Assembly (NCBI GenBank): GCA_965112155.1
Contig: OZ218098.1
From: Podarcis liolepis
Taxonomy: Eukaryota
Reading direction: 5' to 3' (one strand)
Length of the DNA: 64,000 bases
Below, one piece after another: positions 1 to 64,000 of this stretch. How positions within the stretch are numbered: position 1 is the stretch's first letter; each line of letters starts with the position of its first letter. Under the pieces are notes generated by a model, which was not told where the DNA came from, made no database searches, and saw only the letters and a program-made list of their open reading frames with translations. The position numbers were made by a program, and so were the translations under genes.

Positions 1-589
1 CCAATGGTCAGGGAAGATGGGAGTTGTAGTCTGGCAATAAATAGCAATAATGTTATTATGTTCACTCCTGTGCTTGGTGCTGGCAGACAAGCTGGGCTGA
101 GGGCCAAGCTGGATGTTACACAGCAGATGCATATGAGAATCTTCCAGACTTGGGGTATTGTTTTGTTTTGTTAAAAAGAAAAATAAAGGTAGCTTCAGGA
201 CACGGAGAATAGCAACAATGAGCCCAGCTCTATGGTGTATCATCCACAGGCATCTGCCAGGATCTCACTGCCCTGGCAGGGGCCACCAACAATGGCTGCC
301 CAAGACCCAACCCTTTAAATGTTTTTCCCCTAAGCTGTTACTATTTCAATTTATCAAATCTTCTCCATCATAACACAGCTCCAGGGGGTTGTGTAAAATT
401 TAAACGGCGTTTGGCTGGTGCTGAACAGAGGAGTGCACTGGAACCAGGTTGCTACCTAAAGGCCCACTTTTGTAGGCGGCTGCCCTCTGCACCAGCACTA
501 GGTTCCTAATCCAAATCCTACCCCCCACTTGATATGTACTATATTTATTCTTAATTGCAATAAATCAGATAGTGGATCTCATAAAAAAG

Positions 590-800
590 AGCATGTGTAG
601 TGTAGTGCCTATAATGTTGGACTAGGACATGGGAAACCAGGAATCAAATCCTTACTTAGCCATGAAGCTCACTGGGTGCTAGGCAGCAACCCTCAGCCTA
701 ACCTACCTCACAGGGTTGTGGTGAAGATAATAATATGGGTAGGAAGCAAACAGTGTGTGCCAGCTTGGGCTCTTTGGAGGAAAGGTGGGCTATCTATGTC
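590..800 (+). mobile_element. Old tRNA-derived SINE (MIR/Squam-like)
   Basis: Degenerate A/B boxes and CTCAGCCTAACCTACCTCACAGGGTTGT core; similar fragments at ~12270-12400 and ~19350-19430 (minus). Confidence 0.6.
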
Positions 801-1071
801 GCAGATAATATAAATGATGCAGTAATAAAATTAATAATAAAATTCTGTGCAGTTGTTCATATGTAACAGTCTGCCAGGCAACTGTGCCACCCCCAGTTTG
901 AACACACTGCCCAATGCCTTACCTTCTGCAGACTGTCTTAAATTTTCAACAAAATCTTCAGGTGAATTCTTCTGACTGCACAGGCAAGCTACTATTCCAG
1001 TGAGTTCCGGATGGGGGAGAACCCCCCCCCCCCGCTATTAGGTATTTGGGTTCCAAACCATTTAAGGCTGC

Positions 1072-1300
1072 AAAGGTAAGTAAGGTAAAGGGACCCCTGA
1101 GCATTAGGTCCAGTCATGGCCGACTCTGGGGTTGCGGTGCTCATCTCGCTTTATTGGCCAAGGGAGCTGGCGTACAGCTTCCGGGTCATGTGGCCAGCAT
1201 GACTAAGCCACTTCTGGCGAACCAGAGCAGCACACAGAAACACTGTTTACCTTCCCGCTGGAGCGGTACCTATTTATCTACTTGCACTTTGACATGCCTT
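1072..1300 (-). mobile_element. Sauria SINE, 5'-truncated
   Basis: (ACCTTT)-like tail and body matching the other four copies. Confidence 0.85.
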
Positions 1301-1888
1301 CATTAATGCCTAATGAATAGGAAGGAGCAGGCAGTGTACATTCCAAGAACCAGGAGGGACCACTAGGGAATGGAGGGAACCCTCTGTTCAAAGGCAGGAC
1401 CACCCACTCGCCAGTTCTGATATATTCATTTCATTATATAGTCCTCAGTGACGCGCTACAAGCTGTACCACAAAAAGATGGAGCAGAAAGAGACTCTCAC
1501 AAGCCAAGTCTCTAGTGCACAGGTAGCCAATCCATAGGACACACCCAACCCTTCCTCTTGTACTGTGTGACCTGCTAGTTGCTCACTAGTTGCCTCTATG
1601 GTTTGGTGTCATGTCTAAACTTGGGAACAGTGGCTTATTTTGCTCCAAAGATATCATGATCTGAAGCCAAGCTTCATTCTTGGCTTAACTATAGTGGTTT
1701 GGTTGAGCAAAACGAACAATGATTGACCAGCAGGGCACAACGCTAAGCCAAATTTCATGGCTTGTTGTTCCTGTTTGTGGAGCGGGGGGGGGGGGAGTGA
1801 AGTGGAGGCAATCTGTGCATTCACACTAAACCATTAGGCATAGCTTATCAATACATGCAAACTCTCTCAAAATTTCAGAATAGTCATA

Positions 1889-2462
1889 CAGTGGTACCTC
1901 AGGTTAAGTACAGTGGTACCTCGCAAGACGAATGCCTCGCAAGACGAAAAACGCGCAAGACGAAAGAGTTTTCCGTTTTTTGAGTCATTCCGCAAGACGA
2001 ATTTCCCTATGGGCTTGCTTCGCAAGACGAAACGTCTTGCGAGTTCTTGCGAGTTTGTTTCCTTTTTCTTAAAGCCGCTAAGCCGTTAATAGCCGCTAAG
2101 CCGTTAATAGCCGCTAAGCGGCTAAGCCGTTAATAGCCGCTAAGCCGCTAAGCCGCTAATAGCCGTGCTTCGTAAGACGAAAAACCGCAAGATGAAGAGA
2201 CTCGCGGAACGGATTAATTTCGTCTTGCGAGGCACCACTGTACTTAATTTGTTCCAGAGGTCCGTTCTTAACCTGAAACTGTTCTTAACCTGAAGCATCA
2301 CTTTAGCTAATGGGGCCTCCTGGTGCTGTCGCGCCGCCGGAGCACGATTTCTGTTCTCATCCTGAAGCAAAGTTCTTAACCTGAAGCACTATTTCTGGGT
2401 TAGCGGAGTCTGTAACCTGAAGCGTATGTAACCAGAAGCGTATGCAACCTGAGGTACCACTG
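1889..2462. mobile_element. Tc1/mariner (Tigger-like) MITE, CAGTGGTACCTC TIR family, interrupted by a nested MITE
   Basis: TA|CAGTGGTACCTC...GAGGTACCACTG|TA; body matches copies at 6854, 30959 and 60033. Confidence 0.88.
1911..2240. mobile_element. Nested Tigger-like MITE with CGCAAGACGAA motifs and a TAAGCCGC/TAATAGCCGC array
   Basis: TIRs CAGTGGTACCTCGCAAGACGA / TCGTCTTGCGAGGCACCACTG; TA duplicated at 1909-1910 and 2241-2242. Confidence 0.88.
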
Positions 2463-3234
2463 TATTCTCTCTTTCTTTCTCTTAGCTGGCAGTCCTGGCT
2501 AAAGAAACTCCAGTACGTCTCCTTATCTGCAGAATAATCTTCACCAATACTGGTGTATTGTGCAAGCTTCCATGGCATGCCTGCCTCACCCCACACCAGA
2601 CATTAACTTTTAACAAAAGTGATGCAAATACGATCAATGCACCTAGTCCTGCCCAAAGCAAACAGCAAAGAGGACAAGCTTCTCAAAAGAAACAGTTTGG
2701 AAAAGAGGACTTGCTGGTGGCATGTGAATTGATCTGTCTGCACTATTCACTTGGAAGGTTTCTCATCGGCTACATGTTGCGCTATCATTATCCTATACGC
2801 AGAACCTAAATATCCCCCATCACAATGCACAGCAGGCAGGGGGCCCAGCCCTTCAAGAGGCAATGATCAAATCAAAAATGCATGTGGTGGAGGGTTGCAT
2901 TTGATTAGCTAAAGCACGGGGTGTGTAAAGGGTAATAGGAGGGTGCTGAAACAAGCTTTCCTGTGTTTTAAGTATACAGTAATGCCATTTCAATTATATA
3001 TAAAGATTTTTTCAGAACCAGTTCTGGCCACAGCCCAATTATGTGCTGAATCAACCCAATGTGTCTGGTAGGTGCTAGTATAGAACATGATTATTCAGAT
3101 TTTAAAATTTAATTTTTATTTTAGATGTTTTAAAATGTCGTGGGTTTGGTTTTTTGTTTTTGTTTTTTTGTTATCCCTCCCCCCTCTTGCTCCCATTATG
3201 TGTTGAATGGCAATAGCTCTATGTAGCATTTGAC

Positions 3235-3471
3235 TTGCAAGATCAGGTTTAAGGTGCTGGTTTTAACCTTTAAAGCCCTATAAGGCCTAGGACCCTTGTA
3301 CCTATGGGACCGCCTCTTCTGGTATGCCCCACGGAGGACCTTACAGTCTGCTAACAACCACACCTTGAAGATCCCGGGCCCCAGGGAAATTAGACTGGCC
3401 TTGACTAGAGCCAGGGCCATTTTGGCTGTGGCCCCAGCCTGGTGGAATGCTCTCCCACAAGAAACCAGGGC
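3235..3471 (+). mobile_element. L2-clade LINE 3' fragment
   Basis: FKVLVLTFKAL*GLGPLYLWDRL...RTLQSA...RAILAVAPAWWNALP. Confidence 0.75.
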
Positions 3472-4305
3472 AGGATACAAATAAATTATTATTATTAGTA
3501 GTATTATTCTAGACAGCCACTACTAAGACTGTGGCTGCCACCATATTGGATCCCACAGATCTACACATTCAATTTGAAACAAGCGCATATGCATGCAACA
3601 TGATAATGTGAATGCTCCCTCGGCGGTCCTTCCTTTGTGGATGCAATGCTGCTGTGACAAACTCCACCTATGTATATCCATGCCACAGGGGCGTACACTG
3701 AGCATGCGTATGACAGGGCTGGTGCTCCTTGCCTACACACGTTCAGCAGCATAACCTTGACACACAGCCCACAAACATGGATAGCCTCTATGCTGGTGTC
3801 ACACTAAATGTGTGCAGGCAGTGTGATGTAAGGTTTAACCCTGTTTCCTGTGAATTTGTATTTAGAGTGTGCCACTTCTAGGAGCAGCTTCCCCCACCCC
3901 TCCATCCCATAATGCAACTTCTCCCGGTACGGCTGAGAGAGAGCCCTGTGTGAAATCCTGGAGAGTCCACCCTGGCTCATGTCAGAACGACATCTTCCAT
4001 CATTCCTGACCACTGGCCACGCTAACTAGGACTGACGGAACTGGTGGGAGTCCAACAAAACTGAAGGGTACCATGTTGGCTACCTGTCTCTTATTTGGAG
4101 CAGGGGTGGCATTCAGGGGTGGGATTTTAGGCATACCAGCCTACCTAGTTATTATTTAGGTGCAGGGATTTGACCATTTACTTGTTTTAAGGGAAAACTA
4201 TATAAATATACAAAAAATGACATTTCAGTTACTTTTTAAAAAATTATAGCCCAAAGATCGTATCATACACACAGCATGCGTCAGTTTTCAGTTTTTGTTA
4301 CTCAA

Positions 4306-4823
4306 AGAATCATAGAATTGTAGAGTTGGAAGGGACCCAAGGGTCATCTAGTCCAACCCCCTGCAATGCAGGAACCTCAGCTAAAGCATCCATGACAGAT
4401 GACCATCCAACCTCTGCTTAAAGACCTCCAAGGAAGGAGAGAGCAAAACCTTGCAAAGGAGTCTCTGTTCCACTGTCAAAAGGCTCACTGTCAGAAAGTT
4501 CTTCCTGATGTTTAGTCAGAAGCTCCACCTTCCATATTTGAAGATGGCTATCATATCTCCTCTCAGTCTCCTCTTTTCCAGGCTAAACATACCCAGCTCC
4601 CTCAACCATTCCTCATAAGGCTTGCTTTCCAGACCCTTGATCATCTTGGTTGCCCTCCTCTGCACAGGTTCCAGCTTGTCAACATCCTTCTTATATTGTG
4701 GTGCCCGGAATTGGACACAGTATTCCAGGTGTGGTCTGACCAAGGCAGAATAAAGGGATACTATTACTTTTCTTGATCTGGACACTATACATCTGTTAAC
4801 GCAGCCTAGAATAGCATTAGCTG
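4306..4823 (-). mobile_element. CR1 LINE 3' fragment (ORF2 C-terminus and 3' UTR)
   Basis: [10 protein letters not shown]...[16 protein letters not shown]...[13 protein letters not shown]...[23 protein letters not shown]; ATTCTATGATTCT tail. Confidence 0.93.
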
Positions 4824-6853
4824 CAAAAAATAATGTTTCTTTGGCTTGCTTCTTGGCCTGTGTGTGGAATGCTGAATGAAGGGCCATGAGGAAAATGACC
4901 CTACCTTCTTCATGAGTCAGAATTCCAACTGATTCAGACCAAGCAAGCAGTGTAGTTGTTTCACCGAAGCCCCAAACTACGTTCCCATTGTCCCGAATAG
5001 GGAAAGAAGTGCAGCAGAGGTGCACGTTTAACTGCCTGACATCTCTTCACATGACTAACATGTGAAGGAGGCTCTTAGAAGGCAACTTGGTGAGTTCAAC
5101 TCCAGCAGTTCTTACTCAAATAAAGCCATCACTATGATTAATGGCATTCTCAAATGCCCTGCTTTACAATTCATATCTCCTTTCTCTTCAGAACAGCCCT
5201 GTGAGGGCCAATGACCTTCACAGCTGTGCTGAGATGTGTCCCTGAAAATAGTGCTCTATGCACTGTACCACAAATCCTGCGATGAGCGTGGCACTCCACA
5301 GGGTTCACTAAACCCCCCTCCCAGCCTCCTTTCCTGAAATAGAAAGTTTTGCTGCTGGATTCAAATCTCAGGCGAAGGGAAACTGAGGTGGGGGAAGAGT
5401 GGAATAAGGACAGCCTTGCTCACATCTGTGTGTTCAGGTGTTAAATTGCACCGAACAATAAAATCTGAGAAGTTAAAAGCAGTTGGATATCTTCCTGCAC
5501 TCAGAGAGAGCAAGTTTCCACCTTAAATACATTAAATTGTACAGCAGCANNNNNNNNNNNNNNNNNNNNNNNNNNNNNNNNNNNNNNNNNNNNNNNNNNN
5601 NNNNNNNNNNNNNNNNNNNNNNNNNNNNNNNNNNNNNNNNNNNNNNNNNNNNNNNNNNNNNNNNNNNNNNNNNNNNNNNNNNNNNNNNNNNNNNNNNNNN
5701 NNNNNNNNNNNNNNCGCGCTAAGCGGGTCACATGTTGTGTCTTTCAGCCATATTTAGGTCACAGGGTGTTCCTCCCCCCCTTTATTTTTGGAGGGGGCAG
5801 ATAGGAACAGTCTAGCTGCTCACAAAGGCAAGGGGCACGACGAACCCTTTAATGCAGGTACTCGGTGTCCGTAAAAAGAAGCACGCACACAAACACACAC
5901 CAATTGCCGCTCAGATCCGTGATGCACAAACAGAAGGCAGGGAGCTGGATACGCTGAAAACTGTACGGAAACGCTATGAGCCTGCAAATACTGCACCGCA
6001 CCCTATTAAAAATAAATAGACGTACAAATAAAGAACCTGCCCATGATGCCAAAACAATACCCTACACAAACACTGTGTAATAGAATGAAATAACGTTACC
6101 CTCCCACCTCCCTCTCTTTCTCCCCTCTCTTTTCGCCCAACTGCATGATACCTAGAGCGATGTGTCCCGTACAAAAAGTAAACGAACTGTAAAAAAGGAC
6201 TATGAATCAAAACCGGAGATGCTGTACATACTCTTCGCTGTTTGTTTTGCAACACAAAAAAATCTTCAGTAAAAACTAATTAGAAAGTAAATAAATAAGC
6301 TGTTCCCTATTCTGTTGTGCAAAATGAGAGCTCTCCTCCTCACACACACCCAGCTCATATTCCCTCTGTGAGTGCTTAGCTGGCCTGTAAGAGAACAGAA
6401 AAGAAAGGGATACCTAAAATAACAAGCTCTTCCACCTCCACCCAAATTTAACTCTCCCCCCACACCCGACATGTATAACTTTAGAAAGAAAGAATACATG
6501 TATTCAAATCAGGACACCTTCCTATATTTCAGGCCCAGATAGATGTCCCTCCTTAATGACGCTGATACACTTCAGTGATGGAAGAATAGAACCTCTGAGC
6601 CACTGCTTATATTAGAATTTGTTCTACTTGTCATTAAAGTGGGCCTGATGCAGATGCACAAACCTTGGGGAGAGCAGCGCCAGCTGCAGGATGAGCCCTT
6701 TGGGATAAGCAAACTTTCAAAGAGAATCGAGCCCAGGAACAACTGGTTCCTTTTGTTTAAAGGAGAAGGTGTCTATGCCGCGTGCAAATTGGCTAGGTCC
6801 ACTGACACTGATAAAGTCACCTCCTTCATTTTCCAGTCTAACAATGCAGAGTA

Positions 6854-7095
6854 CAGTGGTACCTCGGGTTACATACGCTTCAGGTTACATATGCTTCAGG
6901 TTACAGACTCTACTAACCCAGAAATAGTGCTTCAGGTTAAGAACTTTGCTTCAGGATGAGAACAGAAATCGTGCTCCAGTGGCACAGCAGCAGCGGGAGG
7001 CCCCATTAGCTAAAGTGGTGCTTCAGGTTAAGAACAGCTTCAGGTTAAGAACAGACCTCAAGAACAAATTAAGTTCTTAACCCGAGGTACCACTG
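6854..7095. mobile_element. Tigger-like MITE (CAGTGGTACCTC family)
   Basis: TIRs CAGTGGTACCTCGGGTTA / TAACCCGAGGTACCACTG, TA flanks. Confidence 0.9.
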
Positions 7096-7629
7096 TACTG
7101 ATTTTCTGGTGCTTGCGACAAGCCCTCCCATGCTCAGAATTTGAGGGCGGAGGGGTTCTTAAAAAATGAAAGAGATGGGGGGGTTTCTGGTGGGGAGAGT
7201 GCAACCACATAAACATTTATATGGATAAACATTGAAATTGATAAATATACCTGGAACTTGGGGCAGAGGATAAGAAAAAAAACCCTGCTTGTAGCATGTG
7301 GGAGGACAAAAGCAGGTGTGTGCCTGGAAGCACAGCAGAAAAACAACAACAACTATTGGTGGTAGATATGTTGATCTTGGGCTAATGACTGCAACTGACA
7401 GATATCCATTGCATTCACACATTCCATTTTTAAAGGGAAGTACAAAGGCTTCACCCACACAATGGTAAGCCATGACCTAAAACAAACCATGGTTTACTGT
7501 CAATGAGCTGCATTCCCGTGCACACTGCTCAGTCATACCTGCCCCTCTTCCCCCTGTGCTGTATCAAGACGGAACAAAGCAGAGTGCAGCCTTAGTGCTA
7601 TAGTATTTGTTGCAATAGTTTGTTTGAAC

Positions 7630-7775
7630 CAGTGGCGTAGCGTGGGTTGTCAGCACCCGGGGCAAGGCAAGTAATTTGCGCCCCCTAACCCGTGGATTTG
7701 CGCCCCCTAACCCTAACCCCCAGATGTTGCGCCCGGTGCGGCCGGCCCCCCCTGCACCCCCACGCTACGCCACTG
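7630..7775. mobile_element. Young hAT MITE, 146 bp
   Basis: Perfect 17-bp TIR CAGTGGCGTAGCGTGGG; perfect TSD GTTTGAAC (7622-7629, 7776-7783). Confidence 0.92.
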
Positions 7776-8864
7776 GTTTGAACCAAACCAAACCATGAAC
7801 ATTGGTCCATGTGTAATGCTAAGCCAGTGAATTTGTTTGTTTCCTCCCACAGCAGCAAAGGGAGGAGAGAGGTGGATATGACTGAACTGCATGAAACAGA
7901 ATGCTGCTTGTTCACAGTAATCCATAGTTTATGGTTTACTATTACATGAAAACCAGGTCAATGTATGAAGAAACACTTATTAGTCATTGCCACAGTGATA
8001 GATGAGAGAAAAACCTTCATTAACAATCCCCCCCATACTTGTCCGTCTACTCTAATTTTATTTTTTATATTTCACCTATGAAAAAGTTTTTTTAAAAAAA
8101 TAAATAAATCCCTGTGTTGTTTTCAAAATAAGTTGAATAGGCTTTTAAAATACAGTGTACTCGCCTGTATCTTGACCAACATAAGCAATTTCAGTTTGAC
8201 ATCAATTAGCAAGTTGCNNNNNNNNNNNNNNNNNNNNNNNNNNNNNNNNNNNNNNNNNNNNNNNNNNNNNNNNNNNNNNNNNNNNNNNNNNNNNNNNNNN
8301 NNNNNNNNNNNNNNNNNNNNNNNNNNNNNNNNNNNNNNNNNNNNNNNNNNNNNNNNNNNNNNNNNNNNNNNNNNNNNNNNNNNNNNNNNNNNNNNNNNNN
8401 NNNNNNNNNNNNNNNNNNNNNNNNNNNNNCAGGCTTCTGAGGTCAAAATTGGCACCCTTTCCTATTTGTTATTGGGAGATCATAGCACATGAGTTCGTAA
8501 AAACAGTGACATGTGCCTAAGCTCAGTTTGCAAAGTAATTTAGAGAGGGTGGGCACTTAATGGAACGCCACTCCATGCTCTCTCATAAATAAAGGTCGTG
8601 CGAGCCCTTTTCTCATGAAGACCTGTTATCACTTCCACATATTCTCTTTGGGATGAATTGAGAGGTGCAGGTCTCCAGTTAGAAAGGAGTATTTGTTTTT
8701 GTAAAGGTTTAGATGGATCAATAAACTATTGATGGGGGATAGGGCAAGAGTGGATCCTTTGATTTGTTTAGTTGTGTTGAGAGCAGGAGAATTCTGGTCA
8801 GTTCCTGGCCCACTCGAGACTGCTGACTACAACCCAGTCCTGACCTTGCATTTATGGTGGCACT

Positions 8865-9022
8865 CAGTGGCAGGGGCATGGCACACACCCTGGGGGCATG
8901 GCACGCCATCTGCGGGGACGTGGCGCCCAGCGCGGGTTGTGGGACAGCCACAATGGCACCCCACCAGGATCACAGTGCCATGGGTGGTGCGCTCCCCCCA
9001 CACCCCTCTTCCTCCGCCAGTG
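8865..9022. mobile_element. Degenerate hAT MITE
   Basis: CAGTGGCAGGGG ... CCTCCGCCAGTG; flanks GTGGCACT / GTGGCACC (7/8). Confidence 0.65.
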
Positions 9023-9221
9023 GTGGCACCTCCTATACTTCACAGCTTTGGAACTCTAACCATGAGGATGACTAGTGGTGTGTAGCCTCTAGCCACATGG
9101 TGCACGAACTGGTCGACATTCAAGAAAGCAGAAAATAGTTGCAATTACTCAGAAGAAGAGTGCCGAAAACCAGTTTTTATACCCAAAACTGTCTCTATCA
9201 CGTGGATAGCTTTCCAAATCA

Positions 9222-9222
9222 C

Positions 9223-9282
<60 letters not shown>

Positions 9283-9309
9283 AAAGAAAAGAAAAGAAAG
9301 AAAGAAAGA
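9222..9309. repeat. (AAAG)n microsatellite
   Basis: Direct reading. Confidence 0.95.
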
Positions 9310-9411
9310 CTGATGGCCAATATAGTTGTACAGTGAAGAAGGGAGAAGATTATCAGCATGTCCCACCTTACAGTCTTCTCAGACAGCAAACAAATATATA
9401 AACTTTATGTT

Positions 9412-9757
9412 AAAGGTAAAGGTAAAGGGACCCCTGACCATTAGGTCCAGTTGCGGATGACTCTGGGGTTGTGGGGCTCATCTCGCTTTATTGGCTGAGG
9501 GAGCCAGCGTACAGCTTCCGAGTCATGTGGCCAGCATGACTAAGCCACTTCTGGTGAACCAGAGCAAGTGCACGGAAAAGCTGCTTACCTTCTCGCTGGA
9601 GCTGTACCTATTTATCTACTTGCACTTTGAAGGACTTTCGAACTGCTAGGTGGGCAGGAGCTGGAACCGAGCAAAGGGAGCTCACCCCGTTGTGGGGATT
9701 TGAACTGCTGACCTTCTGATCGGCAAGCCCAAGAGGCTCAGTGGTTTAGACCACAGT
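9412..9757 (-). mobile_element. Sauria SINE
   Basis: (ACCTTT)n tail, tRNA-like head, family body. Confidence 0.9.
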
Positions 9758-10319
9758 AGCTCTAATTTATACAGGATGGGCATATGACTGAGCCTTTCAC
9801 TATTACTGCCCTTCCTCCTCATACTACAGGGGTGGGAACCTTTTGGGCTCCACAGACCAGATCATTATTAAAGCTGGCCTGGTGGCCAAACTTGACAGGA
9901 GAGTGGGACTGACCACCTATCAATCACCTGACTTCACCAATTAAGGTGAGGAAAACATGGAGGCAGTCAGTTAAAAAAAGGTTGAAAGGCAATGGAATTT
10001 TATGCCTGCGCTTAAAAGGAACAACCTTTCACTTGGAAAAGTTAAGGAGGTCATCAGGTCAGTGAAGATTAACCTGTGGCCCTCTAGATGTTGTTGGACT
10101 CTAGCTCTCATCAGCATGGCCAGGGGAATTGAAATCAGGAATATCTGGAGGGCTGCATGTCGCTACCCCCATAGCCCACCATATATATGTTGCCAGAGTG
10201 AAGTGAAGGGAGCAAGCAGATAACGCACAACTTTACGACCCCAATTGCTGGTTTTCTGGTTACTTGAGGGAAAATTTATCACATACTAATTACAACTGTA
10301 TGACAGTTGTCATTTAGGG

Positions 10320-10443
10320 TAGGGTTGCCATACGTCCAGTATTCAGACCACGTAACCGGGGGAAATTTCGAAAACTTTATGCAAAACTTTAAAAAGCTCA
10401 ACAACTTTTCTGTCTGGATTTTTTCACTTTTTGAAATATGCTA
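10320..10443. mobile_element. hAT MITE fragment (TAGGGTTGCCA terminus)
   Basis: Starts TAGGGTTGCCATACGTCC, similar to the terminus of 44714-45414; right end degenerate. Confidence 0.5.
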
Positions 10444-13400
10444 GGGATAAATATGGGCTGAGATCCTGAGCCTGCTCAATTGTAATAATTAACACCATCA
10501 AAAACAATAGTTACCTCAGAGAAAATACATTTAGGATGTGTTAATATGAAATATTTTTCTCTCAGAAGGCTACCCAGAAATTCATTTTGCCTGTTGTCTG
10601 GCCTTTTTCTCGCCCCCGCTTTCCCCCCCCTTTTCTTGTTGTGGTGCCACCACTATCTATGACAGGAGGAAGGAAATAAGCTACACTGAGGCAATGTGAA
10701 ATCGGTTGTTAGGGCTGGCCCTCGTGCTTGAAAATATATCAGAGATGAAATTAAATGCATGATTTGAGAGTGACCAAAAGTTGGAGATGATCCCTAGTAA
10801 TATTGGATCATGCCACTGCTAATATATCCAAATTAATTAACAGAAAGTGAATCTGATTTATCAAACTACCATGCAGAACTCAATCAATGACTGTGCAATG
10901 GTAGGTTCTGCGCTGGATAATATTTCCTTTGAAATGTTTTCTAAAAATAAAAATAAATCTGCATCCGGAAGCTTCTCCAAAACATTCGTGCAGGAGTGCC
11001 CGTATTTGGTAGAAGCACCCAGGAGGAGGAAAAGTTTCTAAATGCGATGGGCTGCACTGTGTTGCGATGCCAAGGACATGTGTTCACGTCTGCTTCAAAA
11101 CGGTGCCCCTGTGCATAGGTGACTGGTGTGCCTCTTGGAGCCATTTCCTGTGTCGTTTCCACCCATTTAGTGCAATGTCTGAAGTAATTTGTTTTACGCC
11201 ATGACACAGATCCTGCATTAAAGCGATCGCTGCCAGGAGTCCCCACGACTGTAAACTCTTTTTATGGACCAAATGTTTTGGGTCAACACTTATGACAAAA
11301 GCTCCTTGTACAGTATATTGCTCAGCAAAGTGTCCCGCCACTGCAGGCATTTAGTATTCGGTCTGCTGCTTAGGTTGCTATTGCAATCCAATGTTCCCAT
11401 TTGTTTAGTAAAGCAGCACTAATCAAAGATAATGCCCCTGGGCTGCCCATGCCTCATGGAGTTTTAGGACAAAGCCTAGAGCTGCCTTCGTTCTAAGCAT
11501 AGGACACAACAGGGAAAGCCCAACCTCGCAAGATGTGCGGCAAGGCTCCTCCTGGTTCACTGGTGCACGGATTAACAAAGGGCTTTGCATGCCAAGGCTC
11601 TGTCAAGATGGTCGGAAAGCAGCAATAGGAGGAGCGTATTTTCCCTTAAACACTCCTGCGGCATGCTGGCCCTAAATCAGCCTGGGTAGCTTGATGTGAA
11701 TGAGCAGGGGCATGGGCTTCCCTGAGTTTGTTCCTAAAAGCAGCCACTTCCGCCTTGTCCTGTTTAAGTAGCAACATTGGTCTGTACATCTGCACTGTAC
11801 ATTTAAAGCAGTATCACACACCACTTAAAAAAGTCATGGCTTCCCTAAATATAAGTTTGTTGTGGTTGCTGAGAATTGTGAGGAGAAGGCCCCTACAATT
11901 CCCAGAGTGATTTAAACAACCAAGCCCTTTCCCCGGGTAACTCTGGGAGTGGTAGCTCTGTGAGGGAAATAAGGATCTCCACTCCTAATGACTCTCAGCA
12001 CCCTTAACAGTTCATAGGTTTCCTTCCGGTTTAAAGTGGGGTGATACTGCTCTAAATGTGCAGTGCGGTTGGGGCCAATATGTTCTGGCAGCTGAGGTGA
12101 AATGCCCCATTGCCCCCATGATGGAGGAGGGCATGAGGAGGAGCCCTTGCCAGGCCTTGTGAGTCTGCTAGGCTGGACATAAAACACACAGAGCTTTGCT
12201 GCTGTTCCCTCTCTGCCCCTAGGGGTGGGGGAGACTGACAGCAAAGCTGATCGGTGGAATATTAATTACTATTAATATTATATCCCACCTTTACCTCAAG
12301 GTGGTTCTCTTTATCTCCATTTTATCCTCACAACAACCCTGTGCAGTTGGTTAGGCTGAGAAACACTGACTGAATGTCACCCAGTGAGTTTCATGGCTGA
12401 GCAGCACCAATAAAAACAAATGCATTTCCCCCCTTAAAACACATTTATGGGAGCCTCGTTCATTGGTGGTTCCAGGCAACTGAGATCTCCCAAGCCATTT
12501 AGCTTTCGCATGTGTGTGCAACCAAACTCTTAAGTGCTGCTAACTCCATATCCAACCTCCATTTTGGCTCCATACTTGCTGTTACATCAAATCCTTCCCG
12601 CTCTATATTTTGGCATTCGTCCACCAACAGCTATTTCCCAGCGCAAACTACCCTTTCGCTTTTTTCTCTCCAGCTGCTTCCTAGCTACCCTCAGGCCTTG
12701 CTCAACGTCTTCTCCATTTCACAACCATGTGGCTCCTTTCTTTAGAAAAAAGCAACCCGTTAAAGGGAAAGTCACAGAGTGGAAACCAAATGAGGGACCA
12801 ATGATGGGAAGGCTTGTGGAAAGCCTTGCCTTGCCCTAGTTATGACTAGTGCCCACTGGGACTGGTAGGGCAGAAGGCAGAGACAATTCCAGGCAGAGCC
12901 ATCCCCAGATTGGTTGTAAGTAAGAAGTTAAGTGGGCAGGGGCTTGTGGAGGCGAGATTGTGAAGTTGGTAGGGCAGTCTCCACTGTGCCTCTCTTCCAC
13001 CCTGGTAGAACAGCAGGAGTTTTAGCATAAGCAGTGTAAACGTAGACAAGAAGTACCTGTAGTAGTGATTACACAGTGATAGTAGCATTCCATTCATAAC
13101 AGAAGCAAGCATCTGATTCTGTACACCAATGATTATGTATCCCACAGAGTGCCATACCTCTCTGTTAAGACATAGCTGCAGGCTTAAATTACAAAGAGGA
13201 TTCTTTCCCCTGTGAAAGAGGCTTCACGTCTCCAAACTGAAGACTTTCATTTTGGGCAAGCTGCCAGAGGAGGGTGCTCTGCTGTTAGCCGAAAACCCTT
13301 CCAAGTAGGATAGACAGAACAAAGAGGAATCCTCTTTACCTTATTGTGACAAGTGCCTCTTTTTCCCCCCTCTGCCCCATTCTGTCACTTCCCTGTTCTT

Positions 13401-14411
13401 TTACAATGGCAGGACAATGATCTTGTCTAAATGATTTCACAGGCTTTTGTTCAGATGCTCTACTTTTAACATTTCAATTTTGTCATTTTGTTGTTACACA
13501 AAAGGTGCACTTCTACAGAATAATGTTGCCAGAATTATCTCAATGAGGAGTAATGGGCTTTTAATGTTTTTCTTTAAAAAAAAAATCGTTAACAACTACA
13601 TTATCCGTGACCTGATCAACATCTTGGTCTATCTCTCCAGAAGGCCAACAGAGAGCTTTGAATCTAATAAAAGCATCTGTTAACTGTAATCTCTCAACAT
13701 TTTAACTGAGAAGGCTCAAGAATATCTATGAAGATATGGATGAGGTTAGTCAAAACTTTGTGGACTAAATTTTAAAAACAGCAATTTATTCGCTGACATA
13801 TCTATTGTGCCAGCAATAACTGCACAAGTAGGTTTGGCTGTCCTGTTTCGGGAATCAACCCTAATGGAGGTTTTGAACTGGTGATCTGGAAGGTGTCTGG
13901 TGGGGTTTCAGCCTTTGCTAATGATATGGGCTTTAGGTAATAGGCCACACCAACCCAAGATACTTTCTACACCATTGAATTATAACATTCTGATCCCTAT
14001 AAAACACTGTCAGCTGAGGCTGGTCTGCTGATTAGAGGCACTTGGAGACTCTTCCTGCCTATGGACCATCTTCATCTTTATACTCCTCCCACTCTGCCTT
14101 TGCTCTGCCTTGACTCTTCCACTGCATAGAAGCATGCCATGATCCTGACTGTCACTGTCCTTTCTTCTTAAATGGAGAGGGAGGGGAAATCCCCATTACA
14201 GAATTCAGACTCACTTAGCTTCACTTGTAGTTTGACCCTGAGAAATAAATTTCACTGTGTTTAGTTGGGTTGCTCCCAGGGCTTAATACCACTGCACAGG
14301 ATTGTAGCCTAGAGAGACAGAAAGGGTCATTTGTGACATACTGTACCTACACTGAACTTAAGCTATATGCAAGGGCTTAGATCGTTTACCTCTTTAGGAA
14401 GAAATGCATGA

Positions 14412-14756
14412 AGGTGATGCTGTGGGTGAAACCACAGAGCCTAGGACTTGCCGATCGGAAGATCGGCGGTTTGAATCCCGCGACGGGGTGAGCTCCCATT
14501 TCTCGGTCCCTGCTCCTGCCAACCTAGCAGTTCGAAAGCACATCAAAGTGCAAGTAGATAAATAGGTCCCGCTCCGGTGGGAAGGTAAACAGTGTTTCCG
14601 TGCGCTGCTCTGGTTCGCCATTAGTCTGGTTAGTCATGCTGGCCACATGACCCGGAAGCTGTACGCTGGCTCCCTCGGCCAATAAAGTGAAATGAGTGCC
14701 GCAACCCCAGAGTCAGCCACGACTGGACCTAATGGTCAGGGGTCCCTTTACCTTTC
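14412..14756 (+). mobile_element. Sauria SINE
   Basis: B-box-like GGTTTGAATCCC, body, GGGGTCCCTTTACCTTT tail. Confidence 0.9.
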
Positions 14757-15871
14757 TCCTAATGAATGAGCAGAAGCTTTACAATATTACTTGCCTTTTC
14801 AACAATATAAGGACTTTTTGGCAGGGCATCTGAGGGTAAATCCACTATGGCACAATAACCTGGAAGTGTTGGCTGCTGCTGCTGCCCTAAAACATACCCA
14901 ATGTTGTTAAACTATTAAGGTACTGCCTAAAACATTTTCTCCATAAGAACAGCTACAGAGCAATATGTCTGTTTTGAAATTTGCCTCAAATTAGTTATTT
15001 CTTCTTTGAGCATATTGGAGTCCAGTGACTTTAGAAGTATAAACATTTCTGCAAGTGCATAAGGGCAGGCTAAACACTGAAAGCACAGGCCCAGAGTTTA
15101 CATTAGAGACAAAATTGACATAAAACAGATAAGAATGTTGAATATTATATTTTACTATATAATATTTGTGTACACACAAAAAAGGCACCACGCTGTAGTT
15201 CACATGGCCTCCAGTAGGTGGCCAAACAACTGTAGCATGACAACAGCAGGCAGAACAAGCGAGCTAAGCAGGCAAGAGGGCACCATGAGTGGGCAGGCTG
15301 GCATAGCAAGTAAGCGAGTAGGCAAGCAGGTGGCCCAGGCAGGCCTTCCAAAGTTCCCCATGTCATTGCCACTCCTACCCACCTGCCCACAACAGGGCAA
15401 GGGAACAATCCAGGGTCTGAACAATCCAGGGTCCCAGCTAAGTGAGAAAGGGGTCAAGCAAAGCAGGTGAGCAGACAGCTGGGGAGCCAGGCCAGGCAGG
15501 CCTTCATGTGCTCTCTGCTGACTTGAAATGTAGCGAGGTCATTTCTCCCCGTTGCATTTCAAATCGTATTTGCATGTTGTTGTACACATCAGTACAGTTG
15601 GATATGTCATCCCCTGTCCACACCAGAGGGCAAGGAGGAGGCAGGGATGTCCTTCCACAGCATGTGTGTGGGAAACACATCAAGATACACATTTCTCAAT
15701 AAACCACAAGATAAATGTGGATTGTGATCATCAGTGTGCATACACAGTTTCACAAACCAGATATGGAAATGCCCTGGATACAGAGAAAATGGGAGGGTGA
15801 GCACAGCTTTAGTTTATTTGCCAGTGGGCTAAGTGAGGAATGGCTATAATTTACCATTCAAAGAGAATAAA

Positions 15872-16287
15872 ATTGTAGGGTTGGAAGGGTCATCTAGTCC
15901 AACCCTTGTAATGCAACAATCTTTTGCCTAATATTGGACTGAAACCCACAATCCTGAGTTAAGAGTCTCAGTGTGGTGTAGTGGTTAAGAGCGGTAGTCT
16001 TGTAATCTGGTGGTGTGGTGGTTAAGAGTGGTTAAGAGCAGTAGACTCATAATCTGGGGAACCGGGTTTGCGTCTCCGCTCCTCCACATGCAGCTGCTGG
16101 GTGACCTTGGGCTAGTCACACTTCTTTGAAGTCTCTCAGCCCCACTCACCTCACAGAGTGTTTGTTGTGGGGGAGGAAGGGAAAGGAGAATGTTAGTCGC
16201 TTTGAGACTACTTAAAGGGAGTGAAAGGCGGGATATCCAATCCAAACATTTCTTCTTCTTCATGCTCTACCAACAGAGCTATCCCAG
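15872..16287 (-). mobile_element. tRNA-Lys-derived SINE with CR1-like 3' end, split by the 15971-16260 SINE
   Basis: Minus strand reads CTGGGATAGCTCTGTTGGTAGAGCATG|AGACTCTTAACTCAGGATTGTGGGTTTCAGTCC ... GGGTTGGACTAGATGACCCTTCCAACCC. Confidence 0.65.
15971..16260 (+). mobile_element. tRNA-derived squamate SINE with (CTT)n tail (Squam/POMSINE-type), duplicated 5' head
   Basis: GTGTGGTGTAGTGGTTAAGAGC A-box region repeated; matches 27417-27727 in reverse. Confidence 0.8.
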
Positions 16288-16754
16288 TCTAACGTAATCT
16301 GAAGCCTCCTCAGTATCAAAACATATGAATATGAAGCACTTTGAGGTATTTATTTTCAGCACACATTTATAAATTTTACTAGAATAGGATGTACATGCCC
16401 TGTGGCTGTTATCGCGAGCCAGGTAATGAGGCCAAGAGTCGGAGACTTCAAGGTCAGGAGCTTACCATCTCTCTCCTCTGGAGTTATAATCCAATAGATG
16501 TTCAGATCTGTGATCTGGCATCATACCACAAAACTCACTCACTGTTATACTGCGAACACTCTTTGCCAGGGCTGGATTATAGGATGCAGAGGACTTGTGA
16601 ACCGCATCCTGGAGTTCCCGTTCATGGGCACTCTTCATTCCCTAAGCAGGGAGATCAATTGAGTTGAGGCCCAATGCTACTGAGCATTCAGCATAATAGT
16701 TAATCTGGAGTGTTAAGGCTAAATAAATGTCAACAGATTTCAATTTACCTCAAT

Positions 16755-17010
16755 CAGGGCTGTAGCTAGGGGGTGGTGAGGTGGGCTTCCACCAGGGGCG
16801 CAGACGGTTGGGGGGGGCACAAAATTGGCTTTAAAATATGTCCATAAATATAAATATTGATTACTGTCTCATAAGAAATGGTTTTAAATAGAGGGTGAAT
16901 TGAATGGAGGGGGGGAGGAGAGGTGGAAAGAAGCGCTAATTTGTCTGTGGCTTGGGGGAGCAATCTGGCCGGTTCGGCCAGGGGTGCAAGATCACCTAGC
17001 TACAGCTCTG
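16755..17010. mobile_element. hAT MITE
   Basis: TIR CAGGGCTGTAGCTAGG / CCTAGCTACAGCTCTG (15/16); flanks ACCTCAAT / ACCACGAT (6/8). Confidence 0.75.
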
Positions 17011-17941
17011 ACCACGATTTGTTCCAGTTTAGGATCTGGCCCATGTAATGCTTATATTGGCCATAATATTTAAAGACCTTTGTGGTTTCTTCGAAAGGTT
17101 CACAACATTCAGGCCCCTGACCTGCTCCCACCAGTACCATTACATCCTTTTCAAAGTTCATTCATCTCTGAAACATCTGAAGCCTAACTTTTTCCCATTT
17201 ATAATGTACTGTCTTTGTTGATAACTTTTTCCCCTAGTAATTCCATTATCGCAAATCACAGGGTTGCCAAATATTCAAGGATCAGGAGATCACGGGTTGA
17301 CAAGTAGCAGATGTACATAAGAGGTTTTAAGTGACATACATTTATCCCCCTCATCATTCCTGTCTCCTCCCCCCAACAACAACAAAAAATGTACCTATAT
17401 TCACAAAGCCAGACGTAATTTGTACAAGGGGGTTTGGAGGGGGGGGAATCTTTCCCGCTGCACCCACCATTTGGACCATTTTTTATTCGCAGAAGAATCA
17501 AGAAAAAATTTAAAAAGGAGAATTCTAAGAGGTTTCACGCAAGCTGTTTCTGTTTAAGGACAGAAGTTTTCTGCTGAAATGCGAAGCATAATTGGGATGT
17601 CTTTGAGTGCAGCAAAAGCTGTAGGCAAACCAAACAGTTTCTTTGTAATACCACCACTGTAGGCTTGTTTGAAACACTATAGCATCTTCAGACTATAATT
17701 ATCGCCTTTGTTGTTTTGTGGATTCAAAAGATAATAGAAGCTGTTTGTAAAAATTTACACACCACCAACATATCACATAGGAAACAGAGACACAGCGGCA
17801 TGGACCAAATATCCTTTTTTACAAAAAGCCCCCAAACCCTGGACTGTTTCATTAAGATACATGGCCGGAGGGGTGGGGGGCGGGATCAGAAGCATCACAT
17901 ATTATTTAGAGACAGAATCAAGTAAAAAGGCTTCAACTTAC

Positions 17942-18030
17942 CTTGTTAAGTTTTGATAGCCACAGAACAGATCCCACTAGCTCTGTGAGTCTCTGGCTAT
18001 ATTGCCTTAGTTGCAGTTACCTGCACGGTC
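17942..18030 (-). other. Candidate non-coding exon (89 nt) of an unidentified minus-strand host transcript
   Basis: Acceptor TTTTCTCTCTGTCGTTCTAG|G and donor AAG|GTAAGT; stops in all three frames; repeat-free surroundings. Confidence 0.5.
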
Positions 18031-21000
18031 CTAGAACGACAGAGAGAAAATATGAACAGAACACAATATATAAACAATGAGCAGTGGGAGAAAACAGATT
18101 CCTTAGCTGTGGTGTACATGAATCTGCCCTCCTTTCCACCTCTTCAAAGACAAACCGTTCCATCCAGTCCCTTCCACAGATGGATTGACAGCCGGATACG
18201 TACATCTGTGTGTATCTGTTGCACAGGTGTTACAGATTGCATTTGCCAGCTAGACAACCGGTAACTAGATTGCGTGAGGGTTGTTTTTTCTTTTTCCAGG
18301 GCAGGGGGAAAAGATCACCTACAGTTGTTTGACAGAAAGAGAGAGGGTAGCCCTCACGGTGTTAATTTATCGGTTTACTCGTCTTCGCCACCTTGCTGTT
18401 TGGCTTCACCCTTTGAGGTGCAAAGAGAGGCAGATGTGGTATCTGGCAGGCTTTCAATATATATCTCCCTCCACCCCCCTCTCTCCTTAAGGTACACATA
18501 GGAGATTTCAGAGAGGAAAGTCTTATTTCCACCAGAAAGAACACAGCCGTTGGAATTAAAGATGCCCTTTGAACACAGAGGAATGCCGGCAATGTTTATG
18601 AGGGAAAACAATGACTGCTTTTGATACCTTTGTTTCAAATTAAAGGAGTCATGGTGGTCTACATACTACACGTGATATAAATAAGTTTCTGTCAGTAATC
18701 AAGTACACTGTGTTTGTCTGAGCATTAAGAAACAGTCGTTTAAGGTTCTTTGTATGTACCTCTGCCCATGGGATTATGCAATCTGTATCATTCATAACTC
18801 CATGAGCACGCACACACACACGCACAAACATAGAGAATATTGTGTCATAGGGGCTTAGGATGCAAGGGGAAAAAACCCTACTGTTCTTAATATAGTGGGG
18901 TTTTTTTCCAGGGCAGGCACACAGTTCTTTGAAAGAGAAGTGTTCGCTAGCATATTCTTTATACTTCCAACTTGTAATTTTCCAAAACTTAAGAGTTTCA
19001 ATCACACAGCCTGGAGCTAGGGCCTAACCTACCTAGGTTGGTCGTTTGTGAAAGTTTAGGCCTAAGCTTTTGATTTAACTCAGATCAGCTGATGAAACAG
19101 AGTGCTCCAAGCAGAAGGAGAAGGAACAGAAATGTAACATAGATCCTTGTGGGATCTTCTAATCAACTTTTGCATCCTGCATAAGAAAAAGCTCCGTTTA
19201 ATTTTAAAGACAACATTTTATTCCATCAACAAAAGTCAGCATACTTGCAGATCTGTCTCTGCTAGTTACACAGCAGTAAATTTATTTAGGTAATATTGAG
19301 TCTTCTTCCTGTTGTTGTCATTTCCATTTTTGTCCTACATAAGCTTATGCCATCCCTTTCCTTTATCCTAACAACCACCTTGTGTATTAGTTAGGCTAAG
19401 AAATAGTGACTGGACTAACGTCACCCCATATGTTTTACAATATAGACCACACAGAGTCAAATCATTGGTCCATCTATTGCAGGGATGGGGAGACTGTGAC
19501 CCTCCAAATGTTGCTGGCCTACAATTCCCATCAGCCCCAGCCAGCATGGCCAGTGCTCAGAGATTATGGGAGTTGTAGTCCTGGGACATCTGGGACAGCC
19601 TCCCTGTCCCTCTTCTATTGTTTGCACTGACCTGCAGGAGTCCTTCTCCAGTCCTGTCTGTACACTGAACCTGGGAGCTTTGTGTGCTCTGTTGCTGAGG
19701 TTACTTTTATATATCTGAATGGGGATTTGAATCTGGCTCTCTCCAGTCGTAGTCTGACACTCTAGTTTACTACATCATGTTGTTTCACATTCCAGGCACT
19801 GAGGAAACAGTCAGAGTCATGTATATTAGACCAGGCTATATTGGGGGGGGGGGGAGAGAACTAATAGTTTTCTCCTGGGTATCTACAAATTGAATGCAAA
19901 ACTCTCCCAAAGTGAGTGGTTTGCAACCACTTCCCATAGGTGTTAAATGACAAGGGCACGTCATGCCCAATGAATTCAGAGAGGGACATTTTCAATGACA
20001 GGCACTTGAGATGAAGGTCATTTACCTTTGAGCTAAAAGTCCACTTGCAGGTTGACTGCTATGTAATCTGTCTCTCTCTTTTTAGAACCCCTTAATTCAG
20101 AGTGTTACAATTTTCCTGATGACACTTAGCTTGGAGATGGGCACGGCAGAACTGGCAGGCTGGAAGATTGCCTAATGTGCTGTGACTGATGTGTAATCAA
20201 AGTTAGCCACCGGTGCACATGTCTAAACTGGGAGGGGGTGAATATGACACCTTTCAATGTAGCTGCCATGACATCTGGCTGCTCTGCAAACACTTCTATA
20301 AAGGTGCAGGGTAGGTTTTGATAGGTGAGATCCATGGAGGTCACCTGTGACCAGCTTGCTGGAAAACAGCCACTAAACATTAGCATCTGTGCACTTTGGA
20401 CTTCAGGATGTTCTCGTCTTATCAATGATACTGAATTGTGACCTGCTGGCCATTTCACTTCCTCAGCACGTCCACCTTTCAACTGGTGAAATGGATTGCT
20501 GTTTGTTCCATTTTAAGTAGGTCATGCCTTCAGTCTATCATAGACGTTTCCATGTTGTTTTGCCCAGTATGCTGTCCAGGCAACTTGTGACCCATTCTAC
20601 CAAGGATGGCTTTCCAGGTGTTGCTGAACTACAACTCCCATCATCCTTGCTGACTGGGGCTGACAGTAACATCTGGAAGGCTACAGGTTCCCCAATCCTC
20701 ACTTCAGTTAACAAAGCCCACCAGCCATGTATGGTGGTCTAACAGATGCATGAGAAGCCTTTTTCTCTTTTGCAGGCAATAATAACTGCAGGTTAATAGA
20801 GTCACTTTGGGGAATGGGCTGGTTCAGCTATGTGGGCCTTAACATGCAGGAATTACGCTGTGCGGATTTCCCCCTGTTATTAACTATTATTATTCAAAAA
20901 CAAATTTGTGTAGCATTTAATGCCGAAACAAACTTCCATAGAAGCAGTTCAAAATGATAAAAAGCCAGTTACACAAATATCAAAAAATCCACAAAAATGA

Positions 21001-21407
21001 AAAAACCTCCCGAAAACATTTTAAAATATGGACATCCAAAGTTAAAATACACAGCCCAAGAATCCCATTAATACAACACAGAACTTAAAACAGAAGACTC
21101 AGGTTAAAATACCTGATAACGTTTCTGAGCCAGTAAGCCAGAATGATGTGAGATTAGGCAAAGCAGTGAGGAGCCTGGAAAGTCTGGCTGCTGGTTCAGA
21201 CCAAAGGGCCACCTAAATCGAGCCCCCTGCTTCCCACAGTAGCCAAGAGCAGAAGCCACCAGGTAGCCCACAAGCTGTGTATGAAGGGCCTCCATCAGTG
21301 TTGCTACCCCAGCAACTGGCATACACATGGAGGTTCATCTGAGCCACAATGTACTCCATGAAAACACCAGTGTCCTGTTCGAAGCAACATCATCACTGAA
21401 AGTGTAT

Positions 21408-21551
21408 GTTACAGATAGGTAGCCGTGTTGATCTGCCATAGTCAAAATAAAAAATTCCTTCCAGTAGCACCTTAAAGACCAACTAAGTTAGTTCTTGGTA
21501 TGAGCTTTCGTGTGCATGCACACTTCTTCAGATACACTGAAATAGAAGTTG
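21408..21551 (-). mobile_element. Penelope-like element terminal fragment
   Basis: Near-identical reverse complement of 39136-39235; contains the hammerhead motif. Confidence 0.75.
21498..21535 (-). ncRNA. Minimal type-I hammerhead ribozyme (identical second copy)
   Basis: Exact reverse complement of 39153-39190. Confidence 0.72.
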
Positions 21552-22105
21552 AAAGTGTATGTAACTCTTATCTTATTGTAGTAAAGTGTAGAAAGGTGGA
21601 GTGTAATTTTCTTGTTTTTTCTCCTCCTTTCTCCCCTTTTGTTTTTTTGGGGGGAGGCAAAACCTGTCATGTTGTGTGTATATGTGCGCTGCTGCTTGGA
21701 GCATGAGACGAAAACCTAACTGTCAACAAAAGGTGTTTTGTTTTGTCACCCACAGCTGCTCTCATCCTTCTGGCAGGCTCCAAACTTATCACAGTTTCCT
21801 TCCCCATTATCAGAACCTTTACTCTCTTCTGCAGTTACCCTTGGTGCTATTTTGGAATCTCACTCATCATAAGGCATTTGCATTTAAGTCCTTGGGGCTT
21901 AGGGAAGAAAACAGTGTTGCTCTAGCCTAAACATCAGGTTTGAAATACCTGCTGTCTACGATATAAGGAGCTATTTTTTACTGGAAGATAAGGAGCTAGG
22001 AGACAAATCAGACCGTTGCATCTGTCGTGCAATAGCTCCAAAGGTTAGCTAGCTCTTCTAGCCCCAACAGGACAGAATTTACCCAGCACTTCTGCTTTGC
22101 TTTAA

Positions 22106-22450
22106 GGGTGGTGCTGTGGGTTAAACCACAGAGCCTAGACTTGCCGATCAGAAGGTCGGCGGTTCGAATCCCCGTGACGGGGTGAGCTCCTGTTGCTCGG
22201 TCCCTGCTCCTGCCAACCTAGCAGTTCAAAAGCACATCAAAGTGCAAGTAGATAAATAGGTACCACTCCGGCAGGAAGGTAAACGGCGTTTCCGTGCGCT
22301 GCTCTGGTTCACCAGAAGCAGCTTAGTCATGCTGGCCACATGGCCCAAAAGCTGTACGCCGGCTCCCTTGGCCGATAAAGCGAGATGAGCGCTGCAACCC
22401 CAGAGTCGGCCACGACTGGGCCTAATGGTCAGGGGTCTCTTTACCCTTTT
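22106..22450 (+). mobile_element. Sauria SINE
   Basis: B-box GGTTCGAATCCC, full body, tail. Confidence 0.9.
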
Positions 22451-22665
22451 ATACATACGTTCCTTCCCCCAACCCTAGTGTGGGTTTATGGCATAATTGT
22501 CATGCTCACATTTCTGTAGGCCTCTTAAAAGGAATCCTTTACTCTTTAATAAGGTGTGTATGTATCCTGGATTTTTAAACTAGAAAATGCAAGGGGTTGA
22601 ACCTGCACAGGGCTTGAAAACAGCAAGGGGAGATAACTTTCTCCTCTAGCACTCATGTCCTGCTT

Positions 22666-23020
22666 GAAAGGAAAGAAAGGGACCCCTGACCACTAGGTCC
22701 AGTCGTGGCCGACTCTGGGGTTGCGGCGCTCATCTCGCTTTATTGGCCGAGGGAGCCGGCGTACAGCTTCCGGGTCATGTGGCTAGCATGACTAAGCCGC
22801 TTCTGGCGAACCAAAGCAGCGCACGGAAACGCCATTTACCTTCCCGCCGGAGCGGTACCTATTTATCTACTTGCACTTTGACGTGCTTTTGAACTGCTAG
22901 GTTGGCAGGAGCTGGGACCAAGCAACGGGAGCTCACCCTGTCCCGGGGATTCGAACCGCCGACCTTCTGATCGGCAAGTCCTAGGCTCTGTGGTTTAACC
23001 CACAGCGCCACCCATGTCCC
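22666..23020 (-). mobile_element. Sauria SINE, full length, CpG-rich (young)
   Basis: Reverse complement of 22106-22450 family; intact B-box. Confidence 0.9.
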
Positions 23021-23249
23021 TACATGTCCTGCTTAGTTTTTGCTTTTTTACACCATCAATTTATCACTTAGGCCACTTCAGTGTTACCAGCCTTTTGAAG
23101 TCTCAATACATAGTATTCTCTTGAAATTTAACTGCCTCACAGGTTCACCCCCTATATCAGGCTAGATTGATCTATATCAAAACAATTTAATCAATTTTCC
23201 AATGGTGCTTCCAAGTGGAGGCATTGCTACAGCACACCAGGATGGAGAA

Positions 23250-23303
23250 GTGGTGGTGGTGGTGGTGGTGGTGGAGGAGGAGGAGGAGGAGGTGGTGGTG
23301 GTG
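23250..23303. repeat. (GGT)n(GGA)n(GGT)n microsatellite
   Basis: Direct reading. Confidence 0.9.
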
Positions 23304-24371
23304 AGGTCATCCCAGAGTGAAACAGCTGGAAGAGTCAATCCAGGGCTCTTGCCTGTGTGTTCCCATTACATTCAGACTTAAAACTAGGTTATTCCTATGG
23401 GACAGAATACAGCTGAAATTTAATTCTTTGAAAAGTAAGTTAGCTTTGTAAACCATTTAAAAGAATATATCGGTATCTGTTTTTATCCACTCTGTCCTAT
23501 ATACATTTCCTGTTCTAAACTCACTTGCAGTGAAAAAGAGAGTAAGGACTGACCAACTGTTTTCATTTAGGAATTCAGAGGAAATTCCTATGTTTCCAAG
23601 GATTATGAGCATGGGTCTTTTAATGTTGCTTCCTCTGGCATGTTTTGGGTGATTGCTTCTGATGTTACTTTTAAAACTTTAAAACATGAACAGGTTGTAG
23701 TTTGATCGAGAAATCATCAGCAATAGGTTCTACTGCAAATGCAGACTTCAGGTAGTTTCATGTGTGCATTTTGCATACCTTTTCTCTCCAGGTCAGAAAT
23801 ATAAATGTGTGAATGTAGATCCCATCATGTCTGCATACTGCACTTGTAGAAATCTCCCCTGAAACTGCTTTTTGCAGTTGGTGTAAAATGGTGTGTGCTT
23901 ATTAACCAGTTATTGACATTCACCAGTAAAGGATAATTTCAGACATTAGCTTGCAACAAATCCACATTTGCCACTGAGTATGCCAGGGGTTCTTCAACAA
24001 GTGTACCTGTGGCACATAAATATTGCTATAGATTTGGGGTAAACCCTAGAAATTAATAAATGCCAGGTTTTGATTGGGGAATGAATTATTAAAACATAAA
24101 CTGCAGGGCTGTGCCAGACTAGGAATTCCTGGGCTGGGTTATGCAGATCAGCCTGGCCAAGCTAGGGTAGTTAATAGGATTTAAAATGTAACTTAACAAA
24201 ACTTTGCCATGATTGGAGTCCCTACAATCTACAGATGAAGCTGATTAGGCAAAAGGATTATCCTCAGCAGGAACCCTCTTCCTTCAGAAATCTTTGTGCA
24301 AGGAGTTCCCCAGGAGTCTTTCCTGTTACCATCTTCACAGCCTAAAGAGATTACTCTGCTGTCTCCTAAGC

Positions 24372-24804
24372 CAGAGGTGGAGCTAGCTGCTCCGGCACCC
24401 GGGGTAAGCATCCTGGGTGGCAAGCTGCCCATGGGGGGCTGCTTCCTGGGCAGGGGGAAGCCATGTCACTTTGCCATCAGCCTTCCTCCCTTCCCTCTTC
24501 CTTTTGACAGCTTGGGGGAGGCTTCTTCCCCTCAGGAAGCAGCCTGGGAGCAGGGGTCAACAGCGTACTGCCCGCCTGTGACTCCCAAGCCTCCCCTGAG
24601 CTGTCAAAATGAAGGGGTAAGGGGGGAAGACCACCGGCAAGGTGGCGCAACTCCACCCCTTCCCTCAATTGCTCGGGGTAGGCTTGGGAGTTGTGGGCGG
24701 GTGGCGCACCAAATGTTGTGGGCGGGTGGCGCACCAAATGTCACCCCCTCAGTGATGACACCCGGGGTGGACCGCCCCCACCACATCCCCTTCCACCACC
24801 CCTG
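24372..24804. mobile_element. hAT non-autonomous element, 433 bp, GC-rich
   Basis: CAGAGGTGG ... CCACCCCTG; perfect TSD TCCTAAGC (24364-24371, 24805-24812). Confidence 0.85.
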
Positions 24805-26840
24805 TCCTAAGCCACCATTTCAGAACCCAAAACAGAGCCAAGATCTGCCCAGCACTACCTGAGCCAACATCTGAAAAATTAGGCAAGGCTTCTTTAAAGC
24901 ACAACAGACTTTCTCAGGAATGGTGTTTATCAACCTTCAGGGGTTGCAGATCTGTGTCTGATTTCCTTGGATGCTCGTGTTTTGTCTGAAACGCCACTTG
25001 GCCCACTTGAGCTCTCCAAGTTCCTTCTCCCTGGCAGAAACTAGATGAGATGGTGGTGCAAGAACATAGACAAAATACTCTGAATCCCACAGAACATAGT
25101 GAGATTTACTTCCAAGTGCACAGTGCACTCATATCTGAGAGGAAGTCCAATTGAACTCAGTAAGATGTATTTCTGGGGAAACATGCATAGTAGGATGATA
25201 TGACTCACAAACCTCTCCCTGGTTGACTATTTACAGTGTGGCTGTGAACATGGTTGGAGTCCATTGAAGCCCATCACCTAAGCTTCTTTCATATATGCCT
25301 TAACTGGCATGAGGTTACTTTAAATGCGCAAGTAGGACCTTAGAGAAATACCACCTATTGGAAACTATAAGGCTATGGCAATGTGTTGACTAAAGTACTT
25401 GTTAGATTCAAGCTACGTCTTCTCTGCAGGCACGATCATGCAGAACTATGTAAAACAGTATTTCCATCTATTAGAACATCTGATTTTCAAATGTTGCTCA
25501 AATAGTTTTAGCTCAGCACATTTAAATACTAGTCATCCATGACAATATGAGTTTATTTTGCTATCCATGGTACACATGTCTCATGAGAAACTAGGTTGCA
25601 AACTCCATGCCTCTCCCACCCCACCCCAATCCCTTACTTTGGAGCTAATTGAAATAATCTTCTTGCTGTTGTCTCCACTATTGCATTTCCCTTTCCTTTC
25701 GCCTCAGGAATTTGGAAAATCTTAGGCTGAAGTTTGGTTGCTTACAGATTTCTCAAGACCTTGATATGAAACTGGATGCCTGAGACGCTAAAGTTAATTC
25801 CAGTATTGTTGGAGGCAAGCCTTTTATTTATTTAGTGGCAACAAAAAACTCCACGCGGTTCAGAGTACAATCCATCACTGGCACTGTCATACTAAAGTCC
25901 GTTCCTCCCACACATAGGCACATCACCTCAAGTCCTCTCTCAAGTCCATAAATTCTTTACCAATTCAAGGAAAGAAGCCATAGATATCTCTCTCAGTCCA
26001 AGACCAACAACCAGTTCTTCCCTGGATATAATGATATAAGCACAGGCATCTGGCGGTCGTTCCATGGGGGACCGAACACAATATTTTCTATTATACAGTT
26101 AGTCACCTGAGGCACCAGATGCCTACTTGTTTTGTATCTGAGAGTGTGTGTTCAGGTCCCCTTACTACAGAGCCACCTGTGCAACCTATTTAGCACACAA
26201 CAGTGATTTCTGCTGCCACTTGAACACAACTACATGCCCATCCAGACTGAAAATAACTCTGCCAGGAAAAAGATTAGTCAACCTTAGCATGACCCTTTCA
26301 CTTGCCACAATAACATTTGCAGCCTGGTTTTTCTCCCAGCTTGAATGTGTAATCACTTGTGCAGTTACAGTGTCTAAATTAAAACCTATTTGGATTTATC
26401 ATCAGCAAAGTACTATCATCTGAGATTTTAATCTGTATTTTTATTTGTACTTTACAGCTGCACAAGTGTCTTAAGAAGTATCTGGGTGCTTGTGAGCAAG
26501 CCCTGAAAAGGCTACAAAATGTGTGTCGAGGTTCCTGTAGTCCACAGCAAAAAGATCCTAAGTTACGCAAAGGAAGGAAGGAAAGTGAGATTCTCTAGAA
26601 TAAAAGATTCAAATGGCACCTGCTACTTGGAATAAATACATACCAGGCAAATTGGATTGACTGTCCTCATTTGTTGGTGGATAACCCGAAGTACTGTGGT
26701 AGCAGAACCAATAAACTGAAACTGACACAGGGACAAATAGAGGAAGACACCCCTTAAAGGCTCCCCTTTATCACATACACAGCCCAACAAGATGACAAGA
26801 ATCCGCCAACAGCATACGAATCAATCTGGCTAACCTGATT

Positions 26841-26876
<36 letters not shown>

Positions 26877-27347
26877 ACTTGCACACGAAAACAAAGTTTA
26901 CCACAGCCAATCACAAACAACCACACCTTAAGCCAACCCCAACCTCTCTCACCACCAAAGGAATACAAGAGAATAGTAAAGAGAACCCGTATAAGCAATG
27001 CTGACACAAAACCCCACACATACACTAAGTAGAACAGAAGCACTGCCCCCCACCCCACTTCCACTCACCATGCCCCCTCCCCCTCTTTCCCCCTTTTCTT
27101 CTTAATGTAACACTAATGAGTCAACAAATGAAACTGATCTGTAGAAAATGTAACTTGAAAAAAAAGAGATTGCACATACTTTTGTAAACCAAGAGATCTT
27201 TAATAAAAATAAGTTTATTTGTTGTTGTTGTTTTTCAAAAGTAGAGCAGAGGTATAGAACGCTATAACCTTGTATCAATTCCTAGCTCTTAACATTCAGA
27301 ATTCAATCCTTCATTAAATTTATATGCTTCCTTTAAGAACATAAGAC

Positions 27348-27749
27348 CATAGCTGTCAACTTTTCCCTTTTCTTGTGAGGAATCCTATTCGGAATAAGGG
27401 AATTTCCCTTTAAAAAAGAAAAGAAGAAGAAGAAGAAGAAGAAGAAGAAGAAGAAGAAGAAGAAGAAGAAGAGGAGGAGGAGGAGGAGGAGGAGTTTGGA
27501 TTTGATATCCCACTTTATCACTACCCAAAGGAGTCTCAAAGCGGCTAACATTCTCCTTTCCCTTCCTCCCCCACAACAAGCACTCTGTGAGGTGAGTGAG
27601 GCTGAGAGACTTCAGAGAAGCGTGACTAGCCCAAGGTCACCCAGCAGCTGCATGTGGAGGAGCAGGGAAGTGAACCCGGTTCACCAGATTACGAGACTAC
27701 CGCTCTTAACCACTACACCACACTGGCTGTGGAAACATTGACAGCTATG
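27348..27749. mobile_element. Small hAT-like MITE split by a SINE insertion
   Basis: CATAGCTGTCAA ... TTGACAGCTATG; flanks CATAAGAC / CACAAGAT (6/8). Confidence 0.7.
27417..27727 (-). mobile_element. tRNA-derived SINE with expanded (CCT)n(CTT)n tail
   Basis: Same family as 15971-16260; tail seen as (GAA)n(GAG)n at 27417-27494. Confidence 0.85.
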
Positions 27750-27930
27750 CACAAGATGCACCTGCTAGATCAGATCAACTGCCTGTCTCCTCATCCAGCA
27801 TGTTGTCCCAGAGGCCAACTAGATGCATGTGGGGAACCAAAAGCAGAACCCAAGGGCAAGACCACTCTCGCCTTCTAAAGTTTCAAGCATTACTGACTCA
27901 TTTCCCTCAAGATCTCAAGTCAGCGTACAC

Positions 27931-28066
27931 CAGGCATAGGCAAACTTGGCCCTCCAGATGTTTTGGGACTACAACTCCCATCATCCCTGACCACTGGTCC
28001 TGTTAGCTAGGGATGATGGGAGTTGTAGTCCCAAAACATCTGGAGGGCCAAGTTTGCCTATGCCTG
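27931..28066. mobile_element. Palindromic hAT-Charlie MITE (URR1/MER5-like)
   Basis: Perfect 58-bp inverted arms with a 20-nt loop; GGACTACAACTCCCATCA motif also seen in degraded copies (1-35, ~19480-19600, ~20610-20690, ~29180-29310, ~29770-29870). Confidence 0.85.
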
Positions 28067-30958
28067 ATGTATAAGGTCATTCCCCCCCCCCCACACCTCA
28101 TATTATTCAGTTTGACAAATACTTCTAACATTCGTTGCCAACAGTATTGTAGAAGACACAAGATTCTTGGAAGTGTACTCTGGGTCATTATCCTATATGC
28201 ACATCCCTGAGAATAAATTCCATGGAATTTACTTCTCTGAGTAAATGTACATAGAACAGGACTGTTGACTTGGCACAGTTCTTCAGTATTTGAACGTGAC
28301 TAAATTTTTTTAGACACTTTTTCTTCATGTGAAAAGAGTGCACATGATGGGCAAGGAGAAAACCAATTCCATGCCTTTGTCCTCAACTTCCCAAAGTCAG
28401 AATCCATCTAGAATTCCCCTCTTCCCCCAAATGTTGGCTGTTTGGTCGGATCTAATAGTCTTCAAACACCAGAAAAGAAGAGTCAGGTTTTTCGCTCCTC
28501 AAATGATACTTACAAGGCCATTCTCTCTCCCTCTTTAGTTTAAAAATGAGGTTGATAATGATAATGTTCCTCCCATAGAGAATCTCCTACTTTTTAATGA
28601 TACCCATAGTTTCCCCTTTACATAAATGNNNNNNNNNNNNNNNNNNNNNNNNNNNNNNNNNNNNNNNNNNNNNNNNNNNNNNNNNNNNNNNNNNNNNNNN
28701 NNNNNNNNNNNNNNNNNNNNNNNNNNNNNNNNNNNNNNNNNNNNNNNNNNNNNNNNNNNGGCATCTGTGTCAGTAACCCTGTGTTCCTTAAACAATTGTA
28801 TACATACATTCTCCTAAGTGTTGTTGCTCACAGGATTTTGCAAGTGAAATTCCTTTCTGGTGCTATACCACTGAGATGTTAAAACTAAAAACAGCAAAAA
28901 AAGAAAAGGGGGGGAAAGCTTATATTTCCCTTCCTATATCAAAGCCACGTGGAGCCAAATGAAATAGAATTATCTGGAGTTTACTGTACCTTATCCCGAC
29001 AGCCACTCAGTGTAACACGTCATAAGCATGATCACATAAGGCTGAGAGTTATTTAGTAATACCATGTTGGAAATGTATTTAGTAATGCAACAGAAAGTGT
29101 ATATTTTAAAGATAAGAAGATCCAAATTAAATAATCTGAAATACAATGATGAAAAGCATGTGCTATATACTACAGCAAGAGGTAGCAAACCTGTGGTCTT
29201 CCAGATATTTCTGGACTGCATCCCAACATCCCTGACTCTTGGCCATGTTGGTCGAGGCTGAAGGGAGTTGGAGTCCAACACTATCCGGAAGGCCACAGGG
29301 CCTCCACCTCTGGACCATGGCTTTTGCTGACCTGGTCGTAGTTCTGCATGCCTTAGTCACATCTAGTTTGGATGGTCACAGCACTTTGACATGGAGTGGT
29401 CTCTGAAGATTCAGAAACTTCAGCAGGCACAAAATGCTGTTTCAAGCGCTCTTGAAGCAGGTTAACTCTGCTGCGGAATCACCTGCGCTGGCTATTGGTT
29501 TGTTTCCAGGTACAATTGAATGTACCACTGCGGACTTAAACTATTTAAGAACAAGGTATCTAAACTAAGGACTGCCTGCATTTATATGAATCTGTCCATT
29601 CATTAAGGTTATTTGGCAAGATCGTTTGTGAATTGTTCCACCACTGGCTTAGCAATTGTCCAAAATACACAAGAAAGCCTTTTCTGTTTTAAAATCCAGA
29701 ATGTGGAACTGGCAGTCCAGGGAGTAGCCAATATAGCAGGTTTGCCTCAGGGATAACTAATGTAGGGTTGGACTTCAACTCCCATCATCCCTGACCATTG
29801 GTGAAGCTGGCTATGGCTGATAGGAGTTGTAGTTCAACATTATGTAGGACACCATATTGTCTGCCCTTGGTCTAACTTATTCCACTGCTGACTGAAAGAG
29901 TGTTGCATTTTTGCTGAGCTTTTAGTACTGCTTTAAACAGTTTTCATTTACTGGCTCGTTATTGTTTTGGGTTGCTGTTGGCTTTCACTTTCACTTTGCT
30001 GTATATCTGATTGTTGTTGTTGTTGTTTACTCCAAACTGGTGGTATTATCTGTAAACCACCCTGAGCAAGTCCGTTAGAAACAAGAAAGGCAAGATATGC
30101 ATCTCTTTAGTAAATAATGAAATACATAATCAACATCCCTACTCTTTCAAACTGTTTGTAGATAATGACAGACTGAGACAAAAAATGGAATTATTTACAG
30201 GATGCAGAATCCTGCTATGGACTTCATTGTGAAACTAAAATTATGTTTGGAGCAAAACTACCAAGTTAGTCCATTTCTCAAGCATGGGCAGAGTGAATTT
30301 GAATGTAAGTGTTCCTCAAAAGAAAACAAAATGGTTGCATTTTTGCTTTATGAATGTGAAAGGTGAAGGCCTTTTATAACAATAGCTTACAGACAGGTAA
30401 GATTGTTCCTGCAGAAGAGAAGGGCTTTGAAACCTATCCCCAGATAGCCTTGGACAAGTCCCATAGACTTCAATAGGACTTTGCCATCTGATTTTGGCTG
30501 GTATGGTCTAGTGCAGGAATAGCCAACTGGCAGCCCATACATGGTCCCTTAAGCCATTTGATCTGGCCCATTGCAGCCCCACTGAGTTTTAATCCAAATG
30601 TATCATCACTGTTACATTTGGATTACTGTTGTTAAAGAATAGTGGATTCGTTGCACCCAGATTCAGTGAAATCTGACACCATGAAGGACAGGGAGATAAC
30701 TTATTCAGCAGCAGTAGGAAAGATAGAAACAGGCCATAAATTTGATTTCCACAAGGGCTTTTTAAGTTACGTTTCCTTAGGCAAAGGTACTTGCTCAGGA
30801 GAAAGGTAAGGGTTGGGGGGTGGGTTTAAGAAGAATGGTCAGGGATCTGCTGCCACTCCTAGGATCTGCCACCTGATGCCATTGCCCCATTCTGTCTAAT
30901 GGTAAGGCTGGTCCTAAAATGTGAAGTGAAAAATTTACATTTCCAGAAGTCTGGAATA

Positions 30959-31183
30959 TAGTAGGAGCTTGGGTTACAGACGCTTCAGGTTACAGACTCC
31001 ACTAAGCCAGAAATAGTAACTCGGGTTAAGAACTTTGCTTCCGGATGTGAACAGAAATGGTGTGGTGACAGCGCGGAGGCAGCAGGAGGCCCCATTAACT
31101 AAAGTGGTGCTTCAGGTTAAGAACAGTTTCAGGTTAAGAAAGGACCTCCAGAATGAATTAATTCTTAACCTGAGCTACCACTG
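30959..31183. mobile_element. Tigger-like MITE, degenerate copy
   Basis: Body aligns by eye to 6854-7095; right end CTACCACTG|TA. Confidence 0.8.
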
Positions 31184-31568
31184 TATGTGATGGGCACAGA
31201 GAAGGGTGTGCACTAACATGCACTAACCATGTGTCACCAGCTGTTTGAAATTGTGTGTATCTGCTTGATGCTTTAGTACTACAAATAACAACACACCAGG
31301 GTCGACCCAAGAATGAAGCGGAATGAGAACACCATCTCAAGCGGTGGGTGAGTGGGTAAGAGTGGCGAATTAGCACGCACGCAGATCTACAGCTCTCCTC
31401 ATTTTTGATTGCCAGCCCAGCTGCTGGCACCACCTGCTTACCCAGTGAGGCAAATTGTTGCTGCTTCCCCCTGTCCCTCCCTTCCGAACTCAGAAAGGGC
31501 TAAGGGCATCTTGGTGCATAGTGAGGCATTCTAGAAATGGTGTCTGGGACAGTGCCTGTAAATACCAT

Positions 31569-32159
31569 TGTGGCAAACTGTGGCAGCAGCGCACCCACCC
31601 TCCTGGCTACTGTGCTCAGAATGCCTTGGTCTGAGGAAGGACCCTATTCGTTCTGAACCCCCGGCCTACCTGATGGCAAGTCCCGCTGCTGTATGGCAAG
31701 TCCAAAGTTCTGCAGCCAGGAAACACGGTCTGGGGGGTCAATCCAACAGTCTGGAAGCACAGTCCAGGGTCAATCCAAGGAAGCCGAAACCAAAGTCCAG
31801 CAATCAGGAAACACAGTCCATAGGATCCCATACAGGTCCTGGACCATCCAAGCCAAGGCCCATCAGCATATATAGCTGAGCCAAAACTGCACCTCAGCTC
31901 TGCTTTCCTTTGAATGCTGATTGCAGCATCTAGGCTTGACGAGTTATATGGCCCTCACCTGTCCTGAGCCTCCTTCCCTAGCTAATGAGCCCCACCTGGG
32001 CTGTGAGCTCTTGCCTGCTTCAGCCTCCCAGAGGATATCTCCTGCTGCTCCCTATGCCTCAGAGCCCCCTTGTTCATGGAGATGGGGGCCTCTCTGGCTC
32101 TGATGAGGGGTCCTGCTCTTCTGGTCCTGGCACACTTGACCTCCCACCCCACCCCCTCA
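31569..32159. mobile_element. Possible solo LTR
   Basis: TG...CA ends flanked by CCAT/CCAT; internal AGTCCA-like short repeats; GC shift relative to flanks. Confidence 0.3.
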
Positions 32160-33644
32160 CCATGCTCAAGTCAGGCCTGCAAAAGATGGCCACACAAAAA
32201 GCGCACTCAGTTCAGAAAACACAAAGAGGCTCTTACTTTCACATGGGAACTGAAAATATGGATTTTTCAGAACTCCACAGTATTTATAAACTTGCCCTGA
32301 AGACCACACACAGGCAGTGGGTCCTATATTGTACTCTCTTACCAAGTGGTAATACACAAAGCCATTATCCTATGTTGCTAAATTTAGTAATACAGCGTGC
32401 AAAGGACAAGATGCAGATGTGAAAATCCAATAGAAGAATACAGTTAGTAACAGTTAAGAGTTCCAAAATATATGGCGAATTTGAAAGTTCTTAAGAAAAT
32501 AATAATATTTAACAAAGCTCTGACCTGTTCCCTGATTGTTCTAGATTTAATCTTTTTTTGTAAACTCTGTTTCCTCACCTTTTAAACGTTTATTTCCATG
32601 TGGTTGGATCCAAAATAAGTTACTTGCACTCAGTTCCGGCAGAAATCAGTGGGACAAACTATTCATGATTTCAGTGGGAAGCAAGTTCCATTAATTTAGT
32701 CTGGATTCAGCACAACAAATGCAAATGAGAGACTGGAAATGTAAACTGCGTATTTTTATTATTTTATTCTTTATTAAATTTATATACCACCATTCATCAG
32801 AAAATCACAGGGCAGTTTACATGAAGATCTCTGTGTGGAAGTCTTCAGGGGAAGGAATGTAAGCAGCACTAAGCTGTTCTGCCCAAGCTGCATGCCTTGT
32901 GATCCAATCAATACACATTTGTTAAGAGACATTTTTGGACTAAAAAGTCCAGGTTCTCAGAATTTTGCATCTCAGAACACTTTTATTTTGCAAATCAGAA
33001 GGGAACTAGGAAAATCTATAAAGGAGAATACAGAGTTTTATATATTTTAAATGCATCCCATCCCAATTTACTTGATGCTGTCCAACTCATTTTTTCCCAA
33101 ATGACTTGGGTACATTTTGCTCCCATACCTTAGCTGTATTTATCTAATAAGCACTTTCTGACTACTAGTGTTGCAATAGCAGTTTTCACAGTAGTTTTGG
33201 TGTCAAATTGCCCTTTCCTCAGCAGGGATTGTTAAGCCTTTCTGTATTATACTTCCAACACTCTCATGAGCTGGAGTTGGGAGATATAAGGTTTTCTTTG
33301 AAGTTTGCATTTCAGAACACACTGGGATGCAGAGGAGCTCCAATTCCACAGCAGTTAAACAATTCTGGCACAGAGGGACTAGGACTAAATAATGTACCAA
33401 ATTTTCTAATTATGTCCTTGTGACATTTACTACACAATGTTAGGTGAAAGCAGATTCTAATCAATGTAAAGCTTCTTGTCTAAACAGGATATCTGGGGTT
33501 GTTTTTTTAAAAAAAAATACTCTATTTGTTCTCTCAGGATTTTCCTAGGACAATCCATCAGAGGACTAAAGCTGTGAAAACTTTTCAACCTACCCCCATT
33601 AAAAATAAATAAATCTATATATACCTGTAACTCAGAATAACACT

Positions 33645-33775
33645 ATGCTCATCTAATGAAGTGCACTGTTGTCCATGAAAGATTATGCCATAATAGCTTT
33701 ATTAGTCTTTAAGGTACCACAAAATTCTTTGTTTTTTTTGCTGTAACAGACAAACAGAGTTGCCTCTCTGGAAAC
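33645..33775 (+). mobile_element. Old Penelope terminal fragment with decayed hammerhead
   Basis: CAT-CTAATGA-AGTGCACTGTTGTCCAT-GAAAGATT-ATG followed by TTAGTCTTTAAGGTACCAC. Confidence 0.5.
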
Positions 33776-34153
33776 TGTGAAAACTTCATGCTGTTTCAAT
33801 GTGGTTTGTCCAAACCATCCATTCACCACAGGAGATATCTGGGGCATATGTACCTGGACCCCTACATTCAGTTAACCCTCTCATGATCAAGCTCAACACC
33901 TAAATAGGACTTCTGTTGATACCTGTGTGAAACAACTAGTGCCTGGTTCACTAAAAGGAGACTTTCTCACCTTGGACCCATTACTCTACTATTCATCGCT
34001 ATGACAACACCTCCACTTTCTTGTGTGAAATGTGAGATGTCTTCAAAATGTCTTTTAATGTGTTTTAAGTTCTTTAGAAGCAATTGTAATGAACATCAAA
34101 AGATCCTTCTGTTCTTTAAAAGCAAAGGTGTTGGAGATTGGTAACTTTTATTT

Positions 34154-34806
34154 TGTCCATGGAGTTTTCTTGGCAGGAATACTGGAGTGGCTTGCCGGTT
34201 CCTGCTCCAGGTGGATCACGTTTAGTCAAAACTCTCCACTATGACCTGTCCATCTTGGGTGGCCCTTCATGGCATAGCTCATAGCTTCTCTGAGTTATTC
34301 AAGACCCTTCGCTACAACAAGGCAGAGATATCACCTTGCCGAAAAAGGTCTGTATAGTTAAAGCTATGGTTTTCCCAGTAGTGATGTATGGAAGCGAGAA
34401 CTGGACCATAAAGAAGGCTGACCAGCGAAGAATTGATGCCTTTGAATTATGGTGCTGGAGGAGACTCTTGAGAGTCCCATGGACTGCCAGAAGATCAAAC
34501 CTATCCATTCTTAAAGAAATTAGACCTGAGTGCTCACTGGAAGGACAGATCCTGAAGCTGAGGCTCCAATACTTTGGCCACCTCAAGAGAAGAGAACACT
34601 CCCTGGAAAAGACCCTGATGTTGGGAAAGATTGAGGGCACAAGGAGAAGGGGATGACAGAGGATGAGATGATTGGACAGTATTCTCGAAGCTACTAACAT
34701 GAATTTGACCAAACTGCGGGAGGCAGTGGAAGACAGGAGTGCCTGACGTGCTCTGGTCCATGGGGTCACGAAGAGTCGGACACGACTAAACAACTAAACA
34801 ACAACT
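34154..34806 (+). mobile_element. BovB/RTE LINE: 3' ORF end in sense with an inverted 5' segment
   Basis: KVCIVKAMVFPVVMYGSENWTIKKADQRRIDAFELWCWRRLLRVPWTARRSNLSILKEI; tail GACACGACTAAACAACTAAACAACAAC; 34154-34325 resembles the reverse complement of the BovB 5' region. Confidence 0.88.
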
Positions 34807-35331
34807 GCTTTATTATTATTATTTTTAAGCCGAAGCCTGATAGCAGTATCAGGCCCACCGCTAGAATTCATTTTTCAAACCCTTTCCATCAAGCATTGAA
34901 TTCAAGTCACAATAGCCATGTTGAAGCTGCATATCCCAGAAGTCCACACATCCTTGACTCTTATTCCAGAGCCAGTTTTCTTTTGAGGGCAGGCCTATGG
35001 CCAGGTCAATGCCTGAGTCTATTTCCTTGGCTGCTCTCACCCCCTTCTCCTTGGGCTCATGGGAGATTGAGGTATGTGGAGGAGCAGCTGCAGCGAAGGC
35101 AGCTGAAGATTGCTCCAAATATTGGCCCCCACTGTAGTATGGCAGACATTTACTTCATCCATTCCTCTTCCAGCCACTGAGTCCAGAACAAAGCAATATG
35201 CCCTTCATGCAGAGACACAATCTGATGCTTAAACTATACCGTTAGCCCTGTGGCATATTTATTCAACTGATTAATTTGATCCTAGGTATTTTACTCAAGT
35301 TGTGACACCTAGAAAGTCCTGTTGTCTAGAG

Positions 35332-36508
35332 CAGTGTTTCCCAACCTTTTTTGGGCAAAGGCACACTTGTTTCATGAAAAAAATCTCAAGGCACACCACC
35401 ATTAGAAAATGTTTAAAAAATTAACTCTGTGCCTATATTGACTACCCTAATTTTCGCCCTATAGGACGCACCGGCCCATAGGACGTACCTAGATTTTGGG
35501 GGGGAAATAAAGGGAAAAAAATTATTCCCCCCCCCCAGACGCGGGGCTGGGGCGGGAGAAGCCCGAGCTTCCCCCGACCCCAGCCCCCAGAATGGGAGCC
35601 AGAGTGGCTCCCGGAGCTTGCGGGACTGGGGGTGGGGGAAGCCCGAGCTTCCCCCGCCCCCAGCCCCCAGAAAGGGTCCGAGAGCGATGGCAAAGGTGAG
35701 CGCACCTTCGCCATCACTCCCAGAGCTTGCGGGGCTGGAGGTGGGGGAAGCCAGAGCTTCCCCCACCCCCAGTCCCCAGAAAGGGTCCGAGAGCGATGGC
35801 AAAGGTGAGCGCACCTTCGCCATCACTCCCAGAGCTTGCGGGGCTGGAGGTGGGGGAAGCCAGAGCTTCCCCCACCCCCAGCCCCCAGAAAGGGTCCGAG
35901 AGCGATGGCGAAGGTGAGCGCACCTTTGCCATTGCTCCCGGAGCTTGCAGGAGCTGGGGGTGGTGGAAGCCCGAGCTTCCCCCGCCCCCAGCCGCCAGAG
36001 CAGGTCAGAGAGCGATGGCGAAGGTGTGCGCACCTTCGCCATCGCTCTGGGACCTTGCGCGGGCTGGGGGCGGGGGAAGCCGGAGCTTCTCCCGTCCCCA
36101 GCCGGCAGAGCAGGTCGGAGAGCGATGGCGAAGGTGTGCGCACCTTCGCCATCGCTCTGGGACCTTGCGCGGGCTGGGGGCGGGGGAAGCCGGAGCTTCC
36201 CCCCTCCCCAGCCCCCCGAACAGGTCAGAGAGCGATGGCGATGGTGTGCGCACGTTCGCCATCGCTCTCGGGGCTTGGGAGGCTGCGGGCGGGGGAAGCT
36301 GGAGCTTCCCCCGACCCCAGCCCCCCGAACGGGTTGGAGAGCGATGGCAAAGGTGCGCGCAGCTTTGGCATCGCTCTGGGAGCTTGCGCGGAGCTTGCGC
36401 GGCTGGGGGGATAGCTTCCTTAAGCCTGGGGAGCCTCCCTCCCACGGCACACTAGGCAACGTCTCACGGCACACTAGTGTGCCGCGGAACACCGGTTGGG
36501 AAACACTG
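35332..36508. mobile_element. Non-autonomous hAT element, same family termini as 43517-44686, different cargo
   Basis: TIRs CAGTGTTTCCCAACC / GGTTGGGAAACACTG; perfect 8-bp TSD GTCTAGAG (35324-35331, 36509-36516), fitting the Charlie-type NTCTAGAN target; last ~73 bp differ from the other copy at 3 positions. Confidence 0.93.
35540..36415. repeat. GC-rich tandem array, ~7 units of 109-110 bp, each with two palindromes
   Basis: GAGAGCGATGGC recurs at 35680, 35789, 35898, 36008, 36118, 36228, 36337; hairpins GAGAGCGATGGCGAAGGTG-tgcg-CACCTTCGCCATCGCTCT and GGGGCTGGGGGYGGGGGAAGC-nnnn-GCTTCCCCCRCCCCCAGCCCC. Confidence 0.92.
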
Positions 36509-38974
36509 GTCTAGAGATCATGGATCTCTCTTCCCTCCCCATCCCTCTGTCTACCTGGATCCCTTTCTCTTTTCTTTTTGTCTTCCTTTCTCTCCTCATG
36601 CAGAGTTTCTCTTTATGTATTTCCTTCTTTACGCTTTCACATGGCATTTCCTGGGGGGGGGGGATTCTGGCTTAGGGTGTGGGTGAGGTGGCACATTGTT
36701 TTTCCGTCCCGGACGTTGACAAAGAAAAGAAAAGAAGAAGCAGTGAAATTCGGCCATTGACAATAAAACAGAATCTCTGCCCAACAAACAGCTCTGTAGT
36801 GTAATGTTTTGAAAAGGCTTCCAGACAATCCACTTCAGACAGAAGGATGAAACCCACAGGGAAGGCCAAGGGCCCTTTATAGACACTCAGAGGAAAGTGG
36901 AAAAATAAGATGTAACACCCTGAAGTTTGATAAGTACATCCTCAGTCACGGCCTTTTTAGGTGAGAATTTCCAGAGGAAGGCACTCAAAAGGACATTAAG
37001 ATTCTCCTTAGGGGATTAATCACTGTTTTGGTTGTTACCTTTTGTTATAGCCATGACACCCAGTAACCCTTGTGGCTCAAGACAACAGATGTCCTTTTGT
37101 GCATCTGTTTTAAAGGGAAAATGTTTGCTTTCTCCTTAAAGTGTGGGTGCATATCTTTTTATAAATACACACATGCACGCGCACACACACACACACACAC
37201 ACACACGTATGTAATAAAGTGCTAACCAGCTGTAAGATTAGTATGGTAACTAATTTGAGAAGGTGATGGACAGATTATAAATTTGATTACAGAAATTCTT
37301 TTTTCAAACGTCATTTCCTCCCTCCATCTATGCCTCATTTTGATGGAGAAGTGTATCCCCTTACACTTAAAAAAAAAAAAAAACACCAACCAACCTTAAG
37401 AGCATGTTATGAAAAATAACAAAGAATAGCTGAGAACTCTGAAAGTGAATGGCACTTCAGATGAAGTTTAGCAAATTAAGTCATTGACCTGCAGAGGAGA
37501 TTAATACCAAACAAGGTGCCCCTTCTTCTGAAGTAATGAATATTCTTCAAACAGCAAGGGAGCACTGACTGCTGTTTGATGCTGATGACATTGAAAATTT
37601 AGGAGAAGAGAAATTCCATCATTTTTCATTTGTATGCAAATGCGCCTGTTCCAGAAATTAACCCCTGAACCCCATGTCAGTTTTCATCTGGAGGAATTCT
37701 CTCTTGCCAGCGCCACACAGAGCAGCCTTGTTGCTGTCCCGGGGTCACTGGGGCTTCCCCATGTAAAGCTAAACAAAACACATTAGGTGGGGGGGGGGAG
37801 AAGCAGCAGTGGGATTGGGGGGTTAGTGAAAGGGACCAAACCAGAATGTCAGGCTTTGTTTACCCCTTCCCTCCCTCCCACACCGCCCATTAGAGCAATA
37901 GAAGCAGAGGCACCTTGTAAAATGCACTTTTCCAACGCAGGGCCCTGCATTCGAGCATAATTGAAATGCAAAAGGCGGCCCAGCCGTTCACAGCCACCAC
38001 TAATCACTTCCACTAGTCTTAAGGTGAACCATGGGACAATATACAAATCCTATTGCTCTTCCTTTCAGGCAGGTCTTTGGCTGTTAGAAAAGTCCCTTTG
38101 TGTCTTAGCACCTTAGACAAATGCCACTATCTGCATGTGAAGGGGAAAGAGGTGATTGAGGGTCCCCCCCCCTTAAATTGATGTGGATTTAATTATGCTA
38201 ATTTAGACAGCTGTAAAGCTCCCTCCCCTTCTTTCCTACAGTCGCATAAAGGGACCAGCAAATACAGGTGTCCTTCACTCCAGGCGTTTAATATTTAACC
38301 TCAGCAGTTTTTGTAAAGAGAAGGCAAATGCTTTGGTAATGGTTAACAAGCACAGACAGTTTCCTAAAGGCTTAATGGAGGAACTCTTAACATTTAATAC
38401 TTCCGCATGACAACCTTACAGGTCTCCCAGAAGGAAACACAAAGCAAAGGGGGCCCTTCCCATCCCAGCATTGTATATAAAAAATCTCCCAAATGTGAAC
38501 TGGGCCTGAGTCTGTGAGCTAGGGTGGGGAGATATACAGCGAACAGAACCCACTCACAGAACCAAATCAGGAGATGCAGAAGTTGGTACGCAATAAGAGT
38601 GACCACGCACACATCGTCAAAAAAAGCGGAGGGGAAATGTATCACAAAAAGGATAGAACCTGATACCATGTTGCATTGAAATTTGTATACGCCAATAATT
38701 TTGAAAGAATTACTATAATTGAAATAGAAACGCAATCCATCTCACCATGAGGAAGACTGCAACCAGGCATCCTGTGTGTCTGCTCAGGTGCTAAATGTTG
38801 GTCAGGATAATCAAGATAGACAAACAACAACAACAAAGATAATATGGGCACAACCTCCCTCCCACCCCCACCCCACAGAGTGTTTCTAAGTTGAACAAAA
38901 GGAATACAGAGTAGTGTGCACTATTAAACAATAAAATACAGAGACATTGGATTCTTATCTTATTATACATGACT

Positions 38975-39245
38975 AAGCCATTTCTCACCTTCTCACCCCT
39001 TGCCTTTTCCTGTAAGACCTATTACAGTCGTTAAGAGTCGTCAACAGGCTCATCTCAGCTATCTGCCAATCTCCCATTCCCACCACCCTTCTGAGTAATA
39101 CCCCTCCCCACCTTCTCACTATATAGAAGGATCTGGCAACTTCTGTTTCAGTGTATCTGAAGAAGTGTGCATGCACACGAAAGCTCATACCAAGAACTAA
39201 CTTAGTTGGTCTTTAAGGTGCTACTGGAAGGAATTTTTTTATTTT
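38975..39245 (+). mobile_element. Penelope-like element terminal fragment
   Basis: CTGAAGAAGTGTGCATGCACACGAAAGCTCATACC...TTGGTCTTTAAGGTGCTAC. Confidence 0.75.
39153..39190 (+). ncRNA. Minimal type-I hammerhead ribozyme (Penelope-associated)
   Basis: Stem I GUAU/AUAC; core CUGAAGA (39157-39163) plus extra A; stem II GUGUG/CACAC with CAUG loop; GAAA (39179-39182); palindromic AGCU stem III; predicted cleavage after C39186. Confidence 0.72.
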
Positions 39246-39429
39246 CAATAAAATACAGTACCATACAATACAGTTCACAGTACCTGACCTGGAAATAAAA
39301 TATATACCAAAACTCAGTAACAGTGCAGACTGTGCAATAATGTCTGTCATCAAACAGGGGTCTGTGCTGCTGCCTAAAACTGCCACACTAAAGATACTAC
39401 GTCTTTTAAGATCTTTAAAATATCCCAAC

Positions 39430-40260
39430 TGTTCTGTACAGACCAGCCCTACTCCTGTACATTTGTGTAATCAATGGATACCAAACGGCTACAAATGGAT
39501 CATTTTTCATTTGGCCACCAAAAACCTGTAACACAAGTTTCCTCAATAATGCCAAATTTCAAATCCTTTGATACCAGTCCTCCAGGTTTGTAAACTTATA
39601 ATCCTTCCAGTGAGATGCTACTACTGCCTGTGCTGCCAGCAAGAAGTAGAAAATTAGTTCTTTGTTATTTAAGTCCTTTTGTAGACCCTCAGCTTTAAGA
39701 GAGGCATTCTGGGCATGGGTTGGATATTCTGTTTCACAATCTGTGATATTTCAGGATAGAGTGCATCCCAACTGTTGGACTTCAGGACACTTCCTCCACA
39801 TGCTGTGGTAGGTGCCAATATTCTGACAACTCCTCCAACACATGGGGGAAGAGCTCAGCCTCATAAAGCAAGTTTCCTAGGAGTCAAATCCTAATAGCTC
39901 TTTATTTTTAAACCGGACTTAGACCGTAAATCAGGATACATCACCATCCTTCCACATGCTTGGGCTGTGGCATTTAATTTACATTTTCCTCTACCACCAA
40001 ACCCTTTTTGGTGGTCTTATGCTAACTTGAGGTGTGTTTTTTTTAAAGGGTGAGGATTAAATAATCATGCAACCCTTTAACCAGATGCCGATCCACATAG
40101 ATCAACTAACTCCATATTATCAGGATGTTGTTTTCATCATAGGAACTGGCTCCTCATTGTCAACGTAGTCCTATTAAAACAGTACTATCATATTTACCTC
40201 AAACAACACCAATAAATTGGTTTTGACAGGCTCACTTGAGGCCATACTGTACTATTCTTT
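39430..40260 (-). mobile_element. Degenerate L1/Tx1-clade ORF2 C-terminal fragment
   Basis: Minus strand near 39770-39845 reads CWRSCQNIGTYHSMWRKCPEVQ, a decayed CWRxC..GT..H.WW.CP zinc knuckle; boundaries approximate. Confidence 0.55.
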
Positions 40261-41849
40261 TTGTTTAATATGGGAAAAGATGCCTGAAAGTGATTTTATG
40301 AAGGAGAAACAGCAGAAATAGATTTCCTTTTAAACTCAGTGGATACTGAAGTGGTCGCCTGGCCATCACTTGTGTGCCATCAAGCAAGTCACCCAAACAC
40401 TCTGCCCTCATTCAGCAGTAAAACATGGAGTCCATATGCTGTATGCATTCTACCACAGTAAAGCAAATGATATAAAAGCCATCTTCAACGCTGAGAGAAT
40501 GAATGGCAAGTTGGCATTAAAATCCACCTTCCCTGTCCTCTAGAGAATGCAGCTCTGGTATTTATAGAGAATTTATCCCAGAAAGCAGATCACCCTCACA
40601 CCCCTTACTTTTGTCACATAGGTCTTGTTCTGCCTTCCAAGTTCCATCCGCTTAAACACCAGACATTGTCTCCTTCCTTGCTGCCAGTATTACATTCTGC
40701 CATGGGAAATGCAGAATTGCTAACCTTGAACAAAACCTCAAGCTTCCATGTCTGCAGATTATTCCCACACAGGCAGAACTAATTCCACTTTTTCTCTTCT
40801 ACAAAAAGAAAAGGTACTGCCACCTCCTAAACAGCACAACGGAGGATATGTTACAGCTATCCACTTAATTCCACATTTCTCAACACTAACTTAAAAAGCT
40901 CACTGTTGACAGCATCAGTCATACATCACCTTACCTTTCACCAGAGGCCCCCAATGGACCCACTGCCTGTAGGCCCATATTGGGTTTGCATAGCAGCTGA
41001 AGGGCCAAATGCCAATTAATCTGGAACATATTTTTTCCAGCACACAGCACCTGATTTCCTGGCTGGCTTCCTACTAGGTCGCCTTGGTTGTTATGGCAAC
41101 TGGGAAACTGACGAGTTTGGTGTTGGGTCAGTTGTGTGTGTTTGCTAACTTGTTCTCTCAGATGCCATTTTCTTTGACAAACTCTTGATCATGGGGAATG
41201 TGCTCTATTATATTTCAGAATAACCTGATATCCATGTGCAGGGCTCTGGGAGTTAGCCTTTATTTTAAGTCTTACATCCTATATTTTATCCTTGTGTTTT
41301 CCCCTGAAATGTTAGAGTTGGCCTTAGAACCAACCAAATCCTGGTATTTAGCCCAGAAATATATCATATTTCTTGTGCAGATCCAGATTTTATGAGTGCA
41401 CAGGGTCCTTTTTAAAACAGGAACAGTCAATGTACAACACAACCAGGCTAAAGGTATAACTTTGGATTTTAGCAGATTTCAGGAATTTTCTTGGAATTCT
41501 CTCTGTAGCCAGAGGCTGAAAGAAGCAAATGTTTATGCTGGAGGGTGTGTGTGTGTATGTGTGTGTGCGCGTGCGTGCGTGTGGGGTGTGTGAGTGTGAG
41601 TATAAGCTTTGGCTTCTCTAAATTTTTCTTTCAGTTACAGATTCGTTATTACATGATCCTAGATCCAAACAAAATAAAACCAACAAGCGTACAAGTAAAA
41701 TATCATAACATAAAAACTGCATTAAAGCTGGTTGTATTATTATAGCGATTGCAAGTCCTGGTGAAATATGGCTTTATTTGGTATTCGTAATATTTGTTTT
41801 GTTGTATCAAGTCAGTTTTTGTTGTGTAGGCTTTTGGAAGATTTCCGCT

Positions 41850-42280
41850 GGGAGGTGGGGCCTCAATTCTAGCCTCACACAAGGTGCCATATTACCAAGG
41901 TCCAGCAAAAGGAACTCCAACCCACCCCACATTTCTTACACTTCTCTCATTCAGTGGCGGCATGGCATCCTCTGTTGTGGCACCCCATTTGTGGAATGCT
42001 GTTTCATTTCAAATATGTCAGGCACCAACATAGTTGATATTTTGGAATCTAGTTGAAAGATGTACCTGTTTACCCAGGCTTTCAGGCCTTGTAAGGAGTG
42101 GCTGCTGTAGCCTTCTCCTGTACTTAGCTGTTTATAGCTATCTTTGGTTGCTGTAATTTTTAAGAATTATTTTTGTTTGTTTGTTTGTTTCATTTTACCA
42201 ACAGTAATTTATTTTATGTTATACCCCATCCTGGTATTATAACCGATGAAGGGCGGGCTAGATATCTCTTAAATAAATGA
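41850..42280 (+). mobile_element. Degenerate L2-clade 3' fragment
   Basis: TCTGTTGTGGCACCCCATTTGTGGAATGC ... TACCTGTTTACCCAGGCTTT and TAAATAAAT tail. Confidence 0.5.
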
Positions 42281-43257
42281 ATAGGAAAATGTAGCTATTG
42301 CAAAATATATACTTGTCAGCTTCTTTAACTTCAGCAGAACAAAGGTTTTAGTGCAGTGTTCCAGTTTTGTGTACTGCGTCTGGAGAGGGAGCAAAAAAAA
42401 AAGAAAAGCATCTGTTCTTTATGTTCTGCTCACAATTTATGCTCAATATCCAGGTGTAGTTGGGGACTTATATGTGCAATAAAGTTCAAGATGCTAAAAC
42501 ACTGTTTAGACCAGAAACATTATAAGAAGCTGATTCCAACTGGGAGTGTTTGGAGTACCAAATGGATAGCTCTGTAACCTGCTAAATATATAGCACAACG
42601 TCCTTAAGCCACAAACAACTGATGATGATAGACAGTCCTGCTGTAATAATGGTCAACCTGCTGTGTGCTGCTTACCTTCCCCAAAGCACTTATTAACTAA
42701 TTAATCCCCACAACAACTTCATGAGGTAGATAGGTAAGCATTATTATCCCATTAGGTAAGTATTAAGCTTGGTTATCCCACTAAATAAGTATTAAGGCCT
42801 CCCATTTTGCTGGGGATACTGAGGACAACAGGTTAAGTTACTTACCAAAGAAGCTGGTAACAGAAAGCTGAGAATAGAACTCCATCTCCCAGCCTTCAGT
42901 CTCTCTCCAAGCTTGATAAGGTCATTACCTGGACTTTATTGTAATATGCACACAGCAAAGAACACAAGCAGCTACAACTTGCACCCTGGAGGTGTTTCAC
43001 CAAATGTCACCAATGGTCATCAAATGGGGTTATATGATGAACTGTGCGAGAGCTGTTGCTCTGAAGATATTAAAGTGAAATAGCAATGCTTTAACAAGAT
43101 CATTTTACAGGCAAAGCGAAAACAGAGTTACACTTTCAAAGCGTAATTTTCTGTTCTATTTACATCTTATTTATTTAATCAATAACTTTCTCACAGGGGG
43201 TGCAGTATATGCACTTTTGGGTTTTTTAACCTTACACTGATGTGTGTCCTCCTAAGG

Positions 43258-43508
43258 CAGGGGTCAGCAAAGTTTTTCAGCAGGGGACCAGTCCACTGTC
43301 CCTCAGACCTTGGGGGGGGGGCGGACTATATTTTGAAGGAAAAAAAGAACGCATTCCTATGCCCCACAAAGAACCTAGAGATGCATTTTAAATAAAAGGA
43401 CACATTCTACTCATGTAAAAACAAGCTGATTCCCAGACCATCTGAGGGCCGGATTTAGAAGGTGATTCGGCCGGATCTGGCCCTCAGGCCTTAGTTTGCC
43501 TACCCATG
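43258..43508. mobile_element. hAT MITE (Charlie-like), 251 bp
   Basis: Imperfect TIRs CAGGGGTCAGCAAA / TTTGCCTACCCATG; TSD TCCTAAGG at 43250-43257 and 43509-43516. Confidence 0.85.
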
Positions 43509-43566
43509 TCCTAAGGCAGTGTTTCCCAACCTTTTTTGGGCAAAGGCACACACCATTACAGCCCCG

Positions 43567-43574
43567 TGACGTCA
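43567..43574. promoter_or_regulatory. Full CRE palindrome inside the Pack-hAT left arm
   Basis: TGACGTCA within the inverted repeat CGTGACG...CGTCACG. Confidence 0.35.
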
Positions 43575-44003
43575 GCGCGCGGCGTCACGCCGGGAGGGAC
43601 GCACAAAAGTGTAAGTTTCAATTTTTTTCCCTCCCCCTTGCCGGGGAACCTCCAAGCTTTGGGGGTGGGGGGGGAGGAGGCAGCAAAGCGAGGGACTGAG
43701 GGACTCCTCCAATGACAAGGGTTGGGGAAGAAGAGAAAGGGCTATTCCGCTCCAGTCACGGGAGGGGAATATGTACTGGCCCAACTGGTGTGCGGTCTTC
43801 GGAAAGCGGGGTGCGGGAAGGAAGCCTAGGCTCGGGGTCCACCGACCTCGGCGGAGAAAGGCAACAACCGAAGCCTCCCGACGGTTTCGGGGGAGACGTT
43901 CAGAGCTTCCCTGGGAGTTTCTCAGCCTGCCTTTTGGAGGAAGAGGCGGAGGGGGCCTGGGGATGGCGGTGGCCTCGGCCTCGCCCTCCCTCCGTCCCTC
44001 TAC

Positions 44004-44406
44004 CTTTGTAGTGGACGCGCAGGTTGTTCTGCGAGAGGCCGATATAGCTGAATTTGTCCTTCAGGCTCCAGGAGCGCGGCAGCGGCGTCTCCTGCTCGTC
44101 TACGGCCGGGTAGAGCCGCTTGAGGCGCCGCTTGAGCTCCTTCTCCTGCTCGTTCAGGGCCGGGTCGCCGCCGTGAGGGAAGGGCGCCGGGGCGCTGCTG
44201 CTGCTGCTGCCGCCGCCGCTCCCAGCAGGCATGGGCCCAGCTGAGGCGGCTGTTGTGGTGGCGGCGGCGATAGCGGGCGGAGGAGGGGGCGGCGGCGGGT
44301 GGAGCAGGAGGGCGGCCGAGGCCGGTGAGGGAGTAGGGTTGCCCGGGGCATGAGGAGCCGTCGCCGGGAGTTGCTGCTGCTGTTGTTGCTGCTGCTGCCC
44401 GGACAT
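44004..44406 (-). pseudogene. RANBP9: Transposon-captured copy of RANBP9 (RanBPM) coding exon 1: poly-Q/poly-P N-terminus and start of the B30.2/SPRY domain
   Basis: ATG at 44406 (gccggcATG) gives [13 protein letters not shown]...[13 protein letters not shown]...[62 protein letters not shown], matching vertebrate RANBP9 as I recall it. It ends at a phase-1 donor AAAG|GTAGAG (44003), lies wholly between the hAT TIRs, and no exon 2 is visible in the window. Confidence 0.9.
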
Positions 44407-44713
44407 GCCGGCCTCCTCCTCGTCCGCTGTCTCGCGCTCCTCCCTTTTGCGTGCGCTGCCCCGCCGCCGCCCCATTGGCCGGGTCCTGTCAGCTGATCCT
44501 GTGTTATTTCCTGTGTTTGTGTGTGAGGGGAGAATGGAGAGAGAAACCTCGGCACCACCACCGCGGAGCCGCCCCCGGCTCGACGCGGATCCTCGCCGCC
44601 CGACTCGCCCGCCTCCCTCCCATGGCACACCAGGCAACGTCTCGCGGCACACTAGTGTGCCGCGGAACACCGGTTGGGAAACACTGTCCTAAGGGAACCA
44701 GTGACTATTAGTA

Positions 44714-45414
44714 TAAGGTTACCAAAAAATTTTCAAAGAATCCAGGGACACTTTTTTTTAAATAAAGAGAAATAAAAGTTATTTTTTAAAGTTGGTTTTT
44801 TTTTAAAAAAAGAAATAATATATTCTCTTCTGTGGTGTCCTCTGTCATGTGGCCTTCCTCTTGGAGCACTAGCTGCTGTGGAGTAGGCTCAGGTCAGTCC
44901 TTGCCCTCCCGGTGCTCTCCTACTTCAATGGTGCAGCAAATTCGGGGTTCCCCTCTTTTCCCCCCTTCCTCTTTCTCTCCCTTCCTTCTCCTTCTCCTCT
45001 CCTCCTCCTCTCTGCGTCAGCTCTGGGGTTTTCCCGCTGCCCGCTGGGCAGTTGGCCGGGTGGCCAGGCACTCTCACTCCTGGCTCGATTTGGGTTGGGG
45101 GGGGTCAGTGGTTCCCCCAGTTGATGCACCAGGCGTCTCCGGTTCTCCTTTGGCAGTGGCTGTGGTTGGCTAGCTTCAGGAGCTGCTCACTGCCGTGGCG
45201 CCTGCCATTTTGCCTTGCTGGAAGTCCCCATACGTCTTGTGCCACTGAACCAATCACACAAAATTCATTCCCTACTAATAAATCTACAACACCTAAAATA
45301 TAAATCTGGGGACATTAAATGAAATCCGGGGACATTCCGGGGACGGATTTTGTCCGGGGACAGATTGTAAATGTGGGGACTGTCCCCGGGAAACGGGGAC
45401 GTCTGGCAACCATA
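44714..45414. mobile_element. Non-autonomous hAT element (TAGGGTTGCCA-type TIR) with GC-rich interior
   Basis: Termini TAAGGTTACCA / TGGCAACCATA; perfect 8-bp TSD TATTAGTA (44706-44713, 45415-45422); subterminal GGGGAC repeats. Confidence 0.85.
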
Positions 45415-45655
45415 TATTAGTATCCTTAATTTAGTGCTGAAACAAACAATTGTGCTAAAACAGGTTCTGATAATGCTTTTTGCTTGTCTGGATGGCTGGT
45501 AGCAAGGGATGTGCATGTGTGAAGAAGCATGTTCCATGTTGTGGCAGGGGCTTGTAAAGGAAACTGAAAACTTCCCAGAATAATAGGATATCTTACCAGA
45601 AAGGATGCAAAATCTGGAGCTATGAGAATAGGATAGACATTCCAAATTCAGATTA

Positions 45656-45691
45656 AAACAAACAAACAAACAAACAAACAAACAAACAAAC
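45656..45691. repeat. (AAAC)n microsatellite
   Basis: Direct reading. Confidence 0.9.
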
Positions 45692-48600
45692 CACAGGTTA
45701 CATATTTGGGGGAGAACACAAAAAAGAATACCAGTTTGATGCATTTTATTCAATGAAATGTGAACTTTAAAAACAGTGCCATTAATTCTTTATGGGCTTG
45801 GTGATATCTCTATTCTTTTCATTTACTAATCCCACAATGTAAACGCAGCAAAGAAGGTAGGAGTTGCTCAATTTTGCATTTTCTTGTTTATGACTTACTC
45901 TGCACTGAACTTTTTTTTTTTTTAGTTGAATATATAGCCTATACCACGAAGTCCCTAGCTTTTGTGTTAGAAGATCCTGTAAGGCACAACATAATTTTCA
46001 GTTTATGATACTCTTTCAAGGCTGTTCAGCTAACTGATCTTTTATCTACAAAGCAACTACTGGGTAATCATTTGTGCTACTCAGTGACTCAAAATTAAAA
46101 ATAATGTTTCAGCACAACCGATAATAGTCAACAGTAGCTCTTAATGGAGAAACGTGTGGATGTGAAATAACAAGGGAACATGGTTTATGCTCATCTAATT
46201 AACGAACAGCATTTCAGAGAAGAAATCCATGCTGTGTACATTCTACAAAATGTAGGGAAGAAGGGGGGGCGGGAATAGAAATTCATCACTGAGTTTCTAA
46301 CACTGACTTTCACAAAGCTTTTTTTCTCTCTGCTTCTAACCTGACCTTTTCCCCAACGGTTTGTCTATAACTTAATATAACTCTAATTCTTTTGAAATAA
46401 TGTTCACAGTTAGCATAATTGGTGTTATATAGTTCTAAAGTACATTATGGAATATTCTGTCACTAGACACTAAATTGAAAATTTAAAGAAAATGATAGAA
46501 ATAGCTGTAAGGGAAAGAGTACCCTTTTAAATCTAATTTGCTATGCACCACAGTAGGGTAATGGATGCAATGAAAGTTCTTTTATTGAACTCCCATGTCC
46601 AAAAGGTATTTAGGTAGCAAAGGATGTTAAGCAGCCCCCCTGCACTCTTCCTTTAAGTGAAGATAGCAGGAAATAAGGTATATAGGTTTGTGTCCTCCCG
46701 GTTTTTATTTCCTCGGGAGTACATTTTATGCAAAGGGCACCTTAGGCTACTTAGCAGATCACAAAGGGTGCCCTAGACCCCCTCACTGTCTACATGAATG
46801 GAACTCTCAAAAGGGATGGCAGAAACCATGCAGGGAGTTAAATCCTTCAGGTGGGTCTTTTCAAATTCCAGTAGTGAAGAGTAGCTGGAGAATTGGTAAG
46901 GATTTCATTGGCCTCAGCAGGTTTGAGATCAAAAGCTCCTGTTTAAAAAAAAAGAAAGAAAGAAAGAGGGGGAAAAAACCCTGTTGGGAAATCTTAAAAC
47001 CTCTTTGTAATGTAACTTTAAAAAAGTTAACACAAAGAACCCTTCGACTGAAGCCTGTAACAGCATGAACAAAGAGGATATCAGAACCGATTCTATTAAG
47101 GGAAAGCTGACAGAAACATTCATTTATTTTAAAGAGCAACCCCAAGATATTCCACAAATTCTCTTTTAAAAAAAAAGAAAAGGAGTGTGTGGTAATTTGA
47201 CACACAGAGAAAGACAGAAGCTGAAAAGGAGCACAGTGCTGATGGCACACAAACAATCCATGTCCATCTCTCCATTTAAGCAAATGTGGGTTTTGAAAGA
47301 TTTCCAATTGTCTATAGTTATTGGGCGGCGGCGGCAGGAGGGGGGAGATGCAACAGTCATTTAATGCCCTCACAATAGCAACTCTGTATGTCAACTGTGC
47401 TTTTATTTAGATAATTCTTTTGAGTCGTCTGATTAAAACTGTGTAAGTTAACCAGCTAAAAACGTTAAAGAAACAATATTGACACACATTTTTCCTTACT
47501 GAAAATGACGCACACTTTTAGTGCTTCTGCTTGTCTGCCATAATTCTATAACTTACCCAGTATTTCCTCTATACGTTCTCTTCTAGAATTTCTACAGGGT
47601 GGGTTGGCAAGACAGCAAGGTATGCGTGTGGGGGTGTGTGGGAATTATATGTCCTGAGAATCACAGCTGAGTGAGCTCCTAAATTCAACCTGACACAAAA
47701 CATTTTTCAACCCAATTAATTAAAAACGATGGGTGCTCATCAGTCAGCTGGCACAGTTTTTCCCTCCAACCTTGTGCCAAACTGTTAGTTGTGCAGTCTG
47801 CTTAAAAAAAATAAAAATCTGGGACCGAGATTTTGATATTGATTATTAACAGATACCTGACCTGCTTCTGAGCAGCTCGCAGAAAATTAACTCCTTGAGC
47901 TCTGGTGCCTGAAATGAATGAGGCAGAGTTCTCTCTTATACTTTGCCATCGTCCTGTGCAACATTTCGGCATTTTCGAGTCACACTAAAATCAGTGGGTC
48001 CAAAGCGTATATACAACAATATGATTCTGTGTTGTGGCCGTCAATTGCAAGTAAGTCCCTGTTCATTTTTGTGGCGTCTAATGGCCCCTGCACTGAGAAA
48101 GTTAGTCTCCCATGAGCCCCACTGAAATCAATAAAACAAGTCAATCTCAGCTAACAAATTCCACTGGACTCAGTTCACTTTATATATTTTAATATTCTAT
48201 CCCACTCTTTCCTAACAGATCAAGGTGGATTCCAACACATTAAAAAACAGAGACAATCATGGTTTTGTAATTATAATGTTTAATGTTTTGAAGTCACTCT
48301 TTTTTTATGCACCGATATTAAATATTTAAAAGTGACACACATAACCTATCTACCTAAAAATATTGACACATATATTCTAAAATGCATAAAACATTATTTG
48401 ACTGTTGCTCCAATCCCAACAGAAAAAGTATTCTCTCTCCCCATAATAACCTTAGGGACTGAAAGCAAGCATGAGCAAAATATTTTACCAGATTTGTGGA
48501 AAATACTCAGGCTGGCATGCGGGTACATCTCCAAGGGTACATCTCCACCTAGAAGGTCTTGGCCCTCTATATGCCGCCATCACCCAGACTTGTCTCTCTG

Positions 48601-49733
48601 GTATTTTTGGTCAGTACGATGAACCAATGAAGTCAGTTGCTTGCACATTTGGGGCTTGTTGTTTTTACACAGAATCAGCAAAATAGGATAAGTTTGGAGC
48701 TGCTCAATGTGCACAGCATTGGACCAGCTATGCTAAAGTAGCAAGTTTCACGTTGCACAATCTTCTTCTTCTGAAGATATAGTTCTGTTTGTGCAATCCA
48801 AGCATGCCAAAAATTGTTTTTCTTAGACCAACTGGCTGCATAAGCATATGGGTCGTGTAACTTCTCAGAGAGAAGGAATCTTCAGTGCCTTTATTTACCA
48901 TTTATGTTCAAGCAAAGCAATGCTTAACTTTCTTTTGGTTGTTGTTGTTGTTGGTGGTGGTGTAACAGCAGAATAATCCCTTTTGAACCTTGATGCACTT
49001 TAGGCTCTGTGAAAGAAAAACGACTCTATACTACAGTGGTACATGCACTTGCACAACTTTTTGTTACGTTTTCCATTGCTGGGAGTACTTGCATGAAATG
49101 AGGCCTCCTCACCAAACCCTCATCCTCCGATTTGAAAAGATGTCAGCACGACTACGGTGGATAATGGGTGAGCTTACTGGAACACCGCAGCCTGATTTAC
49201 AGCCGCTTTGAAGTCTGAAAGCAATCTTAATGGGAGCACAAATTCACTTTTATTCCTGTTTCAGTTCACCTCCTAACAATGCTGGCTCCAGAATTGCTAT
49301 GCGTACAACAGCTTCACAAATCAGGGATCATTAAAGTCTTATTTGTATATCTAAATTGAATTGCCTTCACCCTCTCCTAAAACGTGCACAAGTTTTAACA
49401 GCGTCGCCTGTACAATATTGAGGCAAGCAAAGGGGCGAATACAGCCATCCAAATAAAACTTAATAAATTAGGTTGAGTGTAATTATCCAAACTGGAACAG
49501 GGCCAGAAGACTTAGGCAAATACTTCTTTAACAGAAGGAGCCCTTGGAGGTATAATCACCTCAGGAGGAAAGCACTACTGTTAACATTATTTTTAAAGAG
49601 AAGGAAGGATGCTCCAACAACAGTTCCATTCTCTTGTTGTCATATGTCTCATATTTGGACTGTAAGCCCTTTTCAGCTCAGGCTGCATCTTAGTAGTATT
49701 TTTCTTCTTCTTCATACAACAACAACACCTTAC

Positions 49734-50122
49734 CGGGTTATAGTTTTCCTAAGATTCGACAGCACGACATACCATGCCACGCAGCATAGTTTTGGCAGAA
49801 ATTTGCCACTCCAACCACTTTTGGCAGATCTCTTGCACACAGCTTGTATGATCAGGCAAGATCAGAATACGGCAGAGTGCATCTACCAAATTAGCGTCTT
49901 CTGCGCAATAAGGTGCAGCACAATGGATTCACACTTGGGCTTGATCTTGAAAGGAAGCCCAGCTTGCAAGAAGAGCTTCTCTTTGAATGCTGACCCTCAG
50001 TAGTCTGGGATGCCTGATGACAACATGACAGCTGAAGATGGCAATGTGACAGGCTATTGTATTCGTCGGAAGCCGAAGTCAGCATGGCAGCATACTGCAG
50101 TTGGTGCGGTGCACAGGAAGAC
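49734..50122 (-). other. Candidate exon (389 nt) containing short ORFs
   Basis: CTGACTGTTTGAAACAG|G acceptor (weak pyrimidine tract), CCG|GTAAGG donor, retained CpGs; no frame is open through the exon. Confidence 0.35.
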
Positions 50123-52808
50123 CTGTTTCAAACAGTCAGTCTGAGCAAGCTTATTCTAATTAATTGTTTGTTTGGCATCATAAATTAATAGTGCACTTTT
50201 CACAGCAATGCATGAAAAAACAAAACACCAGGTCCTCTGCCCCCAGGTAGCTTACGATCAAGAGGTCAACAAAGGGGGGAAAGGGGAGCAAGAGACAGGG
50301 ATAGCAAATGCTTGAGGGAAGGAAGAGGAACAGGAAACAAGAGAGGACTGAGAGCAGATGTGGTTATAAATAGTGGTTCATTCAGGCCCAGGCTGCAGAT
50401 CCATTACTACGAGGCTAAATTATTGCTAATACTTGAGTTTTCTAAAACAACAACAGCACTATTTCCCTGTATCTATACACTATTGACCAGATCTTGTGAG
50501 ATTTGCAGCAGGCCATCAGAGAAGCAGAGCACAGCAAGCAACATTTCATACACAGAGTTGCTGGCCTTTTGCTATACCTGAGAGTGTGTGCTTGTGCAGT
50601 TAAAATGAGAGACAAAGAGACGTGTGCTTCCCTATGTGATATGCTTGCTAAAAAGAAAATAAAAAGTAAGTAAGATTGGTCCTGCTGGAGGAAACTAATG
50701 GCACCTAGTCTACCGTCTTGCTGTCACAGTGACTTTCCAGACATCGGCCCTGTAACTACCATGGTGTCTCAGGGGTTCCTTGTGCATAGGTAAGAGAAAG
50801 GGACAGCTGGTGGGAGAAACAAAAACTATAACAATCAGGGGTGTTGATCCCAGACTTACTGACATATGTGAATGTGGTAGACATTTCTCTGGCTCTTGCA
50901 CATACATACCACAATGCCCATGTCAACATATCAATATAAATCAGGCACTCAGATGTAGTGAGGAACAAGGGGAACTCAAAGAAACTCAAAGTCACCAATT
51001 CTCTCCCCGCGCAAGAAACACACACACTCCAAAACAGACAAGACATTTATGTAGTCTGGTGGAGGCAGGAAATATACCAACTAGGACAGCAGACATACAA
51101 AAACAATATGAAAATGATTTCAATACAGAGGTTGTTACTGGGGTAATTTATGTTAAAGAAATGCTCATCAAACTCCAATATAATTCTTTCAAAAAAAGAA
51201 GAAGAAAAGACTAGGAAATAAAAATGAATGGTTAGGTCAATGTATTATAATAATAATAATAAAAAATCAATAGGAAATACCTCTATTAGGCCTAAGCAGA
51301 AGAAGTTACAGAATAGTCAGCATGGTTTGTAATACTCTTCTTTAGGATGCAAGGTAATTTCTGAGAATCCATAGCAGGAGTGACAACCCTTTTTCAGACT
51401 GAGGGCTGTGTTTCCTTCCAGAGGCCATATGGTAGTCATGGGTGGGACTAGAGGCAAATGTGAGAGGTGCAAAGAATATAAATTTTACCTTTGCACATGC
51501 TCACTGCCATCGAGGCAAACGAGACGCAGGAGCAGAGTTCAAGGACCCATTCCAGCCACATAAAAACACCCAGGGAGGCTGCAAAGGGGCGTAACCTAGG
51601 GAGAGTCTAGGCAGACGAGGCAGGCCATGTTTGGCCCTCATACCTGAGGCAACCCACCTCTGATCTATACCACAGATATAACTTAAGTGGGTTTTATCTA
51701 CTGTTATTCTGGAGTGGGGCATAACAAGGTAATATAGAGCTTCTCATATGGTGAGTTCTATAAATTAAGTGAACTCTTGTTCAGTATGTGTTTTAAAAAG
51801 AAGAAAATGAGGGGGAGAGCGAGAGAGAGAAACCACAGAAAGAAAAGAACAACAAAATCTCAACAGGTCTGTATGGAATTCATGCAGGAGCTCATTTATT
51901 AATGTATGTGTAGCTATCATTTTATTCCATTCCCCAAAGGTGACAGTTAAAGGAGCAGAAGACTGCCTGATTGACAGCAGCCATAATTCCATACAATGAG
52001 ACTGTATCATATTGTTTGATGTGATATGATATTCATCACTGGTAACTGATCAAACATACTCTTGCATCAAACAGTATTACAATGGGATCATATTGCATGT
52101 GCCTGCTGCCAGGACTGTTCATTCAGTTGTGCACCAGACAGGTCTTTTCATAGCAGTGATGCACCAACACTGTCTATGGGGTTTTAAACAAGAATGTTTC
52201 CCAAAGAATTGAGTTGTGTATGTGCAATGTGTCAGCAATCAGGATAAATCTTTAGGGGGCCATAACAGGTTTTCAGAATGCAGCAATGAGAATGATGCTT
52301 GGATGGGGGGCATCCTTAAAAATAGAGGATACTAAGATGTAACTTCAAGTGTGATGAGATCTACTGTATTCGCTTATAGAAGCCTTGCAGTTTTTCTGCA
52401 GCAGGGTGTACTCTGCTTCCCTTAGCTTTTACTTCTTATAAACCTGGCTTTGGATAAGTGCTCATTTCATCTATTTCCTCTCATTCCCTGGGCAAGCTTT
52501 GGGCTTTTATTGTTTTTTATAGTCAGGTGCCTGACACTTTTATCTACTTAAATGTTTCTTCAGCAAATTTTATAAAAGAAAAAGAAACCCAAGGTGCTTT
52601 CGTTTTTAATTTGCTCCAGGACAAAGTGGGGAGAGAAGGTGGTTTTGTGATTGCCATAAGGATCAACCAGTCATGGAAAGAGGCGGTTTCATGATTGTCA
52701 CAAGTGCCAGCCTATCAGAAATATACAGAGTCAGGTTCTGCTAGAAACAGAAAGCTTTCTTCTCTGAGGAAGTCTGACCAAAAAGGGGTGAGAGAGAATC
52801 TATAGTTA

Positions 52809-54033
52809 CCGTTTTTCGCTCCATAGGACACACTTTTCCCGTCTTAAAAACTAAGGGGAAAAGTCTGTGCGTCCTATGGAGCGAATGCAGGGGGGAGGCA
52901 GGCAGGAAAAGCCCCCAAGAGCCACACACAAGCTTCGCGCAGCTCTTGCGGGCTTTTCCCCAGGAGGGAGAAGGGACTCCTCTAGAAAAGCCTTGCGTAA
53001 CCTCTCCAGCCGCGGGAGGCTGCGCAAGGCTAAAGAAGCCAACTTTTAAAAAAGCTCTCTATCTCTACCTCTTTTTCTTTTTTCGTCCTTTCTCCACCCC
53101 CTTCTTTTCCTCTGGATCAGTGTTTTTATCTAGATTAACGTTTTAGTTTGGAGGGGGGGATATTATAAAAAAGGAAACTTTGCAGCTTTTATTTTAGTAT
53201 ACAATAAAAACAGATTAAACAAAACACAAGAGAAGGAACTAGCATAGAAGAAGAAGAGAAAAGGGAAAGAGGGAGGATACAAAGCCATTTACCAGAGGTA
53301 GATCTTCACCCTTGCCTCACCTGGGAGCTTCTCTGGGCAGGAATTCCCTCGGCTTAAGTGGGGTGGGGGAAGAGTGGCAGGTAGGGGGGTACCTACCTAG
53401 ACACTGAAGCCACATGTCTCTCCGATGAAAATTGGGAGTGGGCATTGTGTGAAGTGGCTGTGGATCTCCTGCCGCAGAAGTGTAGGACTGTATAGAGTTG
53501 GGAGGGCTACCCGAGGGTCATCTAGCCCAGCCCCCTCACAATGTAGGAATCACAGCTAAAGTACGCCAGGCAGATGGTCCCCCAACCGCTGCTTAAAAGC
53601 CTCCAGTGGTGGAGACCCCCAACACCTTCCGAGGTCATAGAATTGCAGGGTTGGAAGGGAACCCCAGGAGTCATCTAGTCCAGCCCTGGTGGACAGCGGG
53701 CGTGATCCATCCCATTGCGCAAAGCTAAAGATGCTGTGCAAGGCTAAAGAGGAAGCCAAGGCAGCAAGCGGGATGGATCAGGAGAGGTTTAGCTCCTGGC
53801 TGGAGAGGTTGCACAGCTATGGATCCTGCTCTCTGTCTTGGCTTCTTTGCTCTTTGGGGCTTGGGGTGGAACCCGGGCTTCCTCTGCAGCCTTGAGAAGC
53901 TCTGGGCGCGCAGCCTGTCCGTTGCTCTTTGGGGCTGGAGGGGGGGGGGAATAAGAATTTTTTCCTTGATTTCCCCCTCTAAAAACTAGGTGTGTCCTGT
54001 GGTCCGGTGTGTCCAGTAGAGCGAAAAATGCGG
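52809..54033. mobile_element. Non-autonomous Tc1/mariner (Tc2/pogo-like) element with heterogeneous interior
   Basis: TA|CCGTTTTTCGCTCCATAGGACACAC ... GTGTGTCCAGTAGAGCGAAAAATGCGG|TA; TA flanks at 52807-52808 and 54034-54035; CR1 3'-end fragments inside (~53490-53690). Confidence 0.78.
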
Positions 54034-57000
54034 TAGCTCACCACTGACACTTATGTTCATCCATTCATGAATTTATTTTAGCTGTTTCTGCAACTAACAT
54101 TAATTTTAACATTAACATTAAACATTAACATTAAAAGTGTTAGAAACCGAAAACCATAAGGCTTTTCCATGCATTATGTTTTTAAAGCATATGCATAATG
54201 TTTATCAGTGTATGTGATGTGACAGATGTGTTTGATACTGTCACCTTAAAAGGTACAATTACAGCAGGGGAGGTCAAGAGTCTTCCACCCCATGTCAAGT
54301 TTTAAAAATCAAAAGTGTTTTGGGAAAAACTATTAGGAGTTCCTTTAGCTAGGAGCATGAAGACAGCGGTAAACGATTATGAAAAATAATTTCTTCCTCG
54401 ATGTCTCTAACAGCTCAACTCCAGGATTTGTTGACATTAGAAATTGGCATCGACATCTAGATTTAAAGCACAGGATAGAGAAGGAACCCCAGCTTGGGGA
54501 AAGGGGTGCAGGGGGAAAGCAACACACAGGAGAAGAGTTAATCATCTCCCTCTTACCTGTTGCTCCTCCCTTGCAAATTGTACCTATATCCACATCATCT
54601 CCCCCACAGGACAAAATAGTCTGGTCTCGGTGATTTTGATAAGACAAACAGCCTGCAGAGAGAAAGGTAAGCAGCATTTCTCCTTCTGCACAAATTTTCA
54701 ATTCAGGTTGCCACTTACCACAGCTTCTTAAGGTTTTAAAATAAGGTTCGGGGGGGGGAGGGGAATCCACCCAACAAAGAGTCGTGTGTAGTTCAACTCT
54801 TGAGAGAGGTGGGAAGTAACCATGCACCCTTTCTTTCAGTACGCCCCATAGAAATCTGTAGAATTTCTTTTAAGACCTGGTTTACATGTCTCCTTTTCAG
54901 GGCACATTATAAGGTGCTTTATAGAACTCTAGATGGCAAGCAACAATCAGCACAGACCCCAAGACAGAAGCTTTCCCCCTCCCAGGTCATACAAGCACAC
55001 CGTAATCCAAAGCACATCTCTCAATCTCTCTCTTCCATGCAATGTCCATTTTTAGCTTCAGTCAAGCTCCTAAACACTTTGACCGCCTGCCTGCATGCCA
55101 ACCTTCTGCCTTAGTTCACACAGGAAATCCCCTTACATCACGCAAATTGCCAGTCACACACCTGGGTGACATCTATCACAGCCTAGCCCCTTTTTGCTTC
55201 CAATGCATTTACCATCCAAATCATTTAACTGCCCCAGGTGGTGGATCTCTTGCTTAAGCCAGTGCTTATTTAGGTTTGTCTGCCTCCCCACTTCCAACGT
55301 ATTTTAAGAATAAATGCCTATTTACAAAACTACATCTAAAATCAGATGTCTTAAAAAACTGGTAGGAAGACCACCCAGTTTGCAGAGAGCAGGGGTGGAC
55401 TCAGTTACTCTGCAGATTTCCCTCTTTAATCACAGAAAAATAGCTCTCAGCACTTCTGGAAAAATGCTCGGGCATGGACATTGGCGAGCCTCCAAGAGGA
55501 AGGAATTTTATAACTGTGAAGCTGTCACTGAGAATGCCTCCATGTGTGCCTTGCCTTCATCACCAGACCTGACACACAGATGGAATAGTCAAGAGGGCAT
55601 TCTCAGTTTATCTTGGAAATTTCAATGGAATATGGATTCCTAGCTAAGCCCAAGTCATTTATAGGTCAAGATCGGAGACCCAGTATGGCAGTGTTGAACA
55701 CGGGCCAGGGAGAACTGTGTTAAAAGCCTACCACCACCCTTGAACATCACTGGGCAATCCTGGCACAGTCGGTATTTCTCAGCCTGACCTACTATCCTGT
55801 TCTACAGGGGCTGGGACTTGGAAGAAGCAGGTCAAGCCCTGTCTTTTCAGGTCAAGGCAAGTCTTTCTAGCAAGTCAGTACCCCGGCCAGCTCCCACTGG
55901 CCCTGCTGCCTAAGCTGTGGAAGGTGTCTCAACAAAGAGCAGGGACCATCAGAGGCTGTATACAGGCTGACAAGGGCTATACTGTGGTTAAGAAGCTATG
56001 TGCTGACCTGTCTGATTCTGCAGGTGCTGAATTTGATGCTTTGGAAATGATAGGGATGCTACTGGGGGCTCGTCCTCTTAAGTCTGAGGAGAGTGAGAGG
56101 CCTACACCCTCAGGTCAGGAGGGCCCAGGAGGTGGTGTTGAGGATCTTCTCCTGAGTGCTGAAGCCCAAATTACCTCTCCATCTTCCTTGGGGTAATGTG
56201 AGGGTCTGTGTCTGGGGTCATGACACCAAACCCACTGTATTTTTTAAATGAAGATTACACAGATGACCCCATGCATGCCATTCTGACCTCATAAGAGCAA
56301 GGCTGGAGATATAGATGTGATGGCCTTGAATTGTGTTGAGAAGGCAATCATATCATGTGCTCCCTTTGCTATATTCTTCACAAGCTGGAACCTTCCACGT
56401 GGAGCACATTGGGTGGGAAAGCTCTGACAAAGGTTTAAACCAGGGGTGAGTAATATGTGGCCCTCCAGATGGCGAGGGACTCCAAACTTCCCTCGGCTTC
56501 AGCTGGCATGCCCAGTGGCCAGGAAAGATGGGCGTTATAGCCTAAATAACATCGGAAAGACCTCCAGTTTCCCATCTCTGTGCTTAAGCCGTGTACATGG
56601 CTCAGGATCACTGGCACCATGGTGGTTGTAGCTCTCCACACACATTTCAGTACATGCCGTAATGGAAAAGGGCTTTTCTCTTCTCCCCTTCCCTGACTGG
56701 GTAGTCTAGCTGTGCAAGGGGGTCTTCAGGTAGACTGCCAGCACACTCCCTGAGGTTCCCTTGGGTGGAAGTGAGACCTGAAGGTGCAAGGTGACTATTT
56801 ATGAGGCAGACGGATCATCCTCTTTTAATCCATTTCTCACCAGAGCTTACTTTTGTCTGCCAAATCCCACTGATAAACACAAGCACTGTGAAGCCAAATG
56901 GTCTAGGCATGTAAAGGGAAAATATCCCTTTGAGTCTGGCACAAACACACACAGAGAACCCTGACAGCCAATTTTTGAAAGTTTATTAAGGATAAGAGGC

Positions 57001-57561
57001 AAGAAAAAGGGAAAGGGCTTTTTCGGTACTTTAAGAAAGTAAAGATTACACTTCAGAAAACTAGCTAGGCCTTCCTCGCAAGGCACAGGGCATCCTGAAT
57101 GGTCAGGAGGAATAACTGAATTTTGGCTACATTCCATTTCTATGGTGCTCTTGAGCCAAGTAGGTTCTGATTGACAGGTGGCTCTGACCAGCCACTCATA
57201 AAAGTTGCACCTAAGCTGGGAAGGTGCTGTTCTCCCCTTTTAGATGTTGAGAGTTGGGGCTGTTGAGGTCTTAAATACTGCTGGGAGTCAACTCCCCTGC
57301 AAGACCACCCACTCATGTATTGGAGTGGGGGACATTAGCTCTCAGTTTATACAGGATGGAAGACTAGAGAAACTGGGTCATCTTACAAGGACAGGCTAGG
57401 AATGGTCCAGGCCTGCTAGACCTGTGGGGGGGGGGTAGTTTGTTGTGCAGCTTTTTCCTCCCTTCTCCTCCTCCAATCCCACCCTTTTTCTTCATCTGCA
57501 CCATATGCATCCAGCAAAGGATAGGCAGAGTTAGACTATGGAAAGTCTTGGCAGAAACTTA

Positions 57562-57564
<3 letters not shown>

Positions 57565-57610
<46 letters not shown>
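57565..57610. repeat. (AC)n microsatellite
   Basis: Direct reading; others at 26844-26875 and 37180-37206. Confidence 0.95.
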
Positions 57611-57612
<2 letters not shown>

Positions 57613-59900
57613 AGGGAATAAACCAGAGTTCCTAAGATACAAAGAGTAGCCCATGGCTACTTCAGGCTGCTTCAGCTCAGCGTATTTTATGTCTGTGACT
57701 CCACAGGATGGGCCAAGCCTGTTTTTGGCATTTGACACATCATCATTAATGCTGTTCAGTAGCGGCCTGCCAAGTGGCAAATCCAGGCTAGTTTTAAATG
57801 CCTGGCAACTCAAAGCCACAACCAGACTGGCATGTGCTGATGTTTGCGTGGTCTAGGATTCGGCTATCACTCTTACGGGCTGAAATAGTTATACAGCTAC
57901 TCCCTTGAAGGCTCGGAGTCCAGATTGGTTTTCTCATTTGATCAGAGCTATCTTTTTAAAACGCCCAAGGCCATGAAATCTAGTTCTCCCTGGCTAGTCA
58001 TTCATAAGGGCACAGCATCACACTCCTAATGGCATTTCTACTTTTACAGACTTGGAATTATACCCGTTTCTATTTGAAATGACACATTTCACCACTGCAA
58101 AACAAGACAAATTTGTTAGTCAGCATCTTTCCTCCTCATTTTCCCCACCCTCGACATGCCTTCCTTGCTTTCCTGTGTTCCTCATAACCTATTAATGCTG
58201 TTCGTAGGAAGGGAGGTTTAGGTGCATTTTACTGTCACCAATTGCTTGGAGAGAACAATGTAAGTAGCAGAGAGAGTGACAGGAGAAGAGGAGGGTTCTT
58301 CTGTTTTTTCAAAGGGTCTGAGCTTCAGTTCCTTGCATCACAACTAAAGAGGCATTGGCCCTCTAACTGGGTACAGCTAAATAATTTGAGTTGCTGTAAC
58401 ACTGAACATTGCAGCAGACACAAGGGAGCTTTAAGGGCAAAAGTTAAAAGACATTTCAACACAGTGAGCAATGCTTGGAGTTGAGCAACTGCATAATACG
58501 GCAAACGCTTTGCAACAAAATTATTGAATTCGCAGATGTACATTCTGACAGGGCTGGGATACAACCAGCTTACTGCCATGGTTTTCCACCTGTACATCGG
58601 TCCCTCTGCGGAGAGGAAGATATGTAGCCCTGCTTCAGAGTGTATACCTTGAAATTGTGCCGCTCGGAGTCACCATGCACCAGGCAGAAACACAACTGCA
58701 GATCTGCTCTTATCCTCCCATATACCACCTGAGTAGCAGCTATTATTCCGCCTCCTCAGGGAAGGGACCCCATATGCAAGCTCCACAAGCCACCTCTATC
58801 ACTCCAAGCATCATTAGCAATAGTAGGATAAACTGCAGCTGGGTTGCCCCGATGCAAGCACAACAAAGCCTGCCACTAATCTGGGCATTCAGCGTTCCAG
58901 GCCTTGCTAGGATGTTTTAAGCCCATTTCTCAGGGAATCTCCTGCTTTTAAAGGTGGAAAGACGTCTACAGGACTTGACAAGCTAACTAATTAACATGGG
59001 CTCGGAAGGCAAATCTTCTTAGTGACTTAACAACAAAGGACATATCCCTCAGTTAAGCAAGCACACCTTGTATTCGGCATGGACACAGCGTGCAGTTTTA
59101 ACGTAGCCGCATTTTCATGAGCCCCTGCTATTTCCCCCCAACGTGGTTTCTTAAGACATCTGACAACCTTTTGAAAATCAGCATTTTTGTCACATTCTTG
59201 GGATGGGGTGGGGAACCGATGGAACAGGCACTCCACCAAACAGCAGGACTACTCTAGAGTAAATAAGTTAATTGTTTTATCTGATGACTGGATGAAATCC
59301 ACCAATTCGATGGAAGTGTTTAAAGGTATTGTGTGAATGATGTTGCAATATCTGCCTTATTACTCTTCTAGTGAACTAGTGGTTGCCACATTGTGGGACC
59401 ATGGAACAGAGGCTCATCCCTCTGTCACAAGGCAAGCAATGATGCAACAAGGTAACTTTAGACCAGGGAAGGGGTGGGAACTGGCAGCCTGCAAGCTCAA
59501 TTAGTCCTGCTGCATGACCCAATTTGGCCCACAAGGCCTTTTCACCAAAACCATGCCCACATGCCCCATTCCTGACATCATACATGACATGTGATGATAG
59601 GCAGGTGGGCAAGCAAGGGAAGCTTGCTCTCGGCATCAGTCAGTTGATTGGTGGTGACAGCAAGCCAGCTGGGGTCATCTTATATTACTATTATTATTAT
59701 TATAAATTTATTTATACCTCGCCTTTTCCCCTGATGTGACTCAATACAGTTTATTGATAAAAACAGGAATTACTAAAAACATAGGTGGGGGGGATAATTA
59801 AAAAACAAATAATAGAATTACAACTATATACATATATCTTGTGTTCTTATCTATCTGAGATGATGGTATCCTGAGATCTCCAGATGAAGGGTGGTGTACA

Positions 59901-59952
<52 letters not shown>
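59901..59952. repeat. (AAT)n microsatellite
   Basis: Direct reading. Confidence 0.95.
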
Positions 59953-60032
59953 GCTGCCTATTCCTGCATTGCAGGGGTTGCCTTGACCTCAGGGTCCCTT
60001 CCAATTCTACAATTCTGTGATTCTAAGATCTA

Positions 60033-60247
60033 CAGTGGTACCTCGGGTTAAGAACTTAATTTGTTCTGGAGTTCCGTTCTTAACCTGAAACTGTTCTTAA
60101 CCTGAGGTACCACTTTAGCTAATGGGGCCTCCCGCTACTGCTGTGTGATTTCTGTTCTCATCCTGAAACAAAGTTCTTAACTCGAGGTACTATTTCTGGG
60201 TTAGCCGAGTCTATAACCTGAAGTGTCTGTAACCCGAGGTACCACTG
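60033..60247. mobile_element. Tigger-like MITE (CAGTGGTACCTC family)
   Basis: TIRs and TA flanks; body matches the outer element at 1889-2462. Confidence 0.9.
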
Positions 60248-60259
60248 TATTTTAAAACA

Positions 60260-60580
60260 TACAATCACAACAAAAAACAGCACGGCACCAACCCCTGATT
60301 AAAAGCAATCAGTTCCCCAAAGCCTGTTGGAACAAGGTGGTCTTCACCTGCTGGTGGAAGGACAACAAGGAAGGAGCCAGTTGAGTTTCTTCAAGGAGGA
60401 AGTTCCAGAGTCTGGGAGCAGCCACCGAGAAGGCCCTTTCCCAGGTCCCCACCAAGCATGTCTGTGAGGGTGGCAGGACTGAGAGAATGACCTCCCCTGA
60501 AGAGATCAAAACCCAGGCAGGTTATTATGAGGGAATACAGTATTTCAGATAGCTTGGACCTACAGGGCTTTATAGGTCAT
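60260..60580 (-). mobile_element. L2-clade LINE 3' fragment
   Basis: ERAFSVAAPRLWNFLLEETQLAPSLLSFHQQVKTTLFQQA. Confidence 0.78.
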
Positions 60581-61938
60581 ATAAAGGGGACTTTGAAGGG
60601 GAATTGTAGAGGGGAAATCCATAGTATGGCTGATTCCAGCAGAAAGTAGAGTGTGATTGGTGGGGACAGCAGCCAGCCAATTCTTGAAGGTGCAATTCTT
60701 GCTTCTTGCAAAGAGTCCCAATAAGCTGACTGTGGGTGTTTTAAAGCACCACACAAGGTTCTTTGCAAGCCCCGTCAGCTGACATCATTGTGGCATCAGG
60801 TGATTGACAGGTGGACAGCCCTACTCCACCCCTAAACTATTGCTTTATAGCTGCATCTGCATTTCTCATATGTTAGACTCTAACACCTAGAGTAACAACA
60901 ACAGACAAAACCAGTTGGGCCACCTTGAGCAAACAGAAAAACAAATATTCTGAGAGCAACTGCAGATAAGTCTTGTCATGGCCAAATATGGCAACTGAAT
61001 AGAGGGTGTGTGATTCATTATATCCTGGAAAAACAGGGTATCACGTTTTTGTGTGATGCCAGTACATACAACCAACAATACTGTTGGATTTAAATGGCTC
61101 CTTCTTCAACAACCAAGCTCCACAAACCTGCTGTCTACCAGACTGTGCGATGACTGCTGATGCGTCTTGCAACTTGTTGTATCGGTTATAAAAGCTCTTG
61201 AACACAAACACAAAATTTTGTATTGGAACTCTGGGGACTACATTGATATTGGATGTGGGACATGTGGCATCCAAGCCGCAGGTGTGTCAAAGACTTGCCA
61301 GGGTTTGCAAATCCAACATTCACGCCAACACAATGTTAGCCTCTAGTGCTACCATTCTGGGTTATTCACAGACCACTTTTGAGATGTATGAAAACCTAGT
61401 ATAAAAATTACTAGTAATTATTGATGCTCAATACAAGCTGCCTGATGAAGATGATCTTTCCAAAAGGTTGACATGCATATATTTCTGAGAGTCATACCCA
61501 TGGAGGTATGAGTACCCTCATCTTAAATAAATGAATTTGAAAAGTGAAAGTAGTGTCGTCGTCCCGTCCCCTGTCCCCCCCCCCCCCCCCCGTTTCCACA
61601 GGACTGATTGAGGTGGCAATCAAGAGAGGGGGCATTTCTGCTTGAAAAGTTTTATTCTACATCATGGTGCAGCCTTACTGCCGAAGCTAAGCAGATTTAG
61701 CCCTATAAGCTGTTTGCATAGGAAAATGCATGGGAATAATGTTTGCCAACCAGTACTCCTGGGGGAATGAAATTAATACAGAGATGCTGCTGCTAATGCA
61801 GTCCAAAATAGGCCTGTGTCACACAACCAAGACATGATCACATAATTATTGAAGTTCTCATGATCATGTGAAAATCAGAGACACACAAATCTTGTCCTAT
61901 CAGAAAAGCAAATGAATATTGAAACAAAATGAGAGAAA

Positions 61939-61940
61939 GT

Positions 61941-62013
<73 letters not shown>
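61939..62013. repeat. (GT)n(GA)n compound microsatellite
   Basis: Direct reading; a second one at ~62467-62530. Confidence 0.95.
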
Positions 62014-62016
<3 letters not shown>

Positions 62017-62466
62017 TGCAAAGCTAGCATGGATCTGTAATTAACACATATTCTGAAGTCAATACATTTCTTTTTGCTTAACTGGTCAGAATTTAAACCT
62101 TATCAAGGAATGTTGGCAAAGATCTAAGAGTGATTCAATAGAGCCCCCGAATTCTGAGTAAAAAATACAGTGGATTGACCAAGAAAGCTCTTTTTTTTTA
62201 AGTGCACATATGATGATGCNNNNNNNNNNNNNNNNNNNNNNNNNNNNNNNNNNNNNNNNNNNNNNNNNNNNNNNNNNNNNNNNNNNNNNNNNNNNNNNNN
62301 NNNNNNNNNNNNNNNNNNNNNNNNNNNNNNNNNNNNNNNNNNNNNNNNNNNNNNNNNNNNNNNNNNNNNNNNNNNNNNNNNNNGAAAAGTAAACAAGAAT
62401 ATGCATTTGAAATAAAGCAAACGCAAATCAACAGAGGGGAGGTATGTTCCTCAGTGCTCATACCTA

Positions 62467-62522
<56 letters not shown>

Positions 62523-64000
62523 AGGGAGGGAGGTGGAGAGGGAGCCAGCCTTGCTTAAGGGGAGCATAATGGGATGAAGGACAAATTGTAGCTTAGGCAG
62601 TCTGATCCTTTGTACTCTAAAGGCATGTTTTACACCTTGCTGTAAACAAGGGATAGTTAAACCATAATTGGCTAGTTGACCATCAGCATTCATTTACTAT
62701 GAAACCTGTTATTACAGAGTTAAAAGACGCTTCCCAGTGCCGATTCCTTGTTGTGAGAAGGAGAGTCAACCTGTCCTTGCCTAATATCAGATACAGCTCA
62801 GGCTGGCTCTTGTTCTATGGATGAGACACCAAGGTTTTAGGAAGGCCTCTGCTTGTGTTCCCATCCTCAGTTCATTGGGGGCCTCTGTTTTTAAGAGCCA
62901 GCAAGCAAAGGCAGGCACTGAAGTTTTCTCCTAAGTTTGTTGACAAAATAACGATCCCTACATTTTAATCGTCGTTAGAATTTTGAAAGGGCTAATTACC
63001 ACTGTTTACAGACAGGCCTTCTCTATTTGAAGCTCCACAAAGGTCAGGCCCTTTGCATGGATCACTTGCCTGCCCCTTTACTTGACCGGATTTGTTTTAA
63101 TGTGCCTCTAGATACCTCGTCAGAGTTGCAGGCTGAACTCTGAGAAAGCCCAGAGGAATTTTGTGCTGATTTAATGTTGAGGGTGTTGTCTTGGCTAGGG
63201 CTGGGGTTTTCTATGAGAAGTTCTGCTCTCTGCAACCAAGCTGCAAAGGATGGGAAAGAGAGACATACACAGACCCCCACCCACAAGGTTCCCACTGGAA
63301 AAGAAGCCCAGGACTACACTTGTGGCAGAAGCACATGTAGAGCAAGCCATCTCACACGTTAGGAGGGGACAAAAGGCACTTCTAGACAGTGGCTGTTTTG
63401 GGGGTGGGATTCAGTCACATACAGGCAAATTTAAGTTGCGAAGTTAAAGCTGACTAGGAGTTCTTCTGCAACAAACCCCCTTTGCTAAAAGACCAGACTT
63501 TTTGTGATAAGGGAAGTGACAGATAAAATACACTGGAAAGTGTGGGACAATGCTTGCTTTGATGCATCATCTAGTCTCTCTGCAAGCATGAATGTTCATT
63601 AAATAGCCAACATCATCTAATCCCCAGAATGAATAGTCAATAAACCTGAAAGTGCCCAGATAGAAGGGTGTAAGAGACAAGTGACTACTGGTGTAGAAGG
63701 TCACCAGATGACAAGGAGGGCAAGGCTCCTGTGCCTCTAAACAGCTAGTTTGAAGATATTTTTAGGTCACTTTTGCNNNNNNNNNNNNNNNNNNNNNNNN
63801 NNNNNNNNNNNNNNNNNNNNNNNNNNNNNNNNNNNNNNNNNNNNNNNNNNNNNNNNNNNNNNNNNNNNNNNNNNNNNNNNNNNNNNNNNNNNNNNNNNNN
63901 NNNNNNNNNNNNNNNNNNNNNNNNNNNNNNNNNNCAGAACAATCTTCTCTTCCAAGACAGAGGATCAGGCTAAAACAGTTCTCAACCCTAAAGGCTTAAT

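Follow-up and report, generated by a model that had tools for sequence, protein, structure and literature searches.

A RANBP9 first exon inside a non-autonomous hAT element of a wall lizard: a probable Pack-hAT family

Introduction

In plants, cut-and-paste transposons that capture gene fragments contribute greatly to the shuffling of exons and promoters. Among animals such capture is regarded as uncommon, with most cases being single-copy and most arising without transposition (Tan et al., 2021; PMC8277862). The locus described here, within a 64-kb window (the whole stretch of DNA that was analysed), raises the question of whether a first exon of RANBP9 on the minus strand is part of the gene, or is cargo carried by the transposon whose ends enclose it. 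The explanation that we consider probable is that this unit, element B, is a non-autonomous Pack-TIR (Pack-hAT) element: the 5' end of RANBP9 was captured once, the product was moved in trans, and short derivatives of it were amplified. This would be a vertebrate case in which a whole first exon was captured together with the promoter region and the splice donor, in which the chimeric element has demonstrably moved, and in which the deletion derivatives have been amplified to numbers well above the few copies known from earlier reports. In wall lizards these shortened forms appear to have reached hundreds or thousands of copies, with element B as a rare full-length version.

Structure of the element

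The limits of element B can be read directly from the sequence (Table 1). Its two TIRs are exact reverse complements (15/15), and the TSD is flush with both of them. A first-pass annotation had described a 1170-bp unit with perfect 15-bp TIRs and an 8-bp TSD; all of these are present, and the direct repeat is really 10/10 when the preceding TG is included (TGTCCTAAGG, repeat family D16). In the 64-kb window there are four exact copies of the 15-mer of the TIR, arranged in two inward-facing pairs, the chance expectation for an exact 15-mer in 64 kb being about 1e-4.

Table 1. Positions of element B, its parts, and the related or adjacent elements in the window
Feature	Position	Strand	Remarks
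Element C, 1177 bp	35332-36508	+	same shell as B; TSD GTCTAGAG at 35324-35331 and 36509-36516
Third copy of TCCTAAGG	43250-43257		left TSD of element A
Element A, 251-bp hAT-type MITE	43258-43508	+	degenerate TIRs CAGGGGTCAGCAAAG...CCTACCCATG
Left TSD of B, TCCTAAGG	43509-43516	.	doubles as right TSD of element A
Element B, 1170 bp	43517-44686		
5' shell	43517-43558	+	TIR CAGTGTTTCCCAACC at 43517-43531; subterminal sequence with one GGCACAC (43545)
Intron-like cargo, 444 bp	43559-44003	-	GT donor at 44003-44002; putative RANBP9 intron 1
RANBP9 coding exon 1 copy	44004-44406	-	ATG 44406-44404; 134 codons; split G 44004
5' flank or 5'UTR-like CpG-rich cargo with CCAAT	44407-44609	-	CpG observed/expected 1.01
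3' shell	44610-44686	+	GGCACAC at 44624 and 44646; inverted GTGTGCC at 44655; TIR 44672-44686
Right TSD of B, TCCTAAGG	44687-44694	.	

The TIR starts with CAGTG and so has the hAT terminal motif YARNG, which together with an 8-bp TSD is found in lizard hAT families (Novick et al., 2010; PMC3014272). In the TSDs of both B (TCC-TA-AGG) and C (GTC-TA-GAG), these being two sites only, TA is at positions 4-5, and the target consensus of the Buster-type (Buster/Charlie) hAT elements is nnnTAnnn (PMC3517528). No transposase ORF is present within element B. By its 8-bp TSD, its YARNG ends and its nnnTAnnn target, element B is a non-autonomous member of the hAT superfamily, in line with the earlier assignment to hAT.

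Element C, 8 kb from B, has the same shell around a quite different and unrelated interior, in which a 109-bp GC-rich tandem unit is repeated 7.1 times beside about 110 bp of other sequence, in place of gene DNA. The two elements have 35 identical nucleotides at the 5' end and 74 of 77 at the 3' end, with the subterminal motifs GGCACAC/GTGTGCC common to both shells, and their interiors share nothing. The shell of 42 + 77 bp is a genuine transposon family. Within it, B is peculiar in that its 5' shell lacks about 30 nucleotides that other members of the family have between two GGCACAC repeats; in three of the four read runs, loose ends at 43551 give the canonical sequence, TTGTTTCATGAAAAAAATCTCGAGGCACAC.

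The RANBP9 cargo

The cargo of B extends over about 1.05 kb (approximately 43559-44609) and comprises about 200 bp of CpG-island 5' flank, exon 1, the donor and intron-like DNA, the last of which would, from its contiguity only, be RANBP9 intron 1. The minus-strand ORF (44406-44005) is free of stops, reads MSGQ(Q)n...NNLRVHYK, and is followed by the split G at 44004 and the GT of the donor (AAG/GTAGAG). Judged by likeness, the source of the cargo is RANBP9 and not RANBP10, the ORF matching human RANBP9 with E=1.4e-34 and RANBP10 with E=8.5e-19. The sequence ATTGG at 44474-44478 is a CCAAT motif on the minus strand, and the CpG observed/expected ratio is 0.81 in element B and 0.23-0.32 in the 2-kb flanks. 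A search of the cargo for RNA genes gave no Rfam match. The cargo had previously been described as an uninterrupted 403-nt exon 1 with GC-rich upstream sequence, the CCAAT motif, a GT donor at 44003 and intron-like DNA. All of these parts are present, the intron-like one being 444 bp, and the frame is indeed open over its 134 codons, but in sense the exon is not intact. Pro115 of the motif SWSPKDK is Leu in B (SWSLKDK; CTG at 44064-44062), a CCG>CTG change of the CpG type. The other 12 of the 13 aligned sequences, including tuatara, gecko and wall lizard, all have Pro at this position, which is conserved from insects to mammals.

Four RANBP9/10-type proteins (P0007, P0037, P0003 and P0135) were compared with the window by tblastn. 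Their sole match is at 44169-44005, the conserved half of exon 1, and no RANBP9 exon 2 or later exon was found in the 44 kb downstream (1-44000, N runs excepted). The candidate reading of the window as the real RANBP9 locus was rejected on this result, as the search found no later exon anywhere in the window. There are five N runs, of irregular lengths between 131 and 212 bp (5550-5714, 8218-8429, 28629-28759, 62220-62383 and 63777-63934), and their flanks contain no RANBP9 coding remnant or obvious splice sites.

At position 44101 the window has T, and C is found in 17 of 17 RNA reads and in all contigs of two whole-genome runs. The RNA and DNA reads over the exon thus carry letters other than those of the window, and other copies of the exon must therefore exist. 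Private letters of B are 43713T, 43935T, 44063A and 44101T; those at 43713, 43935, 44452 and 44623 are all CpG>TpG, and altogether B carries at least five private CpG-decay changes. B is thus in decay, in the manner of methylated, unselected DNA, and is evolving as dead DNA. Given the lack of any later exon downstream, the change P115L, and the different letter at 44101 in the RNA, the clear conclusion is that B is a transposed, non-functional copy and not the RANBP9 gene. Since it is decaying, the biological consequence of this single copy is probably nil.

RNA reads over the shell and RANBP9 family are found on both strands, and include the joints of the short forms described below. There is a sense bias over the coding part (first mate on the plus strand 39.5 vs 8.0 at 44236-44356), in a stretch that has triplet repeats. 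At 44262, 56 of the 59 RNA reads have the T of the family, not the C of the window, and no splice from the donor at 44004 is present among the RNA rows listed. The proposal in the first-pass annotation that the element is a portable cassette of promoter, ATG and splice donor is thus a hypothesis for the family and unsupported for the B locus, the 17 RNA reads at 44101 having C and not the T of B, and the splice not being among the rows listed.

The insertion had also been called young. Of the words sampled from 43000-45200, the share present is at most 0.56 in each of 14 whole-genome data sets from four organisms, about what would be expected if only the flanks, element A and the multicopy parts were represented. 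The window letters at 43713, 43935 and 44101 are in no X1 or X4 contig (these runs are described below), and no contig bridging either junction of B, nor any empty-site joint, is among the joints and pieces listed. These results fit a rare insertion, or one found in the assembled animal only, with poor short-read recovery of GC-rich DNA as an alternative. The word share of at most 56% therefore agrees with a rare or lineage-specific insertion, while the private CpG-decay changes count against a very recent one.

Copies in the read data and in Podarcis muralis

Four read runs were compared with 42300-45900, of which X1 is from organism A and X4 from organism C. Words in the single-copy flank have a depth of about 99 in X1 and about 9.9 in X4. 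Summed word depth is a rough proxy that gives orders of magnitude only and not a copy number, and GC-rich triplet repeats in the cargo can draw in unrelated contigs at 90% likeness. On this rough scale, the shell bins amount to 1.1-1.7 million in X1 and 1.3e5 in X4, of the order of 10^4 times single copy, with the 3' shell in X1 at about 17,500 times the single-copy level. The outer cargo (43631-43751 and 44236-44598), the level of which depends on the species, has 4.9-5.9e5 in X1, about 5,000-6,000 times single copy, and 4e3-1.9e4 in X4, about 400-1,900 times. The middle 540 bp, containing the conserved half of the exon, the donor and the proximal intron, is only at about 3-80 times: 43873-43993 has 292 in X1 and 27.6 in X4 (about 3 times), and 43994-44235 has 765-2,568 and 532-803, respectively (about 8-80 times).

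The abundant short form is marked by two joints, namely 43704>44245, which skips 540 bp (X4 depth 5806, 23 RNA reads), and 44466>44548, which skips 81 bp including the CCAAT motif (X4 depth 5500, 30 RNA reads). The intron-like part 43559-43704 is also found in this abundant family. Rarer forms have the joints 43587>44131 (X1 depth 1739) and 43712>44089 (X4 depth 591), and 43702>44245 is also seen. The abundant short family is without 44467-44547, CCAAT included, so that the amplified form lacks part of the presumed core promoter.

All of the deletion forms (the four deletion joints, 44466>44548, and an exon-TIR fusion described below) are subsets of the colinear order of B. Moreover, 18 X1 contigs pass from the canonical 5' shell into the RANBP9 cargo at 43551/2, and since this shell-cargo junction is common to many contigs, the capture would have preceded the spread. 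The abundant family has A at 43581 and T at 44262, and B retains CpG at both sites, implying that it did not arise recently from the short family. In our reading, B is a founder-type long copy. The full segment would be present at about three loci per genome, B being one of them and the parental RANBP9 gene presumably another. The direction from long to short is the simplest account, on grounds of parsimony.

A search with the translation of the exon identified at least seven UniProt models from Podarcis muralis, 74-116 amino acids long, that derive from such copies (P0172, P0001, P0173, P0187, P0206, P0209 and P0012). They are annotated as 'uncharacterized protein', except that one is named RANBP10. 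In P0172, P0187, P0209 and P0012, VHYK is followed by the same intron-like tail as in the window (33 residues), with E where the window has K, this being the difference at 43935. In P0173 and P0206 the end of the exon is instead fused directly to the TIR GGTTGGGAAACACTG, giving VHYK-GWETL, in which GWETL is encoded by the TIR. Past GWETL these two models have different flank residues (D and I), which implies that they come from different insertion sites. Each of the P. muralis models has substitutions of its own (RLYL, ETLL, GRGMEG, GHCH and VHHK), of which RLYL and ETLL are two further CpG-type Pro>Leu changes. These model-specific changes point to at least seven separate P. muralis loci with the conserved half of the exon, annotated as genes. 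There is thus a practical cost: at least seven P. muralis 'genes', including the one named RANBP10, are transposon cargo.

It is worth adding that four of the models (P0187, P0206, P0209 and P0012) share the start EKELKRRL. This was considered as a common breakpoint and rejected, because it coincides with CAG/G, a possible modelled acceptor. It is also the point at which the RANBP10 homology begins, and it may be an effect of annotation.

Origin of the element

As in other Pack-TIRs, the ends of a single TIR element enclose non-TE host sequence in B, and, as in the multicopy ones, the same cargo is present at other sites with other flanks (18 X1 contigs, the read depth, and P0173 and P0206). 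The scheme that we consider probable is as follows. A transposon consisting of about 120 bp of ends would have taken in a DNA-level copy of about 1.05 kb from the 5' end of RANBP9, in a single capture that most likely involved template switching or gap repair during the repair or replication of a family member. Models of this kind (FoSTeST or gap repair, with template switching and then excision) have been described for animal Pack-TIRs (Tan et al., 2021; PMC8277862). The chimeric element would then have been moved in trans by a hAT transposase recognising the shell, and B would have inserted next to an older hAT MITE, at an 8-bp target with TA at its centre, duplicating TCCTAAGG. Internal deletion is the usual route to non-autonomous hAT derivatives, and here repeated internal deletions (by abortive gap repair of the Ac/Ds type) would have produced the shorter derivatives, of which one without 43705-44244 and 44467-44547 would have been amplified to about 10^2-10^3 or more copies. 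Capture at the DNA level followed by transposition had been proposed in the first-pass annotation, and is supported by the presence of the shell with other cargo and another TSD at C, by the shared shell-cargo junction, and by the exon-TIR models with different flanks.

The main alternative, which we regard as improbable, is acquisition in situ: a shell MITE or a short copy was already present here, a break in it was repaired from RANBP9 or from another copy, and the long cargo has never moved. It would have precedent, in that most animal Pack-TIRs arise independently of transposition (Tan et al., 2021; PMC8277862), and B's private loss from the 5' shell, between direct GGCACAC repeats, could be a mark of such repair; the long middle part is moreover present only about three times per genome. 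An event confined to this site is, however, difficult to reconcile with a shell-cargo junction at 43551/2 that is common to many other contigs, with an outer cargo that is multicopy and has many different flanks, or with several separate P. muralis loci that have the exon-intron tail. The nested deletion forms, of which there are at least four, require a long ancestor, and a typical short copy could not have been the ancestor of B, in which two CpGs lost from the short family are still present.

It is very unlikely that B is an artefact of assembly, that is, a multicopy element misplaced by the assembler. A misjoin would not duplicate the 8 bp of the local target perfectly and exactly at the border of both TIRs, and the private substitutions and private shell deletion are those expected of a real locus. 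The share of sampled words, never above 0.56 in the 14 runs, and the lack of X1 or X4 contigs with the window letters at 43713, 43935 and 44101 would agree with an artefact, but are equally explained by a rare or animal-specific insertion, or by poor recovery of DNA with 66-70% G+C.

Least credible of all, and largely refuted, is a native functional RANBP9 exon 1 whose inverted ends and direct repeat are incidental or come from two insertions: although the open ORF, ATG, donor, CCAAT motif and CpG-rich DNA are as in a gene, and intron 1 could exceed the available 44 kb (with three N runs downstream), the 8/8 (10/10) TSD is immediately next to exact 15-bp TIRs whose family has another member in the window, the shell pieces correspond to the left and right ends of a single element and not to two whole MITEs, P115L affects a residue conserved from insects to mammals, and there is no later exon downstream and no C at 44101, where all of the RNA reads and the contigs of two organisms have it.

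Comparison with known elements

Tan et al. (2021; Nat Commun 12:4280; PMC8277862) described 370 Pack-TIRs in 100 animal genomes, of which 208 were hAT, with a median cargo of 224 bp and with only 4 of the 370 being multicopy. An example is Pack-hAT-N8_XT of Xenopus tropicalis, which carries 291 bp of the CAPSL 5'UTR and has three insertions (PMC8277862). Elements of the same kind as B are therefore already known in animals, and the view of the first-pass annotation that gene capture is much less documented in vertebrates does not stand beside the 208 Pack-hAT cases. Element B resembles these in being non-autonomous, with non-TE host DNA between its TIRs, differing TSDs, and a cargo of exonic or 5'-end sequence. 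It differs in having a cargo of about 1.05 kb with a complete first coding exon and its donor, and in that the read depth, a rough measure, suggests hundreds to thousands of derivatives.

Plant Pack-MULE and Pack-TYPE elements (Pack-CACTA, Pack-hAT) similarly carry gene fragments between TIRs, are amplified, and are transcribed or annotated as pseudo-genes, and they share with B a bias to the GC-rich 5' ends of genes (PMC8903248, PMC6379663). B differs from them in superfamily and in host kingdom, and shows no fusion of fragments from several genes. The Ac/Ds-type series and the lizard hobo_AC families, which have filler DNA, are like B in having an 8-bp TSD and YARNG ends (Novick et al., 2010; PMC3014272). 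They too have derivatives with internal deletions or filler, and in a lizard genome the non-autonomous elements far outnumber the autonomous (PMC3014272), but the series to which B belongs is derived from an element that carried a gene and not from one that encoded a transposase.

In the TIR itself there is a likeness to the insect MITE family hAT2_NA. In Manduca sexta its TIR, CAGTGTTTCCCAAC, is the same as the first 14 nucleotides of the TIR of B (43517-43530), the TIRs of Bombyx, Rhodnius and Heliconius are one mismatch from it, and the 8-bp TSDs of these elements likewise have TA at positions 4-5 (PMC3845634). A literature search with the TIR string found only these insect MITEs. The likeness, which is between TIR strings alone, could indicate a related transposase group or horizontal transfer.

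No literature on gene-carrying hAT elements of lacertids was found. What is new here is the unusually complete cargo, and a family that appears to be far more amplified than any reported animal case, with roughly 10^4 copies of the shell by read depth, a middle 540 bp that is rare, and at least four internal-deletion forms. A stronger proposal, which we think unlikely as it stands, is that B is the founder form of the most amplified gene-carrying DNA transposon family so far known in an animal, that insertions of this family are still polymorphic, and that its captured CpG-island promoter drives sense transcription. If this were true, there would be about 10^3-10^4 derivatives with the RANBP9 promoter and ATG in one wall lizard species, and several-fold fewer in another, and the family would be seeding new transcription start sites and pseudo-genes throughout the genome.

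The adjacent element A

The order TSD, A, TSD, B, TSD extends over 43250-44694, and the third copy of TCCTAAGG implies that a single 8-bp target was used twice in turn by A and B, which belong to two different hAT families. The left junction of A is crossed by contigs of two organisms, and A is therefore older than B. A palindromic or cruciform target was considered as a reason for the three copies and rejected: the inverted repeat 43222-43241/44707-44728 scores 23, with shuffled sequences giving 18.3 on average and up to 31, and so does not exceed chance. A shared liking for TA-centred targets is a simpler reason for the stacking of A and B.

Words from the family of element A sum to 3.8-4.4 million in X1 and to 0.64-0.79 million in X4, which is some 4e4-8e4 times the level of single-copy sequence. 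This family is among the most abundant repeats of both genomes, and is abundant in RNA on both strands. Just to the right of B, 45190-45445 is a further multicopy repeat, with a depth in X1 of 3.6e4-1.9e5, compared to 99 for single-copy sequence.
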